Source: an uncultured virus (IMG/VR IMGVR_UViG_3300006103_000010) | Taxonomy: Duplodnaviria > Heunggongvirae > Uroviricota > Caudoviricetes | Length of the DNA: 56,578 nt | IMG/VR virus record: IMGVR_UViG_3300006103_000010 | Direction: 5' to 3' (one strand) | Shown here: in pieces, positions 1-56,578 of the stretch | Layout of the letters: every line of letters starts with the position of its first letter | How positions within the stretch are numbered: position 1 is the first letter of the stretch | Notes under the pieces: model-generated | What the model was told of the DNA's origin: nothing | Databases searched by the model: none | What the model saw: the letters and a program-made list of their open reading frames with translations, nothing else | Program-made: the position numbers and the translations under genes

Positions 1-1
1 G

Positions 2-703
2 TTTCTATACCCAGGTCTTGCTCTGGCCAGTGGAGTAGCAACCTCTGGTAATAACTACTATATTACCAGTGTTACCAGTAGTGGTATATATTTGAATTAT
101 AATATTACTGGTGTGTACATATCTCCTACTACTATTGCAATGAGTGGAAAATCTCTAGCATACCCGCTGTATGATGTTACTGATCTAGCAGGATCAGTGA
201 ATTCAATAGCTGGGCTTGCTCTATGCTCAGGTACTGCTCCAACTGGGTGGTCTGGATTGCCTTCATCTACTGACTCAGCATATGTCATATACACACATAA
301 TTATAACTCTGACGTAATCGATGTTGATGCTCTTGTTCAGCAAAGCAGGCCAGTAGGCACTAATGCTTTAGTTCACCAGGCTAACTTTATAAACATGGTA
401 GTTAATCTAACTCTTGTAATAACCCCTGGTGCATCACAAGCATCTACACAATCCAGTATTAATTCAGCGATTAGTCAATACTTTGCTAGTTTTGGATATA
501 ACCAAACTGTTTCTTTTTCTTCCATAGCATCCGCTGTTCTGGCAGCTGGTAGCATTATGAATGTTAGAGTCAATAGCGTTAATATTGTATCCATTGATGG
601 TACTGTACAATCAACTAAGACTAGCGATTTTGTTCTTACGAGTAGCCAACTTCCATATCTATATAGCGTAAATTACACGTTCAAGGGATTAGGGAACTTC
701 TAA
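2..703 (+). CDS. Baseplate J-like protein, C-terminal part (5' truncated)
   Basis: Frame is open from position 2. C-terminus (RPVGTNALVHQA..VNLTLVITPG..SINSAISQYF..VSFSSIASAV) resembles baseplate J C-terminal domains. Confidence 0.65.
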   Translation, partial: FLYPGLALASGVATSGNNYYITSVTSSGIYLNYNITGVYISPTTIAMSGKSLAYPLYDVTDLAGSVNSIAGLALCSGTAPTGWSGLPSSTDSAYVIYTHNYNSDVIDVDALVQQSRPVGTNALVHQANFINMVVNLTLVITPGASQASTQSSINSAISQYFASFGYNQTVSFSSIASAVLAAGSIMNVRVNSVNIVSIDGTVQSTKTSDFVLTSSQLPYLYSVNYTFKGLGNF

Positions 704-1650
704 TGGCTGGTAATATTGCACCATCTGATCCTCATCCTACATTTTTACAAAAGGTAAGGAACTTCCCTGATAATCTGTATAGTTTTGATGAGCAGAATAA
801 TATCACAACACTAATGCAGATCCTTTTGGGCAACAGTGGAACAGGGCAACTAAGAAACATTCAGACAGTGGCCCGGCTAACTCAGCAGCATATTGAGTTT
901 AGTAACCTGGATTCTATTCTTGGACAAATATTAAACATAGCCAGAGTATCACCTGAGATTTATAGCTTTGCTACTAATCCTTTTATCGATCAGCTTTCGC
1001 CGGATCAGTGGGATGAGGTGCTATCTAAGGATGGTAAATACAGAGAACGATTATTAGGTGCTGCTGAGTCTTTCCAGACCGGTGCAACCATATGGTCGAT
1101 AATGTCTATGTGTCAGTCAATGACAGGAATGAAGTTTTACGTCACTGAATCGTGGAGAACACCTGGTCTAGGCAGGTCAGGAGTTGATACAAGTCGTGAG
1201 ATAGTCATCATACCCATACTTGATACATCAAAAACGATTTTTAATTGGGATCAAAGCAAAGCAAGAACTATACTTGATGCAGCTCAAAAAATTATTGGAT
1301 CAAATTTAATTATAAGTTTTGGTACTCCACTATATAATCTTAATAATGTTACTCTATCAAATGCAGCGTCATCGGATACGTCAGAGTATTTTTTTATGCA
1401 ACCTACAGTAATGGCTACACGACTATCAACTCCTGTAAACATTCAGACCGGGTCTGATACAAGGTACTGGCTCACGCCTGGTCAGGCTAATGATGCTCCA
1501 TTCTTTGCTCATCTACAGACACAAGAGATATCAATTGACATGACAGGTAATATAGTTAACGTATCAAGCTCAGATCTATCAGGTGTTCCATACGATGCTC
1601 TAGCATCTCCATCTCTACAAATTACCTCTACTGTTTATGGTGCACAATAA
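703..1650 (+). CDS. Baseplate wedge/tail protein
   Basis: Coupled to the J-like gene; contains a YRERL..GAT segment like genes that follow baseplate J. Confidence 0.5.
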   Translation: MAGNIAPSDPHPTFLQKVRNFPDNLYSFDEQNNITTLMQILLGNSGTGQLRNIQTVARLTQQHIEFSNLDSILGQILNIARVSPEIYSFATNPFIDQLSPDQWDEVLSKDGKYRERLLGAAESFQTGATIWSIMSMCQSMTGMKFYVTESWRTPGLGRSGVDTSREIVIIPILDTSKTIFNWDQSKARTILDAAQKIIGSNLIISFGTPLYNLNNVTLSNAASSDTSEYFFMQPTVMATRLSTPVNIQTGSDTRYWLTPGQANDAPFFAHLQTQEISIDMTGNIVNVSSSDLSGVPYDALASPSLQITSTVYGAQ

Positions 1651-4600
1651 TGCCAATTACACCTAGGAATAATGACCCATTAAAAGATTATGTAACTCCG
1701 GGTCTTTCGCCATCTATCTCTAGCGATGGTTTAGTATACAATAAGATTTATGCTCATACTGGTGTTGTCGATACTCTACCTGCCTCTAATAATACTAGTC
1801 CTTATAATGACCCAACAACTACACTGATCAACAATAACAACTACATTCAGTTTAACCCTGCTGCTCAAACAGAATGGATATCATCTCAAGACTTTGGTGG
1901 TCCTGATAGTGCGCCAGTAACTCTGTCAATGTATGTAGTAAATGATACCTATTTTAATTCTATCTACTTTAATATTTTAAATGTTCCTTGTTATGTTGAG
2001 CTTATAACAAGCAGTGGAACACCATTGACTGATTCCTCTTCATTCATTATTGATGGTGGTTCTGATATCAACACAACTACTGATTGGGTCAGAATAAAAT
2101 ATCAAACAACCAGCGGTACAACAAATGGTTCACCAAACCCAGTGACGCTGAAAATTAATGCTGGTGATTTTATACAGATACGGATAACAAGACAAAAGAC
2201 TGTAAAGCAGCAAGGTACTATCACTAAAACCCTTATTGATTTGCCATATTCAGTTGGCGTAAAGAATTTTAGTATAAAATTAAACATCCAATATGGTTCT
2301 GATGTTCCTCCTACACCATTTTCTGTACAAAATAAATTTGGTTTTGTTGAAACATACAAAGAAAAGTTCTATAGCGCCAGCAGAGCTTTAGATAATTCTT
2401 CTAGCACATACTGGAAGAGTGAGCCACAACCAGTTGGTGATGCTATAGTCAACTACTATCTACAGGTTGCAGACGGATCAACTATTACTTCTCTAAACAG
2501 ATTGTACATTGACCCTGTATATGATGGATGTAAATTTAATCTGTACTATACTAAAGATTCTGGTCCCGATGCTTCTCAGTTTACATGGTCTCCTGTGCAA
2601 AGAGATTTCACACTACGTAATGGTTTGTATGAAATACCAACGATCCAATGTACTCATATAAAGCTAGAGTTTGTCCAACTTGCTCCGGAAATTTATGACC
2701 TGCCATTCGATAGCGTTATTAGAACAATCAATACATTCCCTTATGATATTGAAGAATACTTCTCCAATATAGAATCAACCATTATTGATGGCAAAGCAAA
2801 AAGCTATTCATTCTTTGGTTCGAACAATAATCAACAACCTATATATACCAGCACCTATTCAACCATGTTCGGTGCAGCTAATGATATAAATTCTTCATCA
2901 TGGCCTCTGGTTGGTCCATCTGGCAACAATGTACAGACTCCTAGTGCTCTAACACAGATTGTTGACCCAACCATAAGCTACAAACTTATCGATCAAAATG
3001 GTTCTTACAACAATAATAGTTATACTCAGTTCTTGCAAAGAAGATTCCCATACACTGGTAAACATGATTACTCGCAGATTACTATAGATCACTCATGGCA
3101 TCAGGCGTATTTCGTTGGTCTGTATTCTATTTCAGCATTCTATGAGACAACATCATATGACAATATACAACCAACTCTAAGTAGCTTGACTTCAAGATCT
3201 AATAATAATACTTTTGTTGGTCAAGATAATAATAATTACATTATATTAAATCCTGATGATACTGCTACAACACCATGGATGAATACCATGGACACATTTA
3301 CTGGCTTTAGCATAGCTGGGCTTACAACAGATTGGCAGAGTTTTCTCACTGATGATCAGGTATTAATGAATGATACCAGCAACTTAACAGGCGGCAGAAT
3401 ACACTTCCCATTGCAAACCATATCAAACTTAGGTACTAGCAAAATCGTCAGTGTAGTTCCTACTGCTACTGGATATTGTTATGTTCAGACTGGCAGTTAC
3501 CCAATTAGCACAAATATTGCTAATTATCTTGATGCCAACTTCTTGAATGGGACCAGTTCATGGACTGCTCTAGACAGTACAACAATTAGCAACACCACTG
3601 TAACATGGGCATCCGGTGTAGCCAGTGGTATATCAGTTAGTGGTGGTCAGTACTCAGCAGCATATAACTTTTCTCTGCCTGGTGTATATAATCCTAATGG
3701 TATAGTTGCCTGGAATGATCAATTCGGATCCAATCCATACGGTGCCGTAGGATTTGGATCTTATGCTGTATTAAGTGGCTCAGTGCAAAATAATAATCCT
3801 TATTATTTTTTAACTAATATCCAGGTACCTAATACCGGGGGTGTACCCAGTGTTAATGCAAATCTCACCATGTATACCCAGTTCATCAATCCTTCTAATG
3901 GTTTGCCAATAGCTGGTACTACTGTTACAGGTAGTAATATCTCTATAGTTGCTGGATCAGGTAGCAGCATTGTCACGGCAACTGGTGGTATGTGGTTATC
4001 CACACTGCCGAGCAACACGGTGCAGATGGTCATCAGTGGTTCAGGGTCATCCTTTAACCTGTTCGAAATGAGCATTAACCCTACACCAGTGACCAGTTGG
4101 GTAGGCCCATCTGACAGAAAAAACATGCGGGTCAGTGCTGTTGCTAGAGTATTTTTACCCAGTTCCAGCAATGGCATCTATCGTGTTAGTCTGATGGGTA
4201 CTGACTACGTTGGTAACGTTTATGAGATCGCTTATAAGCAGTTCAAAAATAATTCATTACCAATAAGTACTTGGATCAACATTGAGGTGCCTGGATATTC
4301 AGGAAACAATTACAAGTCATTCTATGCACAGATATCCCAACTTGATAACACTGTGATGGAAACCTTTTATTTGAGTATGCTATCACCGTTTTACCACCCA
4401 GTACGGTATGAATACATCACTCAAAGCGGTAGTACTAAATGGCAGCCAGTAATTGCTGGTCTGAACAATTCAAATTCTGTAGTAAACGTTGCTAATCCAG
4501 GAACAGCAGCTAGCGGTATACAAGTGCGTATGACATCGCTGGATCTAGGTGTTGTTGTAAACGCACTCAGCATTGTGCCAAGATACATCGGCAACCCTTA

Positions 4601-4769
4601 CTACTCAAGTACAAATATCGACTACATCGGTGACAGCAAAACCAACGAGCTTTCAATCAGACAGCCCATCAATCGTAAGAAGCTGTTCTTGCTCAACAAA
4701 GAGGTCTACCCAGTACGGTTCAGTATAGAACAGGTGGCTAACACCACGGTACCGTACGTGAACATGTGA
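1650..4769 (+). CDS. Large Ser/Thr/Asn-rich structural (tail/baseplate) protein
   Basis: 1039 aa, beta-strand-type composition, discoidin-like segment ASRALDNSSSTYWKSEPQ, structural context. Confidence 0.6.
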   Translation: MPITPRNNDPLKDYVTPGLSPSISSDGLVYNKIYAHTGVVDTLPASNNTSPYNDPTTTLINNNNYIQFNPAAQTEWISSQDFGGPDSAPVTLSMYVVNDTYFNSIYFNILNVPCYVELITSSGTPLTDSSSFIIDGGSDINTTTDWVRIKYQTTSGTTNGSPNPVTLKINAGDFIQIRITRQKTVKQQGTITKTLIDLPYSVGVKNFSIKLNIQYGSDVPPTPFSVQNKFGFVETYKEKFYSASRALDNSSSTYWKSEPQPVGDAIVNYYLQVADGSTITSLNRLYIDPVYDGCKFNLYYTKDSGPDASQFTWSPVQRDFTLRNGLYEIPTIQCTHIKLEFVQLAPEIYDLPFDSVIRTINTFPYDIEEYFSNIESTIIDGKAKSYSFFGSNNNQQPIYTSTYSTMFGAANDINSSSWPLVGPSGNNVQTPSALTQIVDPTISYKLIDQNGSYNNNSYTQFLQRRFPYTGKHDYSQITIDHSWHQAYFVGLYSISAFYETTSYDNIQPTLSSLTSRSNNNTFVGQDNNNYIILNPDDTATTPWMNTMDTFTGFSIAGLTTDWQSFLTDDQVLMNDTSNLTGGRIHFPLQTISNLGTSKIVSVVPTATGYCYVQTGSYPISTNIANYLDANFLNGTSSWTALDSTTISNTTVTWASGVASGISVSGGQYSAAYNFSLPGVYNPNGIVAWNDQFGSNPYGAVGFGSYAVLSGSVQNNNPYYFLTNIQVPNTGGVPSVNANLTMYTQFINPSNGLPIAGTTVTGSNISIVAGSGSSIVTATGGMWLSTLPSNTVQMVISGSGSSFNLFEMSINPTPVTSWVGPSDRKNMRVSAVARVFLPSSSNGIYRVSLMGTDYVGNVYEIAYKQFKNNSLPISTWINIEVPGYSGNNYKSFYAQISQLDNTVMETFYLSMLSPFYHPVRYEYITQSGSTKWQPVIAGLNNSNSVVNVANPGTAASGIQVRMTSLDLGVVVNALSIVPRYIGNPYYSSTNIDYIGDSKTNELSIRQPINRKKLFLLNKEVYPVRFSIEQVANTTVPYVNM

Positions 4770-4798
4770 TTGACCTGGTCATCATGTAGTGCTACACT
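4770..4798 (+). promoter_or_regulatory. Sigma70/SigA-type promoter, probably leaderless
   Basis: TTGACC-17 bp-TACACT; ATG at 4806 follows 7 nt after the -10 box, with no SD. Confidence 0.7.
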
Positions 4799-4805
4799 GT
4801 GCCAC

Positions 4806-6662
4806 ATGACCCGCAAGATGGTATTCGTGCAGAAGAGCAAACTGCTCAATGGTGTACTGCGATACAGCACGCTTGATCCGGATGTACAGGCGTTGTTTGA
4901 ATGGGACAGCCTGGGTACGCTACGCAACCGTGACGAGATCGCAAAGTTCGATAGGGTTGCTCGAGAAAACGGAATCACCATCGAGTTTGATGATGATGAG
5001 GCCGAGGCCAGATACCAAACACTAGTAGCATGTGCATCAGATCCTTACCAGGTGCGTAGCCCATTCCTTGACGATCATGAGATATTTCCATTCCAACACG
5101 TTGGCTTGAACTATGTGTGGGAGCAGCTGCACACCAGCCAGCCAAACGTTCTTGTTCAGTGGGATACTGGTGCTGGCAAGACACTGCTCAGTTGCTTGAC
5201 CAGCCAGAAACTGTTCGATGCTGAAGACATTGATATCGTTCTGGTGTTCTGTAAGAAGATTAAACAGCATGACTGGGAGCAAGAATTCAAGCGAATGACG
5301 TATCTTTCTGTCACTCGTGTTAGTGATAAGTTGACACGCCAAAAACGTCACGATTTATACCAAAATGACGCCAGCAATGTTATGGTTCTTAACTATGAAA
5401 AGATCCGAGAGGGTAATCTTTCAAAAATCAATGGTCAAAAGAAAAAAGTTAAGTCTTATAATAGAACTGATTTACTACAGATTCTATCTATGATTAAAGA
5501 TAAAAGAGTATTAATCATTATAGATGAAGCTCAAAAGATTAATACTGGTAAGAGTCTAATGAGCGAAGGGTTTGCTCAGCTGATCAACTCATCTGCTCAC
5601 AGATCAATGGTCCTGGCTCTTACAGCTACTCCATACACCACTAGCCCACTGAATATCAGAAACATTTTTGAAGTTATCGCTCCTGGTATTCCAGACGTTA
5701 GCAGTCTCTCTAGAGATGCTTTCAAACTTTTGTACGGTAAAGATATCAGCTATTACCGGAATGGTTATGTGAATGAGATGTATGTAAAAGAATGGGATCG
5801 TGCCAAGCTTCCACTGCTCGGTAAAAAGCATGAAGACTGGACACACATCGCAATGAAGAGCGATCCAACCATTCGTGCTCAGTTCCCAGAAAACATTGCC
5901 AAGCGTGTTCTTTACGATCTCAGCGATAGTGACCGCGAGATTTACGACTGGGCAGAGCGTGTTGCACGTGAGCGTTACAACCCCGATAACGTTGCTGCCA
6001 GTTGGTCCAGCATTGATACACTCAGGATGATCTGCAACACCACAGCTGGACTAAAGACCAGTGACGGAAAGTTTTCCAAAGAGATTCATGCTCAGTTCGG
6101 TGACCAACTGGATATTCAACACAGTGCAAAATACCAGTTGATTGAAAACAGCATGGAGAGCTACATTGAGAACGGTGAAAAGGCAGTACTGTTCAGCTTC
6201 TGGACCAACGGCACACTGTTCCCCTACTATGAAGAGCTCAAGCGCAGGTTTGGTAATGACATCCCGGTGCTGGCAATCTGGGGAGTTGGTATGGATACTG
6301 AAACAGCTGCCAGGAACATCAAAACGTTCAATGAGACACGTGGTGGTGCTATCCTGATCACCAGTGATGTTCTACAAGAGGGTGCTAACCTGTACGCACC
6401 ATACCTGTGGAACATTGAGATTCCCAGGACTTATGCTGAATACAAGCAGCGTAAGGACAGGATCAATCGTGCAGACAGCAAGAGCAAGGGCATCAGCCAC
6501 ACCTGGACATACCGTGCAGTTGCGAGTGATACCATTGAAGAACGTGTTGACAGCAAGGTACTACGCCGTAGGGCTGAAGCAGCAGCCATCCGTGGTGTGG
6601 TTGACGAGCTGGTAGACATGGATGATACAGTTGACATGACCCCACAAGGGTTACTGTTCTAA
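4806..6662 (+). CDS. SNF2-family helicase/ATPase
   Basis: Q motif FPFQ, Walker A DTGAGKT, DEAQ box, motif III TAT, C-terminal EGANL and RINR. Start moved to ATG 4806 because TTG 4770 is the -35 box. Confidence 0.9.
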   Translation: MTRKMVFVQKSKLLNGVLRYSTLDPDVQALFEWDSLGTLRNRDEIAKFDRVARENGITIEFDDDEAEARYQTLVACASDPYQVRSPFLDDHEIFPFQHVGLNYVWEQLHTSQPNVLVQWDTGAGKTLLSCLTSQKLFDAEDIDIVLVFCKKIKQHDWEQEFKRMTYLSVTRVSDKLTRQKRHDLYQNDASNVMVLNYEKIREGNLSKINGQKKKVKSYNRTDLLQILSMIKDKRVLIIIDEAQKINTGKSLMSEGFAQLINSSAHRSMVLALTATPYTTSPLNIRNIFEVIAPGIPDVSSLSRDAFKLLYGKDISYYRNGYVNEMYVKEWDRAKLPLLGKKHEDWTHIAMKSDPTIRAQFPENIAKRVLYDLSDSDREIYDWAERVARERYNPDNVAASWSSIDTLRMICNTTAGLKTSDGKFSKEIHAQFGDQLDIQHSAKYQLIENSMESYIENGEKAVLFSFWTNGTLFPYYEELKRRFGNDIPVLAIWGVGMDTETAARNIKTFNETRGGAILITSDVLQEGANLYAPYLWNIEIPRTYAEYKQRKDRINRADSKSKGISHTWTYRAVASDTIEERVDSKVLRRRAEAAAIRGVVDELVDMDDTVDMTPQGLLF

Positions 6663-6672
6663 GGAGAGTGCA

Positions 6673-6891
6673 ATGAACAAGACACAGCAGCAGATCGTTG
6701 ATGACATCACGGAATACATCACCAGCGGTCAAACACACAGTACCCTGGTGGGCATGCAGTTCACCGTTGGGCACAAGCCTGATGATGAGCATAAGGCAAG
6801 ACAGTACGCAGAGTACATTGTTGACCTGATTAAATCTGCTGAAAATTACCGGCGAAGCAATGTAAAGTCGGGTAAGACCCGTGCCAAGTAA
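6673..6891 (+). CDS. Hypothetical protein
   Basis: AAGGAG SD upstream; 72 aa. Confidence 0.7.
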   Translation: MNKTQQQIVDDITEYITSGQTHSTLVGMQFTVGHKPDDEHKARQYAEYIVDLIKSAENYRRSNVKSGKTRAK

Positions 6892-7378
6892 CGAGGGGTT
6901 CCCCCTCCTCGAAGGGCCTGGTCTTCCTCGGGAGTTGCAGTCGGCGTCTGACCTAGACTCCTCCCGAGGCCCTTCCAGCTCCATTGATTACGACTGGCAC
7001 GATCTGTCAGCCTGTAAGGATCTTGATACCGACAAGTTCTATGTTGGTCGTGGTCAGAAGGTATGCCAGCAAGTTGTTGATGCATGCTTATCTTGCCCGG
7101 TAAAGCCTGATTGCCTTCAGCATGCGCTTGAGCATGAAGAGTACGGATACTGGGCTGGCACTAACCCTGTACAGCGTGAAAAGATCCGCAAGGAGACAGG
7201 CGTACAACTTCAGCCAATTAACTTTGATTTCCTGGAGCGTCAGAACCTGCTAGAAAAAGCTATGTTGCAACAGTCCTTGACTCGTTCGGCGCTACCAACT
7301 ATAATGAACACTAGCGAATTGGTTAGTAACTATTACTATCCTGATGAGATAAGCTTTGAGGAGCTATTCTATGAATAA
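6881..7378 (+). CDS. whiB: WhiB-family Fe-S transcription factor (start uncertain)
   Basis: W..SAC..DTDKFY..ACLSCPVKPDCLQHAL..GYWAG: four Cys plus the G[VI]WGG-like turn. Confidence 0.9.
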   Translation: MPSNEGFPLLEGPGLPRELQSASDLDSSRGPSSSIDYDWHDLSACKDLDTDKFYVGRGQKVCQQVVDACLSCPVKPDCLQHALEHEEYGYWAGTNPVQREKIRKETGVQLQPINFDFLERQNLLEKAMLQQSLTRSALPTIMNTSELVSNYYYPDEISFEELFYE

Positions 7379-8654
7379 GATCAAGGTGCTTGCATGGGGA
7401 GATTACGCATGCTCAACTGGTTTTGGTACAGTGATGCGCAACATCATGGGCGAGATTCACAGTACGAACAAGTACGATATCGATGTGGTGGGCGTGAATT
7501 ACGATGGTGGCCCTTACGATACCAAGAAGTGGCCTGGGCGTTTGTGGCCAGCTATCAGTGCACTACGCACACAAGGACCATACGGTGACGTGTTCGGACG
7601 CCAAGTATTCCTTGATCTACTGAATCAGGGTGACTATGACTTGGTGTTCATTGTTCAGGACACCTTTATTGTTCTCCCCATTGTTCAGCACATCCTTGAG
7701 CTTCAACGTAACAAGCCTAATGGCTTCAAGACTATCTACTACTACCCATTCGATTGCGCTCCACCAGATGAATGGGTCACACAATGTGTAGCCAGTTTTG
7801 ACTACCCAGTGGCATACACTGAGTACGCAAAGAATGAAAGCAGGAAGATTGTTGGAGGTTTCGCTGACAAGCAGCATGTAATCTATCACGGAACCAATAC
7901 AAAAGACTTTTTCCCGTTAACTGCAGAGCAGAAGCTGATTGCGCGTAAGAACGTATTCCCTGAGCAGCTGCAAGACAAGTTCATCATCACCAATGTCAAC
8001 CGTAATCAAGGTCGCAAGGATGTATCACGCAGCCTGATGGTTATGAAGGAGCTACGTGACCGTGGTATAGACGATGTGTATCTGTATATGCACATGCAAG
8101 AGACAGACTTTGGTGGTAGCCTGTTGAACATGGCAAGATCTGTTGGCCTGCAGTTTGAGAAGGACTTCACATTTCCTAATCCTCAGCAGTTCGGTGCACA
8201 TAGTGGCTTCCCAATCGAGATGCTCAATCAGATCTATAACGCCAGTGACTGCTACCTGACAACAACTCACGGTGAGGGCTGGGGTCTTACGATCACTGAG
8301 GCCATGGCAACCAAGCTACCAGTAGTAGCACCAGATAACACCAGCGTTCCTGAGATCCTGGGCCATGACCGAGGCTGGCGAGTGCCTAGCGGGCATACAC
8401 CCAGTCACTGGATCATCAAGGAGAATGACAACGAGCGCATGCGTCCACTCATGGATGTATCTGGAGCAGCAGACGCAATCGAGTACATTAAGAATAATCC
8501 TGATGAAGCTAAGCGTCGTGCAGATAACGCATACAATTGGGCTGTTTCACAACGTTGGACAGATGTATGCAAGGACTGGAAGTCATTGTTCGGTGAAGCC
8601 AAGGCAAGCCTGGACAAGAAGCGATCATTCATTAATAGCCTGACAGCTAAATAA
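7371..8654 (+). CDS. Glycosyltransferase, GT4-like (GT-B)
   Basis: TGFGTV N-terminus, NRNQGRKD, EGWGLTITEAMA (EX7E motif). Confidence 0.9.
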   Translation: MNKIKVLAWGDYACSTGFGTVMRNIMGEIHSTNKYDIDVVGVNYDGGPYDTKKWPGRLWPAISALRTQGPYGDVFGRQVFLDLLNQGDYDLVFIVQDTFIVLPIVQHILELQRNKPNGFKTIYYYPFDCAPPDEWVTQCVASFDYPVAYTEYAKNESRKIVGGFADKQHVIYHGTNTKDFFPLTAEQKLIARKNVFPEQLQDKFIITNVNRNQGRKDVSRSLMVMKELRDRGIDDVYLYMHMQETDFGGSLLNMARSVGLQFEKDFTFPNPQQFGAHSGFPIEMLNQIYNASDCYLTTTHGEGWGLTITEAMATKLPVVAPDNTSVPEILGHDRGWRVPSGHTPSHWIIKENDNERMRPLMDVSGAADAIEYIKNNPDEAKRRADNAYNWAVSQRWTDVCKDWKSLFGEAKASLDKKRSFINSLTAK

Positions 8655-8655
8655 T

Positions 8656-9429
8656 ATGAAACTGTGCTACAAGATACTGCATCTTGAATCAGCTGTTGAT
8701 CGTCAGCATCTGTATGAGCATGCATGCTCTACACTTGCTCAATTTGATCAGCTTGATTCTCCTAATTTTTATCTTGCAAGCATGGATAGGTCAGCAGAGT
8801 TCGTAACTCAGAACGCTGAGCTTCTTAACTTCGATCCGAATGGTTTCAATGATCCAGCGACGTATTGGCCAATGGGCTGGAAACGTGGTGAGCTAGCAGT
8901 ATGGGTGGCGTACTATCGTGCCTGGAAAGCTTTTCTAGACACAGATAATGATTACCTGTTGTTGGGCGAAGATGATTTAAGCTTCAAGCCATTTTTTGTT
9001 CCACTGCTAGAGTATAATATCGATCTTTTACCAGATGGTTGGGATATATTCTCAGCGTTCTGCCCCAGTGGTCAGGTGTTCAAGTATCGTGAAGAAAAGC
9101 ACAGCTTTGATAAAGGTCCTCTGTGTAGAGCCTATCAGGATCATCACTTGCTATGTTATGTGCTCAGCCGTAAGGGTGCACAAGAGCTGGTGGAACGAGC
9201 TGAGTCACATCTGATATGTAATCCAGTCGACTGGTTTATTTTCTATCAGAGTGATATACTAGATGTTTATACTGTCAAGCCAAGTGAAGAGCAGGGTATC
9301 ATATCGATAGATGTTGGTACAACTATTAACCATACAACCAGACAGCCGATACCAGATCTACTATATGATACAACATTGCCAAGGATAGATAACTTCAAGC
9401 GATGGCATGAGGCCAACAATAATGAATAA
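8656..9429 (+). CDS. Glycosyltransferase, GT25-like
   Basis: ILHLESAVDR, GELAV, LLGEDD, YVLSRKGAQEL, PVDW motifs. Confidence 0.75.
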   Translation: MKLCYKILHLESAVDRQHLYEHACSTLAQFDQLDSPNFYLASMDRSAEFVTQNAELLNFDPNGFNDPATYWPMGWKRGELAVWVAYYRAWKAFLDTDNDYLLLGEDDLSFKPFFVPLLEYNIDLLPDGWDIFSAFCPSGQVFKYREEKHSFDKGPLCRAYQDHHLLCYVLSRKGAQELVERAESHLICNPVDWFIFYQSDILDVYTVKPSEEQGIISIDVGTTINHTTRQPIPDLLYDTTLPRIDNFKRWHEANNNE

Positions 9430-10237
9430 TAAACTAGAAATACAACTTGTTGGAGATACATTCTCTGATTTTAATAATGGCAACCTGGGGTATTCTGTAT
9501 TTAGGAAGTCAGCAAAGAACGTTGCCTGGACACAAGATAATCGTGACGCCGTATTCTATATTGATATGAGTATCCCGTTGGCGCTGACCAATAAAAGTAG
9601 CCAGCGCAAGTTTGCCTGGTTACTCGAGTCACGTGCAATTATTCCACAAGTATACAACTGGGTTATTGCTAACCTGGAAGAGTGCCTGGCAACGTTTGAA
9701 GTTATTTTCACCTGGGATCAACAGCTGTTAATGTTGAGTGACAAGTTCAAGTGGGTACCAGCTCAAGGCTTTTGGATCAAAGAGCCACGGATTTATGACA
9801 AGAGCAAGCTGGTGTCTTTCATCTCTTCAACCAAGATGTACTGTGCTGGCCACCTGGTTCGGCTCAAGTACGTGCAAGAGCTCCGTGACTACGTTGACCT
9901 GTATGGTCGTGGCTTTAACGAAGTTGAGAACAAAGAAGACGCTCTGTGCGATTACATGTTCTCTGTCGCAATTGAAAACGATGTTCGTGAGACGTACTAT
10001 ACAGAGAAGATCCTTGACTGCTTTGCTACCGGCACGATCCCTGTGTACCTGGGAGCTCTAGACATCGGCAATCTTTTTAACTTAGAAGGCATCATCTCTA
10101 TCGATGATTTCTTTATGATCAGCCCTGACCTGTACCATAGCAAGCTTGATGCTATCAAGGATAATCTAGAGCGTGTGAAGAAGATGGAGATCCTTGAAGA
10201 CTTTATCTACGAGCGATACCTGGCGGATATGCTATGA
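9407..10237 (+). CDS. Glycosyltransferase, GT10 (fucosyltransferase-like)
   Basis: YMFSVAIEN..YYTEKILDCFATGTIPVYLG matches the GT10 motif. Confidence 0.85.
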   Translation: MRPTIMNNKLEIQLVGDTFSDFNNGNLGYSVFRKSAKNVAWTQDNRDAVFYIDMSIPLALTNKSSQRKFAWLLESRAIIPQVYNWVIANLEECLATFEVIFTWDQQLLMLSDKFKWVPAQGFWIKEPRIYDKSKLVSFISSTKMYCAGHLVRLKYVQELRDYVDLYGRGFNEVENKEDALCDYMFSVAIENDVRETYYTEKILDCFATGTIPVYLGALDIGNLFNLEGIISIDDFFMISPDLYHSKLDAIKDNLERVKKMEILEDFIYERYLADML

Positions 10238-10962
10238 GCAAGCAGTGTTTGATCAACCAGCCACTTGGTCTGGGCGACATCCTCTGGGTGCAAGGTTTAG
10301 TAGATCATTTTATTGATTCTGGATACGATGTGGTCTATCCAGTAGGCGATGTATATTATAATATGCTAACCGAATACATTGACAAGCCTGGCTTGTCATG
10401 GTACCATGAGCACGATGACTATCCAATGAAACAGGTCTTTGGCATCACCACACCACTAAAGAATGAAACACAGGTGTATCTGCCGTTGCAGTATGCCGAT
10501 AGGCATGTAAATGGTCCATTGCTGTTGACCAAGTACTTGTTTGCTGAAGTAGATATCCCAGCGGACTATCGTAATCACTTTGATATAAAGCGTAATTATG
10601 ATCGTGAGCAAACATTGATCGATACTTATGGTCTACATGATGACTACATATTGATTAATGAATGCTTTGCAACAAAACCGTCTACACTACAAAGAAATAT
10701 TGTTGTTGATACAAACTTGCCAGTGCATAGAATGAGCATTGAACAGGATGAAGCTAATGGTTTTCATGTGTTTGACTGGATAGGTGCTTTGCAAAAAGCC
10801 AAAGCAGTTCATACAGTCCAGACATCAATATGCTTGCTAATGGACAAGTACTGTGATAATGATATGCATGTGTATGAGCGTCGGGTCGAAGGCTGGCCAC
10901 GCACTTTCCATAATGAAATAGAAAATGTATACAAGAACTCACGCTGGGTGTACGAGGATTGA
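10234..10962 (+). CDS. Putative glycosyltransferase (GT-B, GLGD motif)
   Basis: N-terminal QPLGLGDIL; lies inside the sugar cluster. Confidence 0.5.
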   Translation: MSKQCLINQPLGLGDILWVQGLVDHFIDSGYDVVYPVGDVYYNMLTEYIDKPGLSWYHEHDDYPMKQVFGITTPLKNETQVYLPLQYADRHVNGPLLLTKYLFAEVDIPADYRNHFDIKRNYDREQTLIDTYGLHDDYILINECFATKPSTLQRNIVVDTNLPVHRMSIEQDEANGFHVFDWIGALQKAKAVHTVQTSICLLMDKYCDNDMHVYERRVEGWPRTFHNEIENVYKNSRWVYED

Positions 10963-11225
10963 TAACCATGGAAACTATTGGTAATCTTATTGATAAGCTA
11001 ACGGTTACAAACATACGTATCTGGATGGCAGAAGATATAAAACGAGATGCTAGTGCTTCTGACAAAGAAATAGCTGACGCTACTCGCTTGACGAACGTTT
11101 GTAACCAGCAGCGCAACGATCTTATTCAAGCCATTGATGAGTCTATTAATCACATGGTAAAAACAGGAACGCTACAAAAGTTATACGGACAAGGTTCCAA
11201 CAAATTATATGGTAAGGGCAAGTAA
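10959..11225 (+). CDS. DUF4254-like small helical protein
   Basis: ETIGNLIDKL..NIRIW..ED..R and NQQRNDLIQAIDE. Confidence 0.65.
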   Translation: MITMETIGNLIDKLTVTNIRIWMAEDIKRDASASDKEIADATRLTNVCNQQRNDLIQAIDESINHMVKTGTLQKLYGQGSNKLYGKGK

Positions 11226-12445
11226 TGAAAGAGCTTTTTGACTTAGGAGAGTTGTACGTATCAGACTTTGTTAAGCCTGGTGAAGACTACCGTGCTGGCC
11301 GGGTTGGATTGAAGATGGTGTTCGATGAAGAACGTCAAGCTGCACGCCTGGAACAAGTAACACCGGGTGAGTTCATGTATGGTCGTTATTGGTACCGTTC
11401 TGGTATCAATGCAACTATGACTAATGAGCTTAAAGGTATTGTTGAGTCCGTTCATGCCACCTACAAGATGCCAGAAGCACCGGTATGGCTGGACATCGCT
11501 TGTAACGATGGGACATTGCTTAGCTTTGTACCCAAAGAATACATCCGCATTGGCATTGACCCGGTAGATGATAGCTTCAAGGCAGAATCATCAAAGCATG
11601 CTGACGTTATCGTTCAAGACTACTTCTCTAAAGATGCATACCGCAACTCATCTTTAGGTGCAATGAATGCTGATGTTGTAACTATCATCGCCATGTTCTA
11701 TGACCTTGAGCACCCTGATATTTTTCTGCAAGAGCTTGCCAGTGTTATGAATGATAACGGTCTGCTTGTTGTACAGATGAGCTACACTCCACTAATGATT
11801 GAGCAGATGGCTTTTGATAATATCTGCCATGAGCACCTCTACTACCACTCGCTGGCATCGATCAAGAAACTATTCAACGAGAACGGTTTTCAGATTGTAG
11901 ATACTCAGCTCAACGATATTAACGGTGGATCTTTTCGTGTATATGCAATGAAGCAGGGTGCAGACATCACCCGCTTTGGCACACAACCATACAGAGATGT
12001 GTGCAGCTACCGAGTTAACTCTTTACTTGAGTATGAACAAGCCCGTGGATATAACACACCAGAAGTGTGGGCTGGATTCTACCAACGGTTGCTAGAACTC
12101 AAGGAGCAAACTTACAACTTTATCAAGCAGGCAAAGGCTGAAGGCAAGACAGTATGGGGCTATGGTGCAAGCACCAAGGGTAACACGCTATTGCAATACT
12201 TTAATCTTGATCACAACTTGATCGATGGCATTGCTGAGCGTAGCCCGTACAAGTTTGGCTTGAAAACTGTTGGCACTGAGATCCCAATCTACAGTGAGGA
12301 AGAGATGCGCGCAGCTAATCCAGACTACTTGCTCGTGCTACCCTGGCATTTTATCAATGAGTTTGTTGAGCGTGAGCAAGAGTACCTACGCAATGGTGGT
12401 AAGTTCATTGTTCCTTGCCCAAAGTTTGAAGTTATTGGTTACTAA
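11225..12445 (+). CDS. NDP-sugar C-methyltransferase-like protein
   Basis: LDIACNDGTLL, FDNICHEHLYY, GYGASTKGNTLL, PDYLLVLPWHF. Confidence 0.88.
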   Translation: MKELFDLGELYVSDFVKPGEDYRAGRVGLKMVFDEERQAARLEQVTPGEFMYGRYWYRSGINATMTNELKGIVESVHATYKMPEAPVWLDIACNDGTLLSFVPKEYIRIGIDPVDDSFKAESSKHADVIVQDYFSKDAYRNSSLGAMNADVVTIIAMFYDLEHPDIFLQELASVMNDNGLLVVQMSYTPLMIEQMAFDNICHEHLYYHSLASIKKLFNENGFQIVDTQLNDINGGSFRVYAMKQGADITRFGTQPYRDVCSYRVNSLLEYEQARGYNTPEVWAGFYQRLLELKEQTYNFIKQAKAEGKTVWGYGASTKGNTLLQYFNLDHNLIDGIAERSPYKFGLKTVGTEIPIYSEEEMRAANPDYLLVLPWHFINEFVEREQEYLRNGGKFIVPCPKFEVIGY

Positions 12446-13056
12446 TGAAAAGAATACAGCACTCACTCAGTCAAGCTGGTCAAGATTCATTCGTAATGAA
12501 TATGCTGGGTTGGAAAACCAATGGTTTTTATCTAGAGGTCGGAGCTGGATTCTATTATAATTTATCTAATACGTACGCACTCGAGAAAGAGTATGGTTGG
12601 GATGGCGTATCTCTAGAGTTTGATCCTAACATGTGCTACGATTTTAATGAAAATCGTAACAATCCATGTCATTGCATTGATGCAACTACTGCTGATTATG
12701 ATCAACTTCTGTCTTCGTGTAACGCACCACAGCAAATCGATTACCTGCAACTGGATATAGACCCTACGAAGAACACACTGCAAGCTTTAAAGCAAATCCC
12801 ACTAGACAAATACAGGTTCAGCGTCGTGACGTTTGAACACGATTTATATAATGATCCTGGTAATAAGCAGCACAAGCTAGATGCATGTGATATCCTAACT
12901 GGTGCTGGCTATCAACTTGTTGTATCGAACGTGTCGTGCAACGATAGTGGCGGTGGAGCATTTGAAGACTGGTACGTTGATCCAAAAGCTGTACCAGAAA
13001 GCATATGGCGACAAGCAATAAATAGTGATGTTCATTGTTCAAGCCTGTTCGAATAA
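12445..13056 (+). CDS. FkbM-like methyltransferase
   Basis: SQAGQD, YLEVGA, SNTYALEK, IDYLQLDID, FEH, FEDWYV. Confidence 0.8.
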   Translation: MKRIQHSLSQAGQDSFVMNMLGWKTNGFYLEVGAGFYYNLSNTYALEKEYGWDGVSLEFDPNMCYDFNENRNNPCHCIDATTADYDQLLSSCNAPQQIDYLQLDIDPTKNTLQALKQIPLDKYRFSVVTFEHDLYNDPGNKQHKLDACDILTGAGYQLVVSNVSCNDSGGGAFEDWYVDPKAVPESIWRQAINSDVHCSSLFE

Positions 13057-13065
13057 GGAGGGTCT

Positions 13066-14064
13066 ATGAAAAAAGCTTTGGTACTTGGTGCCGGTGGATT
13101 CATTGGCAGTCATATGGTTACTCGCTTAAAGAGCGAGGGATACTGGGTGCGTGGTGTCGATATAAAATACCCAGAGTTTAGCAGTACAACAGCTGATGAC
13201 TTTAGGATCGGTGACCTGACTGATCCTCGTGTGGTGAATATCGTAACGCAACATGAAGGTGACACGTTTGATGAGATATACCAGTTTGCTGCTGATATGG
13301 GTGGAGCTGGTTACATCTTTAGTGGTGAACATGATGCTGATGTTATGCATAATTCAGCTACAATAAATCTTAATGTTGTCAATCGTGTCAGAGAAATCAA
13401 TGAGTTCACTGGCAAGCACAAGACTACAATTTTTTACAGTAGCAGCGCATGCATTTACCCTGAGTATAATCAGCTAGACCCTGATAACCCTAACTGCAGC
13501 GAGGACAGTGCCTATCCAGCAGCACCAGACAGTGAGTACGGTTGGGAGAAGCTGTTCAGTGAGCGATTGTATTTATCATACCATCGCAATTATGGCATCC
13601 CTGTTCGTATCGCAAGGTTCCATAATATCTTTGGTGTGGAAGGAACTTGGCATGGTGGCAAAGAGAAAGCACCTGCTGCTATGTGCCGTAAAGTAGCAGA
13701 AGCTAATGATGGTGACACAATTGAAATCTGGGGCGATGGTAAGCAAACAAGAAGTTTTCTTTATATCGATGAATGTATTGAAGCAGTTCGCAGGCTGATT
13801 ATGAGTGACTTTACTGGTCCGGTTAACATCGGCAGTGAAGAGATGGTAACGATTAATCAGCTTGTTGAAGTTGTTGCTAAGGTAGCTGGGAAAACAATTA
13901 ACATCAATCACATTGATGGGCCTCTTGGGGTGCGTGGTCGCAATAGCGACAACACACTGATCAAAGAAAAGCTTGATTGGACATATACCATGTCACTCGA
14001 AGAAGGTTTGCGTAGAACCTATGAATGGATTAACAAGCAGGTGCACCATGGTACACAAGACTGA
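13066..14064 (+). CDS. GDP-mannose 3,5-epimerase-like NAD-dependent epimerase
   Basis: GAGGFIG, AADMGGAG, SSACIYP, YGWEK, EKAPAAMCRK, GVRGRNSDN. Confidence 0.88.
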   Translation: MKKALVLGAGGFIGSHMVTRLKSEGYWVRGVDIKYPEFSSTTADDFRIGDLTDPRVVNIVTQHEGDTFDEIYQFAADMGGAGYIFSGEHDADVMHNSATINLNVVNRVREINEFTGKHKTTIFYSSSACIYPEYNQLDPDNPNCSEDSAYPAAPDSEYGWEKLFSERLYLSYHRNYGIPVRIARFHNIFGVEGTWHGGKEKAPAAMCRKVAEANDGDTIEIWGDGKQTRSFLYIDECIEAVRRLIMSDFTGPVNIGSEEMVTINQLVEVVAKVAGKTININHIDGPLGVRGRNSDNTLIKEKLDWTYTMSLEEGLRRTYEWINKQVHHGTQD

Positions 14065-14365
14065 AGTAGACACAGACAGCGAAGGCGTCAAGCACTGCCT
14101 GAACTGCAGGCGACAGGCATTCCGTATTCACTTTGACTGGTACTGCACCTGTCAAGAGCAGCGAGATGCCAGGATGGACTTTGAGCAGTGGTTGAACTAT
14201 GGCGTGGAGAACGGCTACTGTAGTGAGCAGTTCTGCAACACACACGATGGGTACCCTGTGCATCCCACTGAAGAGCAGGCCTGGGATAGAGGTGACGATC
14301 CTTGCATGCATCTGGTAAGGTTGGGTAGCATGGATGATTGGGAGTACGATTACATGCCCCTGTAA
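14048..14365 (+). CDS. Cys/His-rich hypothetical protein
   Basis: ATG overlaps the end of the epimerase; CxxC and C..CxTHDG clusters. Confidence 0.6.
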   Translation: MVHKTEVDTDSEGVKHCLNCRRQAFRIHFDWYCTCQEQRDARMDFEQWLNYGVENGYCSEQFCNTHDGYPVHPTEEQAWDRGDDPCMHLVRLGSMDDWEYDYMPL

Positions 14366-14381
14366 CTCAGTTGGTAGAGTG
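14356..14381 (+). pseudogene. Orphan 5' tRNA fragment (acceptor strand plus D arm)
   Basis: GCCCCTG-TA-ACTC-AGTTGGTA-GAGT-G, then the tRNA pattern stops abruptly. Confidence 0.75.
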
Positions 14382-14422
14382 ATTTAATTCATACTTGTAC
14401 TTGCACTAGTAGCCACAGGAGA

Positions 14423-14908
14423 GTGGCTATGACTACTAGAACATCAGAGCAAGTAATATGCAGTAGAACTGACTGTAGCAATGTATATAAAAGATATGCC
14501 TATCAAGTAAAAAAGAATATAGGATTATACTGTTCTCAAAGCTGCGCAGCTAGAGCACAGCATTCAGTTAGGTACTCCAGTTATGTACCATCACCAAAAC
14601 CATGTTTATACTGTGGTGCCTACAAAGGTGATAACAATAAAAATGCATATTGTAGAAATTGTTTTAATATAAAATCTGCTACTAGAAAATTTGGTTTGAC
14701 TATTGCTGATTACTACAGTATGCTAGAGGGTCAAAACCATCGCTGTGGAATATGCAAGATCGATAGGTGCTCTACTGGTAAAAACTTTTGTGTTGATCAC
14801 GATCACAAAACTGGTAGCGTTAGAGGGTTACTGTGCTATAGTTGCAACATCAGACTAGGATGGTATGAAAAAAAGAAAGAATCAATAGAAGAATATTTAA
14901 CCTCCTGA
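14423..14908 (+). CDS. Endonuclease VII-family HNH (homing-type) nuclease
   Basis: FGLT..Y..M...Q..RCGIC..VDHDHKTGSVRGLLCYSCN; N-terminal zinc fingers; AT-rich. Confidence 0.9.
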   Translation: MAMTTRTSEQVICSRTDCSNVYKRYAYQVKKNIGLYCSQSCAARAQHSVRYSSYVPSPKPCLYCGAYKGDNNKNAYCRNCFNIKSATRKFGLTIADYYSMLEGQNHRCGICKIDRCSTGKNFCVDHDHKTGSVRGLLCYSCNIRLGWYEKKKESIEEYLTS

Positions 14909-14971
14909 AACATTAAAGTGATGTACGGGACTTTTAATCCTGAAAAGAGGGGGCGGTACCCTCCAGGAGGA
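14901..14971 (+). tRNA. Non-canonical tRNA-Lys(UUU)
   Basis: Complete cloverleaf: CCTCCTG/CAGGAGG, ACAT/ATGT, CGGGA-CTTTTAA-TCCTG, GAGGG-GGCGGTA-CCCTC. T loop lacks TTC. Confidence 0.7.
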
Positions 14972-14981
14972 CAACAGTATA

Positions 14982-15055
14982 CGGAATGTAGCTCAGCTTG
15001 GTAGAGCGCTGCGTTTGGGACGCAGATGTCGCAGGTTCGAATCCTGTCATTCCGA
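14982..15055 (+). tRNA. tRNA-Pro(UGG)
   Basis: CGGAATG/CATTCCG; CTGCG-TTTGGGA-CGCAG; TTCGAAT T loop. Confidence 0.95.
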
Positions 15056-15066
15056 CGCAGTAGAAT

Positions 15067-15148
15067 GGGTCAGTGTCCGAGCGGCCAAAGGAAGCGGTCT
15101 GTAAAACCGCCGCGTAAAGCTACGTAGGTTCGAATCCTACCTGGCCCA
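15067..15148 (+). tRNA. tRNA-Tyr(GUA)
   Basis: GCGGT-CTGTAAA-ACCGC, long variable arm, GTAGG-TTCGAAT-CCTAC. Confidence 0.95.
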
Positions 15149-15153
15149 CAGAA

Positions 15154-15227
15154 GCCCTAGTATCCCAACAGGCAGAGGAGGAGGACTTAAAATCCTTGTA
15201 GTGTGGGTTCGAATCCCACCTGGGGCA
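15154..15227 (+). tRNA. tRNA-Leu(UAA) with short variable loop
   Basis: GAGGA-CTTAAAA-TCCTT, 5-nt variable region, GTGGG-TTCGAAT-CCCAC. Confidence 0.9.
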
Positions 15228-15231
15228 CAGA

Positions 15232-15466
15232 GCCCTGATGGCGGAATAGGCAGACGCGCCAGGTTTGATATGCCCCCGTGGTGAAATAGGTAAACACGTT
15301 ACCCTTAGGAGGTAATGACCGTAAGGTCTTGTCAGTTCGAGTCTGACCGGGGGCACAATATAAAACAATGTAAACAATGTAAAAGTGTATACATTGAAAA
15401 CAGCAGCACACAAGAAAAAATAATGGTATACTCCGCGGGGTGAAGGTTCAAGTCCCCCTCAGGGTA
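15232..15466 (+). pseudogene. Split Leu-type tRNA (5' half about 15232-15268, 3' half about 15424-15466)
   Basis: 5' GCCCTGA pairs with TCAGGGT at 15459-15465; Leu-type D arm; 3' half has a variable arm and a TTCAAGT loop. Confidence 0.65.
15272..15355 (+). tRNA. tRNA-Leu(UAG)
   Basis: GCCCCCG/CGGGGGC; TTACC-CTTAGGA-GGTAA; long variable arm. Confidence 0.93.
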
Positions 15467-15477
15467 CGGAGGTAACA

Positions 15478-15717
15478 ATGACAACTAAAGATATACGATG
15501 GGCAGCAAGGATCATCCTGGAACTGGCCAAGGTACCGGTACAGCCCAAGCTGATCGATGCATTCGTAAACTATGACGCTAACAAGATGTGGGTGAAGAGT
15601 GTGTTGAAGACAGCAGCACCGGCTGCTAGTGTGATGAGCAACCCGTACTACTACGAGGCAATCGAGATCTTGCGGCAGAACGGGATCAGCGATAACATCT
15701 ACGACACAGGGAGTTAG
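15478..15717 (+). CDS. Hypothetical protein
   Basis: GGAGG SD; 79 aa. Confidence 0.7.
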   Translation: MTTKDIRWAARIILELAKVPVQPKLIDAFVNYDANKMWVKSVLKTAAPAASVMSNPYYYEAIEILRQNGISDNIYDTGS

Positions 15718-15719
15718 CC

Positions 15720-15896
15720 ATGCATCACGAGACCTGGTGGAGCATTCTCACCGATCCCAATCATCTGATTGCGGAAAGCATTGTGAGTGTGATAGAAGAG
15801 ATCATTGTGTTCACACTGGGTTACTACCTGGGTCGTAAACGGATCTGGCAGAAGATTCACAAGCAGTTCGACAAGGAGCATGACATCACCCACTAG
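15720..15896 (+). CDS. Small membrane protein (58 aa, not in ORF track)
   Basis: MHHETWWSILTDPNHLIAESIVSVIEEIIVFTLGYYLGRKRIW..; GGAG SD. Confidence 0.65.
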   Translation: MHHETWWSILTDPNHLIAESIVSVIEEIIVFTLGYYLGRKRIWQKIHKQFDKEHDITH

Positions 15897-15901
15897 AATA
15901 T

Positions 15902-15974
15902 GCCCCTGTAGCTCAATGGATAGAGCAAGTGGTTTCTACCCACTAGGTTGCGCGTTCGATTCGTGCCAGGGGTA
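15902..15974 (+). tRNA. tRNA-Arg(UCU)
   Basis: AGTGG-TTTCTAC-CCACT; GCCCCTG/CAGGGGT. Confidence 0.92.
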
Positions 15975-15979
15975 CACCC

Positions 15980-16056
15980 GCCGAGATAGCTCAGTTGGTC
16001 AGAGTGCTTTACTTGTAATAAAGATGTCGTGGGTTCGAATCCCACTCTCGGCTCCA
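15980..16056 (+). tRNA. tRNA-Thr(UGU)
   Basis: CTTTA-CTTGTAA-TAAAG; GCCGAGA/TCTCGGC; encoded CCA. Confidence 0.95.
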
Positions 16057-16733
16057 TGGAAAATACAATCAAAGTACATAACGATGGGTTCGTCACACTG
16101 TTAGACAGCAGTGCCAGTGACCTGGACGTGGTTAACGCTGCACGCGTGTCTTTCCATACCAGCCATGAACAGATGGAACCTGGCGATGACAAACTGATCG
16201 GTTACCTTATGCGTAACCGGCATGGTTCACCATTCGAACACACCTACTTCAAGTTCTGTGTTCGTCTGCCAATCTTTGTGGCCAGGGAATGGATCCGTCA
16301 TCGCATTGGCAACTCATTCAATGAGGTGAGCGGTCGTTACACCGAGATCGACATGGGCTACTATGTTCCTGACCGTGATCACATCCGCAAGCGTGTTGGC
16401 AAGCCAGGAGCCTACGAGTACGAAGTCATGAATGAACCTGCTATCGCAGGGCTGATTGACTCAGCGTCAAGCAGTGCATTCCAGGGCTACAAAACTCTGC
16501 TAGCATGTGGGGTAGCACCAGAGCTGGCACGCATTGTACTGCCAGTGAACGCATACACTGAATGGATCTGGACAGTGAACGCCAGGTCATTGATGGCGTT
16601 CTTGAGCCTTAGAGCAGAGCGGCATGCACAACAGGAGATTCAGGACTATGCTCGTGCTGTCGAAGAGTTTTTCAAACAAGCCATGCCGGTAACATACGAG
16701 GCATGGAACGAGAATGGTAGGGTCGCACCATGA
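16056..16733 (+). CDS. thyX: Flavin-dependent thymidylate synthase
   Basis: HGSPFEH, REWIRHRIGNSFNEVSGRY, ELARIVLP, HAQQEI. Confidence 0.97.
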   Translation: MENTIKVHNDGFVTLLDSSASDLDVVNAARVSFHTSHEQMEPGDDKLIGYLMRNRHGSPFEHTYFKFCVRLPIFVAREWIRHRIGNSFNEVSGRYTEIDMGYYVPDRDHIRKRVGKPGAYEYEVMNEPAIAGLIDSASSSAFQGYKTLLACGVAPELARIVLPVNAYTEWIWTVNARSLMAFLSLRAERHAQQEIQDYARAVEEFFKQAMPVTYEAWNENGRVAP

Positions 16734-16954
16734 ACAACTATGCACCATACGAACTGGTAATGAAGCACTCACCAATGATCCAGGCACAAGGCGCTGGCAC
16801 TAGCGTTAGCCTGTGCCGTGGTTGCGCAGGGCCAAACGGCGTGTACAATATCTCATGGCCATGCGATGCAGTGCAGATCTGGGGCCTGCTCACAGAGATC
16901 CCACTAGAGTTTGACACTGATGCAGAACGTGGTAAGATCACGTACGTCAACTAA
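16730..16954 (+). CDS. Hypothetical protein (CxxC..WPC)
   Basis: ATGA overlap with thyX. Confidence 0.65.
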   Translation: MNNYAPYELVMKHSPMIQAQGAGTSVSLCRGCAGPNGVYNISWPCDAVQIWGLLTEIPLEFDTDAERGKITYVN

Positions 16955-16969
16955 AAGAAAGGCAAACAA

Positions 16970-17128
16970 ATGACATTAAAAGCTGGTGATTACGTAGCAA
17001 TCGAAATTGGAAAGATTATTGGCTTTACTTCTGATGGTAAAGCAGTAGTAGAGTTTTCATCATTCCCAGATGATTTACAGGCTTATGACACAGAAGATTT
17101 GTATCTCTTTTCTCCACCTGAAGAGTAG
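16970..17128 (+). CDS. Small hypothetical protein (52 aa, not in ORF track)
   Basis: AAAGG SD; MTLKAGDYVAIEIGKIIGFTSDGKAVVEF.. Confidence 0.6.
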   Translation: MTLKAGDYVAIEIGKIIGFTSDGKAVVEFSSFPDDLQAYDTEDLYLFSPPEE

Positions 17129-17137
17129 CAATTTTTA

Positions 17138-17211
17138 GGACATTTAGCTCAGTTGGTTAGAGCATCTGGCTTACATCCAGAGGGTCGGGGGTTCGAGTCC
17201 CTCAATGTCCA
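17138..17211 (+). tRNA. tRNA-Val(UAC), intact copy
   Basis: GGACATT/AATGTCC; TCTGG-CTTACAT-CCAGA. Confidence 0.95.
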
Positions 17212-17232
17212 CTCCAAGTAAGAAAGGAAAAC

Positions 17233-17337
17233 ATGGAAATTAAACTCAGCGTCAGTATAGGAGCAACTCTCCAGGTCAACAATGCCAAAGGAGAGTGGGA
17301 CTGGATTAAGCCGGTCATTCTGCGTCCGAAAAAGTGA
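17233..17337 (+). pseudogene. Truncated paralog of the 19688-19990 gene
   Basis: MEIKLSVSIGATLQVNNAKGEWDWIKP versus MELKLNVSIGATLQVRNSKGEWDWIKP; ends after 34 aa. Confidence 0.85.
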
Positions 17338-18602
17338 GCTCCACCGAACCGCGCATTAGCGTCTTCACGCCGAGCCACCGTCCAACGTTCCTGAATGAAT
17401 GTTTTGACAGCCTCGTAGCTCAGACCTTCTCCGATTGGGAGTGGGTTGTTGTGATGAACAATGGAGCCAACTGGCGTCCGCCGGTTGCTGATCCTCGGGT
17501 TCGAGTGTTGCAGAACAACGATCTGCATGGTGTTGGAGCGGCAAAGCGTTATGCCTGCGAGCAAGCTCGAGGTGAGTTCTTGTTGGAACTCGACCACGAC
17601 GACTTGCTGGCTCGAGAAGCCTTGGCTGAAGTGGTCGCTGCGTTTGATGCCAATCCATCGGTTGGTTTCGTCTTCAGTCAGTTCGCACAGATTAATGAAG
17701 ATGGTTCACGAAACGATCAGCGTTTCAACCCGGCCCACGGTTGGGAGTACACCGAAGTCGAGGTGAACGGCCAATCAGTGTTGCAGTGCAACTCAATGTT
17801 GCCCTACCCGCAGAACGTCTCCTACATCTGGTACGCACCGAACCACCTCCGAGCCTTTCGCAAGACCACCTACGACGCTGCTGGTGGGTACAACCCTGAG
17901 CTGACGGTGCTCGATGACCAAGACCTGATGTGCCGGCTGTTCCAGCACACGGCGTTCCACCTCATCGACCAGTGCCTCTACCTCCAGCGGGTCCACTCGA
18001 GGAATACTCAATCCGATCCAATGATCAACCAGGCGATCCAAACCGACACGGTTGCCCTGTATGACTCCTACGTCGAAGGCAATGCGCTGGCGTGGGCGAA
18101 GCGTGAGGGCCTGCTTGCCCTCGACCTCGGTGCGGCCCACAACAAGCACCCCCAATACTTAGGGGTTGACCAGTACGAGCGTCCAGGCGTGGACATTGTT
18201 GCCGACGTCACGAAGGGCTTGGATCTTCCTGACAATTCAGTTGGTGTCATTCGGGCTAAGGACTTCCTCGAGCACATTCCCGACAAGGTGACCTTGTTCA
18301 ATGAACTCTACCGAGTGCTTGCCCATGGTGGATTGCTGTTGTCGCTCACTCCGAGCAGTGACGGTAGGGGAGCGTTCCAAGACCCAACTCATGTGGCCTA
18401 CTACAACGAGAATTCGTTCTGGTACTTCACGGATCGCAACTACGCCAACTTCGTGCCGCAGATTCAGACTCGGTTCCAAGTGAGTCGCCTCGTGACTTTC
18501 TTTCCGAACGACTGGCATCAGCAGCACAATATTTCCTACGTGAATGCGAACCTGATTGCCATCAAGGATGGACCTCGCCAGGGTGGCATTCTGTCGATTT
18601 AA
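17334..18602 (+). CDS. GT2 glycosyltransferase fused to a SAM methyltransferase domain
   Basis: ISVFTP..QTFSDWEWVVV..LELDHDD; C-terminal LDLGAA..DFLEHI..ELYRVL..AFQDPTH. Confidence 0.9.
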   Translation: MSSTEPRISVFTPSHRPTFLNECFDSLVAQTFSDWEWVVVMNNGANWRPPVADPRVRVLQNNDLHGVGAAKRYACEQARGEFLLELDHDDLLAREALAEVVAAFDANPSVGFVFSQFAQINEDGSRNDQRFNPAHGWEYTEVEVNGQSVLQCNSMLPYPQNVSYIWYAPNHLRAFRKTTYDAAGGYNPELTVLDDQDLMCRLFQHTAFHLIDQCLYLQRVHSRNTQSDPMINQAIQTDTVALYDSYVEGNALAWAKREGLLALDLGAAHNKHPQYLGVDQYERPGVDIVADVTKGLDLPDNSVGVIRAKDFLEHIPDKVTLFNELYRVLAHGGLLLSLTPSSDGRGAFQDPTHVAYYNENSFWYFTDRNYANFVPQIQTRFQVSRLVTFFPNDWHQQHNISYVNANLIAIKDGPRQGGILSI

Positions 18603-18676
18603 CGGCTTCATCAAACAAGGCCGTGGAAATCCTTAAGGTCAATGGCATAGTGGTCAATCTCTACTCTTACTAAAAG

Positions 18677-18705
18677 TTGCACTCGAACAAGGTAACCACT
18701 ATACT
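18677..18705 (+). promoter_or_regulatory. Sigma70-type promoter
   Basis: TTGCAC-17 bp-TATACT just upstream of the second tRNA-Val copy. Confidence 0.7.
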
Positions 18706-18715
18706 AGAACTATAG

Positions 18716-18789
18716 GCCTTGGTAGCTCAGTTGGTTAGAGCATCTGGCTTACATCCAGAGGGTCGGGGGTTCGAGTCCCTCAATGTCCA
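18716..18789 (+). pseudogene. Chimeric tRNA-Val(UAC) with unpaired acceptor stem
   Basis: 5' strand GCCTTGG cannot form a stem with 3' AATGTCC; remainder matches the 17138 copy. Confidence 0.8.
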
Positions 18790-18810
18790 CTACAAGTAAA
18801 AAGGATTAGT

Positions 18811-19200
18811 ATGGAACGTGTTCAGTTAGAAAACTCTGATGTCTACTTGATGGTTCATGACAGCGATCAGTGCAATGGGCAACAGTGCACCATTCACAAC
18901 ATATCTGATCATTCCATGCGGTCTTTTCCACAGCACTGGAGAACTGACCGTGGTATCATGGAACGCATCTGCACTCATGGTATTGGTCATCCTGATCCAG
19001 ATGAGTACAGGATCACAGAGCTCAAAGAGACCAGCGTGCACGGTTGCGATGGGTGCTGTGGTAGTGTAGAGTGGGACAAGGAGCAGTACAACCCACTCGC
19101 AGTATTTATGGACTGTCCACAGTGTGGTTCAGACCTCAAGCCAGAGCATGCTCACTACAAGTGTGGTGGATGTGGTTGGCGGGACAGCTGCTGCGACTAA
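18811..19200 (+). CDS. Cys/His-rich protein (ERICxHGxGHPDPD) with C-terminal zinc ribbon
   Basis: Motif plus CPQCG..CGGCG; shares motifs with 32987-33280. Confidence 0.7.
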   Translation: MERVQLENSDVYLMVHDSDQCNGQQCTIHNISDHSMRSFPQHWRTDRGIMERICTHGIGHPDPDEYRITELKETSVHGCDGCCGSVEWDKEQYNPLAVFMDCPQCGSDLKPEHAHYKCGGCGWRDSCCD

Positions 19201-19205
19201 AGTCT

Positions 19206-19295
19206 GGAAGCATGCCTGAGTGGCCGAATGGGACGGTTTGCTAAACCGTTGAGTGTGCAAGCGCTCCGTGGGTTCGAATCCCACTGCTTCCGCCA
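19206..19295 (+). tRNA. tRNA-Ser(GCU)
   Basis: GGAAGCA/TGCTTCC, ACGGT-TTGCTAA-ACCGT, long variable arm, GCCA end. Confidence 0.95.
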
Positions 19296-19320
19296 GCATT
19301 AACAACAAGTAAGGAGCAAC

Positions 19321-19704
19321 ATGGAACCATACAAGTATGAGCTGGACATGGATTACAAGCCAGCTGACGTGAAGGGCAAGATGGAAGGCATTGGCAAAAG
19401 CATTGCTGGCATCTATTTATTCAACAAGATCAGAAAGATTAGCAAGAACCAAAAAGAATTTCTTCTGGAAGAGCCAGAAGATTTTTCTGAACTACCAGAA
19501 GACCAGCAGATAGTTACTGTTAACGAATACGTTTTCTATGAGGCAGGCATCCAAAAGCTGGAGAGTTCACTCTCAGAACTGTTGGATAGATACCTTGAGC
19601 ACTGTCCTACCCCTGATGGTGATATCATCGACAGGGCACTGTATGCTCTTAGCCTCATCAACTACGTCAAAGGAACAGAGGAAGAAAATGGAACTGAAGC
19701 TTAA
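19321..19704 (+). CDS. Hypothetical protein
   Basis: AAGGAG SD; 127 aa. Confidence 0.7.
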   Translation: MEPYKYELDMDYKPADVKGKMEGIGKSIAGIYLFNKIRKISKNQKEFLLEEPEDFSELPEDQQIVTVNEYVFYEAGIQKLESSLSELLDRYLEHCPTPDGDIIDRALYALSLINYVKGTEEENGTEA

Positions 19705-19990
19705 TGTAAGTATTGGCGCAACTCTTCAGGTGCGCAACTCCAAAGGTGAGTGGGACTGGATCAAGCCAGAGGTTGGCTGTGAGATCAAGCTGGTTGATGG
19801 TGAGATCGTAGTCGATGCTTTGCAAGACCAGTTCTCTGCCATGTGGGATGACGTTGTTGGGCCACAGTTCGCCAGCGTTGTCAAAGAACTTATAAGTGAG
19901 CAGCAGCCAGCTGTTGCTAGCAAACCAGCTCCCGTCGAACGCAACCCCGACAGTGACCTGGCACCAGTGACGGATGACTACGAGTACTAA
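19688..19990 (+). CDS. Hypothetical protein with acidic tail
   Basis: GAGG SD before ATG 19688; its N-terminus is duplicated at 17233. Confidence 0.75.
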   Translation: MELKLNVSIGATLQVRNSKGEWDWIKPEVGCEIKLVDGEIVVDALQDQFSAMWDDVVGPQFASVVKELISEQQPAVASKPAPVERNPDSDLAPVTDDYEY

Positions 19991-20810
19991 ACCGTTAGTG
20001 CTTGTCCATGTCCTAGTGAAGGACAAGGAACATACACTACCGTTCTACCTGGAAACATTAGAGCAGTGGTCCTATCCTAAGGATAGGATCATTCTCTATG
20101 TTAAGACTAATAACAACCAGGATAGAAGTCGTGAGATCCTGTCAGAGTGGACAGCCAAAGTGTCTGACCTGTACAAAAAAGTTATATTTGAAGACTATGA
20201 TCTACAAGCTCCTATAACTAAATACACCACTCATGAATGGAATGCTGACAGGCAGCGTGTTATGCGAGCCGTGCGTACCAAAGGCTTTATCGCAGCTGTA
20301 GAAGAAGGCTGTGATTATTATTTTACTAGCGACGTTGACAATTTCCTGGTTCCAGAAACCCTGGATGCTATGGTAGAAGCCAACATGCCTGTGATCGCTC
20401 CCATGCTAAGCTATGCATGCGATGAGAATGAAGCGTCCGGCCCGTTCCCCAGTAACTCTACATACAGCAACTTTGATGTAACTGTGATGGACTGTGGGGA
20501 TACCCACAATACAAACGGTGACTTTGATACGTTTTACTATACTATTTTGCAACGGCAGATTATTGGACTGTTCGAGGTGGGTATAGTACACTGTACATAT
20601 CTTATACGCAGTGATGTGTTTGACAGAGTCAGCTACCAGAATGGTCATCCCGAAGGTTGCGAGTACATAACGTTTGCTTACAATCTGAGAATCTATGGCA
20701 TACCACAGATCATTGATAACCGTAGGGTGTACGGTTGCCTGACTGCTAAAGAAGAAAACGTAGACTATTGTAGAGCATACCTGGAAAGGTTAAAGAAGGA
20801 ATACCTATGA
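19974..20810 (+). CDS. GT-A glycosyltransferase (procollagen galactosyltransferase N-domain-like)
   Basis: YPKDRI..TNNNQDRS..DYYFTSDVDNFL..VIAPML..VHCTYLI. Confidence 0.75.
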   Translation: MTTSTKPLVLVHVLVKDKEHTLPFYLETLEQWSYPKDRIILYVKTNNNQDRSREILSEWTAKVSDLYKKVIFEDYDLQAPITKYTTHEWNADRQRVMRAVRTKGFIAAVEEGCDYYFTSDVDNFLVPETLDAMVEANMPVIAPMLSYACDENEASGPFPSNSTYSNFDVTVMDCGDTHNTNGDFDTFYYTILQRQIIGLFEVGIVHCTYLIRSDVFDRVSYQNGHPEGCEYITFAYNLRIYGIPQIIDNRRVYGCLTAKEENVDYCRAYLERLKKEYL

Positions 20811-21376
20811 CTGTTATCGCTGCTGCAATCACGCGTAAAGATGGTGTTGTTATCGTTGGTGATTCCGAACTAACCTGGGACTACACCAAGGATGATGATG
20901 GTTCGAGCAAGCTGTGGGTAGCACCGCAGCATCGGTTTATCTTTGGTGGCTGTGGTAACGTACGTTCCATGCAGGTGATCAAGCACTGGGTAGACTGGCC
21001 ACACTTCCGTGATGACCATGACGTTGAAGAGTTTATGGTGAAAGAAGTTGTCACCAGGATGCGTGAAGCACTGCAGTATCATGGAGCTATGTCAGTGAGC
21101 AAGCGCACCGAGAGTTTTGATGGTAGCATCATCATGGCCTGGCAAAACAACCTGGCAGTGATTGATGATTCCTTTGGTGTTGCAATCCCTGCCAGTGGGC
21201 GCTATGCTATCGGTAGTGGCATCAGCGAAGCCCTTGGAAGCCTGGGTAACACCGGGCCATGGACCAAGGGTGATGTGATTGAAGCAGCAAGACGTGCTAC
21301 ACTGACAGCACTAGGAGTTGGTGGCCCGTTGTGGGTTACTACTACAAGGTCTCTACAAGTAGAGCAAATCCAGTAA
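20807..21376 (+). CDS. Ntn-hydrolase, HslV/proteasome beta-like peptidase
   Basis: M-T-VIAA start (Thr nucleophile), GDS, SKL, YAIGSG..ALG, VGGP. Confidence 0.8.
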   Translation: MTVIAAAITRKDGVVIVGDSELTWDYTKDDDGSSKLWVAPQHRFIFGGCGNVRSMQVIKHWVDWPHFRDDHDVEEFMVKEVVTRMREALQYHGAMSVSKRTESFDGSIIMAWQNNLAVIDDSFGVAIPASGRYAIGSGISEALGSLGNTGPWTKGDVIEAARRATLTALGVGGPLWVTTTRSLQVEQIQ

Positions 21377-21386
21377 GGAGAAAACA

Positions 21387-22061
21387 ATGAAGTACATCAT
21401 GCCAAAGCGCAAGGACGAAAAGCTGTCGCTGATCCCAAGCTTGGTACCAGAAGAATCAACACTCACCAGTCGTGCTGCAAACCGCAAGCTCAGCGAAGAG
21501 AACGTGAACCTGGCTGACATTGATGGTGTGCTTACCAGCGTGTACGAGATCATCGGCATGACTGATACCACCATTGTCAGCAATGCCACGCCAGTGCATA
21601 TCGATCTCATGGCAGAAGAACTTGTCGCAGTGCGTAATGCCAAGGATTTAATCGAAGGCCGTGAGAGCGCACTCAAGGCGTATGCCACTGATATTATCAA
21701 CTACCGAATCAGTGCTACCGGAGATGACCCATCAGAGAAGAGTGGCTTTCTGGTCAGTCCTGATAACGGTATCAAGATCAGCAAGGAAGTCAGCGGTGGC
21801 AAGCTTACTGTGGATGTTGATCTGCTCAAGACCGTGCTGGATGCAGAACAGTTCAAGAGCGTGACCAATATGGTCACTACTCACACCACCACTGAGTTCG
21901 CTGATGGTAGTGTTGAGATGAGCAAGACCACCACGTACGAGCTCAATGAAGAAGCTCTGGAAAAGCAACTGGCCCTGGGCACAGTTGGCATGGAGCAGAT
22001 TGTCAAGGCAGCTACGCCTGGCAAGATCAAGACGGCTGTGTATGTCAGAAAGCTCAAGTAG
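21387..22061 (+). CDS. Hypothetical protein
   Basis: AAGGAG SD; 224 aa. Confidence 0.75.
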   Translation: MKYIMPKRKDEKLSLIPSLVPEESTLTSRAANRKLSEENVNLADIDGVLTSVYEIIGMTDTTIVSNATPVHIDLMAEELVAVRNAKDLIEGRESALKAYATDIINYRISATGDDPSEKSGFLVSPDNGIKISKEVSGGKLTVDVDLLKTVLDAEQFKSVTNMVTTHTTTEFADGSVEMSKTTTYELNEEALEKQLALGTVGMEQIVKAATPGKIKTAVYVRKLK

Positions 22062-22112
22062 TAGAAAGAGGGTCATCCCCATTCGGGATGATGAACTGCT
22101 GTTCAACACCAC

Positions 22113-22392
22113 GATGGCTGCTGCATTCTTTGACATGACAGCCAACGCCCTCAGAAAGAAAGAGAAGTACCTGTTTGATAATCAGGCCAATCCCATTGTC
22201 GCTCACCGCACCGAAAGCAATCGCCGTAGGTACAGTCTGAACGATATCCTCAGGATTGCACACGCTCTGCGAAGAGCTGATAAGATGACGGACAGACAGC
22301 TCAGGCTGATAGTGCTAAGAGTAGATGCCTTCAAGGAACCAGTCAAGAAACACCGACTGCGTTACCGCAAGGGCCGGAACGTGATGGAGTAG
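22113..22392 (+). CDS. MerR-like HTH DNA-binding protein (start uncertain)
   Basis: AAAFFDMTANALRKKE..RTESNRRRYSLNDI. Confidence 0.7.
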
Positions 22393-22397
22393 AGGAC

Positions 22398-23381
22398 ATG
22401 CGAGTAGGATTCTGTTGTAAGTACATCGGTGACGACGAGTGCAACATGCGCTCCACCACAGTTGCCTGGCTTAACCGCCAGACCATGCGTGATGCTGAGA
22501 TCCGTATGCGTGAGATCATGCACCACAACCTGGCAGCCATTGAGAAGCTGATCCGTAACGTTGGCGCAGGGCCAGAGATCACCCGTATGGTTCGCCTGGG
22601 CAGTGACATTCTGCCCATGTATACTCACGAGGTTTGGCAGAAGTTCTGGCAGAAGCCAGACATTCAAGTCATTATTGCTGACAGGTTCAAGCAGATCGGT
22701 GACCTGGCACGTGAGCTTGACGTTCGCCTGTCATTCCACCCAGGTCAGTTCACCGTGCTTGCCAGTGACAAGCAAGATGTGGTAGAGCGTTCCATCCATG
22801 AGTTCGAGTACCACTGTGACATGATCCGCTGGATGGGATACGGACAAAAGTTCCAGGACTTCAAGTGCAACGTGCACATCAGCGGCGCGCAGGGTGCACA
22901 GGGCATTATCGATGTTCTCCCACGTTTGTCAACAGAAGCACGCAACGTGATCACCATCGAGAATGACGAGATCAGCTGGGGTCTTGACGAATCGCTCAAG
23001 CTGGCAGAGCACTGCGCACTGGTGCTGGATATCCACCACCACTGGGTCAAGGAAGCAGAGTTCATTCAGCCGGATGACCCACGTGTGCAGATGGTTATCG
23101 ATAGCTGGCGTGGTCAACGACCAGTGATCCACTTCAGCTCGCCTCGTGAAAACATCCTTGATAACTACCGTGCCGATGCTCTTCCAGACCACGCACAAAT
23201 GCTCAGCGATGGTCACAACCGCATGGCAATGCGAGCACACAGCCAGTACTACACCAACAGTGCGCTGGTCCAGTGGGCTGGCACCTTCATGCCACAGTTC
23301 GATATCCAGACAGAGAGCAAGGCAAAGAACCTGTCACGTGACCGGTTCCTTCGTGAGCTAGGCCACCTGGATGCTGAATAG
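22398..23381 (+). CDS. uvsE: UV damage endonuclease
   Basis: RVGFCC, RLGSDILP, RLSFHPGQFTVL, ITIENDE, LDIHHH, RAHS, ESKAKN. Confidence 0.95.
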   Translation: MRVGFCCKYIGDDECNMRSTTVAWLNRQTMRDAEIRMREIMHHNLAAIEKLIRNVGAGPEITRMVRLGSDILPMYTHEVWQKFWQKPDIQVIIADRFKQIGDLARELDVRLSFHPGQFTVLASDKQDVVERSIHEFEYHCDMIRWMGYGQKFQDFKCNVHISGAQGAQGIIDVLPRLSTEARNVITIENDEISWGLDESLKLAEHCALVLDIHHHWVKEAEFIQPDDPRVQMVIDSWRGQRPVIHFSSPRENILDNYRADALPDHAQMLSDGHNRMAMRAHSQYYTNSALVQWAGTFMPQFDIQTESKAKNLSRDRFLRELGHLDAE

Positions 23382-24414
23382 CAGCTGGATCGTCAACCCT
23401 TCACTAGACATGGCAACTGTCTTAGAACAGTATGGCAGGTTTCTTTCGTCTGACTACCGCGTGCTTTTTGAAAGCTTAGAAGTACCAAGCATCTTTGAAG
23501 AGGACCTCACCCCGTCAGGCAGAAGATTTGTTATTGTTGGTGGCGACGAGAACCCAGGCGTATTCGCTAAGAGCATCTTTCTTTGTGCTAAGTTATCTGG
23601 TGCTGAGAGCATTGACATCAGAAGCCCTCACCTGGATGATATGTTCCTGGCACAGAATGTTCTAGAGCATCATGCTGATGGAATAGAATATAATGTTCAC
23701 ACACCATTCTTCGAAGGTATGGCCCTGAGTGACAGATGGTTCAACGCTCTGCAGCGTGCGACAGATATTATTGTTTATGGTAATGAAAATACTGTAAGCA
23801 TGTACCGTGATTATGAAACAGTTGACAGAGCTGTGTGGGAATACCCGGAGCGATTTTCGTTTGGCATTATCAAGTCTGAGGATATAAGTTACGTTCTATC
23901 TGCTGAGATCTGTTTTGATTTCGTGGCTTACTATGGCCATGGTCGTCTTGCTCCAAAGTTTTATTTTGTCATTGGACCCATAACAAAAGATATTATCAAG
24001 ATGATAAGCGGATGTATGGTCACAGTATTTGCTACTGCTGTAGAAGAGTACAGAGATAAGCTGCCATTTACTCGTAAGAGCGACTTCACAGAAAAATATA
24101 TTAACTCCAAGTATGCGTCATACTATTTGAGAGTCAGCAGGTTGAGTGATAAGGATCTGTTTGAACCACTATATGGTGATGTCAGGCTGGTACAGGTGAA
24201 TGACCTTGAAGAAATCAAAGAGTTCATTGTAAAATACAGGGACAGTATCAGCACTGTTGCAGTGCACTACGATGATGACGATACATTCGATGAGGTGTGT
24301 GATATGATGTTGCCAAGAGTTTGTGAGATCGGTGACATGCAGTTCCCAGACTTTTTTGAACAGTATGATATTGTTGATGATTTTGAAATCTATGTAAAAT
24401 ATGAGGAGGAATAG
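23371..24414 (+). CDS. Divergent LuxC-like (acyl-CoA reductase fold) protein
   Basis: DIIVYGNENTV..R..ERFSFGII..DFVAYYGHGRLAP..ISTVA..RVCEIGDMQFP follows the LuxC motif order. Confidence 0.55.
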   Translation: MLNSSWIVNPSLDMATVLEQYGRFLSSDYRVLFESLEVPSIFEEDLTPSGRRFVIVGGDENPGVFAKSIFLCAKLSGAESIDIRSPHLDDMFLAQNVLEHHADGIEYNVHTPFFEGMALSDRWFNALQRATDIIVYGNENTVSMYRDYETVDRAVWEYPERFSFGIIKSEDISYVLSAEICFDFVAYYGHGRLAPKFYFVIGPITKDIIKMISGCMVTVFATAVEEYRDKLPFTRKSDFTEKYINSKYASYYLRVSRLSDKDLFEPLYGDVRLVQVNDLEEIKEFIVKYRDSISTVAVHYDDDDTFDEVCDMMLPRVCEIGDMQFPDFFEQYDIVDDFEIYVKYEEE

Positions 24415-24669
24415 ATGCTTAAGATGCTAGAAAAGAACAGTGCAATAATCAAGGTATGGTTGGTGGTGGTTATGACGTTGCTATTCATCATCACTCTGCC
24501 AGTGTTCATTGTTGTGCTGCCATTTGTAGCTGCATACAATCTTGTTGAGCACATCTACAAGCCAAAGCAAACAAACAGCAGAGTAAAAAAGCTGGACTTT
24601 GATCTTGGTCCAGATGTATTCGACAAGTGGTTCGGTAACATCAACTGGGAAAACCCGGAAGGAAAGTAA
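24415..24669 (+). CDS. Small membrane protein
   Basis: Long hydrophobic stretch VWLVVVMTLLFIITLPVFIVVLPFVAA. Confidence 0.7.
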   Translation: MLKMLEKNSAIIKVWLVVVMTLLFIITLPVFIVVLPFVAAYNLVEHIYKPKQTNSRVKKLDFDLGPDVFDKWFGNINWENPEGK

Positions 24670-24674
24670 ATATC

Positions 24675-25046
24675 ATGAGTAAGTTAGCACAACCCGATGA
24701 TCAGATGTTCGAAAGGAATCTGGCCATCATGTCATCACGCAAGAAAGAGATCAGAGTGTTCAGCGATGGTTTCATCTACGAGGGTTTCTTGTGTGGGCTG
24801 GACGAGAACTGGATTCAGATCTATGGGCACGAAGAGCTAGACCGTGAAGTGCCTGAGGTAAAGTGGCGCTTCATGCTGATCAGCCGTGGTAATGTGTCAG
24901 CGATTGGTCCGACAGGCCGTGACCTGGATGACTATGACAGTGAGACGCGCAACTGGATCAATGATAAGATCAGTACGTTTGCAGGCAGGTCAAGTGAGTT
25001 CAACGCAGTAAGGAGCACGAACCGTGGTAAGCGAGAAAACGTTTGA
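24675..25046 (+). CDS. Putative Sm/Hfq-like fold protein
   Basis: KKEIRVFSDGFIYEGFLCGLDENWIQI (Sm1-like) and FMLISRGNVSAI (Sm2-like). Confidence 0.45.
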   Translation: MSKLAQPDDQMFERNLAIMSSRKKEIRVFSDGFIYEGFLCGLDENWIQIYGHEELDREVPEVKWRFMLISRGNVSAIGPTGRDLDDYDSETRNWINDKISTFAGRSSEFNAVRSTNRGKRENV

Positions 25047-25488
25047 TGGACAGCCCGGCGATTACGACAGCAACAGCTATGATGACTATGAAGAGCTGGA
25101 ACAGCCCGACAACATCCAACAGCTGGTAACTGAAGTATCGCTGGCAGCGCCTACAGCCAAAGAGCTGCTGCTATATTTTGCCAACCGCTACAAGGAAGCA
25201 CACGGCTTCGAGTACATTGTAGAGTGGGTGAAGGAGATCGCTATCTTCAAGAGCTTTATCGAACGCTACGGCGCTGACGCTGGGCCAATGATCGAGCTGT
25301 TGTTTGACAAGCATGCTGGCAAACTGGACAACATGGTATTGACAGTCACAGCTTTCACCAAGGGCAGCAAGTGGATTCAGGACAAGCTGTACATCGAGCT
25401 GCAGCAGAACCGGATCAAGAAAGAAAACAGGGTTAGTACAGAAGGGATAATGGCAACCGATGAGTTCCTTAACAGATTCGCTATTTGA
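25024..25488 (+). CDS. Hypothetical protein, possible replication initiator partner
   Basis: Directly precedes and overlaps the DnaC-like gene. Confidence 0.6.
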   Translation: MVSEKTFDGQPGDYDSNSYDDYEELEQPDNIQQLVTEVSLAAPTAKELLLYFANRYKEAHGFEYIVEWVKEIAIFKSFIERYGADAGPMIELLFDKHAGKLDNMVLTVTAFTKGSKWIQDKLYIELQQNRIKKENRVSTEGIMATDEFLNRFAI

Positions 25489-26260
25489 TTGGGGCAAGGA
25501 CTACGTGGATCTCACGTATCAGTTCTTGAACGATGGTGACAAGGATTACCTAGAGCAAAAGTACCCACAGTTTGATAGTTTTAGTAAGGCTGGGTGCCCT
25601 ACTTGTGAGGACAGAATCTGCGGCGATTGCAAGGCACAGCTGCAGTTGTACAAGCACTATCTACTGGCAGGTATTGGCCTGAACTACCAGCGCCTGGGAT
25701 GGTCTGACTTCCACGGTGACCAGAAGGCACGTGATCTTGCACAGGTTTACCTTAGCCAGCACCGTGACTTCATCAAGGGTGGTATGGGTGTCATGTACAC
25801 CGGCAGCTGGGGCACTGGCAAGACACTGCTCAGCAGCCTGATTGCCAAGGAGATGGTCAAGCTTGGCTATGATGTATACTTCGCCACGTTCACTCAGATG
25901 GTTGACGAGTTCACACGTGGTTGGGGTAGCAACGAGGACAAGATGCGTTTTGAGGCCAAGGTGGTCAAGAGCGACGTGTTCTTCCTGGATGACATTGGTA
26001 AGGAGTTTCGTACCAAGAACAACCTGAGCGAAGCAACCTTTGATCATGTGTTGCGTCAGCGTGCGCTAGACAACCGTCCAACGTTCATCACCACCAACAT
26101 GACCATCGAAGAGTTGAACGAGGGCTATGGTAGTGCTATCTTCTCCTTGCTCAAGGAACGCATGATCGTACACAACATGGATGGTGTGGACTACAGAGAG
26201 TTTGCACGCAACCGTACGCTGGATGAGATTAAGACCGGACAAGTAAGAAAGATTATCTGA
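25460..26260 (+). CDS. dnaC: DnaC/IstB-like AAA+ helicase loader
   Basis: CxxC..CxxC, GSWGTGKT, FFLDDIGKE, R..RPTFITTN. Confidence 0.88.
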   Translation: MSSLTDSLFDWGKDYVDLTYQFLNDGDKDYLEQKYPQFDSFSKAGCPTCEDRICGDCKAQLQLYKHYLLAGIGLNYQRLGWSDFHGDQKARDLAQVYLSQHRDFIKGGMGVMYTGSWGTGKTLLSSLIAKEMVKLGYDVYFATFTQMVDEFTRGWGSNEDKMRFEAKVVKSDVFFLDDIGKEFRTKNNLSEATFDHVLRQRALDNRPTFITTNMTIEELNEGYGSAIFSLLKERMIVHNMDGVDYREFARNRTLDEIKTGQVRKII

Positions 26261-27543
26261 TGGCAGACATTGAGAAGAGCCTTGTTAGACACTTTGTCAA
26301 CCTGGAATCGTTCAACGATATCTGGAATAAGGGCGTGCGCAGTGAACACTTCTTCGATGAAGGAGTGAAGGAGTTGTTCGATTACAGCCTGGACTACTAC
26401 ATCCGTAGCGAGTTCAAGCAGACCATCACAGAAGATTTCCTAAAGACCAAGTTCGCTGACTACTTTGCCAGGAACGAATGGCCAGAGCAGGAGTACCTGG
26501 TGGGTGTTCTGATCGAAGAACTAATGGCCAAGTACCGCAAGGCAATGACACAGAGCGTGCTGCTCAAGGCAGCTAACGCGCTGGAAGAGAGTCCAGAAGA
26601 GGGCATCAACATTGCACTCAGCAGCCTGACCAAGATCCAGAGCGACACCAGTACCCGTGAGCGCATTGAGATCTACGGTCAGGGATACGAGCGACGGGTC
26701 AACGAGTACATCGACAACGTTGCTAACTCTTCTACCGAAAAGCGTGGCATCTACTTTGGCTGGGATGAACTTAATGACCACATGTACGGCATCCAGAAGG
26801 GTGAGCTGGCTGTGGTGGTTGGTATCCCGAACGTTGGTAAGAGCTGGGTGGGTGCACAGATTGCACTGGAAGCAGCACGACGCAAGCAGCGTGTGTACTT
26901 TGCCAGCCTGGAGCTGCGCAAGGAGCTTACCCTGATGCGATTGGACTGTCTGGCCAGTGGTGTACCCTATGGTCGATACGAGCGAGGACAACTTACTCCT
27001 GCTGAACTTAAGTTACTTAAGGAAGCTCGAGAAGAGGTCATGGAGTACGGTGAGTACCTGTTGATCGACAGCCCCAGCAAGAAGAACGAACGTAGTGTTA
27101 TGGAGCTGTACAGCAAGGCCAAGCACTGGGGAGCTGACCTGATGGTGGGTGACCAGCTAAGTTGGATCACAACTGAGAAGAACTACGGTACAGCCAACAA
27201 CTTCCAGAGCCTGCAGATGGCAGAGGTAATCACTGATGTTGCTAGTGTGAATCGAGAGATGGGCATGGCCAGTGTCTGGCTGGCTCAGTTCAACCGTGAA
27301 GCCATGAAGAGCAAGAAGGGCCGTGGTGGCCTGGCGAACATTGGTTTGAGCAGCCAGGTAGAGCAGATCGTTGACTGGGCATTCGGAATTGGATGCACCA
27401 AGGAGATGAAGGCTAACGAAGCACTGGTACTGGATATCCTGAAGAGTCGACGTAGTAACTTAAAGAGCTGGATGATGGCATTCGAGCTTCGTGATAGCAC
27501 TGCACTAAGAGTGGTTCGTGAGTATGAAGACGCTAGCGAGTAA
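26260..27543 (+). CDS. dnaB: Replicative helicase
   Basis: GELAVVVGIPNVGKS, SLE, GDQL, LAQFNRE, ILKSR. Confidence 0.92.
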   Translation: MADIEKSLVRHFVNLESFNDIWNKGVRSEHFFDEGVKELFDYSLDYYIRSEFKQTITEDFLKTKFADYFARNEWPEQEYLVGVLIEELMAKYRKAMTQSVLLKAANALEESPEEGINIALSSLTKIQSDTSTRERIEIYGQGYERRVNEYIDNVANSSTEKRGIYFGWDELNDHMYGIQKGELAVVVGIPNVGKSWVGAQIALEAARRKQRVYFASLELRKELTLMRLDCLASGVPYGRYERGQLTPAELKLLKEAREEVMEYGEYLLIDSPSKKNERSVMELYSKAKHWGADLMVGDQLSWITTEKNYGTANNFQSLQMAEVITDVASVNREMGMASVWLAQFNREAMKSKKGRGGLANIGLSSQVEQIVDWAFGIGCTKEMKANEALVLDILKSRRSNLKSWMMAFELRDSTALRVVREYEDASE

Positions 27544-28555
27544 CCGATATGATAAAGCACCTAAAGAAGACCTTTCGGGTCTGGATGGATACAGTGTGCT
27601 TGTCAATATTATCGGTGCTCAAAATATCACGCCATCAGGAGACGAGCTCGTACATAGTTGCCCACTACCATTCGGTAACCACCGAAACGGAGATACAAAT
27701 CCATCAGCTAGTCTTAACCTATCCAGCCTTCTCTTCAACTGCTTTACGTGCGGAGGAGGGGATCTGGCTTGGCTGGTGTCAAACGTGCTCGGAATGCCAC
27801 GTAGCGATGCCGTTGCACTACTACGGAATGAGTCGCAAGGATCAAGGCTTGTTCCTACAGAAGAATTCACCAATCGCCTCAAGGGGGTCTTCGATAAGGA
27901 ACCGGTTAAGCGCGAAGAAATCCCAGTCTATAGTGATACCATTATCAACAGATGGGTGATGCCCTGTGATTACCTTACTGATCGTGGCGTGAGCGAGCAG
28001 GTACAAGCAGAGATGCGTACCGGCGTTGACCGTGACAGGATTGAGGTATCTCGTTCATATGCTGGGGAGCACAGCGTGAGAGTGGACAGGGTTGTTTTGC
28101 CACACTTCATGAATGGCAAGTTGATCGGCTGGGTCGCTAGAAAGATCCAGGATGTAGAAGGCTTGCCCAAGTATCGCAACAGCAAGGGATTCCCTCGCGG
28201 AGCATGGCTGTACAACATGGATAACGTGCAAAGCATGGAAGATATCTATGTGGTAGAGAGCCCGATGAGTGTGCTAGTCTTGAAGAGCCGAGGCATTAAC
28301 AACGTGGTAGCAACGTTTGGTGCTAAGGTGGAAGGCAAGCAGATTGATTTGTTGCGCAAGTTCTCTAGTGTTACCATCTTCATGGATGGTGACGAGGCAG
28401 GCAGAAAGTCCACACGGAATTTGGTGCGTGAGCTATCCTCATACACCAGGGTGCGAGTGATTGACACACCCGATGGGCATGACCCTGCTACACTGGAGCA
28501 GGTGCCAGAATCAGTGGGTTCACTGGCCTGGCAAATCAGTTCGGTTGGTGCTTGA
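27518..28555 (+). CDS. dnaG: DNA primase
   Basis: Zinc finger CP..H..CFTC, PKYRNS, TOPRIM VVES..DGDEAG..DP. Confidence 0.92.
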   Translation: MSMKTLASNRYDKAPKEDLSGLDGYSVLVNIIGAQNITPSGDELVHSCPLPFGNHRNGDTNPSASLNLSSLLFNCFTCGGGDLAWLVSNVLGMPRSDAVALLRNESQGSRLVPTEEFTNRLKGVFDKEPVKREEIPVYSDTIINRWVMPCDYLTDRGVSEQVQAEMRTGVDRDRIEVSRSYAGEHSVRVDRVVLPHFMNGKLIGWVARKIQDVEGLPKYRNSKGFPRGAWLYNMDNVQSMEDIYVVESPMSVLVLKSRGINNVVATFGAKVEGKQIDLLRKFSSVTIFMDGDEAGRKSTRNLVRELSSYTRVRVIDTPDGHDPATLEQVPESVGSLAWQISSVGA

Positions 28556-28580
28556 CACAGCGACAGCAGTCGTGTATAAT
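28552..28580 (+). promoter_or_regulatory. Consensus sigma70 promoter for the SSB gene
   Basis: TTGACA-17 bp-TATAAT, perfect consensus. Confidence 0.9.
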
Positions 28581-28636
28581 GGTAGAGCAGTAACCGCCAA
28601 ACCAAAACACACCTACAACACAAGGAAACCAAAACA

Positions 28637-29443
28637 ATGGCACTGAAAAAGGGAATGGCAGCTGTTCGTGAAAGCATTGAGCGTTCACAGCGGAGCAGCG
28701 GGCCGAAGACATACACCGAAACCAACTGGTTCTACTGGCGAGCCGGAGAGACTAAGGCTCTCCGCTTCCTGACTGATGCCAACGACATCTTTGTTGTGCC
28801 AGTGCACGAGAATGTCAAGGCAGTTGATGGCAAGAACAAGACGTTCGTTTGCCGTAGCGCATTCGATGCCAGCTGCGAGCTGTGTGCAGCCAAGGCATAC
28901 AAGCGTGACATGGGGTACGGCGTTGCCGTGCTGCGTGAAGAGGTCTACGAAGAGGTTGACGGTCAGCGCAAGCTCACCGGATACCGTGACGTGACCAGCA
29001 CCTACGAAGCAGTTGTCGATGGCAAGACTGTTACCAAGCGCAAGCCTTGGGTCGGCATTGTCAGCCAGGGCATGCGCAACTTCTGGAACCAGATCGCAGT
29101 GATCAATGAGAAGTTCGGTAGTCTTGCTGATCGTGAGATCGAGATCATGCGTACCGGTGCTGGCACCGACACCACCTACATGGCTATTGCCCTGCAGGAA
29201 AAGCCGATTGAAGGAATGGCTGAACGTTATGCCAAGTTTGCCCCTGACGTTGAGGGGTTCCTGAACCGCATTGGTAGCCAAGAGTATTACGACGCACAGC
29301 TGCACGGCATTGTTAAGGAGAAGGAGACTGCCAGTACGGCTGCTTCTATCTCTGACGATGAAGAGTACGCTGACGACGACTACGCTACTATCGATGAGGA
29401 AACTACTGCTGAGCGTCTTGCACGAAAGATGGCCAACAGGTAG
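28637..29443 (+). CDS. Single-stranded DNA-binding protein (gp32-like)
   Basis: LRFL..H..FVC..CELC zinc site, RTGAGTDTTY, acidic tail; lies between primase and polymerase. Confidence 0.75.
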   Translation: MALKKGMAAVRESIERSQRSSGPKTYTETNWFYWRAGETKALRFLTDANDIFVVPVHENVKAVDGKNKTFVCRSAFDASCELCAAKAYKRDMGYGVAVLREEVYEEVDGQRKLTGYRDVTSTYEAVVDGKTVTKRKPWVGIVSQGMRNFWNQIAVINEKFGSLADREIEIMRTGAGTDTTYMAIALQEKPIEGMAERYAKFAPDVEGFLNRIGSQEYYDAQLHGIVKEKETASTAASISDDEEYADDDYATIDEETTAERLARKMANR

Positions 29444-29447
29444 AACT

Positions 29448-29521
29448 GGGTGGGTTATCCGTCAGTGTTAGTCAGTTACTTTGAACCAGTAATGGTGCTG
29501 GCTACCACTGACCCACCCTTT
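29448..29521 (+). terminator. Long interrupted hairpin (terminator or structured leader)
   Basis: Nested pairs GGGTGG/CCACCC, GTCAGTG/CACTGAC, TAGTCAG/CTGGCTA, TTACT/AGTAA, then TTT. Confidence 0.55.
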
Positions 29522-29569
29522 AGTTGATATGCTGTTTAGTAAACCACAAGTAAGTATGAACGGAGCAAC

Positions 29570-32500
29570 ATGTCAGACTCGCTCGTGCATCTGCACACCC
29601 ACAGTGAGCACTCAGCCCTGGACGGGCTCAGCACAGTAGACCAGGTCATTGCCAGAGTAGTTGAGCTTGATCAAGAAGCAGTAGCCATCACTGACCACGG
29701 AGAATGCGGTGGCCACCTTCGCCTGCAGCACGCCGCTGACAAGGCTGGCATCAAGCCAATCTTTGGTATGGAAGGTTACTTCACCGATGATCGCTTTGAT
29801 AAGAGTGGCAAGAAGGGTGAGCTCTACGATCACATGACGGTGATCGCTCTAAACGACACCGGCTTGCGTAACCTGTGGGCACTCAGCAGTATGGCATACC
29901 TCGAGGGTACCTACTACGGTAACCCCAGGTTTGACTGGGAACTTATTGAGCGTTACCAGGAGGGCTTGATCGTCACCGGTGGTTGCATGGGTGGATGTAT
30001 TGGAAAGCACCTGCAAACCGATGGCAGATACGAGAAGGCAGTAGAGCGTATTGGCAGGTTTCAAGCTATCTTTGGTGAGCGTTTCCACCTGGAGCTGCAC
30101 ACCTACATGGATCCTGATAGTGCTGAATGGAATCGTCGTGTTGCTGAGGCAGCGGTTGACTTCAGTGTTCCACTGCTGGCGGTGAGTGACAGTCACTACG
30201 CACGCCCTGAGCAGTGGTTCGCACACGAACTTATGACAGCTGTGCAGATGGGTAAGACTGTACATGATCCCACACGCTTCCACTATGGCCCCAACCAGCT
30301 GTGCATCTTCTCAGAGCATGAGACACGCCAACGGCTGGAGTACCTGCCAGAGGTGTTGGTCGATCAGGCCATCAACAGGACCAATGAGATTGCACAGATG
30401 TGTGACGCAAGAATCCCTGGTGCCAGAAAGATGCCAGTGTTCTTCTCTACTCCTGAGATGGACGAGCGCAAGCTGCGAGAGTATGTAGAGGCTGGCTTTC
30501 AGGAGAAGATCGTTGGCAGCGTGCCAGAAGACATGCTGCAGCAGTACCGTGACCGTTTGGACTACGAGCTGGATGTTATTATCACACGAGGATTCCCTGG
30601 TTACTTCTTAACAGTGCAGGATATTATTTCATGGAGCAAGCGGGAAGGCTTCCTGGTAGGACCCAGCCGTGGCAGTGTTGGTGGTAGCCTACTAGCTTAT
30701 TGTCTTGACATTACTACTGTTGATCCCATCCCTGCTAACCTATTGTTCGAGAGGTTCCTGAACCCCGAACGGGTTAGCATGCCCGATATTGACATCGACA
30801 TGCCAAAGAACGAGCGTCACCTGGTGCGTGAGCATCTGGAGAACAAGTACGGCAAGTACAACATCGCCAGCATTGGTACCATCAACACCCTTGGCCCAAA
30901 GCAAGCCATCAAGGATATCTGTCGTGGCCTGGCGATTGATCGTGATGACACACAAAAGATGTGTGACATTATCGATGATGATTGGAACATTAAGAACCGT
31001 GGTGCAACCTGGGAACAGGTAGTAAAGCAGTACAGCCGTGAGTACACACCATGGATGAACAAGTATCCAGATCTGTTCGAGAACCTGCCAGAGTTTGTCA
31101 ACCATCTGCGCCACACCAGCGCTCATGCAGCTGGCATTGTTCTTAGTAAAGAGTCACTTATTGGTTCTATGCCACTGCGCTTTGCCAAGAACGATGTGCG
31201 CACTCAGTTTGATATGAACGAGGTAGATGAGCTGGGCTTTGTCAAGATCGATCTGTTGGGCCTGCGCACTCTTAGCACACTCATGGAGACACTACGCTTG
31301 ATTCAAGAGAACAATGGTGGCGTACTGCCGTTCGATCACTTCTATGAATGGAACAAGCACTGGGCCAAGTACTACGATGACCCAGCGGTATGGGACAGCA
31401 TCTGTACTGGTCACAACATCGGCTGCTTCCAGATCGAAACATCCAGTCTGCGTGCATTGGTCAAGAGGTTCCAGCCGCGTAGCATCGAAGACCTGTGTAC
31501 CATGATTGCCATCTACCGTCCGGGTATCACCAGAGCGTTCGATCCTGAGACAGGTCTTAACCTGCTCGAGATGTACATGCAGAAGCGTGAGGGGCGTAGG
31601 AAGGTCACCTACAAGCACCCGGAGCTGGAGAAGATCCTGGGTGTGAGCTACGGCAGCTTTGTGTACCAGGAGCAGATCATGGAGACCTGTCATATCCTGG
31701 CGGGTTACACCATCCCTGAGACTGACCGTGTTCGCAAGGCAGTATCCAAGTCCAACTACGAAGACATGTTGGAAGAAGCAGCAGTGTTCATCTCCAAGTG
31801 TGTGGAGCGTGGCATTGAAGAGAAGACAGCACAGTCAATCTTTGATGACATGCGAGCGTTCGGTATGTATGGATTCAACAAGAGCCACGGCTATGGCTAC
31901 AGCATGTTGTCCTACTGGACAGCCTGGATGAAGCACTACTACCCCCGTGAGTACATGACTGCACTGTTCCGTACCAACCCCGCAGAGAACGTTGTATACA
32001 CCCGTGAGGCACGACGCATGGGCATCAAGGTTCTTGGTCCTGACATCAACGAAAGCGGTGACAACTTCACTCTCACCAAGAGTGGTAGCATCCGCTACGG
32101 CCTGAGCAGTGTCAAGTACGTTGCCAGTGCATCGGTAGAGATCCGTAACCTGGGTCCGTACACCAGCATGCAGGACTTCCTTGACCGCGTGCCAGCTCGC
32201 AAGGTGAACAAGCGAGCTGTGCTAGCAATGATCAAGTGCGGAGTGTTTGACAGCATCTGTGGTGATAGTGCTACAGCTCTCAAAGAGTTCTGTACGATCA
32301 GGAAAGAGATCAAGAACCCTGAATTCTGGTGCAATATAGGATGCCAGCACTGTGGCAGCACCGTCAGTACCTATGATTGCTACGCGTATTACCAGGAAAA
32401 GATTGAAGACCGTGGATACCATGAGCAAGAGCTGCTTGGTACTATGGTCAGTGTTGACCCGCTCGCTGACTACATCGCAGTGATTGAGGACGAACACAAC

Positions 32501-32851
32501 TACCCCGGAGAGAAGCTGATGTTCCAGGGCGAGCGTGCTATGCTGGGCGGTATCGTGGTCAAGATCAAGAAGCTGATCACCAAGAAGGGCAAGAACCCTG
32601 GCGCAGAGATGTGCCAGGTCTGGGTAGAGTTGCCGCTACACCAGGAAGAGGATGACTACTTCGCTGATGAAGATGGCGATAGCTCCAGCAAGGATGAGAG
32701 CGTACAGATCGTTGTGTTCCCTGAGGCCTACAAGAGGATCAAGAAAGATCTTGAGACTGGAAAGCCAGTGATCGCAGAGGTAGAGAAGCTCAAGGAAGGG
32801 CTGAGCATGCGTGGGCTGTTCAGACTGGATCTACTAAAGGAAAGTGCATGA
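29570..32851 (+). CDS. dnaE: DNA polymerase III alpha subunit
   Basis: PHP HLHTHSEHSALDG, AITDHG, GPSRGS, PDIDID, KIDLLGL, YQEQIM, FNKSH, OB fold. Confidence 0.98.
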   Translation: MSDSLVHLHTHSEHSALDGLSTVDQVIARVVELDQEAVAITDHGECGGHLRLQHAADKAGIKPIFGMEGYFTDDRFDKSGKKGELYDHMTVIALNDTGLRNLWALSSMAYLEGTYYGNPRFDWELIERYQEGLIVTGGCMGGCIGKHLQTDGRYEKAVERIGRFQAIFGERFHLELHTYMDPDSAEWNRRVAEAAVDFSVPLLAVSDSHYARPEQWFAHELMTAVQMGKTVHDPTRFHYGPNQLCIFSEHETRQRLEYLPEVLVDQAINRTNEIAQMCDARIPGARKMPVFFSTPEMDERKLREYVEAGFQEKIVGSVPEDMLQQYRDRLDYELDVIITRGFPGYFLTVQDIISWSKREGFLVGPSRGSVGGSLLAYCLDITTVDPIPANLLFERFLNPERVSMPDIDIDMPKNERHLVREHLENKYGKYNIASIGTINTLGPKQAIKDICRGLAIDRDDTQKMCDIIDDDWNIKNRGATWEQVVKQYSREYTPWMNKYPDLFENLPEFVNHLRHTSAHAAGIVLSKESLIGSMPLRFAKNDVRTQFDMNEVDELGFVKIDLLGLRTLSTLMETLRLIQENNGGVLPFDHFYEWNKHWAKYYDDPAVWDSICTGHNIGCFQIETSSLRALVKRFQPRSIEDLCTMIAIYRPGITRAFDPETGLNLLEMYMQKREGRRKVTYKHPELEKILGVSYGSFVYQEQIMETCHILAGYTIPETDRVRKAVSKSNYEDMLEEAAVFISKCVERGIEEKTAQSIFDDMRAFGMYGFNKSHGYGYSMLSYWTAWMKHYYPREYMTALFRTNPAENVVYTREARRMGIKVLGPDINESGDNFTLTKSGSIRYGLSSVKYVASASVEIRNLGPYTSMQDFLDRVPARKVNKRAVLAMIKCGVFDSICGDSATALKEFCTIRKEIKNPEFWCNIGCQHCGSTVSTYDCYAYYQEKIEDRGYHEQELLGTMVSVDPLADYIAVIEDEHNYPGEKLMFQGERAMLGGIVVKIKKLITKKGKNPGAEMCQVWVELPLHQEEDDYFADEDGDSSSKDESVQIVVFPEAYKRIKKDLETGKPVIAEVEKLKEGLSMRGLFRLDLLKESA

Positions 32852-32852
32852 C

Positions 32853-32990
32853 ATGGCCAAGCAAGTTGTAAACCCAAAGACATGGAAGTGCCCTAAGTGT
32901 GAGCAAGAGATCACGGCTATTGCTAGTGAGGTCTCTCACAGATGTATCAAGAATAGAAACCGTTTTACTCAATGGGAGGAAGAGGTATGA
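32853..32990 (+). CDS. Small zinc-ribbon protein (45 aa, not in ORF track)
   Basis: WKCPKCEQEI..HRC. Confidence 0.6.
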   Translation: MAKQVVNPKTWKCPKCEQEITAIASEVSHRCIKNRNRFTQWEEEV

Positions 32991-33280
32991 GCTACGCACA
33001 GCTAGAACACTCGCAAGTGAGTATCAATACTCACACATCATTCCAATGCACTGAACCTGTGTGTGCTATTCACAGGCGCACACCTCACCACATGAGGAAC
33101 TTCAGACAGTTTTATATGTTTGACAAGAAGATCATGGCAAGAGTATGCTCGCATGAGATCAAGCACCCTGATCCGGATGACCCTTATGCAATGATCAGTG
33201 ACTTTGTAATGGATCACGATTGTGATGCGTGCTGTATCCGTTTTGCTACAGAGGAAGAGCACTATGGAAATAACGATTGA
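32987..33280 (+). CDS. Cys/His-rich protein related to 18811-19200
   Basis: CAIH..HHMRNF.Q..MARVCSHEIKHPDPDD..CDACC. Confidence 0.7.
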   Translation: MSYAQLEHSQVSINTHTSFQCTEPVCAIHRRTPHHMRNFRQFYMFDKKIMARVCSHEIKHPDPDDPYAMISDFVMDHDCDACCIRFATEEEHYGNND

Positions 33281-33383
33281 CATTCCAGACTATCTATACA
33301 ACAGCCTGGAGAAGCAAGCAGTAAATAGTAGATATACCGTAGAAGAAATAATCATCGACATACTAGAGGAAACATATGGGTAA
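33264..33383 (+). CDS. Ribbon-helix-helix-like miniprotein (39 aa, not in ORF track)
   Basis: MEITIDIPDYLYNSLEKQAVNSRYTVEEIIIDILEE has the CopG/Arc pattern; overlaps the recA start. Confidence 0.55.
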   Translation: MEITIDIPDYLYNSLEKQAVNSRYTVEEIIIDILEETYG

Positions 33384-34491
33384 GCAAGAAGCAATCGATA
33401 AGCTGATCAAGGACCTGAACAAGTTCACTCCTGAGGGCAGCAACAAGCCAGTGGTTCTGCGCGGTGATCAGCTGGAGCGAATCACTGCCATCCCATGCTT
33501 TACACCTTCGCTGGCACACCTGCTGGCTATCGGTGGCTGGCCAGAGGGGAAGCTTATTGAGTTCTTTGGCAAGGAGCACAGTGGCAAGAGTAGCTTTGGG
33601 CTTTTGGCTCTTAAAGACTGCTACGACTACTACGGTGGAGAGAAGATGGTAGCTTATATCGATCTTGAGCACCGATTCAACCCTGAGTGGGCAGAGAAGC
33701 TGGGGCTGAGAATCGATAAGGACATTATTGTTGTACAGCCACCGGATGCTGAGACAGGAACTGACATGATGGTTAGCCTGATCAAGAGCAAAGAGATCTG
33801 TTCAATCGTATGGGATAGCACTGGTGCAGCAGCCACCAAGCACAGCATGCAACAGCTGACCGATAAGGGTGACCGAGTTGGTGGCAACGCTGCAGTGATG
33901 AAGCGTAACGTTCAGACCGTTGCTCCGCTGGCCAACCTGTACGGTGTCACCTGTTTCTATCTTAACCAGTTGCGTGCTGACATGGATGGATACAACAGAC
34001 CCATGACCCCTGGTGGTCACGCTGTCAAGCATGCCATGAGTGTGCGCATCTACCTTCGCCCTGGCAGTGACAAGTACTTTGACAAGATCAACGGTGAGAA
34101 CACTCAGGTTGGTTTCCCTGTTGTGATGAAGACTGTGAAGAACAGTTATGGCCCACCATTCCGTGAGGGCTGGACAGACTTTTACAACCAGCCGTGTGTT
34201 TTTCTGGATCACCCAGGCGTTGATACCCGTAGGGACCTGGCCAGGATGGGTATCCTTCTGGGTGTTGTTCAGCGTCAGGGTTCATGGTTTAGCTGGAAAG
34301 ACCTGAGGGCTCAGGGTCGTGACAGTTTCTTTGAGCTGGTATGGGATAGCGGACGGACTGAAGAGTTCGAAGCGGAGATCGTTGCAGCGACCAAGCGCGG
34401 CAATACTATTGTTGAAGCGGATGCCGCAGATAGTTTCTTTGGTAGGCCGCTCACAACTGACACGGATGACATCCACGACCCGGAGGTATGA
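33376..34491 (+). CDS. recA: RecA-like recombinase
   Basis: GGWPEGKLIEFFGKEHSGKS, YIDLEH, IVWDS, LNQLR, TPGGHAVKH, VKN. Confidence 0.95.
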   Translation: MGKQEAIDKLIKDLNKFTPEGSNKPVVLRGDQLERITAIPCFTPSLAHLLAIGGWPEGKLIEFFGKEHSGKSSFGLLALKDCYDYYGGEKMVAYIDLEHRFNPEWAEKLGLRIDKDIIVVQPPDAETGTDMMVSLIKSKEICSIVWDSTGAAATKHSMQQLTDKGDRVGGNAAVMKRNVQTVAPLANLYGVTCFYLNQLRADMDGYNRPMTPGGHAVKHAMSVRIYLRPGSDKYFDKINGENTQVGFPVVMKTVKNSYGPPFREGWTDFYNQPCVFLDHPGVDTRRDLARMGILLGVVQRQGSWFSWKDLRAQGRDSFFELVWDSGRTEEFEAEIVAATKRGNTIVEADAADSFFGRPLTTDTDDIHDPEV

Positions 34492-34492
34492 T

Positions 34493-34687
34493 ATGGCAAA
34501 GCCACTAGAGTGTGGTAAGTATACACAGCACAAGAAGTGGTCAAGTGACTTTACTTTATGGGCTAGCTTAACCTCATTGACGCTCGGTGCAAAGTTGCAC
34601 ATTAGCCGCAGACATTTTGGTTTACAGATTGGCCTGCTGTTTGTTGGACTTGACCTGGAAGTATGGAAGAGAAAGATGATGTCATGA
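34493..34687 (+). CDS. Hypothetical protein
   Basis: GGAGG SD before ATG 34493. Confidence 0.55.
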   Translation: MAKPLECGKYTQHKKWSSDFTLWASLTSLTLGAKLHISRRHFGLQIGLLFVGLDLEVWKRKMMS

Positions 34688-34962
34688 AGAAGATTATTGT
34701 TACAGTAATTGCTATGTTATTGTCAGCATCCAGTGTGGGCGCTAGTTCACCAGCACGTGTGGTTAATGATGGAGTCCGGTCCTGTCATGCAGGAAAGCTG
34801 GTCACCTGGCACCGGTATTCCAACGGCCATGTTCAGACTACCAGCAAGCAGATGTATGGAAAGACTGAGTTCATCTTGCGAGCTGACCCACAAGGCAGAG
34901 CGATCCCCAAGCCGATCTTGGTAAACTATGTTCCGGGTATTTGTGTTACGGACGTGCTATGA
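34684..34962 (+). CDS. Small protein with signal peptide
   Basis: MKKIIVTVIAMLLSASSVGA is a typical Sec signal. Confidence 0.65.
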   Translation: MKKIIVTVIAMLLSASSVGASSPARVVNDGVRSCHAGKLVTWHRYSNGHVQTTSKQMYGKTEFILRADPQGRAIPKPILVNYVPGICVTDVL

Positions 34963-35196
34963 TTACCATCAATCTGTTAAGAGAAACACGGGATAGCTAC
35001 ATGTTCGGTCTTGAGTTTATTAATGACAGAACTATCTTTGGATCTCGTGGTGTATACATTAACCTGGGTAAGAAAATATTTGGTGTAGAATGGTAGAAGA
35101 AAATCCTGTTGAATACCGTTGCGCAACCTGTGGAAAACAGTATATACTTGGAGAAGACCACTGCAAGCATTGCGGAGAGATTGATAAGGATTAATT

Positions 35197-35403
35197 GTGG
35201 AAGAAGAAGAGGGCGTAGAAATTAACATCAGTGTCGAAGACTGGCCGGATGAGCTGGCTGGTGTCAGGATTGCTGACAAGACATTCATGGTTGACTATGA
35301 GAACAAAAATCTCAAGATCATTGCAGACCCTGTTTGGTCTCTTGAAGGACTGACTAGAAAGGTGAAGCAAGATGGCAGCCAACTCTCGTTCTGGGAAGAC
35401 TGA
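35197..35403 (+). CDS. Hypothetical protein
   Basis: AAGGA SD with GTG start. Confidence 0.55.
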   Translation: MEEEEGVEINISVEDWPDELAGVRIADKTFMVDYENKNLKIIADPVWSLEGLTRKVKQDGSQLSFWED

Positions 35404-35698
35404 GTTCCAGAAGGTGATCGATGAGATCACTGCACTGCATGACAAGAAGCAGGCAGACTACGGCAGAGTGGAACAGGGTGACCCGTTCGCTAACGTAAGA
35501 GCCAGCGAAGACTTTGGCATCGACGGTTGGGTTGGAGCTACCGTTCGTGCCAATGACAAGATGCGCAGGCTGCAGAAGGCTGCACGTCAGGGTCCTGACT
35601 CTCTCAAGAACGAGAGCGTTGAGGATTCACTAATGGATATGGCTGTGTACAGCATCATTGCACTGTGTTTGTTCAGAGAGAAGTACAGCAAAGGATAA
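35372..35698 (+). CDS. DUF1599-like (nucleotide modification-associated, MazG-like helical) protein
   Basis: KKQADYG..DPFAN..RANDKMRRL..ESVEDSLMDMAVYSII. Confidence 0.75.
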   Translation: MAANSRSGKTEFQKVIDEITALHDKKQADYGRVEQGDPFANVRASEDFGIDGWVGATVRANDKMRRLQKAARQGPDSLKNESVEDSLMDMAVYSIIALCLFREKYSKG

Positions 35699-35701
35699 AG
35701 A

Positions 35702-35896
35702 GTGGTCAAGGCAATCACAAAAGCTGAACGTGATAGAATCCGCAAGCGTCATACCGGCAACAATTCTTGTCCTGTGTGCCGTAAGTTTGAGATCAAGGGC
35801 AGGGGAGATAAGAAGTCTGTTGAGATCAGTTCGTACGAGGGAGATTGTGATGCCATCAAGCTGCTCAACTGGGTGGAATCGATGCTAGATGGGTGA
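35702..35896 (+). CDS. Hypothetical protein
   Basis: CPVC..CD; tightly packed with neighbours. Confidence 0.55.
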   Translation: MVKAITKAERDRIRKRHTGNNSCPVCRKFEIKGRGDKKSVEISSYEGDCDAIKLLNWVESMLDG

Positions 35897-36302
35897 ATTC
35901 CAGCGCAGGATGAGCAACAGGCACGAGAAAGATATCGAAGATCTCTGGCCAGCGGGCAAGCGTACCATCGCTAGCGGTGCCAAGTACGAGAAGGGTGATG
36001 TAAAGACAGCTGAGCTTTACAATATCACCTTTGATATCGAATGCAAGTGCACACAAAAGAAGTCGTACAGCATCACAAAAGAAGTGTGGGATACCATCAA
36101 GCAGCATGCCCAGGACAGATCCTGGAACGCCAGGCCAATACTGGCAGTGCGTTTGTATGGTCAAACAGAAGTTGAAGAGAGCTGGGGTACACGAGTCCAT
36201 ACCCCTGAATCCCTAGAGGTTGTTGAAGACCTTGTGGTGATGCAGCTGAATGACTGGCTGGAGTTCTACGATGAATATCTTAGATTAAAAGGAGAAGCAT
36301 GA
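35889..36302 (+). CDS. Holliday junction resolvase-like PD-(D/E)xK nuclease
   Basis: HE..IASGA..KGDV..IECKCTQKKSYSI. Confidence 0.8.
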   Translation: MGEFQRRMSNRHEKDIEDLWPAGKRTIASGAKYEKGDVKTAELYNITFDIECKCTQKKSYSITKEVWDTIKQHAQDRSWNARPILAVRLYGQTEVEESWGTRVHTPESLEVVEDLVVMQLNDWLEFYDEYLRLKGEA

Positions 36303-36601
36303 TGCAGAGCACACCGCAGTACTTTGAAAAGCGTATTGAGGTTCTCGAGCGCAAGGTAGAGGATCTGCAGCTGAAGATTGAAAAGCTTATGAGAAACAAG
36401 ATGCTGTCAGACCGACAGATTGAAGCCATCGAACGCCGAGTGGACCTTTAAGGAGAGACATGGAAAAGAAAATTGAACTAGAGTTTGAAGTAGACAACCC
36501 CAACGAGATGCGTCCCGTTGTGCTCGGCTCAACGAACCTTCTGGAGGATGGCCCAATGGCTTCTGAAGAAGAGATCGCGGAGATGTTCGACAGGGCACTC
36601 A

Positions 36602-37372
36602 ATGACATTTCTTGAGAGAACACTGGCCAGCTACCAGCGCAATGAGATCATCACCCCATACATCGAAGAGGCATTGATCCATGCCGACTGGCCAGAAGAA
36701 TACCCTATCCGGGTGTACAACAAAGAACGCAAGTTCGATAACATGTATCACCCCAGCACAGACATCACCAAGGGTGAGATGCACCTGTACTATAAGTTTC
36801 ACCCGGAGCTCAGGGCTTTCTACAAGGAAGAACGCATCAGCCCCACCCTGCAGATGACCTTCCAGATTGGCAGCGCACTGCACAGCATGATGCAGAGCAT
36901 GCTTATCCACCTGGGGTTCACCAGTGAGGACAGTGTAGAGGTGCGCATCCGTGACGAAGAGCGGATGATTGCCGGAGCTATTGATATCCTGGAACTGACC
37001 ATGCCTAATGGTGAGAGATTCCTGGTTGATATCAAGACCTGCAACAAGCTGCCACTGGAAGCCAGCCACACCTACAGCATGCAGCTGCGCGTTTACCAGG
37101 ACGTTCACCCGGATGCACCCGAGCGCATGGCTCTGCTGTTTGTAGAGAAGAGTTATCCTCACAGGCTGCGTGCGATAGAAGTACAGCCTGATCCTGATGA
37201 ACTAAATAAGTTATATGACAAGTGGAGCAGGGTCAGAGTAGCCATCAGGAACAATGATCCCTCAGAGCTAAAGAGCTGTTGTAACGGGCCAGGCACTGAA
37301 GAGTTCACTGTATGCCCTGCCAAGAGCATCTGCGAACGATGGAGCGAGAATGACAACACCACAAAAGGCTAA
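36602..37372 (+). CDS. Cas4/RecB-like PD-(D/E)xK exonuclease
   Basis: HPS..GSALH..E..GAIDI..VDIKT..QLRVY..C-terminal Cys cluster. Confidence 0.85.
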   Translation: MTFLERTLASYQRNEIITPYIEEALIHADWPEEYPIRVYNKERKFDNMYHPSTDITKGEMHLYYKFHPELRAFYKEERISPTLQMTFQIGSALHSMMQSMLIHLGFTSEDSVEVRIRDEERMIAGAIDILELTMPNGERFLVDIKTCNKLPLEASHTYSMQLRVYQDVHPDAPERMALLFVEKSYPHRLRAIEVQPDPDELNKLYDKWSRVRVAIRNNDPSELKSCCNGPGTEEFTVCPAKSICERWSENDNTTKG

Positions 37373-38009
37373 GGGTTTTAAAAACATTTGTGCATGTGGG
37401 TGTGGCGGTAGTCCTGCTAATCGTAATGCTGAATACATTAGGGGACATAGGCCTTTTGGTAACGACAAATGCTATTCCTGTGGTGAAAAATCATCATCTA
37501 GCAAAAGTAAATATTGTTTAAAATGCAGAGAAGATATACGTAGAGCCACAATGGATAGCTCTAATGAAACAAGAAGAAAAAAATCTGATCCTCGTTTGTC
37601 AGTGGAAATGCCACCAGGAAAATATTTTTGCACTAAATGCCAGGAATATTTGCCAGTATCAAAATTTCATTACAGGAAAGGCAAGCCATCTGGGTACTGT
37701 AAAGAGTGCAGATCTGTTGAGGGGCATTCGAACAGATTAAAAAGAGTTTTTGGCATAACAGCTGACGACTACAATATGATGCTTGATGAGCAAGGTGGAG
37801 CGTGCGCGATTTGTTCAATGATACCAAAGAAAAAAAGACTAGCCGTAGACCACAATCATGCTACAGGGCAAATACGGGGCTTATTATGCTCAAGATGTAA
37901 TCATAGAGTGCTCGGTGGTGCTAAAGAAGATGCTAATATATTACGAAAAGCCGCGGATTATTTAGAAAATCCTCCATGCCAACATCATGGATTTGTAATG
38001 GATATATAA
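37350..38009 (+). CDS. Endonuclease VII-family HNH nuclease
   Basis: CACGCG, zinc fingers, FGIT..QGGACAIC..LAVDHNH..RGLLCSRCN; AT-rich versus neighbours. Confidence 0.9.
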   Translation: MTTPQKAKGFKNICACGCGGSPANRNAEYIRGHRPFGNDKCYSCGEKSSSSKSKYCLKCREDIRRATMDSSNETRRKKSDPRLSVEMPPGKYFCTKCQEYLPVSKFHYRKGKPSGYCKECRSVEGHSNRLKRVFGITADDYNMMLDEQGGACAICSMIPKKKRLAVDHNHATGQIRGLLCSRCNHRVLGGAKEDANILRKAADYLENPPCQHHGFVMDI

Positions 38010-38054
38010 ATATGATATACTCTTTTTATGTAGAGAACTCTTAGGAGAAAAACT

Positions 38055-38612
38055 GTGAGCAATAATTTCAAGAGAGGCCTTGCACCACTAGAGACAGCAC
38101 CTGAGCCTGAGCTGGGCTCTAACCATGACGACAGGTTCAGTGAGATGCATGAGTTTGCTGTGCGTGCATTCACCTGGAAGACAAAACAGGAAGACCTGGC
38201 ACTGCTAGATAGTATCGAACAGGTTGTAGATCAGTTCATGGCGGACTACATGCGCCCGGCTGAGGTTATCATCGCCAGGTTCAACACCGACAAGAGCATG
38301 ACAGTTGATGAGCAGGACCGTTTGTTCCTGAACCTACAGAGTGCTATCACTGCTATCGAAGAAGAAGTTACCAGACGGTATCTCAAGGCGCAGTACGCCT
38401 GGTACATGCTGGATGACAAGTACTGGGCTGCCTGGCGTAAACCTAGTAGTGGAACACAAAAGGATCTTGAAGCTGTTGCCAAGATCGAAACACAGAGTGA
38501 CAGACAGTTTTATTTTGTACAGTATGCAGCCTGGCGTATGATCAACGACAAGGTTCAGAGCATGAAGGCCTCGCAGCGTTATATACAAAACCAATTGTAT
38601 AGACGAGGGTAA
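38055..38612 (+). CDS. Hypothetical helical protein
   Basis: AGGAG SD with GTG start; 185 aa. Confidence 0.7.
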   Translation: MSNNFKRGLAPLETAPEPELGSNHDDRFSEMHEFAVRAFTWKTKQEDLALLDSIEQVVDQFMADYMRPAEVIIARFNTDKSMTVDEQDRLFLNLQSAITAIEEEVTRRYLKAQYAWYMLDDKYWAAWRKPSSGTQKDLEAVAKIETQSDRQFYFVQYAAWRMINDKVQSMKASQRYIQNQLYRRG

Positions 38613-38613
38613 C

Positions 38614-38988
38614 ATGGAAGAACCGGCACCAAAGCCTAGAAAATCACGCAAGCAAGAAGTAATCCAGGGACAGATGACCTGGCAGATCCTGGAACGCCTG
38701 CTGAATAATTATATGGAATGGCAACAGGTCTATCTCAAGACTGGCAACCCTGACTTGCATCTGTTGAATGGTGTCACTGTTAATATATATGATCTAATGA
38801 AAGGTATAGAAAGCCTGCCTCCTCGTCAGAAACAGGCTGTGGTGTTATCATGTCTGGAGAACCGGAAAGAAGTGGAAGTGGCCAGGATCATGGGGTTCCA
38901 GAAGTGGAGCAGCCAGGTGGGCATGTACAAGAGGAAAGCTCTGAAGAATCTGTGCGAGACGGTGTGGAAGAACTACGAGGAGAGTTGA
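38614..38988 (+). CDS. Sigma-70 region 4-like HTH protein
   Basis: IESLPPRQKQAVVL..EVEVARIMG..VGMYKRKALKNL. Confidence 0.8.
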   Translation: MEEPAPKPRKSRKQEVIQGQMTWQILERLLNNYMEWQQVYLKTGNPDLHLLNGVTVNIYDLMKGIESLPPRQKQAVVLSCLENRKEVEVARIMGFQKWSSQVGMYKRKALKNLCETVWKNYEES

Positions 38989-39344
38989 TCAACAGCTCCA
39001 GCAGCTTTGATGATCTGCTCGAGCTGTACGCCGAGCGGCTGCCAAAGCACTGGGATGAACTAAGTTATTCTCAACAGTTAGAGTGGTTTGCTCACAGGAT
39101 GCTGCTGGATACCAGAGAAGATATCCGTCAGCGTGATGGCAACGAAGCCGCCAAGGAGTGGGGCTTCATGAGTGACTATCAGATTGATCGAAGGCGCAGG
39201 CGTGAGGTATACAGCAAGCTGGACGGTTGGGATACTGTACCACCAACTGGCGGCAACTTCTATAGAACTTATGTGGACCCCAGGACCCTGTTGACTGGAA
39301 ACAATATAGAAAAAGGCACTGAAGATGGACAGAAGAACACGTGA
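38985..39344 (+). CDS. Hypothetical protein (start uncertain)
   Basis: TTG after GAGGAG overlaps the previous stop. Confidence 0.6.
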   Translation: MINSSSSFDDLLELYAERLPKHWDELSYSQQLEWFAHRMLLDTREDIRQRDGNEAAKEWGFMSDYQIDRRRRREVYSKLDGWDTVPPTGGNFYRTYVDPRTLLTGNNIEKGTEDGQKNT

Positions 39345-40053
39345 ATACAAAGAGCTAGTCAAGATGACGCCTACCACCGAGGACCTTCTTACAGAAGAGA
39401 TCGATGGTGAACTTTATCTTTACAAGCGTTCTCCACAATGCAAGATCTGCAACACCAGCGATGACCTGCGTGGCATAGTTGACTCTCTGCTGTTGTTCCC
39501 AAAGAGCTACAAGGAAGTTCTCCGGGCCATTGAGCCTCTGCAAGAGAAGCTGAACATGCCCAAGGAGGAGCGGATTAACTATGAGAACATCCGCAACCAC
39601 CAGAAGAACCATCTGCCGTTCGAAAAGCGTATGGTTCGTGAGGTAGTAGAGCGCAGAGCCAGGGAAAAGAACATCAGTATCCTGGATGCCAGCCAGAGAA
39701 TGCTCACAGCTGAGGCATTCTATGAAGTTATCCTGGCCAAGGGCTGGGAAGAGCTGGCAATGGGGTATGAAAAACCCACGCTCACTCAGACCATGCATGC
39801 CATGGAGATGCTCAGGGCCATCGAGAAGGAAGAGAGCAGCGACTACCGCCCAGAAGATCTGCTGCAACAGCTTGATATGATTCTGCTGGCCATCCGTGAT
39901 GTGCTACCACCAGATATGAAGCAAGCACTGTTCAAAAAGATTGAAGATTACCAGGGAGAATCGGGTGCCCGAAAGAAGCGTTCCCGTTCCAGCCAGGCTG
40001 AACTGGAGAGCGGTGAAGAGTACATTGATGCCGATCTGGAAGAGGACTTCTAG
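39325..40053 (+). CDS. Hypothetical protein, candidate small terminase or DNA-binding protein
   Basis: CKIC plus RNHQKNH and a helical body; function inferred from position only. Confidence 0.4.
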   Translation: MDRRTREYKELVKMTPTTEDLLTEEIDGELYLYKRSPQCKICNTSDDLRGIVDSLLLFPKSYKEVLRAIEPLQEKLNMPKEERINYENIRNHQKNHLPFEKRMVREVVERRAREKNISILDASQRMLTAEAFYEVILAKGWEELAMGYEKPTLTQTMHAMEMLRAIEKEESSDYRPEDLLQQLDMILLAIRDVLPPDMKQALFKKIEDYQGESGARKKRSRSSQAELESGEEYIDADLEEDF

Positions 40054-40112
40054 TATATTTTAATGTAAAAACACTGTTATTTTGTAGGAGTATGTGAGTG
40101 TAAGGGACCTAT

Positions 40113-40808
40113 ATGGCTGACGAAAAAAACGATGAATCACTGCGTGCACCGTTTAATAGTGCTGACCCAAACTACGGTGCCCCAGCTCAACCAAGGATAG
40201 ATCCTCTTGAGCCAGCCAGTGGTCAGTCAACGCCACTAAATATTTTTACAACAACAAATATCCTTGAGCCAACAAGAACAGTTGAGGTAGGCCTGGTTGA
40301 TTCCAGCAGAAGAAAAATTGTACCAACAACTCACGTCTATCTGTATGGCCCAGACTCAGTAGAGTCTATAAGCTCTGGAGACAGTCAGATACAAAGAACT
40401 GGGCACAGTGCGCAGCACCAGCTGTTCCCCAATGATACTGATGAATCTATCAGGCGAGAGACCAACGGTCTGATCAATGACTACAGCCATCAGTATGACC
40501 TGAACACACAGCACCCAGCATTCCAGAGCCTAACGCGTGTAAAAAACACAGAATATAAAACTTTTTCTGATCGATTGAGCAGAGTCATGATGACCATCAA
40601 CGAAAAGAGACAGCGCTGGTCCGGTGCCGTGCTCGCTTCGATGGGTAAAGCAAGACACTGTGATAAGTGTGGCGGTAACTTCCCTGCTAGGCATGTGGAA
40701 TGGAACAGGAACGAAGGGCGTTGGCAGTGTGCCCCCATGTATAAACAATACTGCAAGGCAGGTAGAGCTCTACCACGTCCTGATTCTGGAGAAGATAGCG
40801 ATGAATAG
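40113..40808 (+). CDS. Hypothetical protein
   Basis: 231 aa; C-terminal CDKC..C..C. Confidence 0.7.
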   Translation: MADEKNDESLRAPFNSADPNYGAPAQPRIDPLEPASGQSTPLNIFTTTNILEPTRTVEVGLVDSSRRKIVPTTHVYLYGPDSVESISSGDSQIQRTGHSAQHQLFPNDTDESIRRETNGLINDYSHQYDLNTQHPAFQSLTRVKNTEYKTFSDRLSRVMMTINEKRQRWSGAVLASMGKARHCDKCGGNFPARHVEWNRNEGRWQCAPMYKQYCKAGRALPRPDSGEDSDE

Positions 40809-41895
40809 ATTTAGCTCCAGTAAATTTACTGACAGTGATATTGAAAAGCTGTTTAATGACTCTAGCGAGATGCTAGAACACACTGCATCCTTGCCGGATG
40901 AAAGCTATGAAAAGCCACACCTTGTCAATCTTTTTCTTAACACAGCTCAGAATGCTGATGACATGAGAAAGTTCAAGCAGGGAACCTTCCCAGCACTTGA
41001 TAGCTCATACGATCAAGGCAGGCTTAACCTGACCAACTCACCACGCTTAAGCGTTGCAATCAGTCAACTTGCAATGCCTTTGTACTCGATATATGAAGCC
41101 GTAGGACTACAGCCTAATGGATGTTTGATGATCCCAAACGAGCATAAATATCGAATAACTGGTGCCGATGGAATCGCAAGAGATATCACTGATAAATTCC
41201 CAAGCTATCATGAGCTGCTACGAGCAGACTTTTCCAGAACTGGTACCCCAACTCTTAAAGCAATAAATGATCTGCACCAGACACAACTCAGCCACATGCA
41301 CGGCTGGCATAGAGGAGAAAATCAACAAACAGAAGACTATTCACCGTTCTTTGCTACATGCCATGATGGTATCTGTTCAGGAGTAGAAGATAGCGGCTGT
41401 GCCGTATGCCATTCTGTCGGAAGAATAATAGGAAACTCACTGGAACATCTGCTGCCAAGCCGCCGAACACCGCACGTAGCATCAGCAGCACCAGTACATG
41501 TTCGTAACTTAATTACTGCTTGCCATATAGGTGGTTTACACCTACTGGAAATGGGCAGCAGCGAAGATACAAAGGCCCATCCGTTCTTTACCGATCATGG
41601 TATGGGCCATAATAATGCCAGTTCTTTTCTACAACTTACTTCAAAGGTTCTGAGAAATTCTGCTGGTATGGACTGGCAAGATGCTAGAAGGCTTGGCCTG
41701 CCGGGAGGGGTTTTGCACCTGGACCCTATCATGGTTGCAACACACTCCAGATTAAAGAGTGTGCCTGCAGCTGTAAGAGAGAGCAAGTTCATTGACACGT
41801 CAGCCATGGGTTGGACCCGTGACAGCATAGTATTCCCAGAAGTTCCAACTGGCACAGGCAAACCAAAGCGTAAGAACACACTAGGAATGCGGTAG
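40801..41895 (+). CDS. Hypothetical protein, candidate virion-internal
   Basis: ATG 40801 overlaps the previous stop; MNRFSSSK leader and EHTAS. Confidence 0.65.
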   Translation: MNRFSSSKFTDSDIEKLFNDSSEMLEHTASLPDESYEKPHLVNLFLNTAQNADDMRKFKQGTFPALDSSYDQGRLNLTNSPRLSVAISQLAMPLYSIYEAVGLQPNGCLMIPNEHKYRITGADGIARDITDKFPSYHELLRADFSRTGTPTLKAINDLHQTQLSHMHGWHRGENQQTEDYSPFFATCHDGICSGVEDSGCAVCHSVGRIIGNSLEHLLPSRRTPHVASAAPVHVRNLITACHIGGLHLLEMGSSEDTKAHPFFTDHGMGHNNASSFLQLTSKVLRNSAGMDWQDARRLGLPGGVLHLDPIMVATHSRLKSVPAAVRESKFIDTSAMGWTRDSIVFPEVPTGTGKPKRKNTLGMR

Positions 41896-41903
41896 ATAAC
41901 GCT

Positions 41904-44336
41904 ATGAAACTCAGTGATATATTCAAGCAGCCAAAGGTAGCTAGCGGTGAAACTGCATTCCCAGAGCAGTTCAGAACAGCTGAGCCAGTAAAGGTAGTAG
42001 ATCGCGATGCATGCAACTGTGATGCATCTCGAGAGCAGATTGACGCTATGAATGGCGTTGCAGATTTTTATGGTATTGATGGCCTAAGCAACTGCACCTG
42101 GTGCGGGCACAGTGCTGAAGACCATGGTCGCGCCTGTACTCATGGTTCATTAACCCAACAACCCACCAGGATACCACTTGAAACAGCTTATCTACCACAT
42201 GATGAGCAGTGCGGGTGTGCAGACGTTATTGCTAAAAAAATTAATGAGCTTGGTCCTGAATACCATGATGACGATACTCGCACCATCGTTGCCAGTAGAG
42301 GCACTCTAAAGTCAACAGGCGAAACAAGTGAAGCCCGCAGGAGTTTCCATCATGCCCTGGTGAATACTATCATGAAGCTGGGATCATCTCCCAGCATGCC
42401 TGGTGATTCCGGCAATCCATCCTCAGAAACAAACCCATTCTTGCATCGTTCAGCTGGTCTATCTATGCTAGAGCAAATGGCAGAACAACATGGTGGAGAC
42501 ATCATGACCATGCTGGATGTTCACAGAAAGTCTGCTGGAATAACTCTACCAGAGCTGGGCATTCACCCATCAAGAGTTGGTGAGAACTATAGTACCAGCC
42601 AACAGCAAGCCAATCAATCAGCGCTTCAGACATTGAGTGATAATACTAAGGTTGTTAACAACGTTGAGGAAGAACCACAAGCGCACTGCGCTACCTGCAT
42701 CTCGCATGAAAAAGAAATGCAAAGACTGTGGGATGGCTACTACGATTCTGTTTCTAGAATAACTGGCGGTGACCCTGACAAGATGCTTGAAGCGTTAAAG
42801 GAGTGGTCTGATGCAGAAGAAGGCCACAGGTTTGGTTACAGACCACCCTCTAACGCTCATAATTTTATCCAAAGAGCAGTTCAACAGCTGGATGAGTGGC
42901 GTGATAGCGGCCACATGTACGGTGAAGCTCACGAGGATCCTGAACAATCTAGAATTGCTGGCTTTAGAACAGTACTAGAAGAGCCAGAACCAGGTAGTGG
43001 TAACCGTAAGTCACAGGCCTGGCACAATGAATACAACAAGCGTGTTAATGGCATGCCAGATGGTTCAATCATCCAGCTGCGTGGCAGAAGCTTTGTTGAC
43101 ACTTTGCAACACGATGCTATTGCACAGGCATGGAGTCATGTTGCATCACAGTTTAATATTCCTGATAGGCAATACGATGTTCATACAGATGAGTACAAGC
43201 CAATTGATGTAGATCTCAGCAAGCTGTATGACTACCAGGATCAGCTTCGTGCCAGTGGTCTGGGTTACGTCGCTGATAGAATGATCAAGCGTGAGAAAAT
43301 CAAGCCATTGTCTGGCACTATCCTATGCAAGAGAGGTAACTCAGGCCTCAGAGGCAAGAAAAGAAACGCTCTTGAATTCCCCAGAGTAACTGTATCGGAT
43401 AAAAGTTCTGAGGGATGGCATGTTGCTGGCAGCTGGGATAACCCTGCAGCTACAGAACGTGCTCTTAAAGGTCTGAGAGACAAGGCTCGTACCGATCCAA
43501 CAGTAGAAGATAACTATCGTTTGATTGACCTGTCCAAGATTGATCCTGGTGAGATTGTCACAATCGATACTGGTAAAGAGCTTATAAAATTTCACCAGCG
43601 CACACGGCTGAATGCCAAGGGTGAACCGATCCCTCAGACTCACTTCATGAGGGTTCCTTACCCTGAGAACTATGCAACTCGAGAGAACAGCACTCGAACA
43701 CAGCCTCTGGAAGATCAGCCAATAGTATTAAATAGAAGAGATGCTTATATATTAAAGAGGGGCGCTGGGTTTGATATTGATGAAATGATTCGCACTCCGA
43801 TCAGCAAGTCACAAAGAGACAGCGTTGCATGCCACGGTGAACTGGTAGCTGAACAAAGCCCAGATGGTGAGCCAACGTCAGTTGTATCCAGAGCTTTCAC
43901 AACTCCTCTTGTACCCCAGGGTGATTCTTTCTCACCTCTTACCAAGCATGAATGCATCGAGCATGACGGCCACGAGTTCGACAGTGAAGGTAATATTACT
44001 GCCGTACTGTCCAGGAGATCTCGTCTGTTAAAGGCAGAAGACAGGCCAATGATACAGGCAAAATATGATGAAGCCCTGGAAAATATTGATGCTTTAAAGT
44101 ACAGGGACGATAGAACCGGTCTCATCCGTGAGATGGGCGCAGCTGCAGCAAGACACAACGAAGGCATGGGTGATACAGATATCAATGGTAACTATATTGG
44201 TACTGGTGGCATGGTTACAGACGGTGGGCCACGAGATCTGCTGGGCGCAACAGATGCAGAGGTAAGGGCAATAACACCAACAGAAAAGCAACAGGCTAAA
44301 GGCAAAAATAAACCGAATCGGACTAGAAAGAAATAA
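41904..44336 (+). CDS. Large hypothetical protein, candidate virion-internal
   Basis: 810 aa; KVAS and RTA near the N-terminus; several Cys/His clusters. Confidence 0.7.
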   Translation: MKLSDIFKQPKVASGETAFPEQFRTAEPVKVVDRDACNCDASREQIDAMNGVADFYGIDGLSNCTWCGHSAEDHGRACTHGSLTQQPTRIPLETAYLPHDEQCGCADVIAKKINELGPEYHDDDTRTIVASRGTLKSTGETSEARRSFHHALVNTIMKLGSSPSMPGDSGNPSSETNPFLHRSAGLSMLEQMAEQHGGDIMTMLDVHRKSAGITLPELGIHPSRVGENYSTSQQQANQSALQTLSDNTKVVNNVEEEPQAHCATCISHEKEMQRLWDGYYDSVSRITGGDPDKMLEALKEWSDAEEGHRFGYRPPSNAHNFIQRAVQQLDEWRDSGHMYGEAHEDPEQSRIAGFRTVLEEPEPGSGNRKSQAWHNEYNKRVNGMPDGSIIQLRGRSFVDTLQHDAIAQAWSHVASQFNIPDRQYDVHTDEYKPIDVDLSKLYDYQDQLRASGLGYVADRMIKREKIKPLSGTILCKRGNSGLRGKKRNALEFPRVTVSDKSSEGWHVAGSWDNPAATERALKGLRDKARTDPTVEDNYRLIDLSKIDPGEIVTIDTGKELIKFHQRTRLNAKGEPIPQTHFMRVPYPENYATRENSTRTQPLEDQPIVLNRRDAYILKRGAGFDIDEMIRTPISKSQRDSVACHGELVAEQSPDGEPTSVVSRAFTTPLVPQGDSFSPLTKHECIEHDGHEFDSEGNITAVLSRRSRLLKAEDRPMIQAKYDEALENIDALKYRDDRTGLIREMGAAAARHNEGMGDTDINGNYIGTGGMVTDGGPRDLLGATDAEVRAITPTEKQQAKGKNKPNRTRKK

Positions 44337-44344
44337 GTTATATC

Positions 44345-44839
44345 ATGAACTGGAATAACAGATACGAAAATGAAAAGACAGCAAACATTGGTCAGGCAGT
44401 ACAACACGTGCTTAATTCTGGTGTGGATGCAGTAAAGGACGTAGCACATTATGTACTGCGCGGCATGGCTCACCCATTTCAAGATCGTTGGGACCCTGGA
44501 ACAAGCTATCAGCAAGGAGTTGATCTAGCCAATCAGGTACCGTCAATCGATTATGATCCTACTCTATCAACTTATGTTAACACTCATTCTCACGACGCTC
44601 AAGGTCTCATTGGTGCTGGCGCAGATGCAGTAGGCCTAGCAGCTGCTGGGCTTGGAGCCAGAGGGCTTATTAATAAAGCAAAAGAATTTATTGGCTATGA
44701 GCCAGGCACTGCTACTGGAGTTGCAAGAGCTGGTCTTGGGCATGCGGTGAATAAGGTTGTTAACCGCACAGATATGGGGTATCCTGAATTGAGAGAAAAA
44801 CTCGTCGCGGACTCTATCGAAAGAAATAAAAACAAATGA
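44345..44839 (+). CDS. Hypothetical protein with MNWNNRY..KTA leader
   Basis: Leader plus Gly/Ala-rich hydrophobic segment GLIGAGADAVGLAAAGLGARG. Confidence 0.7.
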   Translation: MNWNNRYENEKTANIGQAVQHVLNSGVDAVKDVAHYVLRGMAHPFQDRWDPGTSYQQGVDLANQVPSIDYDPTLSTYVNTHSHDAQGLIGAGADAVGLAAAGLGARGLINKAKEFIGYEPGTATGVARAGLGHAVNKVVNRTDMGYPELREKLVADSIERNKNK

Positions 44840-45315
44840 CCAACTCCAATGAAATCCCAGGCATCAGGCCAGAAGATGTAAAGCACACGCCATTCCAGCA
44901 GGCACAGATCGATGCCTACCTGGCAGAGCAACGTGCTGAGGAAGAGCGCCTGGGTAAAGAAGAACCTCTTGAGCTTATGGAATCAGAGATCATGGGTGCC
45001 TGGAAGGTTCTCGAGCAGCTACAGAACAAGTATGGCTATCGCAAGGCCAGCCACGAAAACCTGGTGAGCCTGAAGGGTGAGGCCGATGAGCTGTTCGAAA
45101 AGATTGGCCTGCAGGTTGTTGTTGACTGGGTGCTACCAGGCATCATGCAACAGCAGCAACCACCAACCATCACAATCGTTGGGCGTCTGAGCGGCAACGA
45201 CTATAACCCAGAGCAGAACCGTTACGAGATCGGCAAGGGTGTTGCTGACAGATACTACGACATGAAGCGTGCACAGATGGGCACTCAAAAGAAACTTATC
45301 ATACCAGGGAGATAG
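44836..45315 (+). CDS. Hypothetical protein
   Basis: 159 aa; ATGA overlap. Confidence 0.7.
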   Translation: MTNSNEIPGIRPEDVKHTPFQQAQIDAYLAEQRAEEERLGKEEPLELMESEIMGAWKVLEQLQNKYGYRKASHENLVSLKGEADELFEKIGLQVVVDWVLPGIMQQQQPPTITIVGRLSGNDYNPEQNRYEIGKGVADRYYDMKRAQMGTQKKLIIPGR

Positions 45316-45316
45316 C

Positions 45317-46381
45317 ATGCGCATCCCACGTTTTAATAGCAAAACAGCAGCTCCTGTCAGCAATATGACAGTGAACAGTGACAATGAGCCTGTTTTTACT
45401 GATACTACTGGAGGTCAGTGGGTACTGCGCAGTCGATACATGGGAGAAGATGTTCCCAGACAACACTCCCTGTTGCCATTGGCAGATCAAGATTATGAAC
45501 CAGAATTTGATCCACCACTGCCAAGCAAAAATATAAACATACAGACCAGACCTAGCAAAACATTCGGAGGCTGGTCGCCCAGGGATCTTGCAGTAGCAGC
45601 GCGTGCATCTGCATCTCCTAACACATACGGTGAGGCATATTCCCCAAGAACCAGAGCCAATGAACGCAAGTTCTTTTGCACCGCTTTGCACCTGGAGAAT
45701 CTGAAGAGTAATGTTCTACCACATGTAGAAAAACAACATCAAGAAGCATCAGAAGTTGTATCGCAGATGCTGAGGAACCACCTGAACCAAAATCCTCTTG
45801 ACCCTCTTTCTGAACCTACCGATGAAGACTATCGTATTGCTAAAGACAAAAGCAAACAGTTAAAAAGTCAGCTGCAAGAAGTAAAAAGTAAAATAGATAA
45901 TAGCTACGTTGTTAATCAGAATGAAGCCTTCAGAACAGAAAGCATTGTTCAACCAGGCCATCTTGTTACACTACGCAATCTCACTCCCGGATCAGCCGAA
46001 CCCTACCAGGATACAACGTACTACCTGCTCAGCCACCCAAGCCCAGAGATTGAAGCAGCGCATCCCGGAGCACAGCATCTTGACCCTCATAGCTTCCTTG
46101 CAAGAAACATGATGGAAAAACCAAGAGGTACTGAGGTTGTTGATAGAGAACTGCGTGCAGTCCCAACACTTTGGAACGAAGCAATAAGAGATCAAGCTGT
46201 AGCTCAGCAGGCCTACAGAATCAGAAGAGAACTTTCACCAGCGGAGCAGGAAGATCTTTTCTTAAACAGAGGTTATATGCAATCAAGGAATGTTAATGCT
46301 GGCAGGATAGTTGACATACAACAGCCATCTGCGAAAGCATTATCTGCTAATGTTGTTCCATCGTTTAACAGTGGTAGCTAG
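45317..46381 (+). CDS. Protein with internal GreA/GreB-like domain
   Basis: PLSEPTDEDYRIAKD..QLQEVKSKIDNSYVV..VQPGHLVTLRNL..TYYLL..HLDPHSFLARNMMEKPRGTEV parallels the GreA consensus. Confidence 0.7.
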   Translation: MRIPRFNSKTAAPVSNMTVNSDNEPVFTDTTGGQWVLRSRYMGEDVPRQHSLLPLADQDYEPEFDPPLPSKNINIQTRPSKTFGGWSPRDLAVAARASASPNTYGEAYSPRTRANERKFFCTALHLENLKSNVLPHVEKQHQEASEVVSQMLRNHLNQNPLDPLSEPTDEDYRIAKDKSKQLKSQLQEVKSKIDNSYVVNQNEAFRTESIVQPGHLVTLRNLTPGSAEPYQDTTYYLLSHPSPEIEAAHPGAQHLDPHSFLARNMMEKPRGTEVVDRELRAVPTLWNEAIRDQAVAQQAYRIRRELSPAEQEDLFLNRGYMQSRNVNAGRIVDIQQPSAKALSANVVPSFNSGS

Positions 46382-46384
46382 AGC

Positions 46385-47641
46385 ATGCCTGAAAATAAAT
46401 CAACAGAGATTGAACAAGCTCGCTCTGCTGACGTAGACCCTGGCACGTTTGATAGCTCTGTATACAAAGAGCTGCGCAAACACATCTCACACGATGAAAT
46501 CATGGAAGCCATGCAGCCTAATGCACAGCGTCACGGCGTTGGTATACCACCGGAGCACCTGCTAACCGCCCTGGTCAATAACAATGGTGACTATGACTAT
46601 GCTGTACCGGAAGCTGAATCATATCTTGACAGAGATCTTTTGCAGACGCAGTTGAATCACAGACAGTCTAGAACTGTTAACAATGCATCCAGCTTTAGAA
46701 CAATGCTCTCAGGTCTTTTGTCGCAAGAAGACCATGATGCTATATGCGATAGCCTGTCCAGCCATCATGAACATCTGGCATCCAGGCCTGATACACTGCC
46801 TGAATCATCGCAATTATTCGATAGGGTAATTGGTTCTTCAGGTTTCTCTCCATCTGACAGGCTTGGAATAATAGACAGAGTAGAGGATTGGAATAGCAAG
46901 GACTATCCAGGTGCTCACCACTGGATACAGTCAGAGATAGCACGTATAAAATCTGGCAATGTCATGACCATACCTGGCATTGAAAACCCACAAGATCTTA
47001 GTGGGGATAGCCGCAGTGGTCTGTTCAGGCACATTCATAAAATAATTAATGATGGTGGTCAGCTAGATATAACTTATCGTGGCAATAATGATTTCGCTCC
47101 ACGTGTTAGATCGATTGTGCCAACCTATATTTATCACCACCCAAAGTATGATTCTCTATACATAAGAGCATATGATCCTCATACTATTGATGAACATGGC
47201 AACAAGGGCAGCTGGAGAACCTTCCGTGGTGACAGGGTGTCCGCTGTATCCGGAGGATACGGTAGAACTGTTGAAGTGCCTGATGATCCGGATGAAGAAG
47301 AAATAAGAAAACAGATAGCTTTTCTTCATCAGAATAATGGTTTAACATCAATTATCCCACATGAGCTGCTGGGTTCTCCTCACTGTAGCTGTGGAAGCAC
47401 TGATGGCCTGCACACATTGGACTGCTACCAGAAAATGTCAAGCAGATTGATTGATCACTATACAGCACAACTGTTTAGTTCATGCTATGATCCTGGCAAG
47501 CAGCCAATATCAGAAGGTCTAGTATCTCCCAGCACTGTAGCTAATTTTATATCAACCAGGCGTAAGCTTGATGCAGCTATCAATGTTGCTGAAAGTGGTT
47601 TGTTCCCATACTCATATGATCCTGATAGGCATAAAGTATAA
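46385..47641 (+). CDS. WYL domain-containing protein
   Basis: LDITY..RVRSIVP..LYIRAYD..WRTFRGDRV. Confidence 0.8.
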   Translation: MPENKSTEIEQARSADVDPGTFDSSVYKELRKHISHDEIMEAMQPNAQRHGVGIPPEHLLTALVNNNGDYDYAVPEAESYLDRDLLQTQLNHRQSRTVNNASSFRTMLSGLLSQEDHDAICDSLSSHHEHLASRPDTLPESSQLFDRVIGSSGFSPSDRLGIIDRVEDWNSKDYPGAHHWIQSEIARIKSGNVMTIPGIENPQDLSGDSRSGLFRHIHKIINDGGQLDITYRGNNDFAPRVRSIVPTYIYHHPKYDSLYIRAYDPHTIDEHGNKGSWRTFRGDRVSAVSGGYGRTVEVPDDPDEEEIRKQIAFLHQNNGLTSIIPHELLGSPHCSCGSTDGLHTLDCYQKMSSRLIDHYTAQLFSSCYDPGKQPISEGLVSPSTVANFISTRRKLDAAINVAESGLFPYSYDPDRHKV

Positions 47642-48786
47642 TGTATTTCAACGCATCACAACAATCCAAACCAATAATGGATGCACGGCGTGCTGCTGAC
47701 ATCGGTTGGGATCCTAGTAGCCTTGAGCCTAACATAAAAAAGTCTACCAATAAATTATGGTCAGATGTTCCGCCCATGATCGCAAGCTTCGACCTGGAAA
47801 CAACTGGGCTGAATGATCCAGAGCCAATCTCGTTTGGTCTTGCAATTTTCAGGAACGGAAACCTGTCAGAGCCAGAGTCACAACACTTTCTTATAGATCC
47901 ACGCAAGAGTGTTGAGCTGGGAGCATTTGAAACACATGGCTGGACAGACCTCGCTCTTTCACAGCACCGCTATGGCATCAAGCCAGATACAACAGAACAA
48001 ACCTGGCCAACTGTGCAGAGCGTTAGGTTGCAAGATCTAGGCAAGCATAAGGATGAATACAACGAGTGGGCATCAAAGCGTGACAAGAAAAAGATGTTTG
48101 ACACGCGATTCGAAGTTGGTGCACCATATATAAGAAACGGGCAGCCATTCGTTGACATCAAGCACAAACAGATAGCGCCTGCAATAACTCAGGAAGATAT
48201 CGATCTGCCTCCTGCTGTCCCACTGGGCATAGGCATAAGCAAGATTGTTCGGGTCATGTCTAACTTACAAAAGCAAGGCTTTGTATTTGTGGGAGCTAAC
48301 CCAACATACGACACAGAATGTATAAAGAATACCTGGGAGCGAGAGAACAGTGGTAGCCCTGTGCAGATAACAGGGTGGAACCCTGGTTCCATGAGGCTGG
48401 TAGATGTTATCAAGCATGATGAGTCTATCCAACCAAAAGAATTAGATCCACGCAGCAGGTCTCTATCATCACTGGCAGCTCACTATGGTATAGAAGCTGG
48501 TGGTCACCGAGCATTGCATGACTCTATTGCAGCAGGAAGAGTGTTCATCGAGGGGCAAATCCCATTCATAAAGAGCATTATTGATTCAAGCGCAACTCAG
48601 CGAACATCGTTCAAGCTGTCTGGCGTAGAAGCCAGTGCACTGGGCATAAATTATACAATGGGTGGCCCATGTTTTGGTCCAGTCTGTGGATTCTGTAACC
48701 ATCTTAATGAAGTAGCATTATCTCATGAAGACCCAGCAAAGTCTGGAAAAGTTAAAGAGATAATGAAAGTGCACCAAGGTATGTAA
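47641..48786 (+). CDS. DEDDh (DnaQ-like) 3'-5' exonuclease
   Basis: FDLETTGL, THG, ANPTYD, SLSSLAAHYGI, HRALHD. Confidence 0.88.
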   Translation: MYFNASQQSKPIMDARRAADIGWDPSSLEPNIKKSTNKLWSDVPPMIASFDLETTGLNDPEPISFGLAIFRNGNLSEPESQHFLIDPRKSVELGAFETHGWTDLALSQHRYGIKPDTTEQTWPTVQSVRLQDLGKHKDEYNEWASKRDKKKMFDTRFEVGAPYIRNGQPFVDIKHKQIAPAITQEDIDLPPAVPLGIGISKIVRVMSNLQKQGFVFVGANPTYDTECIKNTWERENSGSPVQITGWNPGSMRLVDVIKHDESIQPKELDPRSRSLSSLAAHYGIEAGGHRALHDSIAAGRVFIEGQIPFIKSIIDSSATQRTSFKLSGVEASALGINYTMGGPCFGPVCGFCNHLNEVALSHEDPAKSGKVKEIMKVHQGM

Positions 48787-48797
48787 AGGAGAAAACA

Positions 48798-49439
48798 ATG
48801 CGTAAAGTATCTAGAGCAGAAGAGTTTAACCCCTGGGTTAACATGCGTACCGCTGAGAAGAAGGACGAAGGCGGAGAGAAAACATTCAAGCCACCCAAGG
48901 GTGTGCAGAGTGCTGCTCGCCATGCACTACAGCTTATTGAGGATGGCAAGGCTGGCGATGGTTTCACCAGTGTAGGTCGTGGTCGTGCTCATCAACTAGC
49001 TAATGGTGAGGCAGTCAGTCTGGCTGTTATCAAGAAGATGCACAGCTATTTTGCTCGTCATGCTGTTGACAAGAAGGGCAAGGACTGGGATAGCGACAGC
49101 CCCGGTAAGGTAGCCTGGCTGGCATGGGGTGGCGACGCAGGTCGTGCCTGGGCCAACGGTATCATGCGTGATCACGGTGACAAGGACAGCGAGAGCAAGA
49201 AGAAGGAAGGCAGTGCTGTCACTGCTGGAGCATGGCCTAGTAATAGCGAATGGGAAGGCCATCTTGGTAATTTATCTGAGTTGCTCAAAGAAGTGCAAGG
49301 TGGAACTGGTTGGCATGCTGCTATGGAACAAAAAGAAGAAATGTATGCTCATGAAAGAGCTGGAGAAGCAATACAAAAAGCTATTGATTCTGTTCGTAAA
49401 ATTATGGAGTTTCCTGATTCTACAAAGGATAAGAAATGA
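48798..49439 (+). CDS. Phage head-associated-type protein (AWxxWGGD domain)
   Basis: PPKGV..ARHAL..GRGRAHQL..KKMHSYFARH..VAWLAWGGDAGRAWA. Confidence 0.6.
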   Translation: MRKVSRAEEFNPWVNMRTAEKKDEGGEKTFKPPKGVQSAARHALQLIEDGKAGDGFTSVGRGRAHQLANGEAVSLAVIKKMHSYFARHAVDKKGKDWDSDSPGKVAWLAWGGDAGRAWANGIMRDHGDKDSESKKKEGSAVTAGAWPSNSEWEGHLGNLSELLKEVQGGTGWHAAMEQKEEMYAHERAGEAIQKAIDSVRKIMEFPDSTKDKK

Positions 49440-49606
49440 GCTTCAATGAACGTTATGCTGCTGAAAAGACTGCCAATCAATACGTTAAGCAACAAGGCGA
49501 CAAGTGGGTTGTTCTAAACAAAGAAGGTGACGTGCTGAGCCATCATGACAGCAAAGAAAAAGCCGATGCTTCTTTCTCTGCAATGATGGCCAACAAGCAC
49601 GGATAA
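49436..49606 (+). CDS. Small protein with MSFNERY..KTA leader (56 aa, not in ORF track)
   Basis: MSFNERYAAEKTANQYVKQQGDKWVVLNKEGDVLSHHDSKEKA..; ATGA overlap. Confidence 0.75.
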   Translation: MSFNERYAAEKTANQYVKQQGDKWVVLNKEGDVLSHHDSKEKADASFSAMMANKHG

Positions 49607-49609
49607 ACT

Positions 49610-52348
49610 ATGCCAAGAGTAACCAAGAAGGGCAACGCAAATATCCTGAAGGGGCAACAGGATTTTTTTGAGATTGCCAAGAAGAGCCTGCGCGATGATA
49701 AAGATATACCTGATATCGTCACGTTCACAGAGCACACAGAGTTCTTGGGCAAGCCACTGTTCCCACGCCAGCGCACCCTGCTAAAGCTCATCAACCTGGA
49801 GCTTGATAACCTAACTGACTATGACATGGAAGTTATAGAAGGCTGGACGAAAAACTTCTACCAGGATGGCGGCGAATGCATTGGCATTAGCCCTGACATC
49901 ATGGAGCGTGCCAAGATACTCAAGGCAGATGGCTACAACCACTTCAAAGAAGTTATTAATATCACTGGTCGTCGTGGTGGCAAGGGCCACATCGGTGGCA
50001 TTCAGGGAGCATATATAAACTGGCAGCTGCTCATGCTGGATGACCCACAGTACCACTACGGCATTGACAAGAGCAAGGACATGTACCTGTTCTGTGTGGC
50101 CACCAACATCCAGCAGGCCAAACAGTATCAGTTTGCTGACCTTTCTAACACCATCATTGACGCTCCATGCTTCCAGCCATACATCGCTGACGCAAAGGAT
50201 CACTTCCTGGCACTGCGTACGCCTAGTGACATCAGAAGGATTGCAACGTTCGAGAGCCGTGGCATCAGACCTAACCGACTAATAGCTAGTATCCGGAACA
50301 TGGCTGTTACAAGTAACAGTAAGGCAAGCCGTGGTGCTGCTGCTTTTAGTGTTATGTTTGACGAGTTCGCACACATGCTTGTAGGAACTGACGGTAGCCG
50401 TACCAGTGAGCAGGTATACAGTGCTATCACTCCTGCCCTTGACCAATTCGGCAAGGACGGGTTCATCTATATACCGACAAGCCCCTTCTGCCTAGTACCA
50501 GAAACACCAGTTCTTCTAGAAGATTTAACATGGGCCCCTGTTGGTTCATTGAAGGTCGGAGATAAATTAATTGGTTTTGATGAGTACGCACCTGGCGGCA
50601 AGGGTAATGGAAGAAGCTGGCGGCAAGCAATTGTTGAAGAAACTTCTATCATTAATGCACCAACGCTTAAACTAAAAACAGATGGTCCAGAGGTCGTTTG
50701 CACGGGTGAACACCTTTGGTTAACAAAGAAACCATATGCCTCTCAATTAAACTGGGTAAAAACAAAGAATCTTAAGCCTGGTGACATGATCCGTTATACA
50801 GATACATGGGAAATAGACAAATCATATGATGCAGGATACCTGTCTGGTATGTTTGACGGTGAAGGGTATTATTCTAAACATGGCCTGCTCGGAATTGCTC
50901 AGAATAAAGGTCCAGTGCTAGATAACTTAGTTGAAATGATGATTGAACGAGGATGCGATATTAGCACTACTCTTAAGGAAGAGGGTAGAGACTGCATCGA
51001 TATTACTGTTAATGGTGGTTCATCAGAAAAGATGAAGTTCCTTGGATCAATTCGCCCACGCCGATTGCTTGCTAAATTTACCGATCAGTTCTATGGCACA
51101 AGAATTTATGATAAGACTTCTAAGTACGTTACTGTTGAGTCGATAGAGGATGCTGGTAATCGTGATGTTGTCGCTCTTGGCACCTCTACTAGCACATTGC
51201 TTGCAGCTGGCATGTTTAGCCATAATACTAAGGTAGGCAAGGCATATGATCTGTATGAATCTGCACTTAGCCTAGAGGATGATAAGACACCCAGCTATCC
51301 CAACATGATGATGATACAGCTGCCCAGCTGGGGGCCATACGAGGACTGGGCAGATCCACGCGCAACCTTCGGTGGATTTAAGTTCAATCGTGCTCCACAG
51401 GAGTACGACAACGAGATGAAGCTGCTCGAGAAGCGTGAGCCTGACACCTTTAGGGTGGAGCGTAAGAGCCAGTGGGCTGAAGTAACCAATGCCTATCTTA
51501 ATCCCAAGATGGTTGAGAGGATGTTCGATCCGTTCGTTGACAGCACAGGTGAGACACGCGTGCTAGAAATGCAACCAGAGGGCATGTTCAATATAACTTA
51601 TTATGGACACTGTGACCCCAGTAAGAGCGGTGCTAACACAGCCAGCATGATTTGCCATGTGGAAAAGATGGCTGACCCTGATGATGGTGAAGAGTGGTAC
51701 CATATTATTGTTGACTGGATGAAGGTCTGGAACCCCGATGATTACACTGATGGGGAACTAGACTATGAAGAGATCGAAGAAGAGCTGGTAGATATTCTTT
51801 CGCGATACCGTACCACCAAGACGTTTAGCTTTGACCAGTACGGTGCATTCGTTACCCTGCCACGGCTCAAGCGCAGGCTCAAGCAGCTCAAGCAACCACA
51901 CAAGGTAACCGTAAAGGAAACCAAGTTCACCAAGGAAAGCAACATGCGCCGTGCCGAACGGTTCAAGAGTGCTCTGGGCATGGGCTGGGTACACTCATAC
52001 AAGGATGAATACGGCCCCAACGGAACCAGCTTGCTGGAACAAGAGCTTAAGTTCCTCCAGGAGATTAATGGTCGTGTGGACAAGCAGAAGTTTGGACCCA
52101 TCCGTACCAGTGATATCAGTGACTGTCTGATGGTGTGTGTGGATGCTCTGCTCGAGGATAACTTTATCAAGATAGAGATGCGCGAGCGCCTGAAGAATAC
52201 AGATCTACACCTGGGTGCTCATGGCGGGTACCACACTGGCGCTGTACCCGGATGGGGTCAGCTTAGTTCTAGAGATAAATTAAAAACATTCGGAGCAGTA
52301 CGCAGCCAAAGAGACTACGGTGGCATGAACAGAGGGCGTGGGCGATGA
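49610..52348 (+). CDS. terL: Terminase large subunit with intein
   Basis: Walker A GRRGGK, Walker B VMFDE, TSP coupling motif, nuclease residues in GHCDP, FDQY and SDISD. Confidence 0.92.
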   Translation: MPRVTKKGNANILKGQQDFFEIAKKSLRDDKDIPDIVTFTEHTEFLGKPLFPRQRTLLKLINLELDNLTDYDMEVIEGWTKNFYQDGGECIGISPDIMERAKILKADGYNHFKEVINITGRRGGKGHIGGIQGAYINWQLLMLDDPQYHYGIDKSKDMYLFCVATNIQQAKQYQFADLSNTIIDAPCFQPYIADAKDHFLALRTPSDIRRIATFESRGIRPNRLIASIRNMAVTSNSKASRGAAAFSVMFDEFAHMLVGTDGSRTSEQVYSAITPALDQFGKDGFIYIPTSPFCLVPETPVLLEDLTWAPVGSLKVGDKLIGFDEYAPGGKGNGRSWRQAIVEETSIINAPTLKLKTDGPEVVCTGEHLWLTKKPYASQLNWVKTKNLKPGDMIRYTDTWEIDKSYDAGYLSGMFDGEGYYSKHGLLGIAQNKGPVLDNLVEMMIERGCDISTTLKEEGRDCIDITVNGGSSEKMKFLGSIRPRRLLAKFTDQFYGTRIYDKTSKYVTVESIEDAGNRDVVALGTSTSTLLAAGMFSHNTKVGKAYDLYESALSLEDDKTPSYPNMMMIQLPSWGPYEDWADPRATFGGFKFNRAPQEYDNEMKLLEKREPDTFRVERKSQWAEVTNAYLNPKMVERMFDPFVDSTGETRVLEMQPEGMFNITYYGHCDPSKSGANTASMICHVEKMADPDDGEEWYHIIVDWMKVWNPDDYTDGELDYEEIEEELVDILSRYRTTKTFSFDQYGAFVTLPRLKRRLKQLKQPHKVTVKETKFTKESNMRRAERFKSALGMGWVHSYKDEYGPNGTSLLEQELKFLQEINGRVDKQKFGPIRTSDISDCLMVCVDALLEDNFIKIEMRERLKNTDLHLGAHGGYHTGAVPGWGQLSSRDKLKTFGAVRSQRDYGGMNRGRGR
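50489..51226 (+). mobile_element. Intein (246 aa) with LAGLIDADG-type domain
   Basis: Begins CLVPETPVL, block B CTGEHLW, YLSGMFDGEG, ends SHN followed by Thr. Confidence 0.93.
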
Positions 52349-52656
52349 GCTGGAACATACTATTACAAGCATCATTATATAGTTTATTAGGCTGTGCCTG
52401 CATGGTCGTTAAAGATATTGTCGGCACTGTACTAACAGATGCTATAGCTAATGGCCGTCACAAGCTGGCAGGAAACATGGATGGCATCGGTGACGTGGTT
52501 AGTATAGTACTAGCTTCATGTTCAGGTGTACAGCTAATGCACCTGGGATGGATAGGCTGGCTGTTTATTCTGCCTATTGGTTTAGTAGGCAAGATAACAA
52601 CCGAGCGTGCTACTAAATGGTCAGATGAGAACATCAAAGGATATGATGAGAAATGA
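52345..52656 (+). CDS. Small membrane protein
   Basis: Two to three hydrophobic segments. Confidence 0.65.
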   Translation: MSWNILLQASLYSLLGCACMVVKDIVGTVLTDAIANGRHKLAGNMDGIGDVVSIVLASCSGVQLMHLGWIGWLFILPIGLVGKITTERATKWSDENIKGYDEK

Positions 52657-52829
52657 ACTGGTCAGCAAGATACGCTAGTGAAGAACCTTGGGAAGAAGAA
52701 AACCCGAAGGGCGAAGGCGAACACAAAAAGATGTCACCAGAACAAGTATCACGTGCCAGGGCGCGAGCAGAAGAGCATGGCCGCAAGTACCCTAACCTGG
52801 TTGACAACATGTGGGTAATGAAGAACTAA
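52653..52829 (+). CDS. Small protein with MNWSARYAS leader (58 aa, not in ORF track)
   Basis: ..ARARAEEHGRKYPNLVDNMW..; ATGA overlap. Confidence 0.75.
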   Translation: MNWSARYASEEPWEEENPKGEGEHKKMSPEQVSRARARAEEHGRKYPNLVDNMWVMKN

Positions 52830-53020
52830 TCTAGTATTGGATAAACTTCAATACTCCACATGCCACCTTCAGGATGGTAGCCTTCCCAAAGAGCCAGCTC
52901 TTCATTCTGTTTCCACTCAACTGTAACAGCATTCATAGCTGACTTTAGACTCGAGTACACACCTGAGATCTCATAGTTATCCTGTCCAGTATCATACTGT
53001 AGAACGTAAGCTAAGTTCAT
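52826..53020 (-). CDS. Hypothetical protein
   Basis: Last gene of the convergent minus-strand unit. Confidence 0.65.
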   Translation of the reverse strand: MNLAYVLQYDTGQDNYEISGVYSSLKSAMNAVTVEWKQNEELALWEGYHPEGGMWSIEVYPILD

Positions 53021-53709
53021 TGTTCAATCCGTGTCTGACCGATGTCTGAGTTACGACCGCTGGCATGACCTGCAATGTAACCTGAGCTGAGCATATTGAC
53101 TTCATGGTTGGGACCGGGACGCAGATCATAAGCTTGTGACTGGAAGTATTCTTCTACTGCATGCTGCTTGTCCTTGACATAGATAGCAACAGACTTATCA
53201 TGTGATATGATAGTATTAATTGTTGACTGTCGTGCTTCACGGATACGCTCGTCTACACCTGAGCAATAACCGATATAGAATGACTTGCTCCACTGACGAG
53301 CATCAGACCTGCTATTAGATGTAGCTGATTCTATCTTTTCATCATGCTCTGATTGCATGTGTAGAGATAGTATAGAGTACATACTGATAACAATCTGAAT
53401 ATCGTCGTCATAACCGTACACAATACAATAACCGTTGCCACGTAGCACTCTACAGAAGTTATGCTTGGCGATAGTATCGAGTAAGATACTGTTCATAGTC
53501 TGGTTTGTCTTTATACTGACAAAGTCCTGGGTGACGTATGAGTTACCAGCTTTACTCAGAGCCTTAAGCTGTAGATCGTCAATCTGATACTTGGTGATAA
53601 GACGTTGGGCCATAGCTTGGGCAGCTTCACGTTCACCAAGAAAGTTGCTGCCGTGTGCAAGGTTAAGACACTTCTGAATTCTATCGATTATATTGCTCAA
53701 TGAATCCAC
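53017..53709 (-). CDS. DUF2786 domain protein
   Basis: IIDRIQKCLNLA..EREAAQAMAQRLITKYQI..SFYIGY..GY.AG. Confidence 0.85.
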   Translation of the reverse strand: MDSLSNIIDRIQKCLNLAHGSNFLGEREAAQAMAQRLITKYQIDDLQLKALSKAGNSYVTQDFVSIKTNQTMNSILLDTIAKHNFCRVLRGNGYCIVYGYDDDIQIVISMYSILSLHMQSEHDEKIESATSNSRSDARQWSKSFYIGYCSGVDERIREARQSTINTIISHDKSVAIYVKDKQHAVEEYFQSQAYDLRPGPNHEVNMLSSGYIAGHASGRNSDIGQTRIEQ

Positions 53710-53810
53710 TTATCCTCCCTTGATTTTTCTGTGCTTTGAGAACCGTTGATGATGAACATACCCTCCCTTCATTTTTTTGCCTGTTAAAAATTGTTGATGG
53801 ATGCAGTCCG

Positions 53811-54026
53811 CTAACAGTTCTCCCGCATGCCTTCGAATACATCTTCAAGGTCGTCCGTAATGACGGTCTCGGTAACATAAGTCTCACTGCTTGTGTCCCC
53901 CACGTCTATCCATTTATCCATATTGGGAATGTAAATGTTCCCCTCTGGAAATTTAGCCATTGTTGTCTCCCAGTCGATCTTCCATCCTTCTTCCAGGGTC
54001 CAACTGATTACATAGTTATACTGCAT
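53811..54026 (-). CDS. Hypothetical acidic protein
   Basis: GAGGAG SD before ATG 54026. Confidence 0.6.
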   Translation of the reverse strand: MQYNYVISWTLEEGWKIDWETTMAKFPEGNIYIPNMDKWIDVGDTSSETYVTETVITDDLEDVFEGMRENC

Positions 54027-54259
54027 TACTCCTCTCTTTTTGGTGGTAGTTGTCGCGGCTTGTAAGGTGTGCAAGCCCCATGATGGATCAGCAGATTGCA
54101 AGTGCTAGTTATCATCATGCCCAAGCCGTGCTCCATACCATCATCGATAATGGTCTGATAGATTTTTAGCATCTTGGGCTCTAACAAACTGCCATCTTCC
54201 CAACTCTTGGATTGTGCTGCTAACTTGCTGTGCATTTCAGCTATTTCTTCTTCATTCAT
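54026..54259 (-). CDS. Hypothetical protein
   Basis: Fills the gap with overlapping start and stop. Confidence 0.55.
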   Translation of the reverse strand: MNEEEIAEMHSKLAAQSKSWEDGSLLEPKMLKIYQTIIDDGMEHGLGMMITSTCNLLIHHGACTPYKPRQLPPKREE

Positions 54260-54809
54260 CTTGTTGTGCTCCTGGGCAGTCATAGAATATTGGATTTTCC
54301 CCCTCACAATAGCAGGTCCCTTTACGCTCTACAAGTTCATGATGGGTTTCTGGTATATCCCATTCTTGAACCACGCTCATACCAGTAGCCAGATCATAGT
54401 GATATTCACCACCCCATCCCTGCTCTTCTTCGAAGATCCAGTCCATGCTGACATCGAACCTTTCTTCAACCATGTAGTCTACCAGTGCCATGATGATACC
54501 AGTAGGTTGACTCCAGGCTGTAGAGAAGTCATAGGCAAGCGCCTGATTGTCGTCAGAACGGTACATGTTAACATCGTAAGCATTCCACTTGGTTCCCCAG
54601 TTGGCAATGCGCCAGTTGTACCAGTTATCTGTATGACCTTCATCGGTTGAATTGTACCATGCAATGTCGCTGGGCTCGATCAGGTTATAGAAGTTGAACT
54701 GCGGCATGCCCTCACTCAGTGTGTGTGGCATACCCAGCTTCTTCATGATCCTGGTCAATGCATGTGCGTCACCATTGAATGTGACTGAGTTATATACGTG
54801 ATTTGGCAT
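54252..54809 (-). CDS. DUF1281/YubB-like ferredoxin-fold protein
   Basis: MPNHVYN..WYNWRIANWGTKWNA..FSTAWSQP. Confidence 0.85.
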   Translation of the reverse strand: MPNHVYNSVTFNGDAHALTRIMKKLGMPHTLSEGMPQFNFYNLIEPSDIAWYNSTDEGHTDNWYNWRIANWGTKWNAYDVNMYRSDDNQALAYDFSTAWSQPTGIIMALVDYMVEERFDVSMDWIFEEEQGWGGEYHYDLATGMSVVQEWDIPETHHELVERKGTCYCEGENPIFYDCPGAQQDE

Positions 54810-54812
54810 GAT

Positions 54813-55415
54813 TTACCACCAGCTGTTGTAGTAGACATCGAGTCCGTTCTTGATAGCCTCCCGGCTAGCAGTGATGAACTCCAGGTCGTATTCCTTGTTC
54901 TCATCATCGGCAGAGTCACCGAAGAAGAACCCTGATGTTGCGGGCAGATGACCACGATTGATGGCCGTCTCCAGCTGCTCGAGATCACTAAGAGTCAAGC
55001 GGATTGGCTGACAGTTGAACACTCGTTGAGCAGGAGCACTGAGAAGAGACTGACGCAGTGCATCAGGCATGTTCTCGTTGATTTCCTTTTGCAATCCTGC
55101 TAGTGCTTCACGGATCTCATCAGTCATCTCTTGTTCCTCACCTGTCTCAGGATCCAGAACAATGCTGGTGAATCCAATGTCATCACCCATACCACCTGGC
55201 TTAACTTCACCACGGTAGTTCTGCATGTTGGCCTTGTGATTGAACAGCTTCTCCATCCAACCTTGCAGGTTGGGGTGCTTACGCCACACAGCGAACCTGC
55301 ACATGTTCTCTTGGATGTCTTTACCATCGTATCGTTCACTGTTATCCCAACCGATATAAAAATCGGTGTTATCGGGGTGTGGACGTACAGCAAATGCGTA
55401 TTGGTCGAGTCCCAC
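54813..55415 (-). CDS. Conserved-type phage protein (MGLD..WRKH..GFFFG..YYxSWW)
   Basis: Recognisable phage motif set; function unknown. Confidence 0.75.
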   Translation of the reverse strand: MGLDQYAFAVRPHPDNTDFYIGWDNSERYDGKDIQENMCRFAVWRKHPNLQGWMEKLFNHKANMQNYRGEVKPGGMGDDIGFTSIVLDPETGEEQEMTDEIREALAGLQKEINENMPDALRQSLLSAPAQRVFNCQPIRLTLSDLEQLETAINRGHLPATSGFFFGDSADDENKEYDLEFITASREAIKNGLDVYYNSWW

Positions 55416-55481
55416 GGGACAAGCTCCTTTGATAGTTGTTGTATGATTGGGCAGTTTATACTCATGCCCAGGAGTGTGCTA

Positions 55482-56162
55482 CTACTTGGGCCAGCTGAAC
55501 TGGACTGGCTTGCCACCGATAATAGCCCAACCTGCGGGCACCGCATCACCAGGTGACCAGTTCTCGGGGTCGAACACGGGTTCAACCATCTGCTCAACCT
55601 GCTCAAGCATCTGCATTGCCTCAATCACATCACTTGCGATAGAGTCAATACCAGTCATGTTGTGCCCAGGATCAGCTGCAAACTGGTTGTTGGCCTGATC
55701 CATCAACGTGGCTGGCGGGACAGTCTCTGGTGCAGGGTTGACAACTGGCATAGGACGAGCACCAGCACCACTAACCGGACTGTCAAACCAGTTCATAGTG
55801 CTGTAGAACAGGCTGTCCTGCTCGCTGGACCACTGCATGGTGCGCAAGAACTTGTCACGCAACACCTCACGCGTAACCGTGGCAGGCGGGTAGTGAGCCT
55901 CATCATTGTACATAATAAGAGAGTTAACCACAGCATCCTTGGCACGCTTGGCGGTGTCAAACATGAACTCACCGATAACCTTTCTGGCGCGAGCCTCAGG
56001 TTTATCGGTATAGGTCTCACGAACAACCAGCCGGGCAGGATTGCCAGTAGCAGAGTCTTCGCGATACACACAGAAGGAATAATCCACACGATCACGAGCT
56101 CGAGTGGCATTCCAGCCAGTTTTGTCGGGTCTGGCAACCCAGATGATTGGCTTCACAGCCAA
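55482..56162 (-). CDS. Hypothetical protein
   Basis: AGGAGG SD with TTG start; 226 aa. Confidence 0.7.
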   Translation of the reverse strand: MAVKPIIWVARPDKTGWNATRARDRVDYSFCVYREDSATGNPARLVVRETYTDKPEARARKVIGEFMFDTAKRAKDAVVNSLIMYNDEAHYPPATVTREVLRDKFLRTMQWSSEQDSLFYSTMNWFDSPVSGAGARPMPVVNPAPETVPPATLMDQANNQFAADPGHNMTGIDSIASDVIEAMQMLEQVEQMVEPVFDPENWSPGDAVPAGWAIIGGKPVQFSWPK

Positions 56163-56578
56163 GCCTCCTTACTAGGGATGGATATACTACATGGTCATTC
56201 TATTACATGAGCATGACCAATGCTCACAACCCACAGGAACTCACTGTACTAGTGGGATAAGAACACTATATCTTACTTGATACTTGAACACAAGCCTATA
56301 CTAATAGTATATATAAAAAAATTTTCCCGGCCTCTGTTCAAAGAGATTCCGCACGCGCGCAGCGCCAAGCAGGCAAACGCTTATCGTGCAGTTGTCCCAC
56401 GTGTGCTGTCACGAACACCATCCTGGTAACCGGCATGATAGGCGCAGGTTCCCATCTCACAGGTACACTCGTGCAAGGGCATGACATAGTAATCATCGTA
56501 CCAACCGTCCAGCCACAGGTCACTAGCAGGATCCGGCTCAGGATCATTGGTGTAGATCCATTCCCAACCCTGTTCAAA

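What the first reader, a model, noticed from the sequence alone, without database searches (positions are those of the whole stretch)
14356..14974. Homing nuclease sits between a broken tRNA and its own recoded tRNA-Lys
Seen: a canonical tRNA 5' fragment stops after the D arm; an AT-rich Endo VII gene follows; overlapping its stop codon is a fully paired tRNA-Lys(UUU) cloverleaf with atypical loops (T loop GGCGGTA, D loop TAAAGTG). Inference: a mobile nuclease-plus-tRNA cassette that invades a tRNA gene and supplies a sequence-divergent, cleavage-resistant replacement. The odd tRNA might also evade host tRNA-Lys nucleases such as PrrC.
Basis: partly seen in the sequence, partly recalled or inferred. 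Interest (0 to 1): 0.72.

Follow-up and report, generated by a model that had tools for sequence, protein, structure and literature searches.

The report
Homing nuclease fused to odd tRNA-Lys
A selfish DNA-cutting enzyme gene has lodged at the head of a freshwater phage's tRNA gene array, and its coding sequence runs straight into a complete but strangely shaped lysine tRNA that stands where relatives keep a normal one.

Summary
14356-14381 is a dead 5' tRNA stub. 14429-14908 is a low-GC Endo VII/HNH gene. 14901-14971 is a fully paired tRNA-Lys(UUU) cloverleaf with non-canonical D and T loops; it overlaps the nuclease's stop codon.

All three full-length relatives of this nuclease found in IMG/VR (35-54% identity) also sit in phage tRNA arrays, and each ORF ends inside the next tRNA. 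In one relative (L071) the cassette, made of the nuclease plus an odd tRNA-Lys, splits a canonical tRNA-Lys gene and both halves remain. In another (L070) a tRNA-Pro stub precedes the nuclease and a complete tRNA-Pro follows it.

The odd tRNA-Lys is a small conserved family of three lineages. They share T loop GGCRGNA and a D loop without GG, and 9 of 21 stem pairs covary.

- The window's stub matches tRNA-Thr(UGU), not Lys.
- Nuclease-abutting tRNA-Pro and tRNA-Asp have normal T loops.
- One carrier phage keeps a canonical tRNA-Lys.

"Recoded for cleavage resistance" is therefore untested and weakened. No empty allele close to the window and no RNA data were found.

Verdict: a real and unusual mobile cassette, and a new variant of tRNA-cluster homing endonucleases.

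The parts
14048..14365 (+). Upstream ORF (105 aa, no Pfam or PHROG family). Its last three codons and its stop codon TAA (14363-14365) lie inside the tRNA stub.
   Evidence: Homologs in 15 IMG/VR loci and in L070. Homology to relatives ends at about 14344, 12 nt before the stub.
14356..14381 (+). Dead 5' stub of a tRNA gene: acceptor 5' strand, D arm and nt 26. Most likely tRNA-Thr(UGU); Lys is not excluded.
   Evidence: The exact 25-mer starts 5 of 5 intact tRNA-Thr(UGU) genes in IMG/VR. tRNA-Lys(UUU) genes with the same A10/T25 D arm are common (80 fetched) but none has the exact 25-mer. G26 is found in 5 of 5 of the Thr genes and in 2 of 80 of the Lys genes.
14382..14397 (+). Conserved left-end leader of the cassette (motif TAATTCATACTTG).
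   Evidence: 17 of 19 identical to the sequence just after the tRNA-Pro stub in L070, and 20 of 28 to the L071 leader. A 13-mer at 14381-14393 is also present in L028 without a nuclease.
14412..14427 (+). 5-bp hairpin presenting the Shine-Dalgarno AGGAGA in its loop, just before the ATG at 14429.
   Evidence: Sequence. Pair 14413-14426 is C-G in the window, C/A in G001 and T-A in the X20 variant (both changes listed): a compensatory change.
14429..14908 (+). Endo VII-type HNH nuclease gene (159 aa from the ATG), with an N-terminal Cys-rich region and a C-terminal PF02945 domain.
   Evidence: Invariant Cys, D123, H124, H126 and N140 across 8 homologs of 44-59% identity to it (A3).
14901..14971 (+). 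Non-canonical tRNA-Lys(UUU): A8, U14, D loop TAAAGTG, 4-nt variable loop, T loop GGCGGTA, discriminator A73, no encoded CCA.
14972..14981 (+). Right-end spacer CAACAGTATA before tRNA-Pro. L071 has CAAAGT at the same place after its odd tRNA.
14982..15056 (+). tRNA-Pro(UGG), canonical. It is the first ordinary member of the array and was probably co-converted with the cassette.
   Evidence: No difference in the X20 variant.
15232..15466 (+). Second event in the same array: a split tRNA (5' half 15232-15270, anticodon TGA; 3' part about 15429-15466). It encloses tRNA-Leu(UAG) at 15272-15356 and the last 31 nt (15393-15423) of a second, unrelated HNH gene that is intact in G001.
   Evidence: PHROG 10822 HNH, E 5.7e-42 for the 149-aa ORF in L001.

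Best explanation
Window 14382-14981 is a compact mobile cassette of a subfamily of Endo VII/HNH homing-type endonucleases that lives in phage tRNA gene arrays.

Anatomy (shown):
- a conserved leader;
- a hairpin holding the ribosome-binding site;
- the nuclease ORF;
- a complete tRNA gene whose first nucleotides also encode the nuclease's last residues and stop codon.

In this phage the cassette sits at the head of the array, directly behind a dead 5' stub of another tRNA gene, most likely Thr(UGU). Its tRNA is a non-canonical tRNA-Lys(UUU). That tRNA occupies the slot where nuclease-free relatives have a canonical tRNA-Lys(UUU).

Mechanism (inferred):
- The nuclease cuts tRNA-array DNA of co-infecting relatives that lack it.
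- Break repair then copies the cassette and its neighbours: the phage encodes a UvsX-like recombinase.
- The first, illegitimate landing destroyed a resident tRNA gene, and the cassette's own tRNA makes up for the loss.
- The array is transcribed as one precursor. RNase P cleavage at the tRNA's 5' end would then remove the nuclease's last two codons and its stop codon, keeping nuclease expression low, as proposed for T4 segB/tRNA-Arg.

The odd tRNA belongs to a conserved family with a rewired D-loop/T-loop elbow. It is probably still a working RNA, most likely a Lys decoder for AAA. AAA is also the nuclease gene's own preferred Lys codon.
For: Subfamily habit:
- The window and 3 of 3 full-length relatives (L070 54%, L071 46%, L072 35% identity) have a tRNA 5' end 7-20 nt before the end of the nuclease's stop codon.
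- 0 of 58 relatives that share only the C-terminal domain have a tRNA within 40 nt, and 57 of those 58 loci have no tRNA at all.

Invasion of tRNA genes:
- In L071 the cassette (2430-3040) lies between nt 41 and 45 of a canonical tRNA-Lys; the flanks are 41/41 and 29/29 identical to L059.
- L070 has a 22-nt tRNA-Pro stub, the same leader motif, the nuclease and then a complete tRNA-Pro.

Synteny: L024-26 and L028 have ORF, canonical tRNA-Lys(UUU) and tRNA-Pro with no nuclease.

Foreign origin and recent spread:
- GC is 35% against 47%.
- In a 3%-diverged variant contig (run X20), the nuclease ORF differs at 12 of 486 sites. The upstream ORF differs at 19 of 309 and the downstream 15437-16004 at 42 of 568.
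- Fisher p is 0.013 and 0.0002, or 0.029 and 0.0013 if the 2 unlisted differences fall in the nuclease.

Intact enzyme: all invariant Cys/Asp/His/Asn residues are kept.

Odd tRNA family:
- Three members: window, L071 2963-3034 (45.0 bits) and L072 3274-3345 (37.8 bits).
- 9 of 21 stem pairs vary on both sides yet stay paired, while the T loop GGCRGNA and the GG-less D loop are conserved.
- A decaying tRNA piece in the same array shows what neutral decay looks like: 2 mismatches in its T stem against 0 in G001.

No other tRNA-Lys was found in the 105-kb nearest record.

Precedents come from PMC2330249 (abstract and discussion read). SegB sits in the T4 tRNA cluster and recognises the T-loop motif of tRNA genes, and tRNA-Arg maturation cuts between the last codon and the stop codon of segB. 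[quoted passage not shown]
Against: - No nuclease-free allele close to the window was found, either in IMG/VR (nearest flanking-ORF relatives are 72% or less) or in four metagenome runs. Homing is therefore inferred, not seen.
- Cleavage specificity is unknown. The three junctions lie at different tRNA positions (nt 22, 26 and 41/45), which argues against one precise homing site.
- The window has no 3' remnant of the broken tRNA, so the stub may have travelled with the cassette rather than mark the landing site here.
- The odd tRNA fails ARAGORN's standard model. It lacks U8, A14, G18, U54, U55 and A58, so processing, charging and ribosome use are all unproven.
- No RNA data exist.
- All copies of the window's odd tRNA are identical, so covariation rests on only three lineages.
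- In L072 the odd tRNA is 267 nt from the nuclease, not fused to it, so the two elements are not an obligate unit.
Confidence: 0.6

Rival explanations
1. The stub is the old tRNA-Lys. The odd D and T loops exist because the nuclease recognises the canonical tRNA-Lys gene (or the conserved D/T-loop DNA motifs), so its companion copy had to be recoded to escape self-cleavage.
For: - L071 shows the cassette inside a canonical tRNA-Lys(UUU).
- 3 of 4 phage lineages with this nuclease subfamily carry the odd tRNA-Lys, while 0 of 2 nuclease-free relatives' records (G005, G006, both incomplete) do.
- SegB recognises GGTTCRANTCC in tRNA genes (PMC2330249, discussion read), a motif that the odd tRNAs lack.
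- tRNA-Lys(UUU) genes with the stub's A10/T25 D arm exist, one of them with the stub's acceptor GCCCCTG.
Against: - The stub's exact 25-mer is tRNA-Thr(UGU) in 5 of 5 intact genes.
- The tRNAs directly abutting the nuclease in L070 and L072 keep canonical T loops.
- L070's complete genome keeps a canonical tRNA-Lys(UUU).
- The odd loops are conserved among three diverged lineages. Mere avoidance of a DNA motif would not require that.
Confidence: 0.2
2. The odd elbow is an RNA-level adaptation specific to tRNA-Lys(UUU). It could be a decoder (or decoy) that host or rival-phage tRNA-Lys nucleases, or elbow-reading enzymes, do not recognise. The nuclease is merely a neighbour that helps it spread.
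For: - The odd elbow is found only in Lys(UUU) in three arrays whose other tRNAs are canonical.
- Phage tRNA-Lys is a proven counter-defence: T5 against PARIS (PMC11464382, passages read).
- Homing endonucleases amplify and spread anti-defence tRNAs (PMC13096335, abstract and two sections read).
Against: - Known escapes map to the anticodon stem-loop (PMC11464382), which is unremarkable here: the loop is CTTTTAA in all.
- No defence nuclease known to read the tRNA-Lys elbow was found in the papers read.
- The host is unknown.
Confidence: 0.2
3. 14901-14971 no longer decodes. It is either a decaying tRNA-Lys gene or a tRNA-like processing signal (RNase P/Z site) that only shapes the 3' end of the nuclease mRNA.
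For: - The universal tertiary nucleotides are lost.
- ARAGORN's standard mode misses it.
- Its Rfam score of 37.3 is the lowest in the array; the others score 49-74.
- The ORF/tRNA overlap resembles the segB/tRNA-Arg control proposed in PMC2330249.
Against: - 21 of 21 pairs are intact, and 7-8 pairs are changed on both sides relative to canonical orthologs.
- The odd loops are conserved in three lineages.
- The anticodon loop and A73 are intact.
- It is the only tRNA-Lys(UUU) match found in G004 (complete record) and the only tRNA-Lys found in G001.
Confidence: 0.15
4. The region is a tRNA gene interrupted by a self-splicing group I intron that carries the nuclease.
For: Bacterial tRNA genes do host group I introns, and the stub is a tRNA 5' part.
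Against: - No intron family was found at E up to 10 in 14330-14985, nor at E up to 0.01 in L070-72.
- The window has no 3' exon.
- In L071 three tRNA nucleotides are missing at the junction.
Confidence: 0.01

Closest known systems
T4 SegB (GIY-YIG homing endonuclease in the T4 tRNA cluster; PMC2330249, PMC13096335)
   Same: A free-standing nuclease gene inside a phage tRNA array. It spreads together with neighbouring tRNA genes. The ORF end meets the 5' end of the next tRNA, so tRNA maturation cuts the mRNA at the stop codon. There is a hairpin at the translation start.
   Different: SegB belongs to a different nuclease superfamily (GIY-YIG, not HNH/Endo VII). It lies between intact canonical tRNAs. 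No tRNA stub or non-canonical companion tRNA is described in the parts I read.
T5 F-TflI/II/IV endonucleases (cited in PMC2330249, reference 18; the original paper was not seen)
   Same: Endonuclease ORFs located in a phage tRNA gene cluster, as PMC2330249 states. That they are HNH enzymes is recalled, not from the passages read.
   Different: Any relation to PF02945 was not tested. Their sequences were not compared here.
Recombination endonuclease VII family (Pfam PF02945; T4 gp49 type)
   Same: The C-terminal domain matches the family above its cut-off, with conserved Cys, Asp, His and Asn positions.
   Different: T4 gp49 is a junction resolvase (recalled). This protein has an extra N-terminal Cys-rich region. 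Its sporadic, low-GC, tRNA-embedded distribution is that of a selfish nuclease.
Integrative elements that insert into tRNA genes and carry a replacement tRNA end (textbook knowledge, recalled)
   Same: A mobile element lands in a tRNA gene and supplies sequence that keeps a working tRNA, leaving a dead partial copy.
   Different: Those use integrases and att sites and restore the 3' end of the same tRNA. Here a nuclease cassette brings a whole, structurally different tRNA and leaves a 5' stub.
Phage tRNA-Lys as counter-defence (T5 against PARIS; PMC11464382)
   Same: A phage-encoded tRNA-Lys(UUU) that differs from the standard form.
   Different: T5's changes are in the anticodon stem-loop. 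Here that part is ordinary and the D/T-loop elbow is changed.
Metazoan mitochondrial tRNAs
   Same: A cloverleaf with non-canonical D and T loops, recognised only by ARAGORN's mitochondrial mode.
   Different: This one is in a bacteriophage, has normal arm lengths and is GC-rich. Its particular loop sequences are conserved across three phage lineages.

Membership tests
Pfam PF02945 Endonuclease_7 (HNH / His-Me finger) | Profile score above the curated cut-off | tested here: met
   68.2 bits against a cut-off of 23.6, E 5.9e-19, residues 87-159. Four PHROGs named 'endonuclease VII' at E below 1e-12.
Pfam PF02945 Endonuclease_7 (HNH / His-Me finger) | Metal-binding and catalytic Cys/Asp/His/Asn positions kept | tested here: met
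   C106, C109, D123, H124, H126, C136, C139 and N140 are invariant in 8 homologs. The assignment of roles is recalled, not tested.
Free-standing homing endonuclease gene | Sporadic presence among related genomes at a conserved position | tested here: met
   Present in the window's species, L070 and L071. Absent from L024-26 and L028, which share the upstream ORF and the tRNA-Lys/Pro order.
Free-standing homing endonuclease gene | Signs of recent lateral spread relative to flanks | tested here: met
   GC 35% against 47%. Divergence is 2.5% in the gene against 6.1% and 7.4% in the flanks in the X20 variant. This rests on one variant contig only.
Free-standing homing endonuclease gene | Site-specific cleavage of the nuclease-free allele and preferential inheritance | not testable with these tools
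   Needs enzyme assays and phage crosses.
tRNA (Rfam RF00005) | Covariance-model score above the gathering threshold | tested here: met
   37.3 bits against 29. The filters dropped it when 5.5 kb or a whole record was searched.
tRNA (canonical bacterial type) | Conserved tertiary nucleotides U8, A14, G18-G19, U54-U55-C56, A58 | tested here: not met
   It has A8, U14, D loop TAAAGTG and T loop GGCGGTA; only C56 and possibly G19 are kept. ARAGORN's standard mode fails even at -ps70.
tRNA-Lys(UUU) | 7-nt anticodon loop with U33, anticodon UUU, A37 and discriminator A73 | tested here: met
   Loop CTTTTAA and A73. That these are the LysRS identity elements is recalled.
tRNA-Lys(UUU) | Processed, CCA-added and charged with lysine | not testable with these tools
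   No RNA holder is listed.
Group I intron in a tRNA gene | Intron ribozyme core and a 3' exon | tested here: not met
   No Rfam intron match. No 3' half in the window.
SegB-like GIY-YIG endonucleases | GIY-YIG catalytic domain | tested here: not met
   Only PF02945 (and a weak zf-FCS) was found.

The most novel reading that the evidence does not exclude
Phage tRNA arrays harbour a previously undescribed, conserved class of tRNA-Lys(UUU) with a rewired elbow: G54, G55, C56, R57 and G58 in the T loop, paired with a GG-less AAG-type D loop. On this reading it works in bacterial translation and travels fused to, or beside, a dedicated tRNA-gene-invading HNH nuclease. The selfish nuclease and its substitute tRNA would then form a unit that can destroy a resident tRNA gene without cost to the phage. 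The altered elbow would exist because conserved tRNA loop motifs are what tRNA-directed nucleases, whether DNA- or RNA-cutting, read.
Probability: 0.25. Interest if true: 0.85.

Novelty: new variant of a known kind. Interest (0 to 1): 0.74.

Why it matters
Homing endonucleases in phage tRNA clusters are known (T4 SegB, T5 F-Tfl) and have just been tied to anti-defence tRNA amplification. Three things appear to be new here:

1. An Endo VII/HNH subfamily whose ORF always ends inside a tRNA.
2. Direct sequence evidence (L071, L070, the window) that such cassettes land inside tRNA genes and bring a substitute tRNA.
3. A conserved tRNA-Lys(UUU) family that lacks nearly all universal elbow nucleotides yet keeps every helix.

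If that tRNA is charged and used, it would show that a bacterial translation system accepts a tRNA with a non-standard elbow. It would also give a natural test case for what RNase P, the CCA-adding enzyme, EF-Tu and tRNA-targeting defence nucleases really need from the elbow.

Practically, standard tRNA finders miss these genes, so phage tRNA repertoires are under-counted.

My five paper searches listed no description of such a cassette or tRNA. That is a limited search, not proof of absence.

Tried and rejected
- **Group I intron or split tRNA reading.** No intron family was found, and the window has no partner for the stub's acceptor strand.
- **[quoted passage not shown].** Rejected: G002, the complete genome holding L070, has one.
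- **Search for an empty allele.**
  - The IMG/VR flanking-ORF search gave only identical copies or relatives at 72% or less.
  - Contigs of four metagenome runs laid on 13600-16100 gave no contig joining across the nuclease.
  - The 'letters between' joints at 14380 to 16025/16026 are other tRNAs that share the D and T arms. One of them is a tRNA-Lys(UUU) with an anticodon stem one pair away from the window's. I could not retrieve it.
- **Expression.** No RNA holder is listed.
- **Promoter and terminator scan of 13900-16200.** Nothing above the shuffles, and nothing inside the array.
- **Two collection scans were wasted on mis-spaced patterns**. The corrected pattern found the window-type odd tRNA only in its own species.
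- **Genome-contig scan with the nuclease alignment.** Only 5 relatives, 4 of them partial (C-terminal domain) and the fifth covering residues 22-151 at 34% identity, all in MAGs and uninformative.
- **13-mer GATTTAATTCATA.** It occurs once in the window and in L028, and its meaning is unresolved.
Full report
**Context**

The window is part of a large freshwater phage. Its genes include a DnaB-like helicase, a primase, a DNA polymerase, a UvsX-like recombinase and ThyX. Near-identical DNA is found in freshwater metagenome runs. The window's own assembly is not held. The nearest record is G001, a 105-kb IMG/VR contig estimated 71% complete. G001 is 99-100% identical over 14048-16800, but it lacks the window's epimerase gene and has 432 extra bases at about 15390.

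From 14356 to 19295 the + strand carries a tRNA array of nine canonical tRNAs: Pro, Tyr, Leu x2, Arg, Thr, Val x2 and Ser. All but two (Tyr GUA, Ser GCU) have U at the first anticodon position and so read A-ending codons.

**Checking the observation**

All three elements are present as described.

- **The stub.** 14356-14381 is a clean tRNA 5' part: acceptor strand, nt 8-9, a 4-bp D stem with loop AGTTGGTA, and nt 26. It then breaks off.
- **The nuclease gene.** The ORF 14429-14908 (also open from the GTG at 14423) matches Pfam Endonuclease_7 at 68 bits and PHROG 'endonuclease VII' families. It has 35% GC against 47% for the window.
- **The cloverleaf.** 14901-14971 has 21 of 21 standard pairs. 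It scores 37.3 bits on Rfam tRNA (gathering 29) when a short stretch is searched. It escaped the filters in wider searches. ARAGORN's standard mode misses it even at 70% thresholds, but its metazoan-mitochondrial mode calls it Lys(ttt). The nuclease's stop codon TGA is tRNA nucleotides 6-8, so the unusual A8 is part of the stop codon.

**What the stub is**

- Its first 25 nt occur exactly in eight IMG/VR stretches. Three are the window's own species. The other five are each the start of an intact tRNA-Thr(UGU).
- A10/T25 D arms of this kind are also common in phage tRNA-Lys(UUU): 80 were fetched, one with the same acceptor strand. None has the exact 25-mer.
- Only 2 of the 80 Lys genes have G26, against 5 of 5 of the Thr genes.
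- I therefore read the stub as Thr(UGU) at roughly 2:1 over Lys.
- An intact tRNA-Thr(UGU) exists further down the array, at 15980-16056.

**Relatives without the nuclease**

The upstream ORF (14048-14365) has homologs in 15 IMG/VR loci.

- In L024-26 and L028 (56-63% identity) it is followed after 6 nt by a canonical tRNA-Lys(UUU), a 65-nt spacer and tRNA-Pro(UGG).
- The window's odd tRNA therefore sits in the slot of a normal tRNA-Lys.
- It shares acceptor nt 2-7 with L028 and L059, and most of its anticodon stem with L024.
- However, 7-8 of its 21 stem pairs are changed on both sides, and both loops differ.

**The nuclease subfamily**

A protein search gave full-length homologs at 43-60% identity. 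They share all Cys, Asp, His and Asn positions. Three full-length relatives were retrievable with their DNA, and all three lie in tRNA arrays.

- **L070 (54%).** The order is the homolog of the same upstream ORF, a 22-nt stub of tRNA-Pro, a leader 17/19 identical to window 14379-14397, the nuclease, then a complete tRNA-Pro. That tRNA-Pro has the same acceptor strand as the stub but a recoded D arm. The ORF stops in its D loop.
- **L071 (46%).** A canonical tRNA-Lys(UUU) is split. Nt 1-41 (41/41 identical to L059) lie before the cassette and nt 45-73 (29/29) after it. They are followed by the same Lys-Pro spacer as in L028. The 611-nt insert holds a homologous leader, the nuclease, and a complete odd tRNA-Lys(UUU) in whose D loop the ORF stops.
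- **L072 (35%).** The ORF stops at nt 8-10 of tRNA-Asp.

By one uniform measure, the window and 3 of 3 full-length relatives have a tRNA 5' end 7-20 nt before the end of the stop codon. Of 58 relatives that share only the nuclease domain, 0 have a tRNA within 40 nt.

This is the strongest result. The ORF/tRNA fusion and the tRNA stubs are a family trait, not an accident of this window.

**The odd tRNA family**

It lies 267 nt downstream of that phage's nuclease (Rfam 37.8 bits).

- The three share anticodon loop CTTTTAA, A26 and A73.
- Their T loops are GGCGGTA, GGCAGAA and GGCAGAA.
- Their 7-nt D loops lack GG: TAAAGTG, AGAAGTA and AGAAGAA.
- Meanwhile 9 of 21 stem pairs vary on both sides and remain paired.
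- Two positions are non-pairs in L071 and L072: 27-43 G/A, which the canonical relatives also show, and 53-61 T/T.

With standard numbering for a 7-nt D loop, the changes amount to G18 to A, U55 to G, and U54/A58 to G/G, with G19-C56 kept. That reading is my inference. Conserved odd loops beside freely covarying stems argue for a functional, specifically folded RNA rather than decay. For contrast, the dead 3' tRNA piece at 15429-15466 has already picked up two T-stem mismatches relative to G001.

The odd tRNA is the only tRNA-Lys found in G001. It is the only match to the loop pattern in L072's complete genome. That array otherwise has only Lys(CUU) within the fetched locus.

**Signs of mobility**

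Besides composition, one variant contig (run X20, 5.7 kb, depth 34) covers 14047-15158 with 37 differences.

| Region | Differences |
|---|---|
| Upstream ORF | 19 of 309 (6.1%) |
| Nuclease ORF | 12 of 486 (2.5%) |
| Stub, odd tRNA, tRNA-Pro | none listed |
| Separate piece, 15437-16004 | 42 of 568 (7.4%) |

Two of the 37 differences are not listed. Fisher tests give p = 0.013 and 0.0002, or 0.029 and 0.0013 in the worst case. A selfish gene that is less diverged than both flanks fits recent gene conversion. This rests on a single variant.

The same contig changes both sides of one pair of the hairpin at the ribosome-binding site (14413 and 14426). G001 has only one of the two changes.

**How it probably works**

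Shown: the anatomy, the family habit, and the split or stubbed tRNA genes. Everything below is inferred.

- **Cutting.** The nuclease cuts tRNA-array DNA of relatives that lack it. For comparison, T4 SegB recognises the T-loop motif GGTTCRANTCC of tRNA genes and drives near-100% inheritance of its tRNA region (PMC2330249, abstract and discussion read).
- **Repair.** Recombinational repair then copies the cassette and its neighbouring tRNAs.
- **Landings.** Landings at new places are imprecise. The junctions are at nt 22, 26 and 41/45, and in L071 the left junction lies in a run (TTTAATT) shared by the tRNA-Lys anticodon loop and the cassette leader.
- **Substitution.** The cassette's tRNA replaces the function that was destroyed.
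- **Expression.** No promoter-like or terminator-like site stands out inside the array, so co-transcription is likely. RNase P cleavage at 14900/14901 would then remove the last two codons and the stop codon of the nuclease mRNA. This self-limiting device was proposed for segB/tRNA-Arg and for the T5 F-Tfl genes (PMC2330249, discussion).
- **Codon use.** The nuclease gene uses AAA for 11 of its 14 Lys codons, against 27% in 28 phage ORFs. Its companion tRNA reads its own favourite codon. This may be coincidence arising from low GC.

**Why the elbow is odd remains open**

- *Against immunity of the DNA to the nuclease:* the Pro and Asp genes that abut the nuclease in L070 and L072 have ordinary T loops. 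L070's complete genome also keeps a canonical tRNA-Lys(UUU).
- *For a Lys-specific RNA-level reason:* only Lys(UUU) shows the odd elbow in three arrays. tRNA-Lys is a known target of defence nucleases that phage tRNAs counter (PMC11464382, passages read; PMC10264068 and PMC11555353, listing only).
- *Against that reason:* the published escapes are in the anticodon stem-loop, which is ordinary here.

**Novelty**

The five paper searches listed SegB, the T5 enzymes, HEG islands (PMC10448857, passages read) and SegB-driven tRNA amplification (PMC13096335, abstract and sections 7 and 10 read). They listed no HNH subfamily fused to tRNAs, no substitute-tRNA cassette, and no phage tRNA with this elbow. 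I rate it a new variant of a known kind, with a real chance that the tRNA family is something new in its own right.

Noticed in passing
window 15232-15466; L001 1522-1971 (minus strand): A second, unrelated HNH gene (149 aa, PHROG 10822) is intact in G001/L001/L002 but deleted in the window and L007, leaving its last 31 nt (15393-15423). Together with tRNA-Leu(UAG) it sits inside a split tRNA: the 5' half has anticodon TGA and the 3' part has the matching acceptor strand. So this one array holds two independent nuclease-plus-tRNA insertions into tRNA genes.
   Followed up: partly
window 17138-17212 and 18722-18788: An intact tRNA-Val(UAC) and an identical 3' partial copy (from nt 8 on, plus about 12 nt of shared trailer) flank a 422-aa ORF at 17334-18602 with weak methyltransferase and glycosyltransferase hits. 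This looks like a cargo insertion with duplication of the tRNA 3' part.
   Followed up: partly
window 15154-15228; L024 3532-3606: The 'tRNA-Leu(UAA)' is class-I sized, with a 5-nt variable loop instead of the long arm expected of bacterial tRNA-Leu. The same holds in relative L024. Its amino-acid identity is therefore uncertain.
   Followed up: no
window 13066-14064: The nucleotide-sugar epimerase gene just upstream has no match in the nearest record G001, and in the X20 variant contig similarity to the window also ends at 14047 although that contig continues for about 4.6 kb. This is a strain-variable boundary right next to the nuclease cassette.
   Followed up: no
L028 3405-3527: A nuclease-free relative has a 21-nt 5' tRNA stub followed by a complete tRNA-Thr(UGU) and then the 13-mer GATTTAATTCATA. 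That 13-mer forms the stub/leader junction in the window (14381-14393). It may be the scar of a lost cassette.
   Followed up: partly
window 14363-14365; L072 about 3005-3007: ORFs that run into tRNA genes stop at tRNA nt 8-10 (TAA or TAG). The upstream ORF does so in the stub, and the L072 nuclease does so in tRNA-Asp. The conserved U8-A9-R10 of tRNAs serves as a ready-made stop codon.
   Followed up: no
Read-laying table 5c (run X18), joint 14380 to 16025: A metagenome contig carries a tRNA-Lys(UUU) whose 5' part is at least 85% like the stub. Its anticodon stem (CGGGT/ACCTG) differs from the window's odd tRNA by one flipped pair. It could be related to the canonical parent, but I could not retrieve it.
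   Followed up: no
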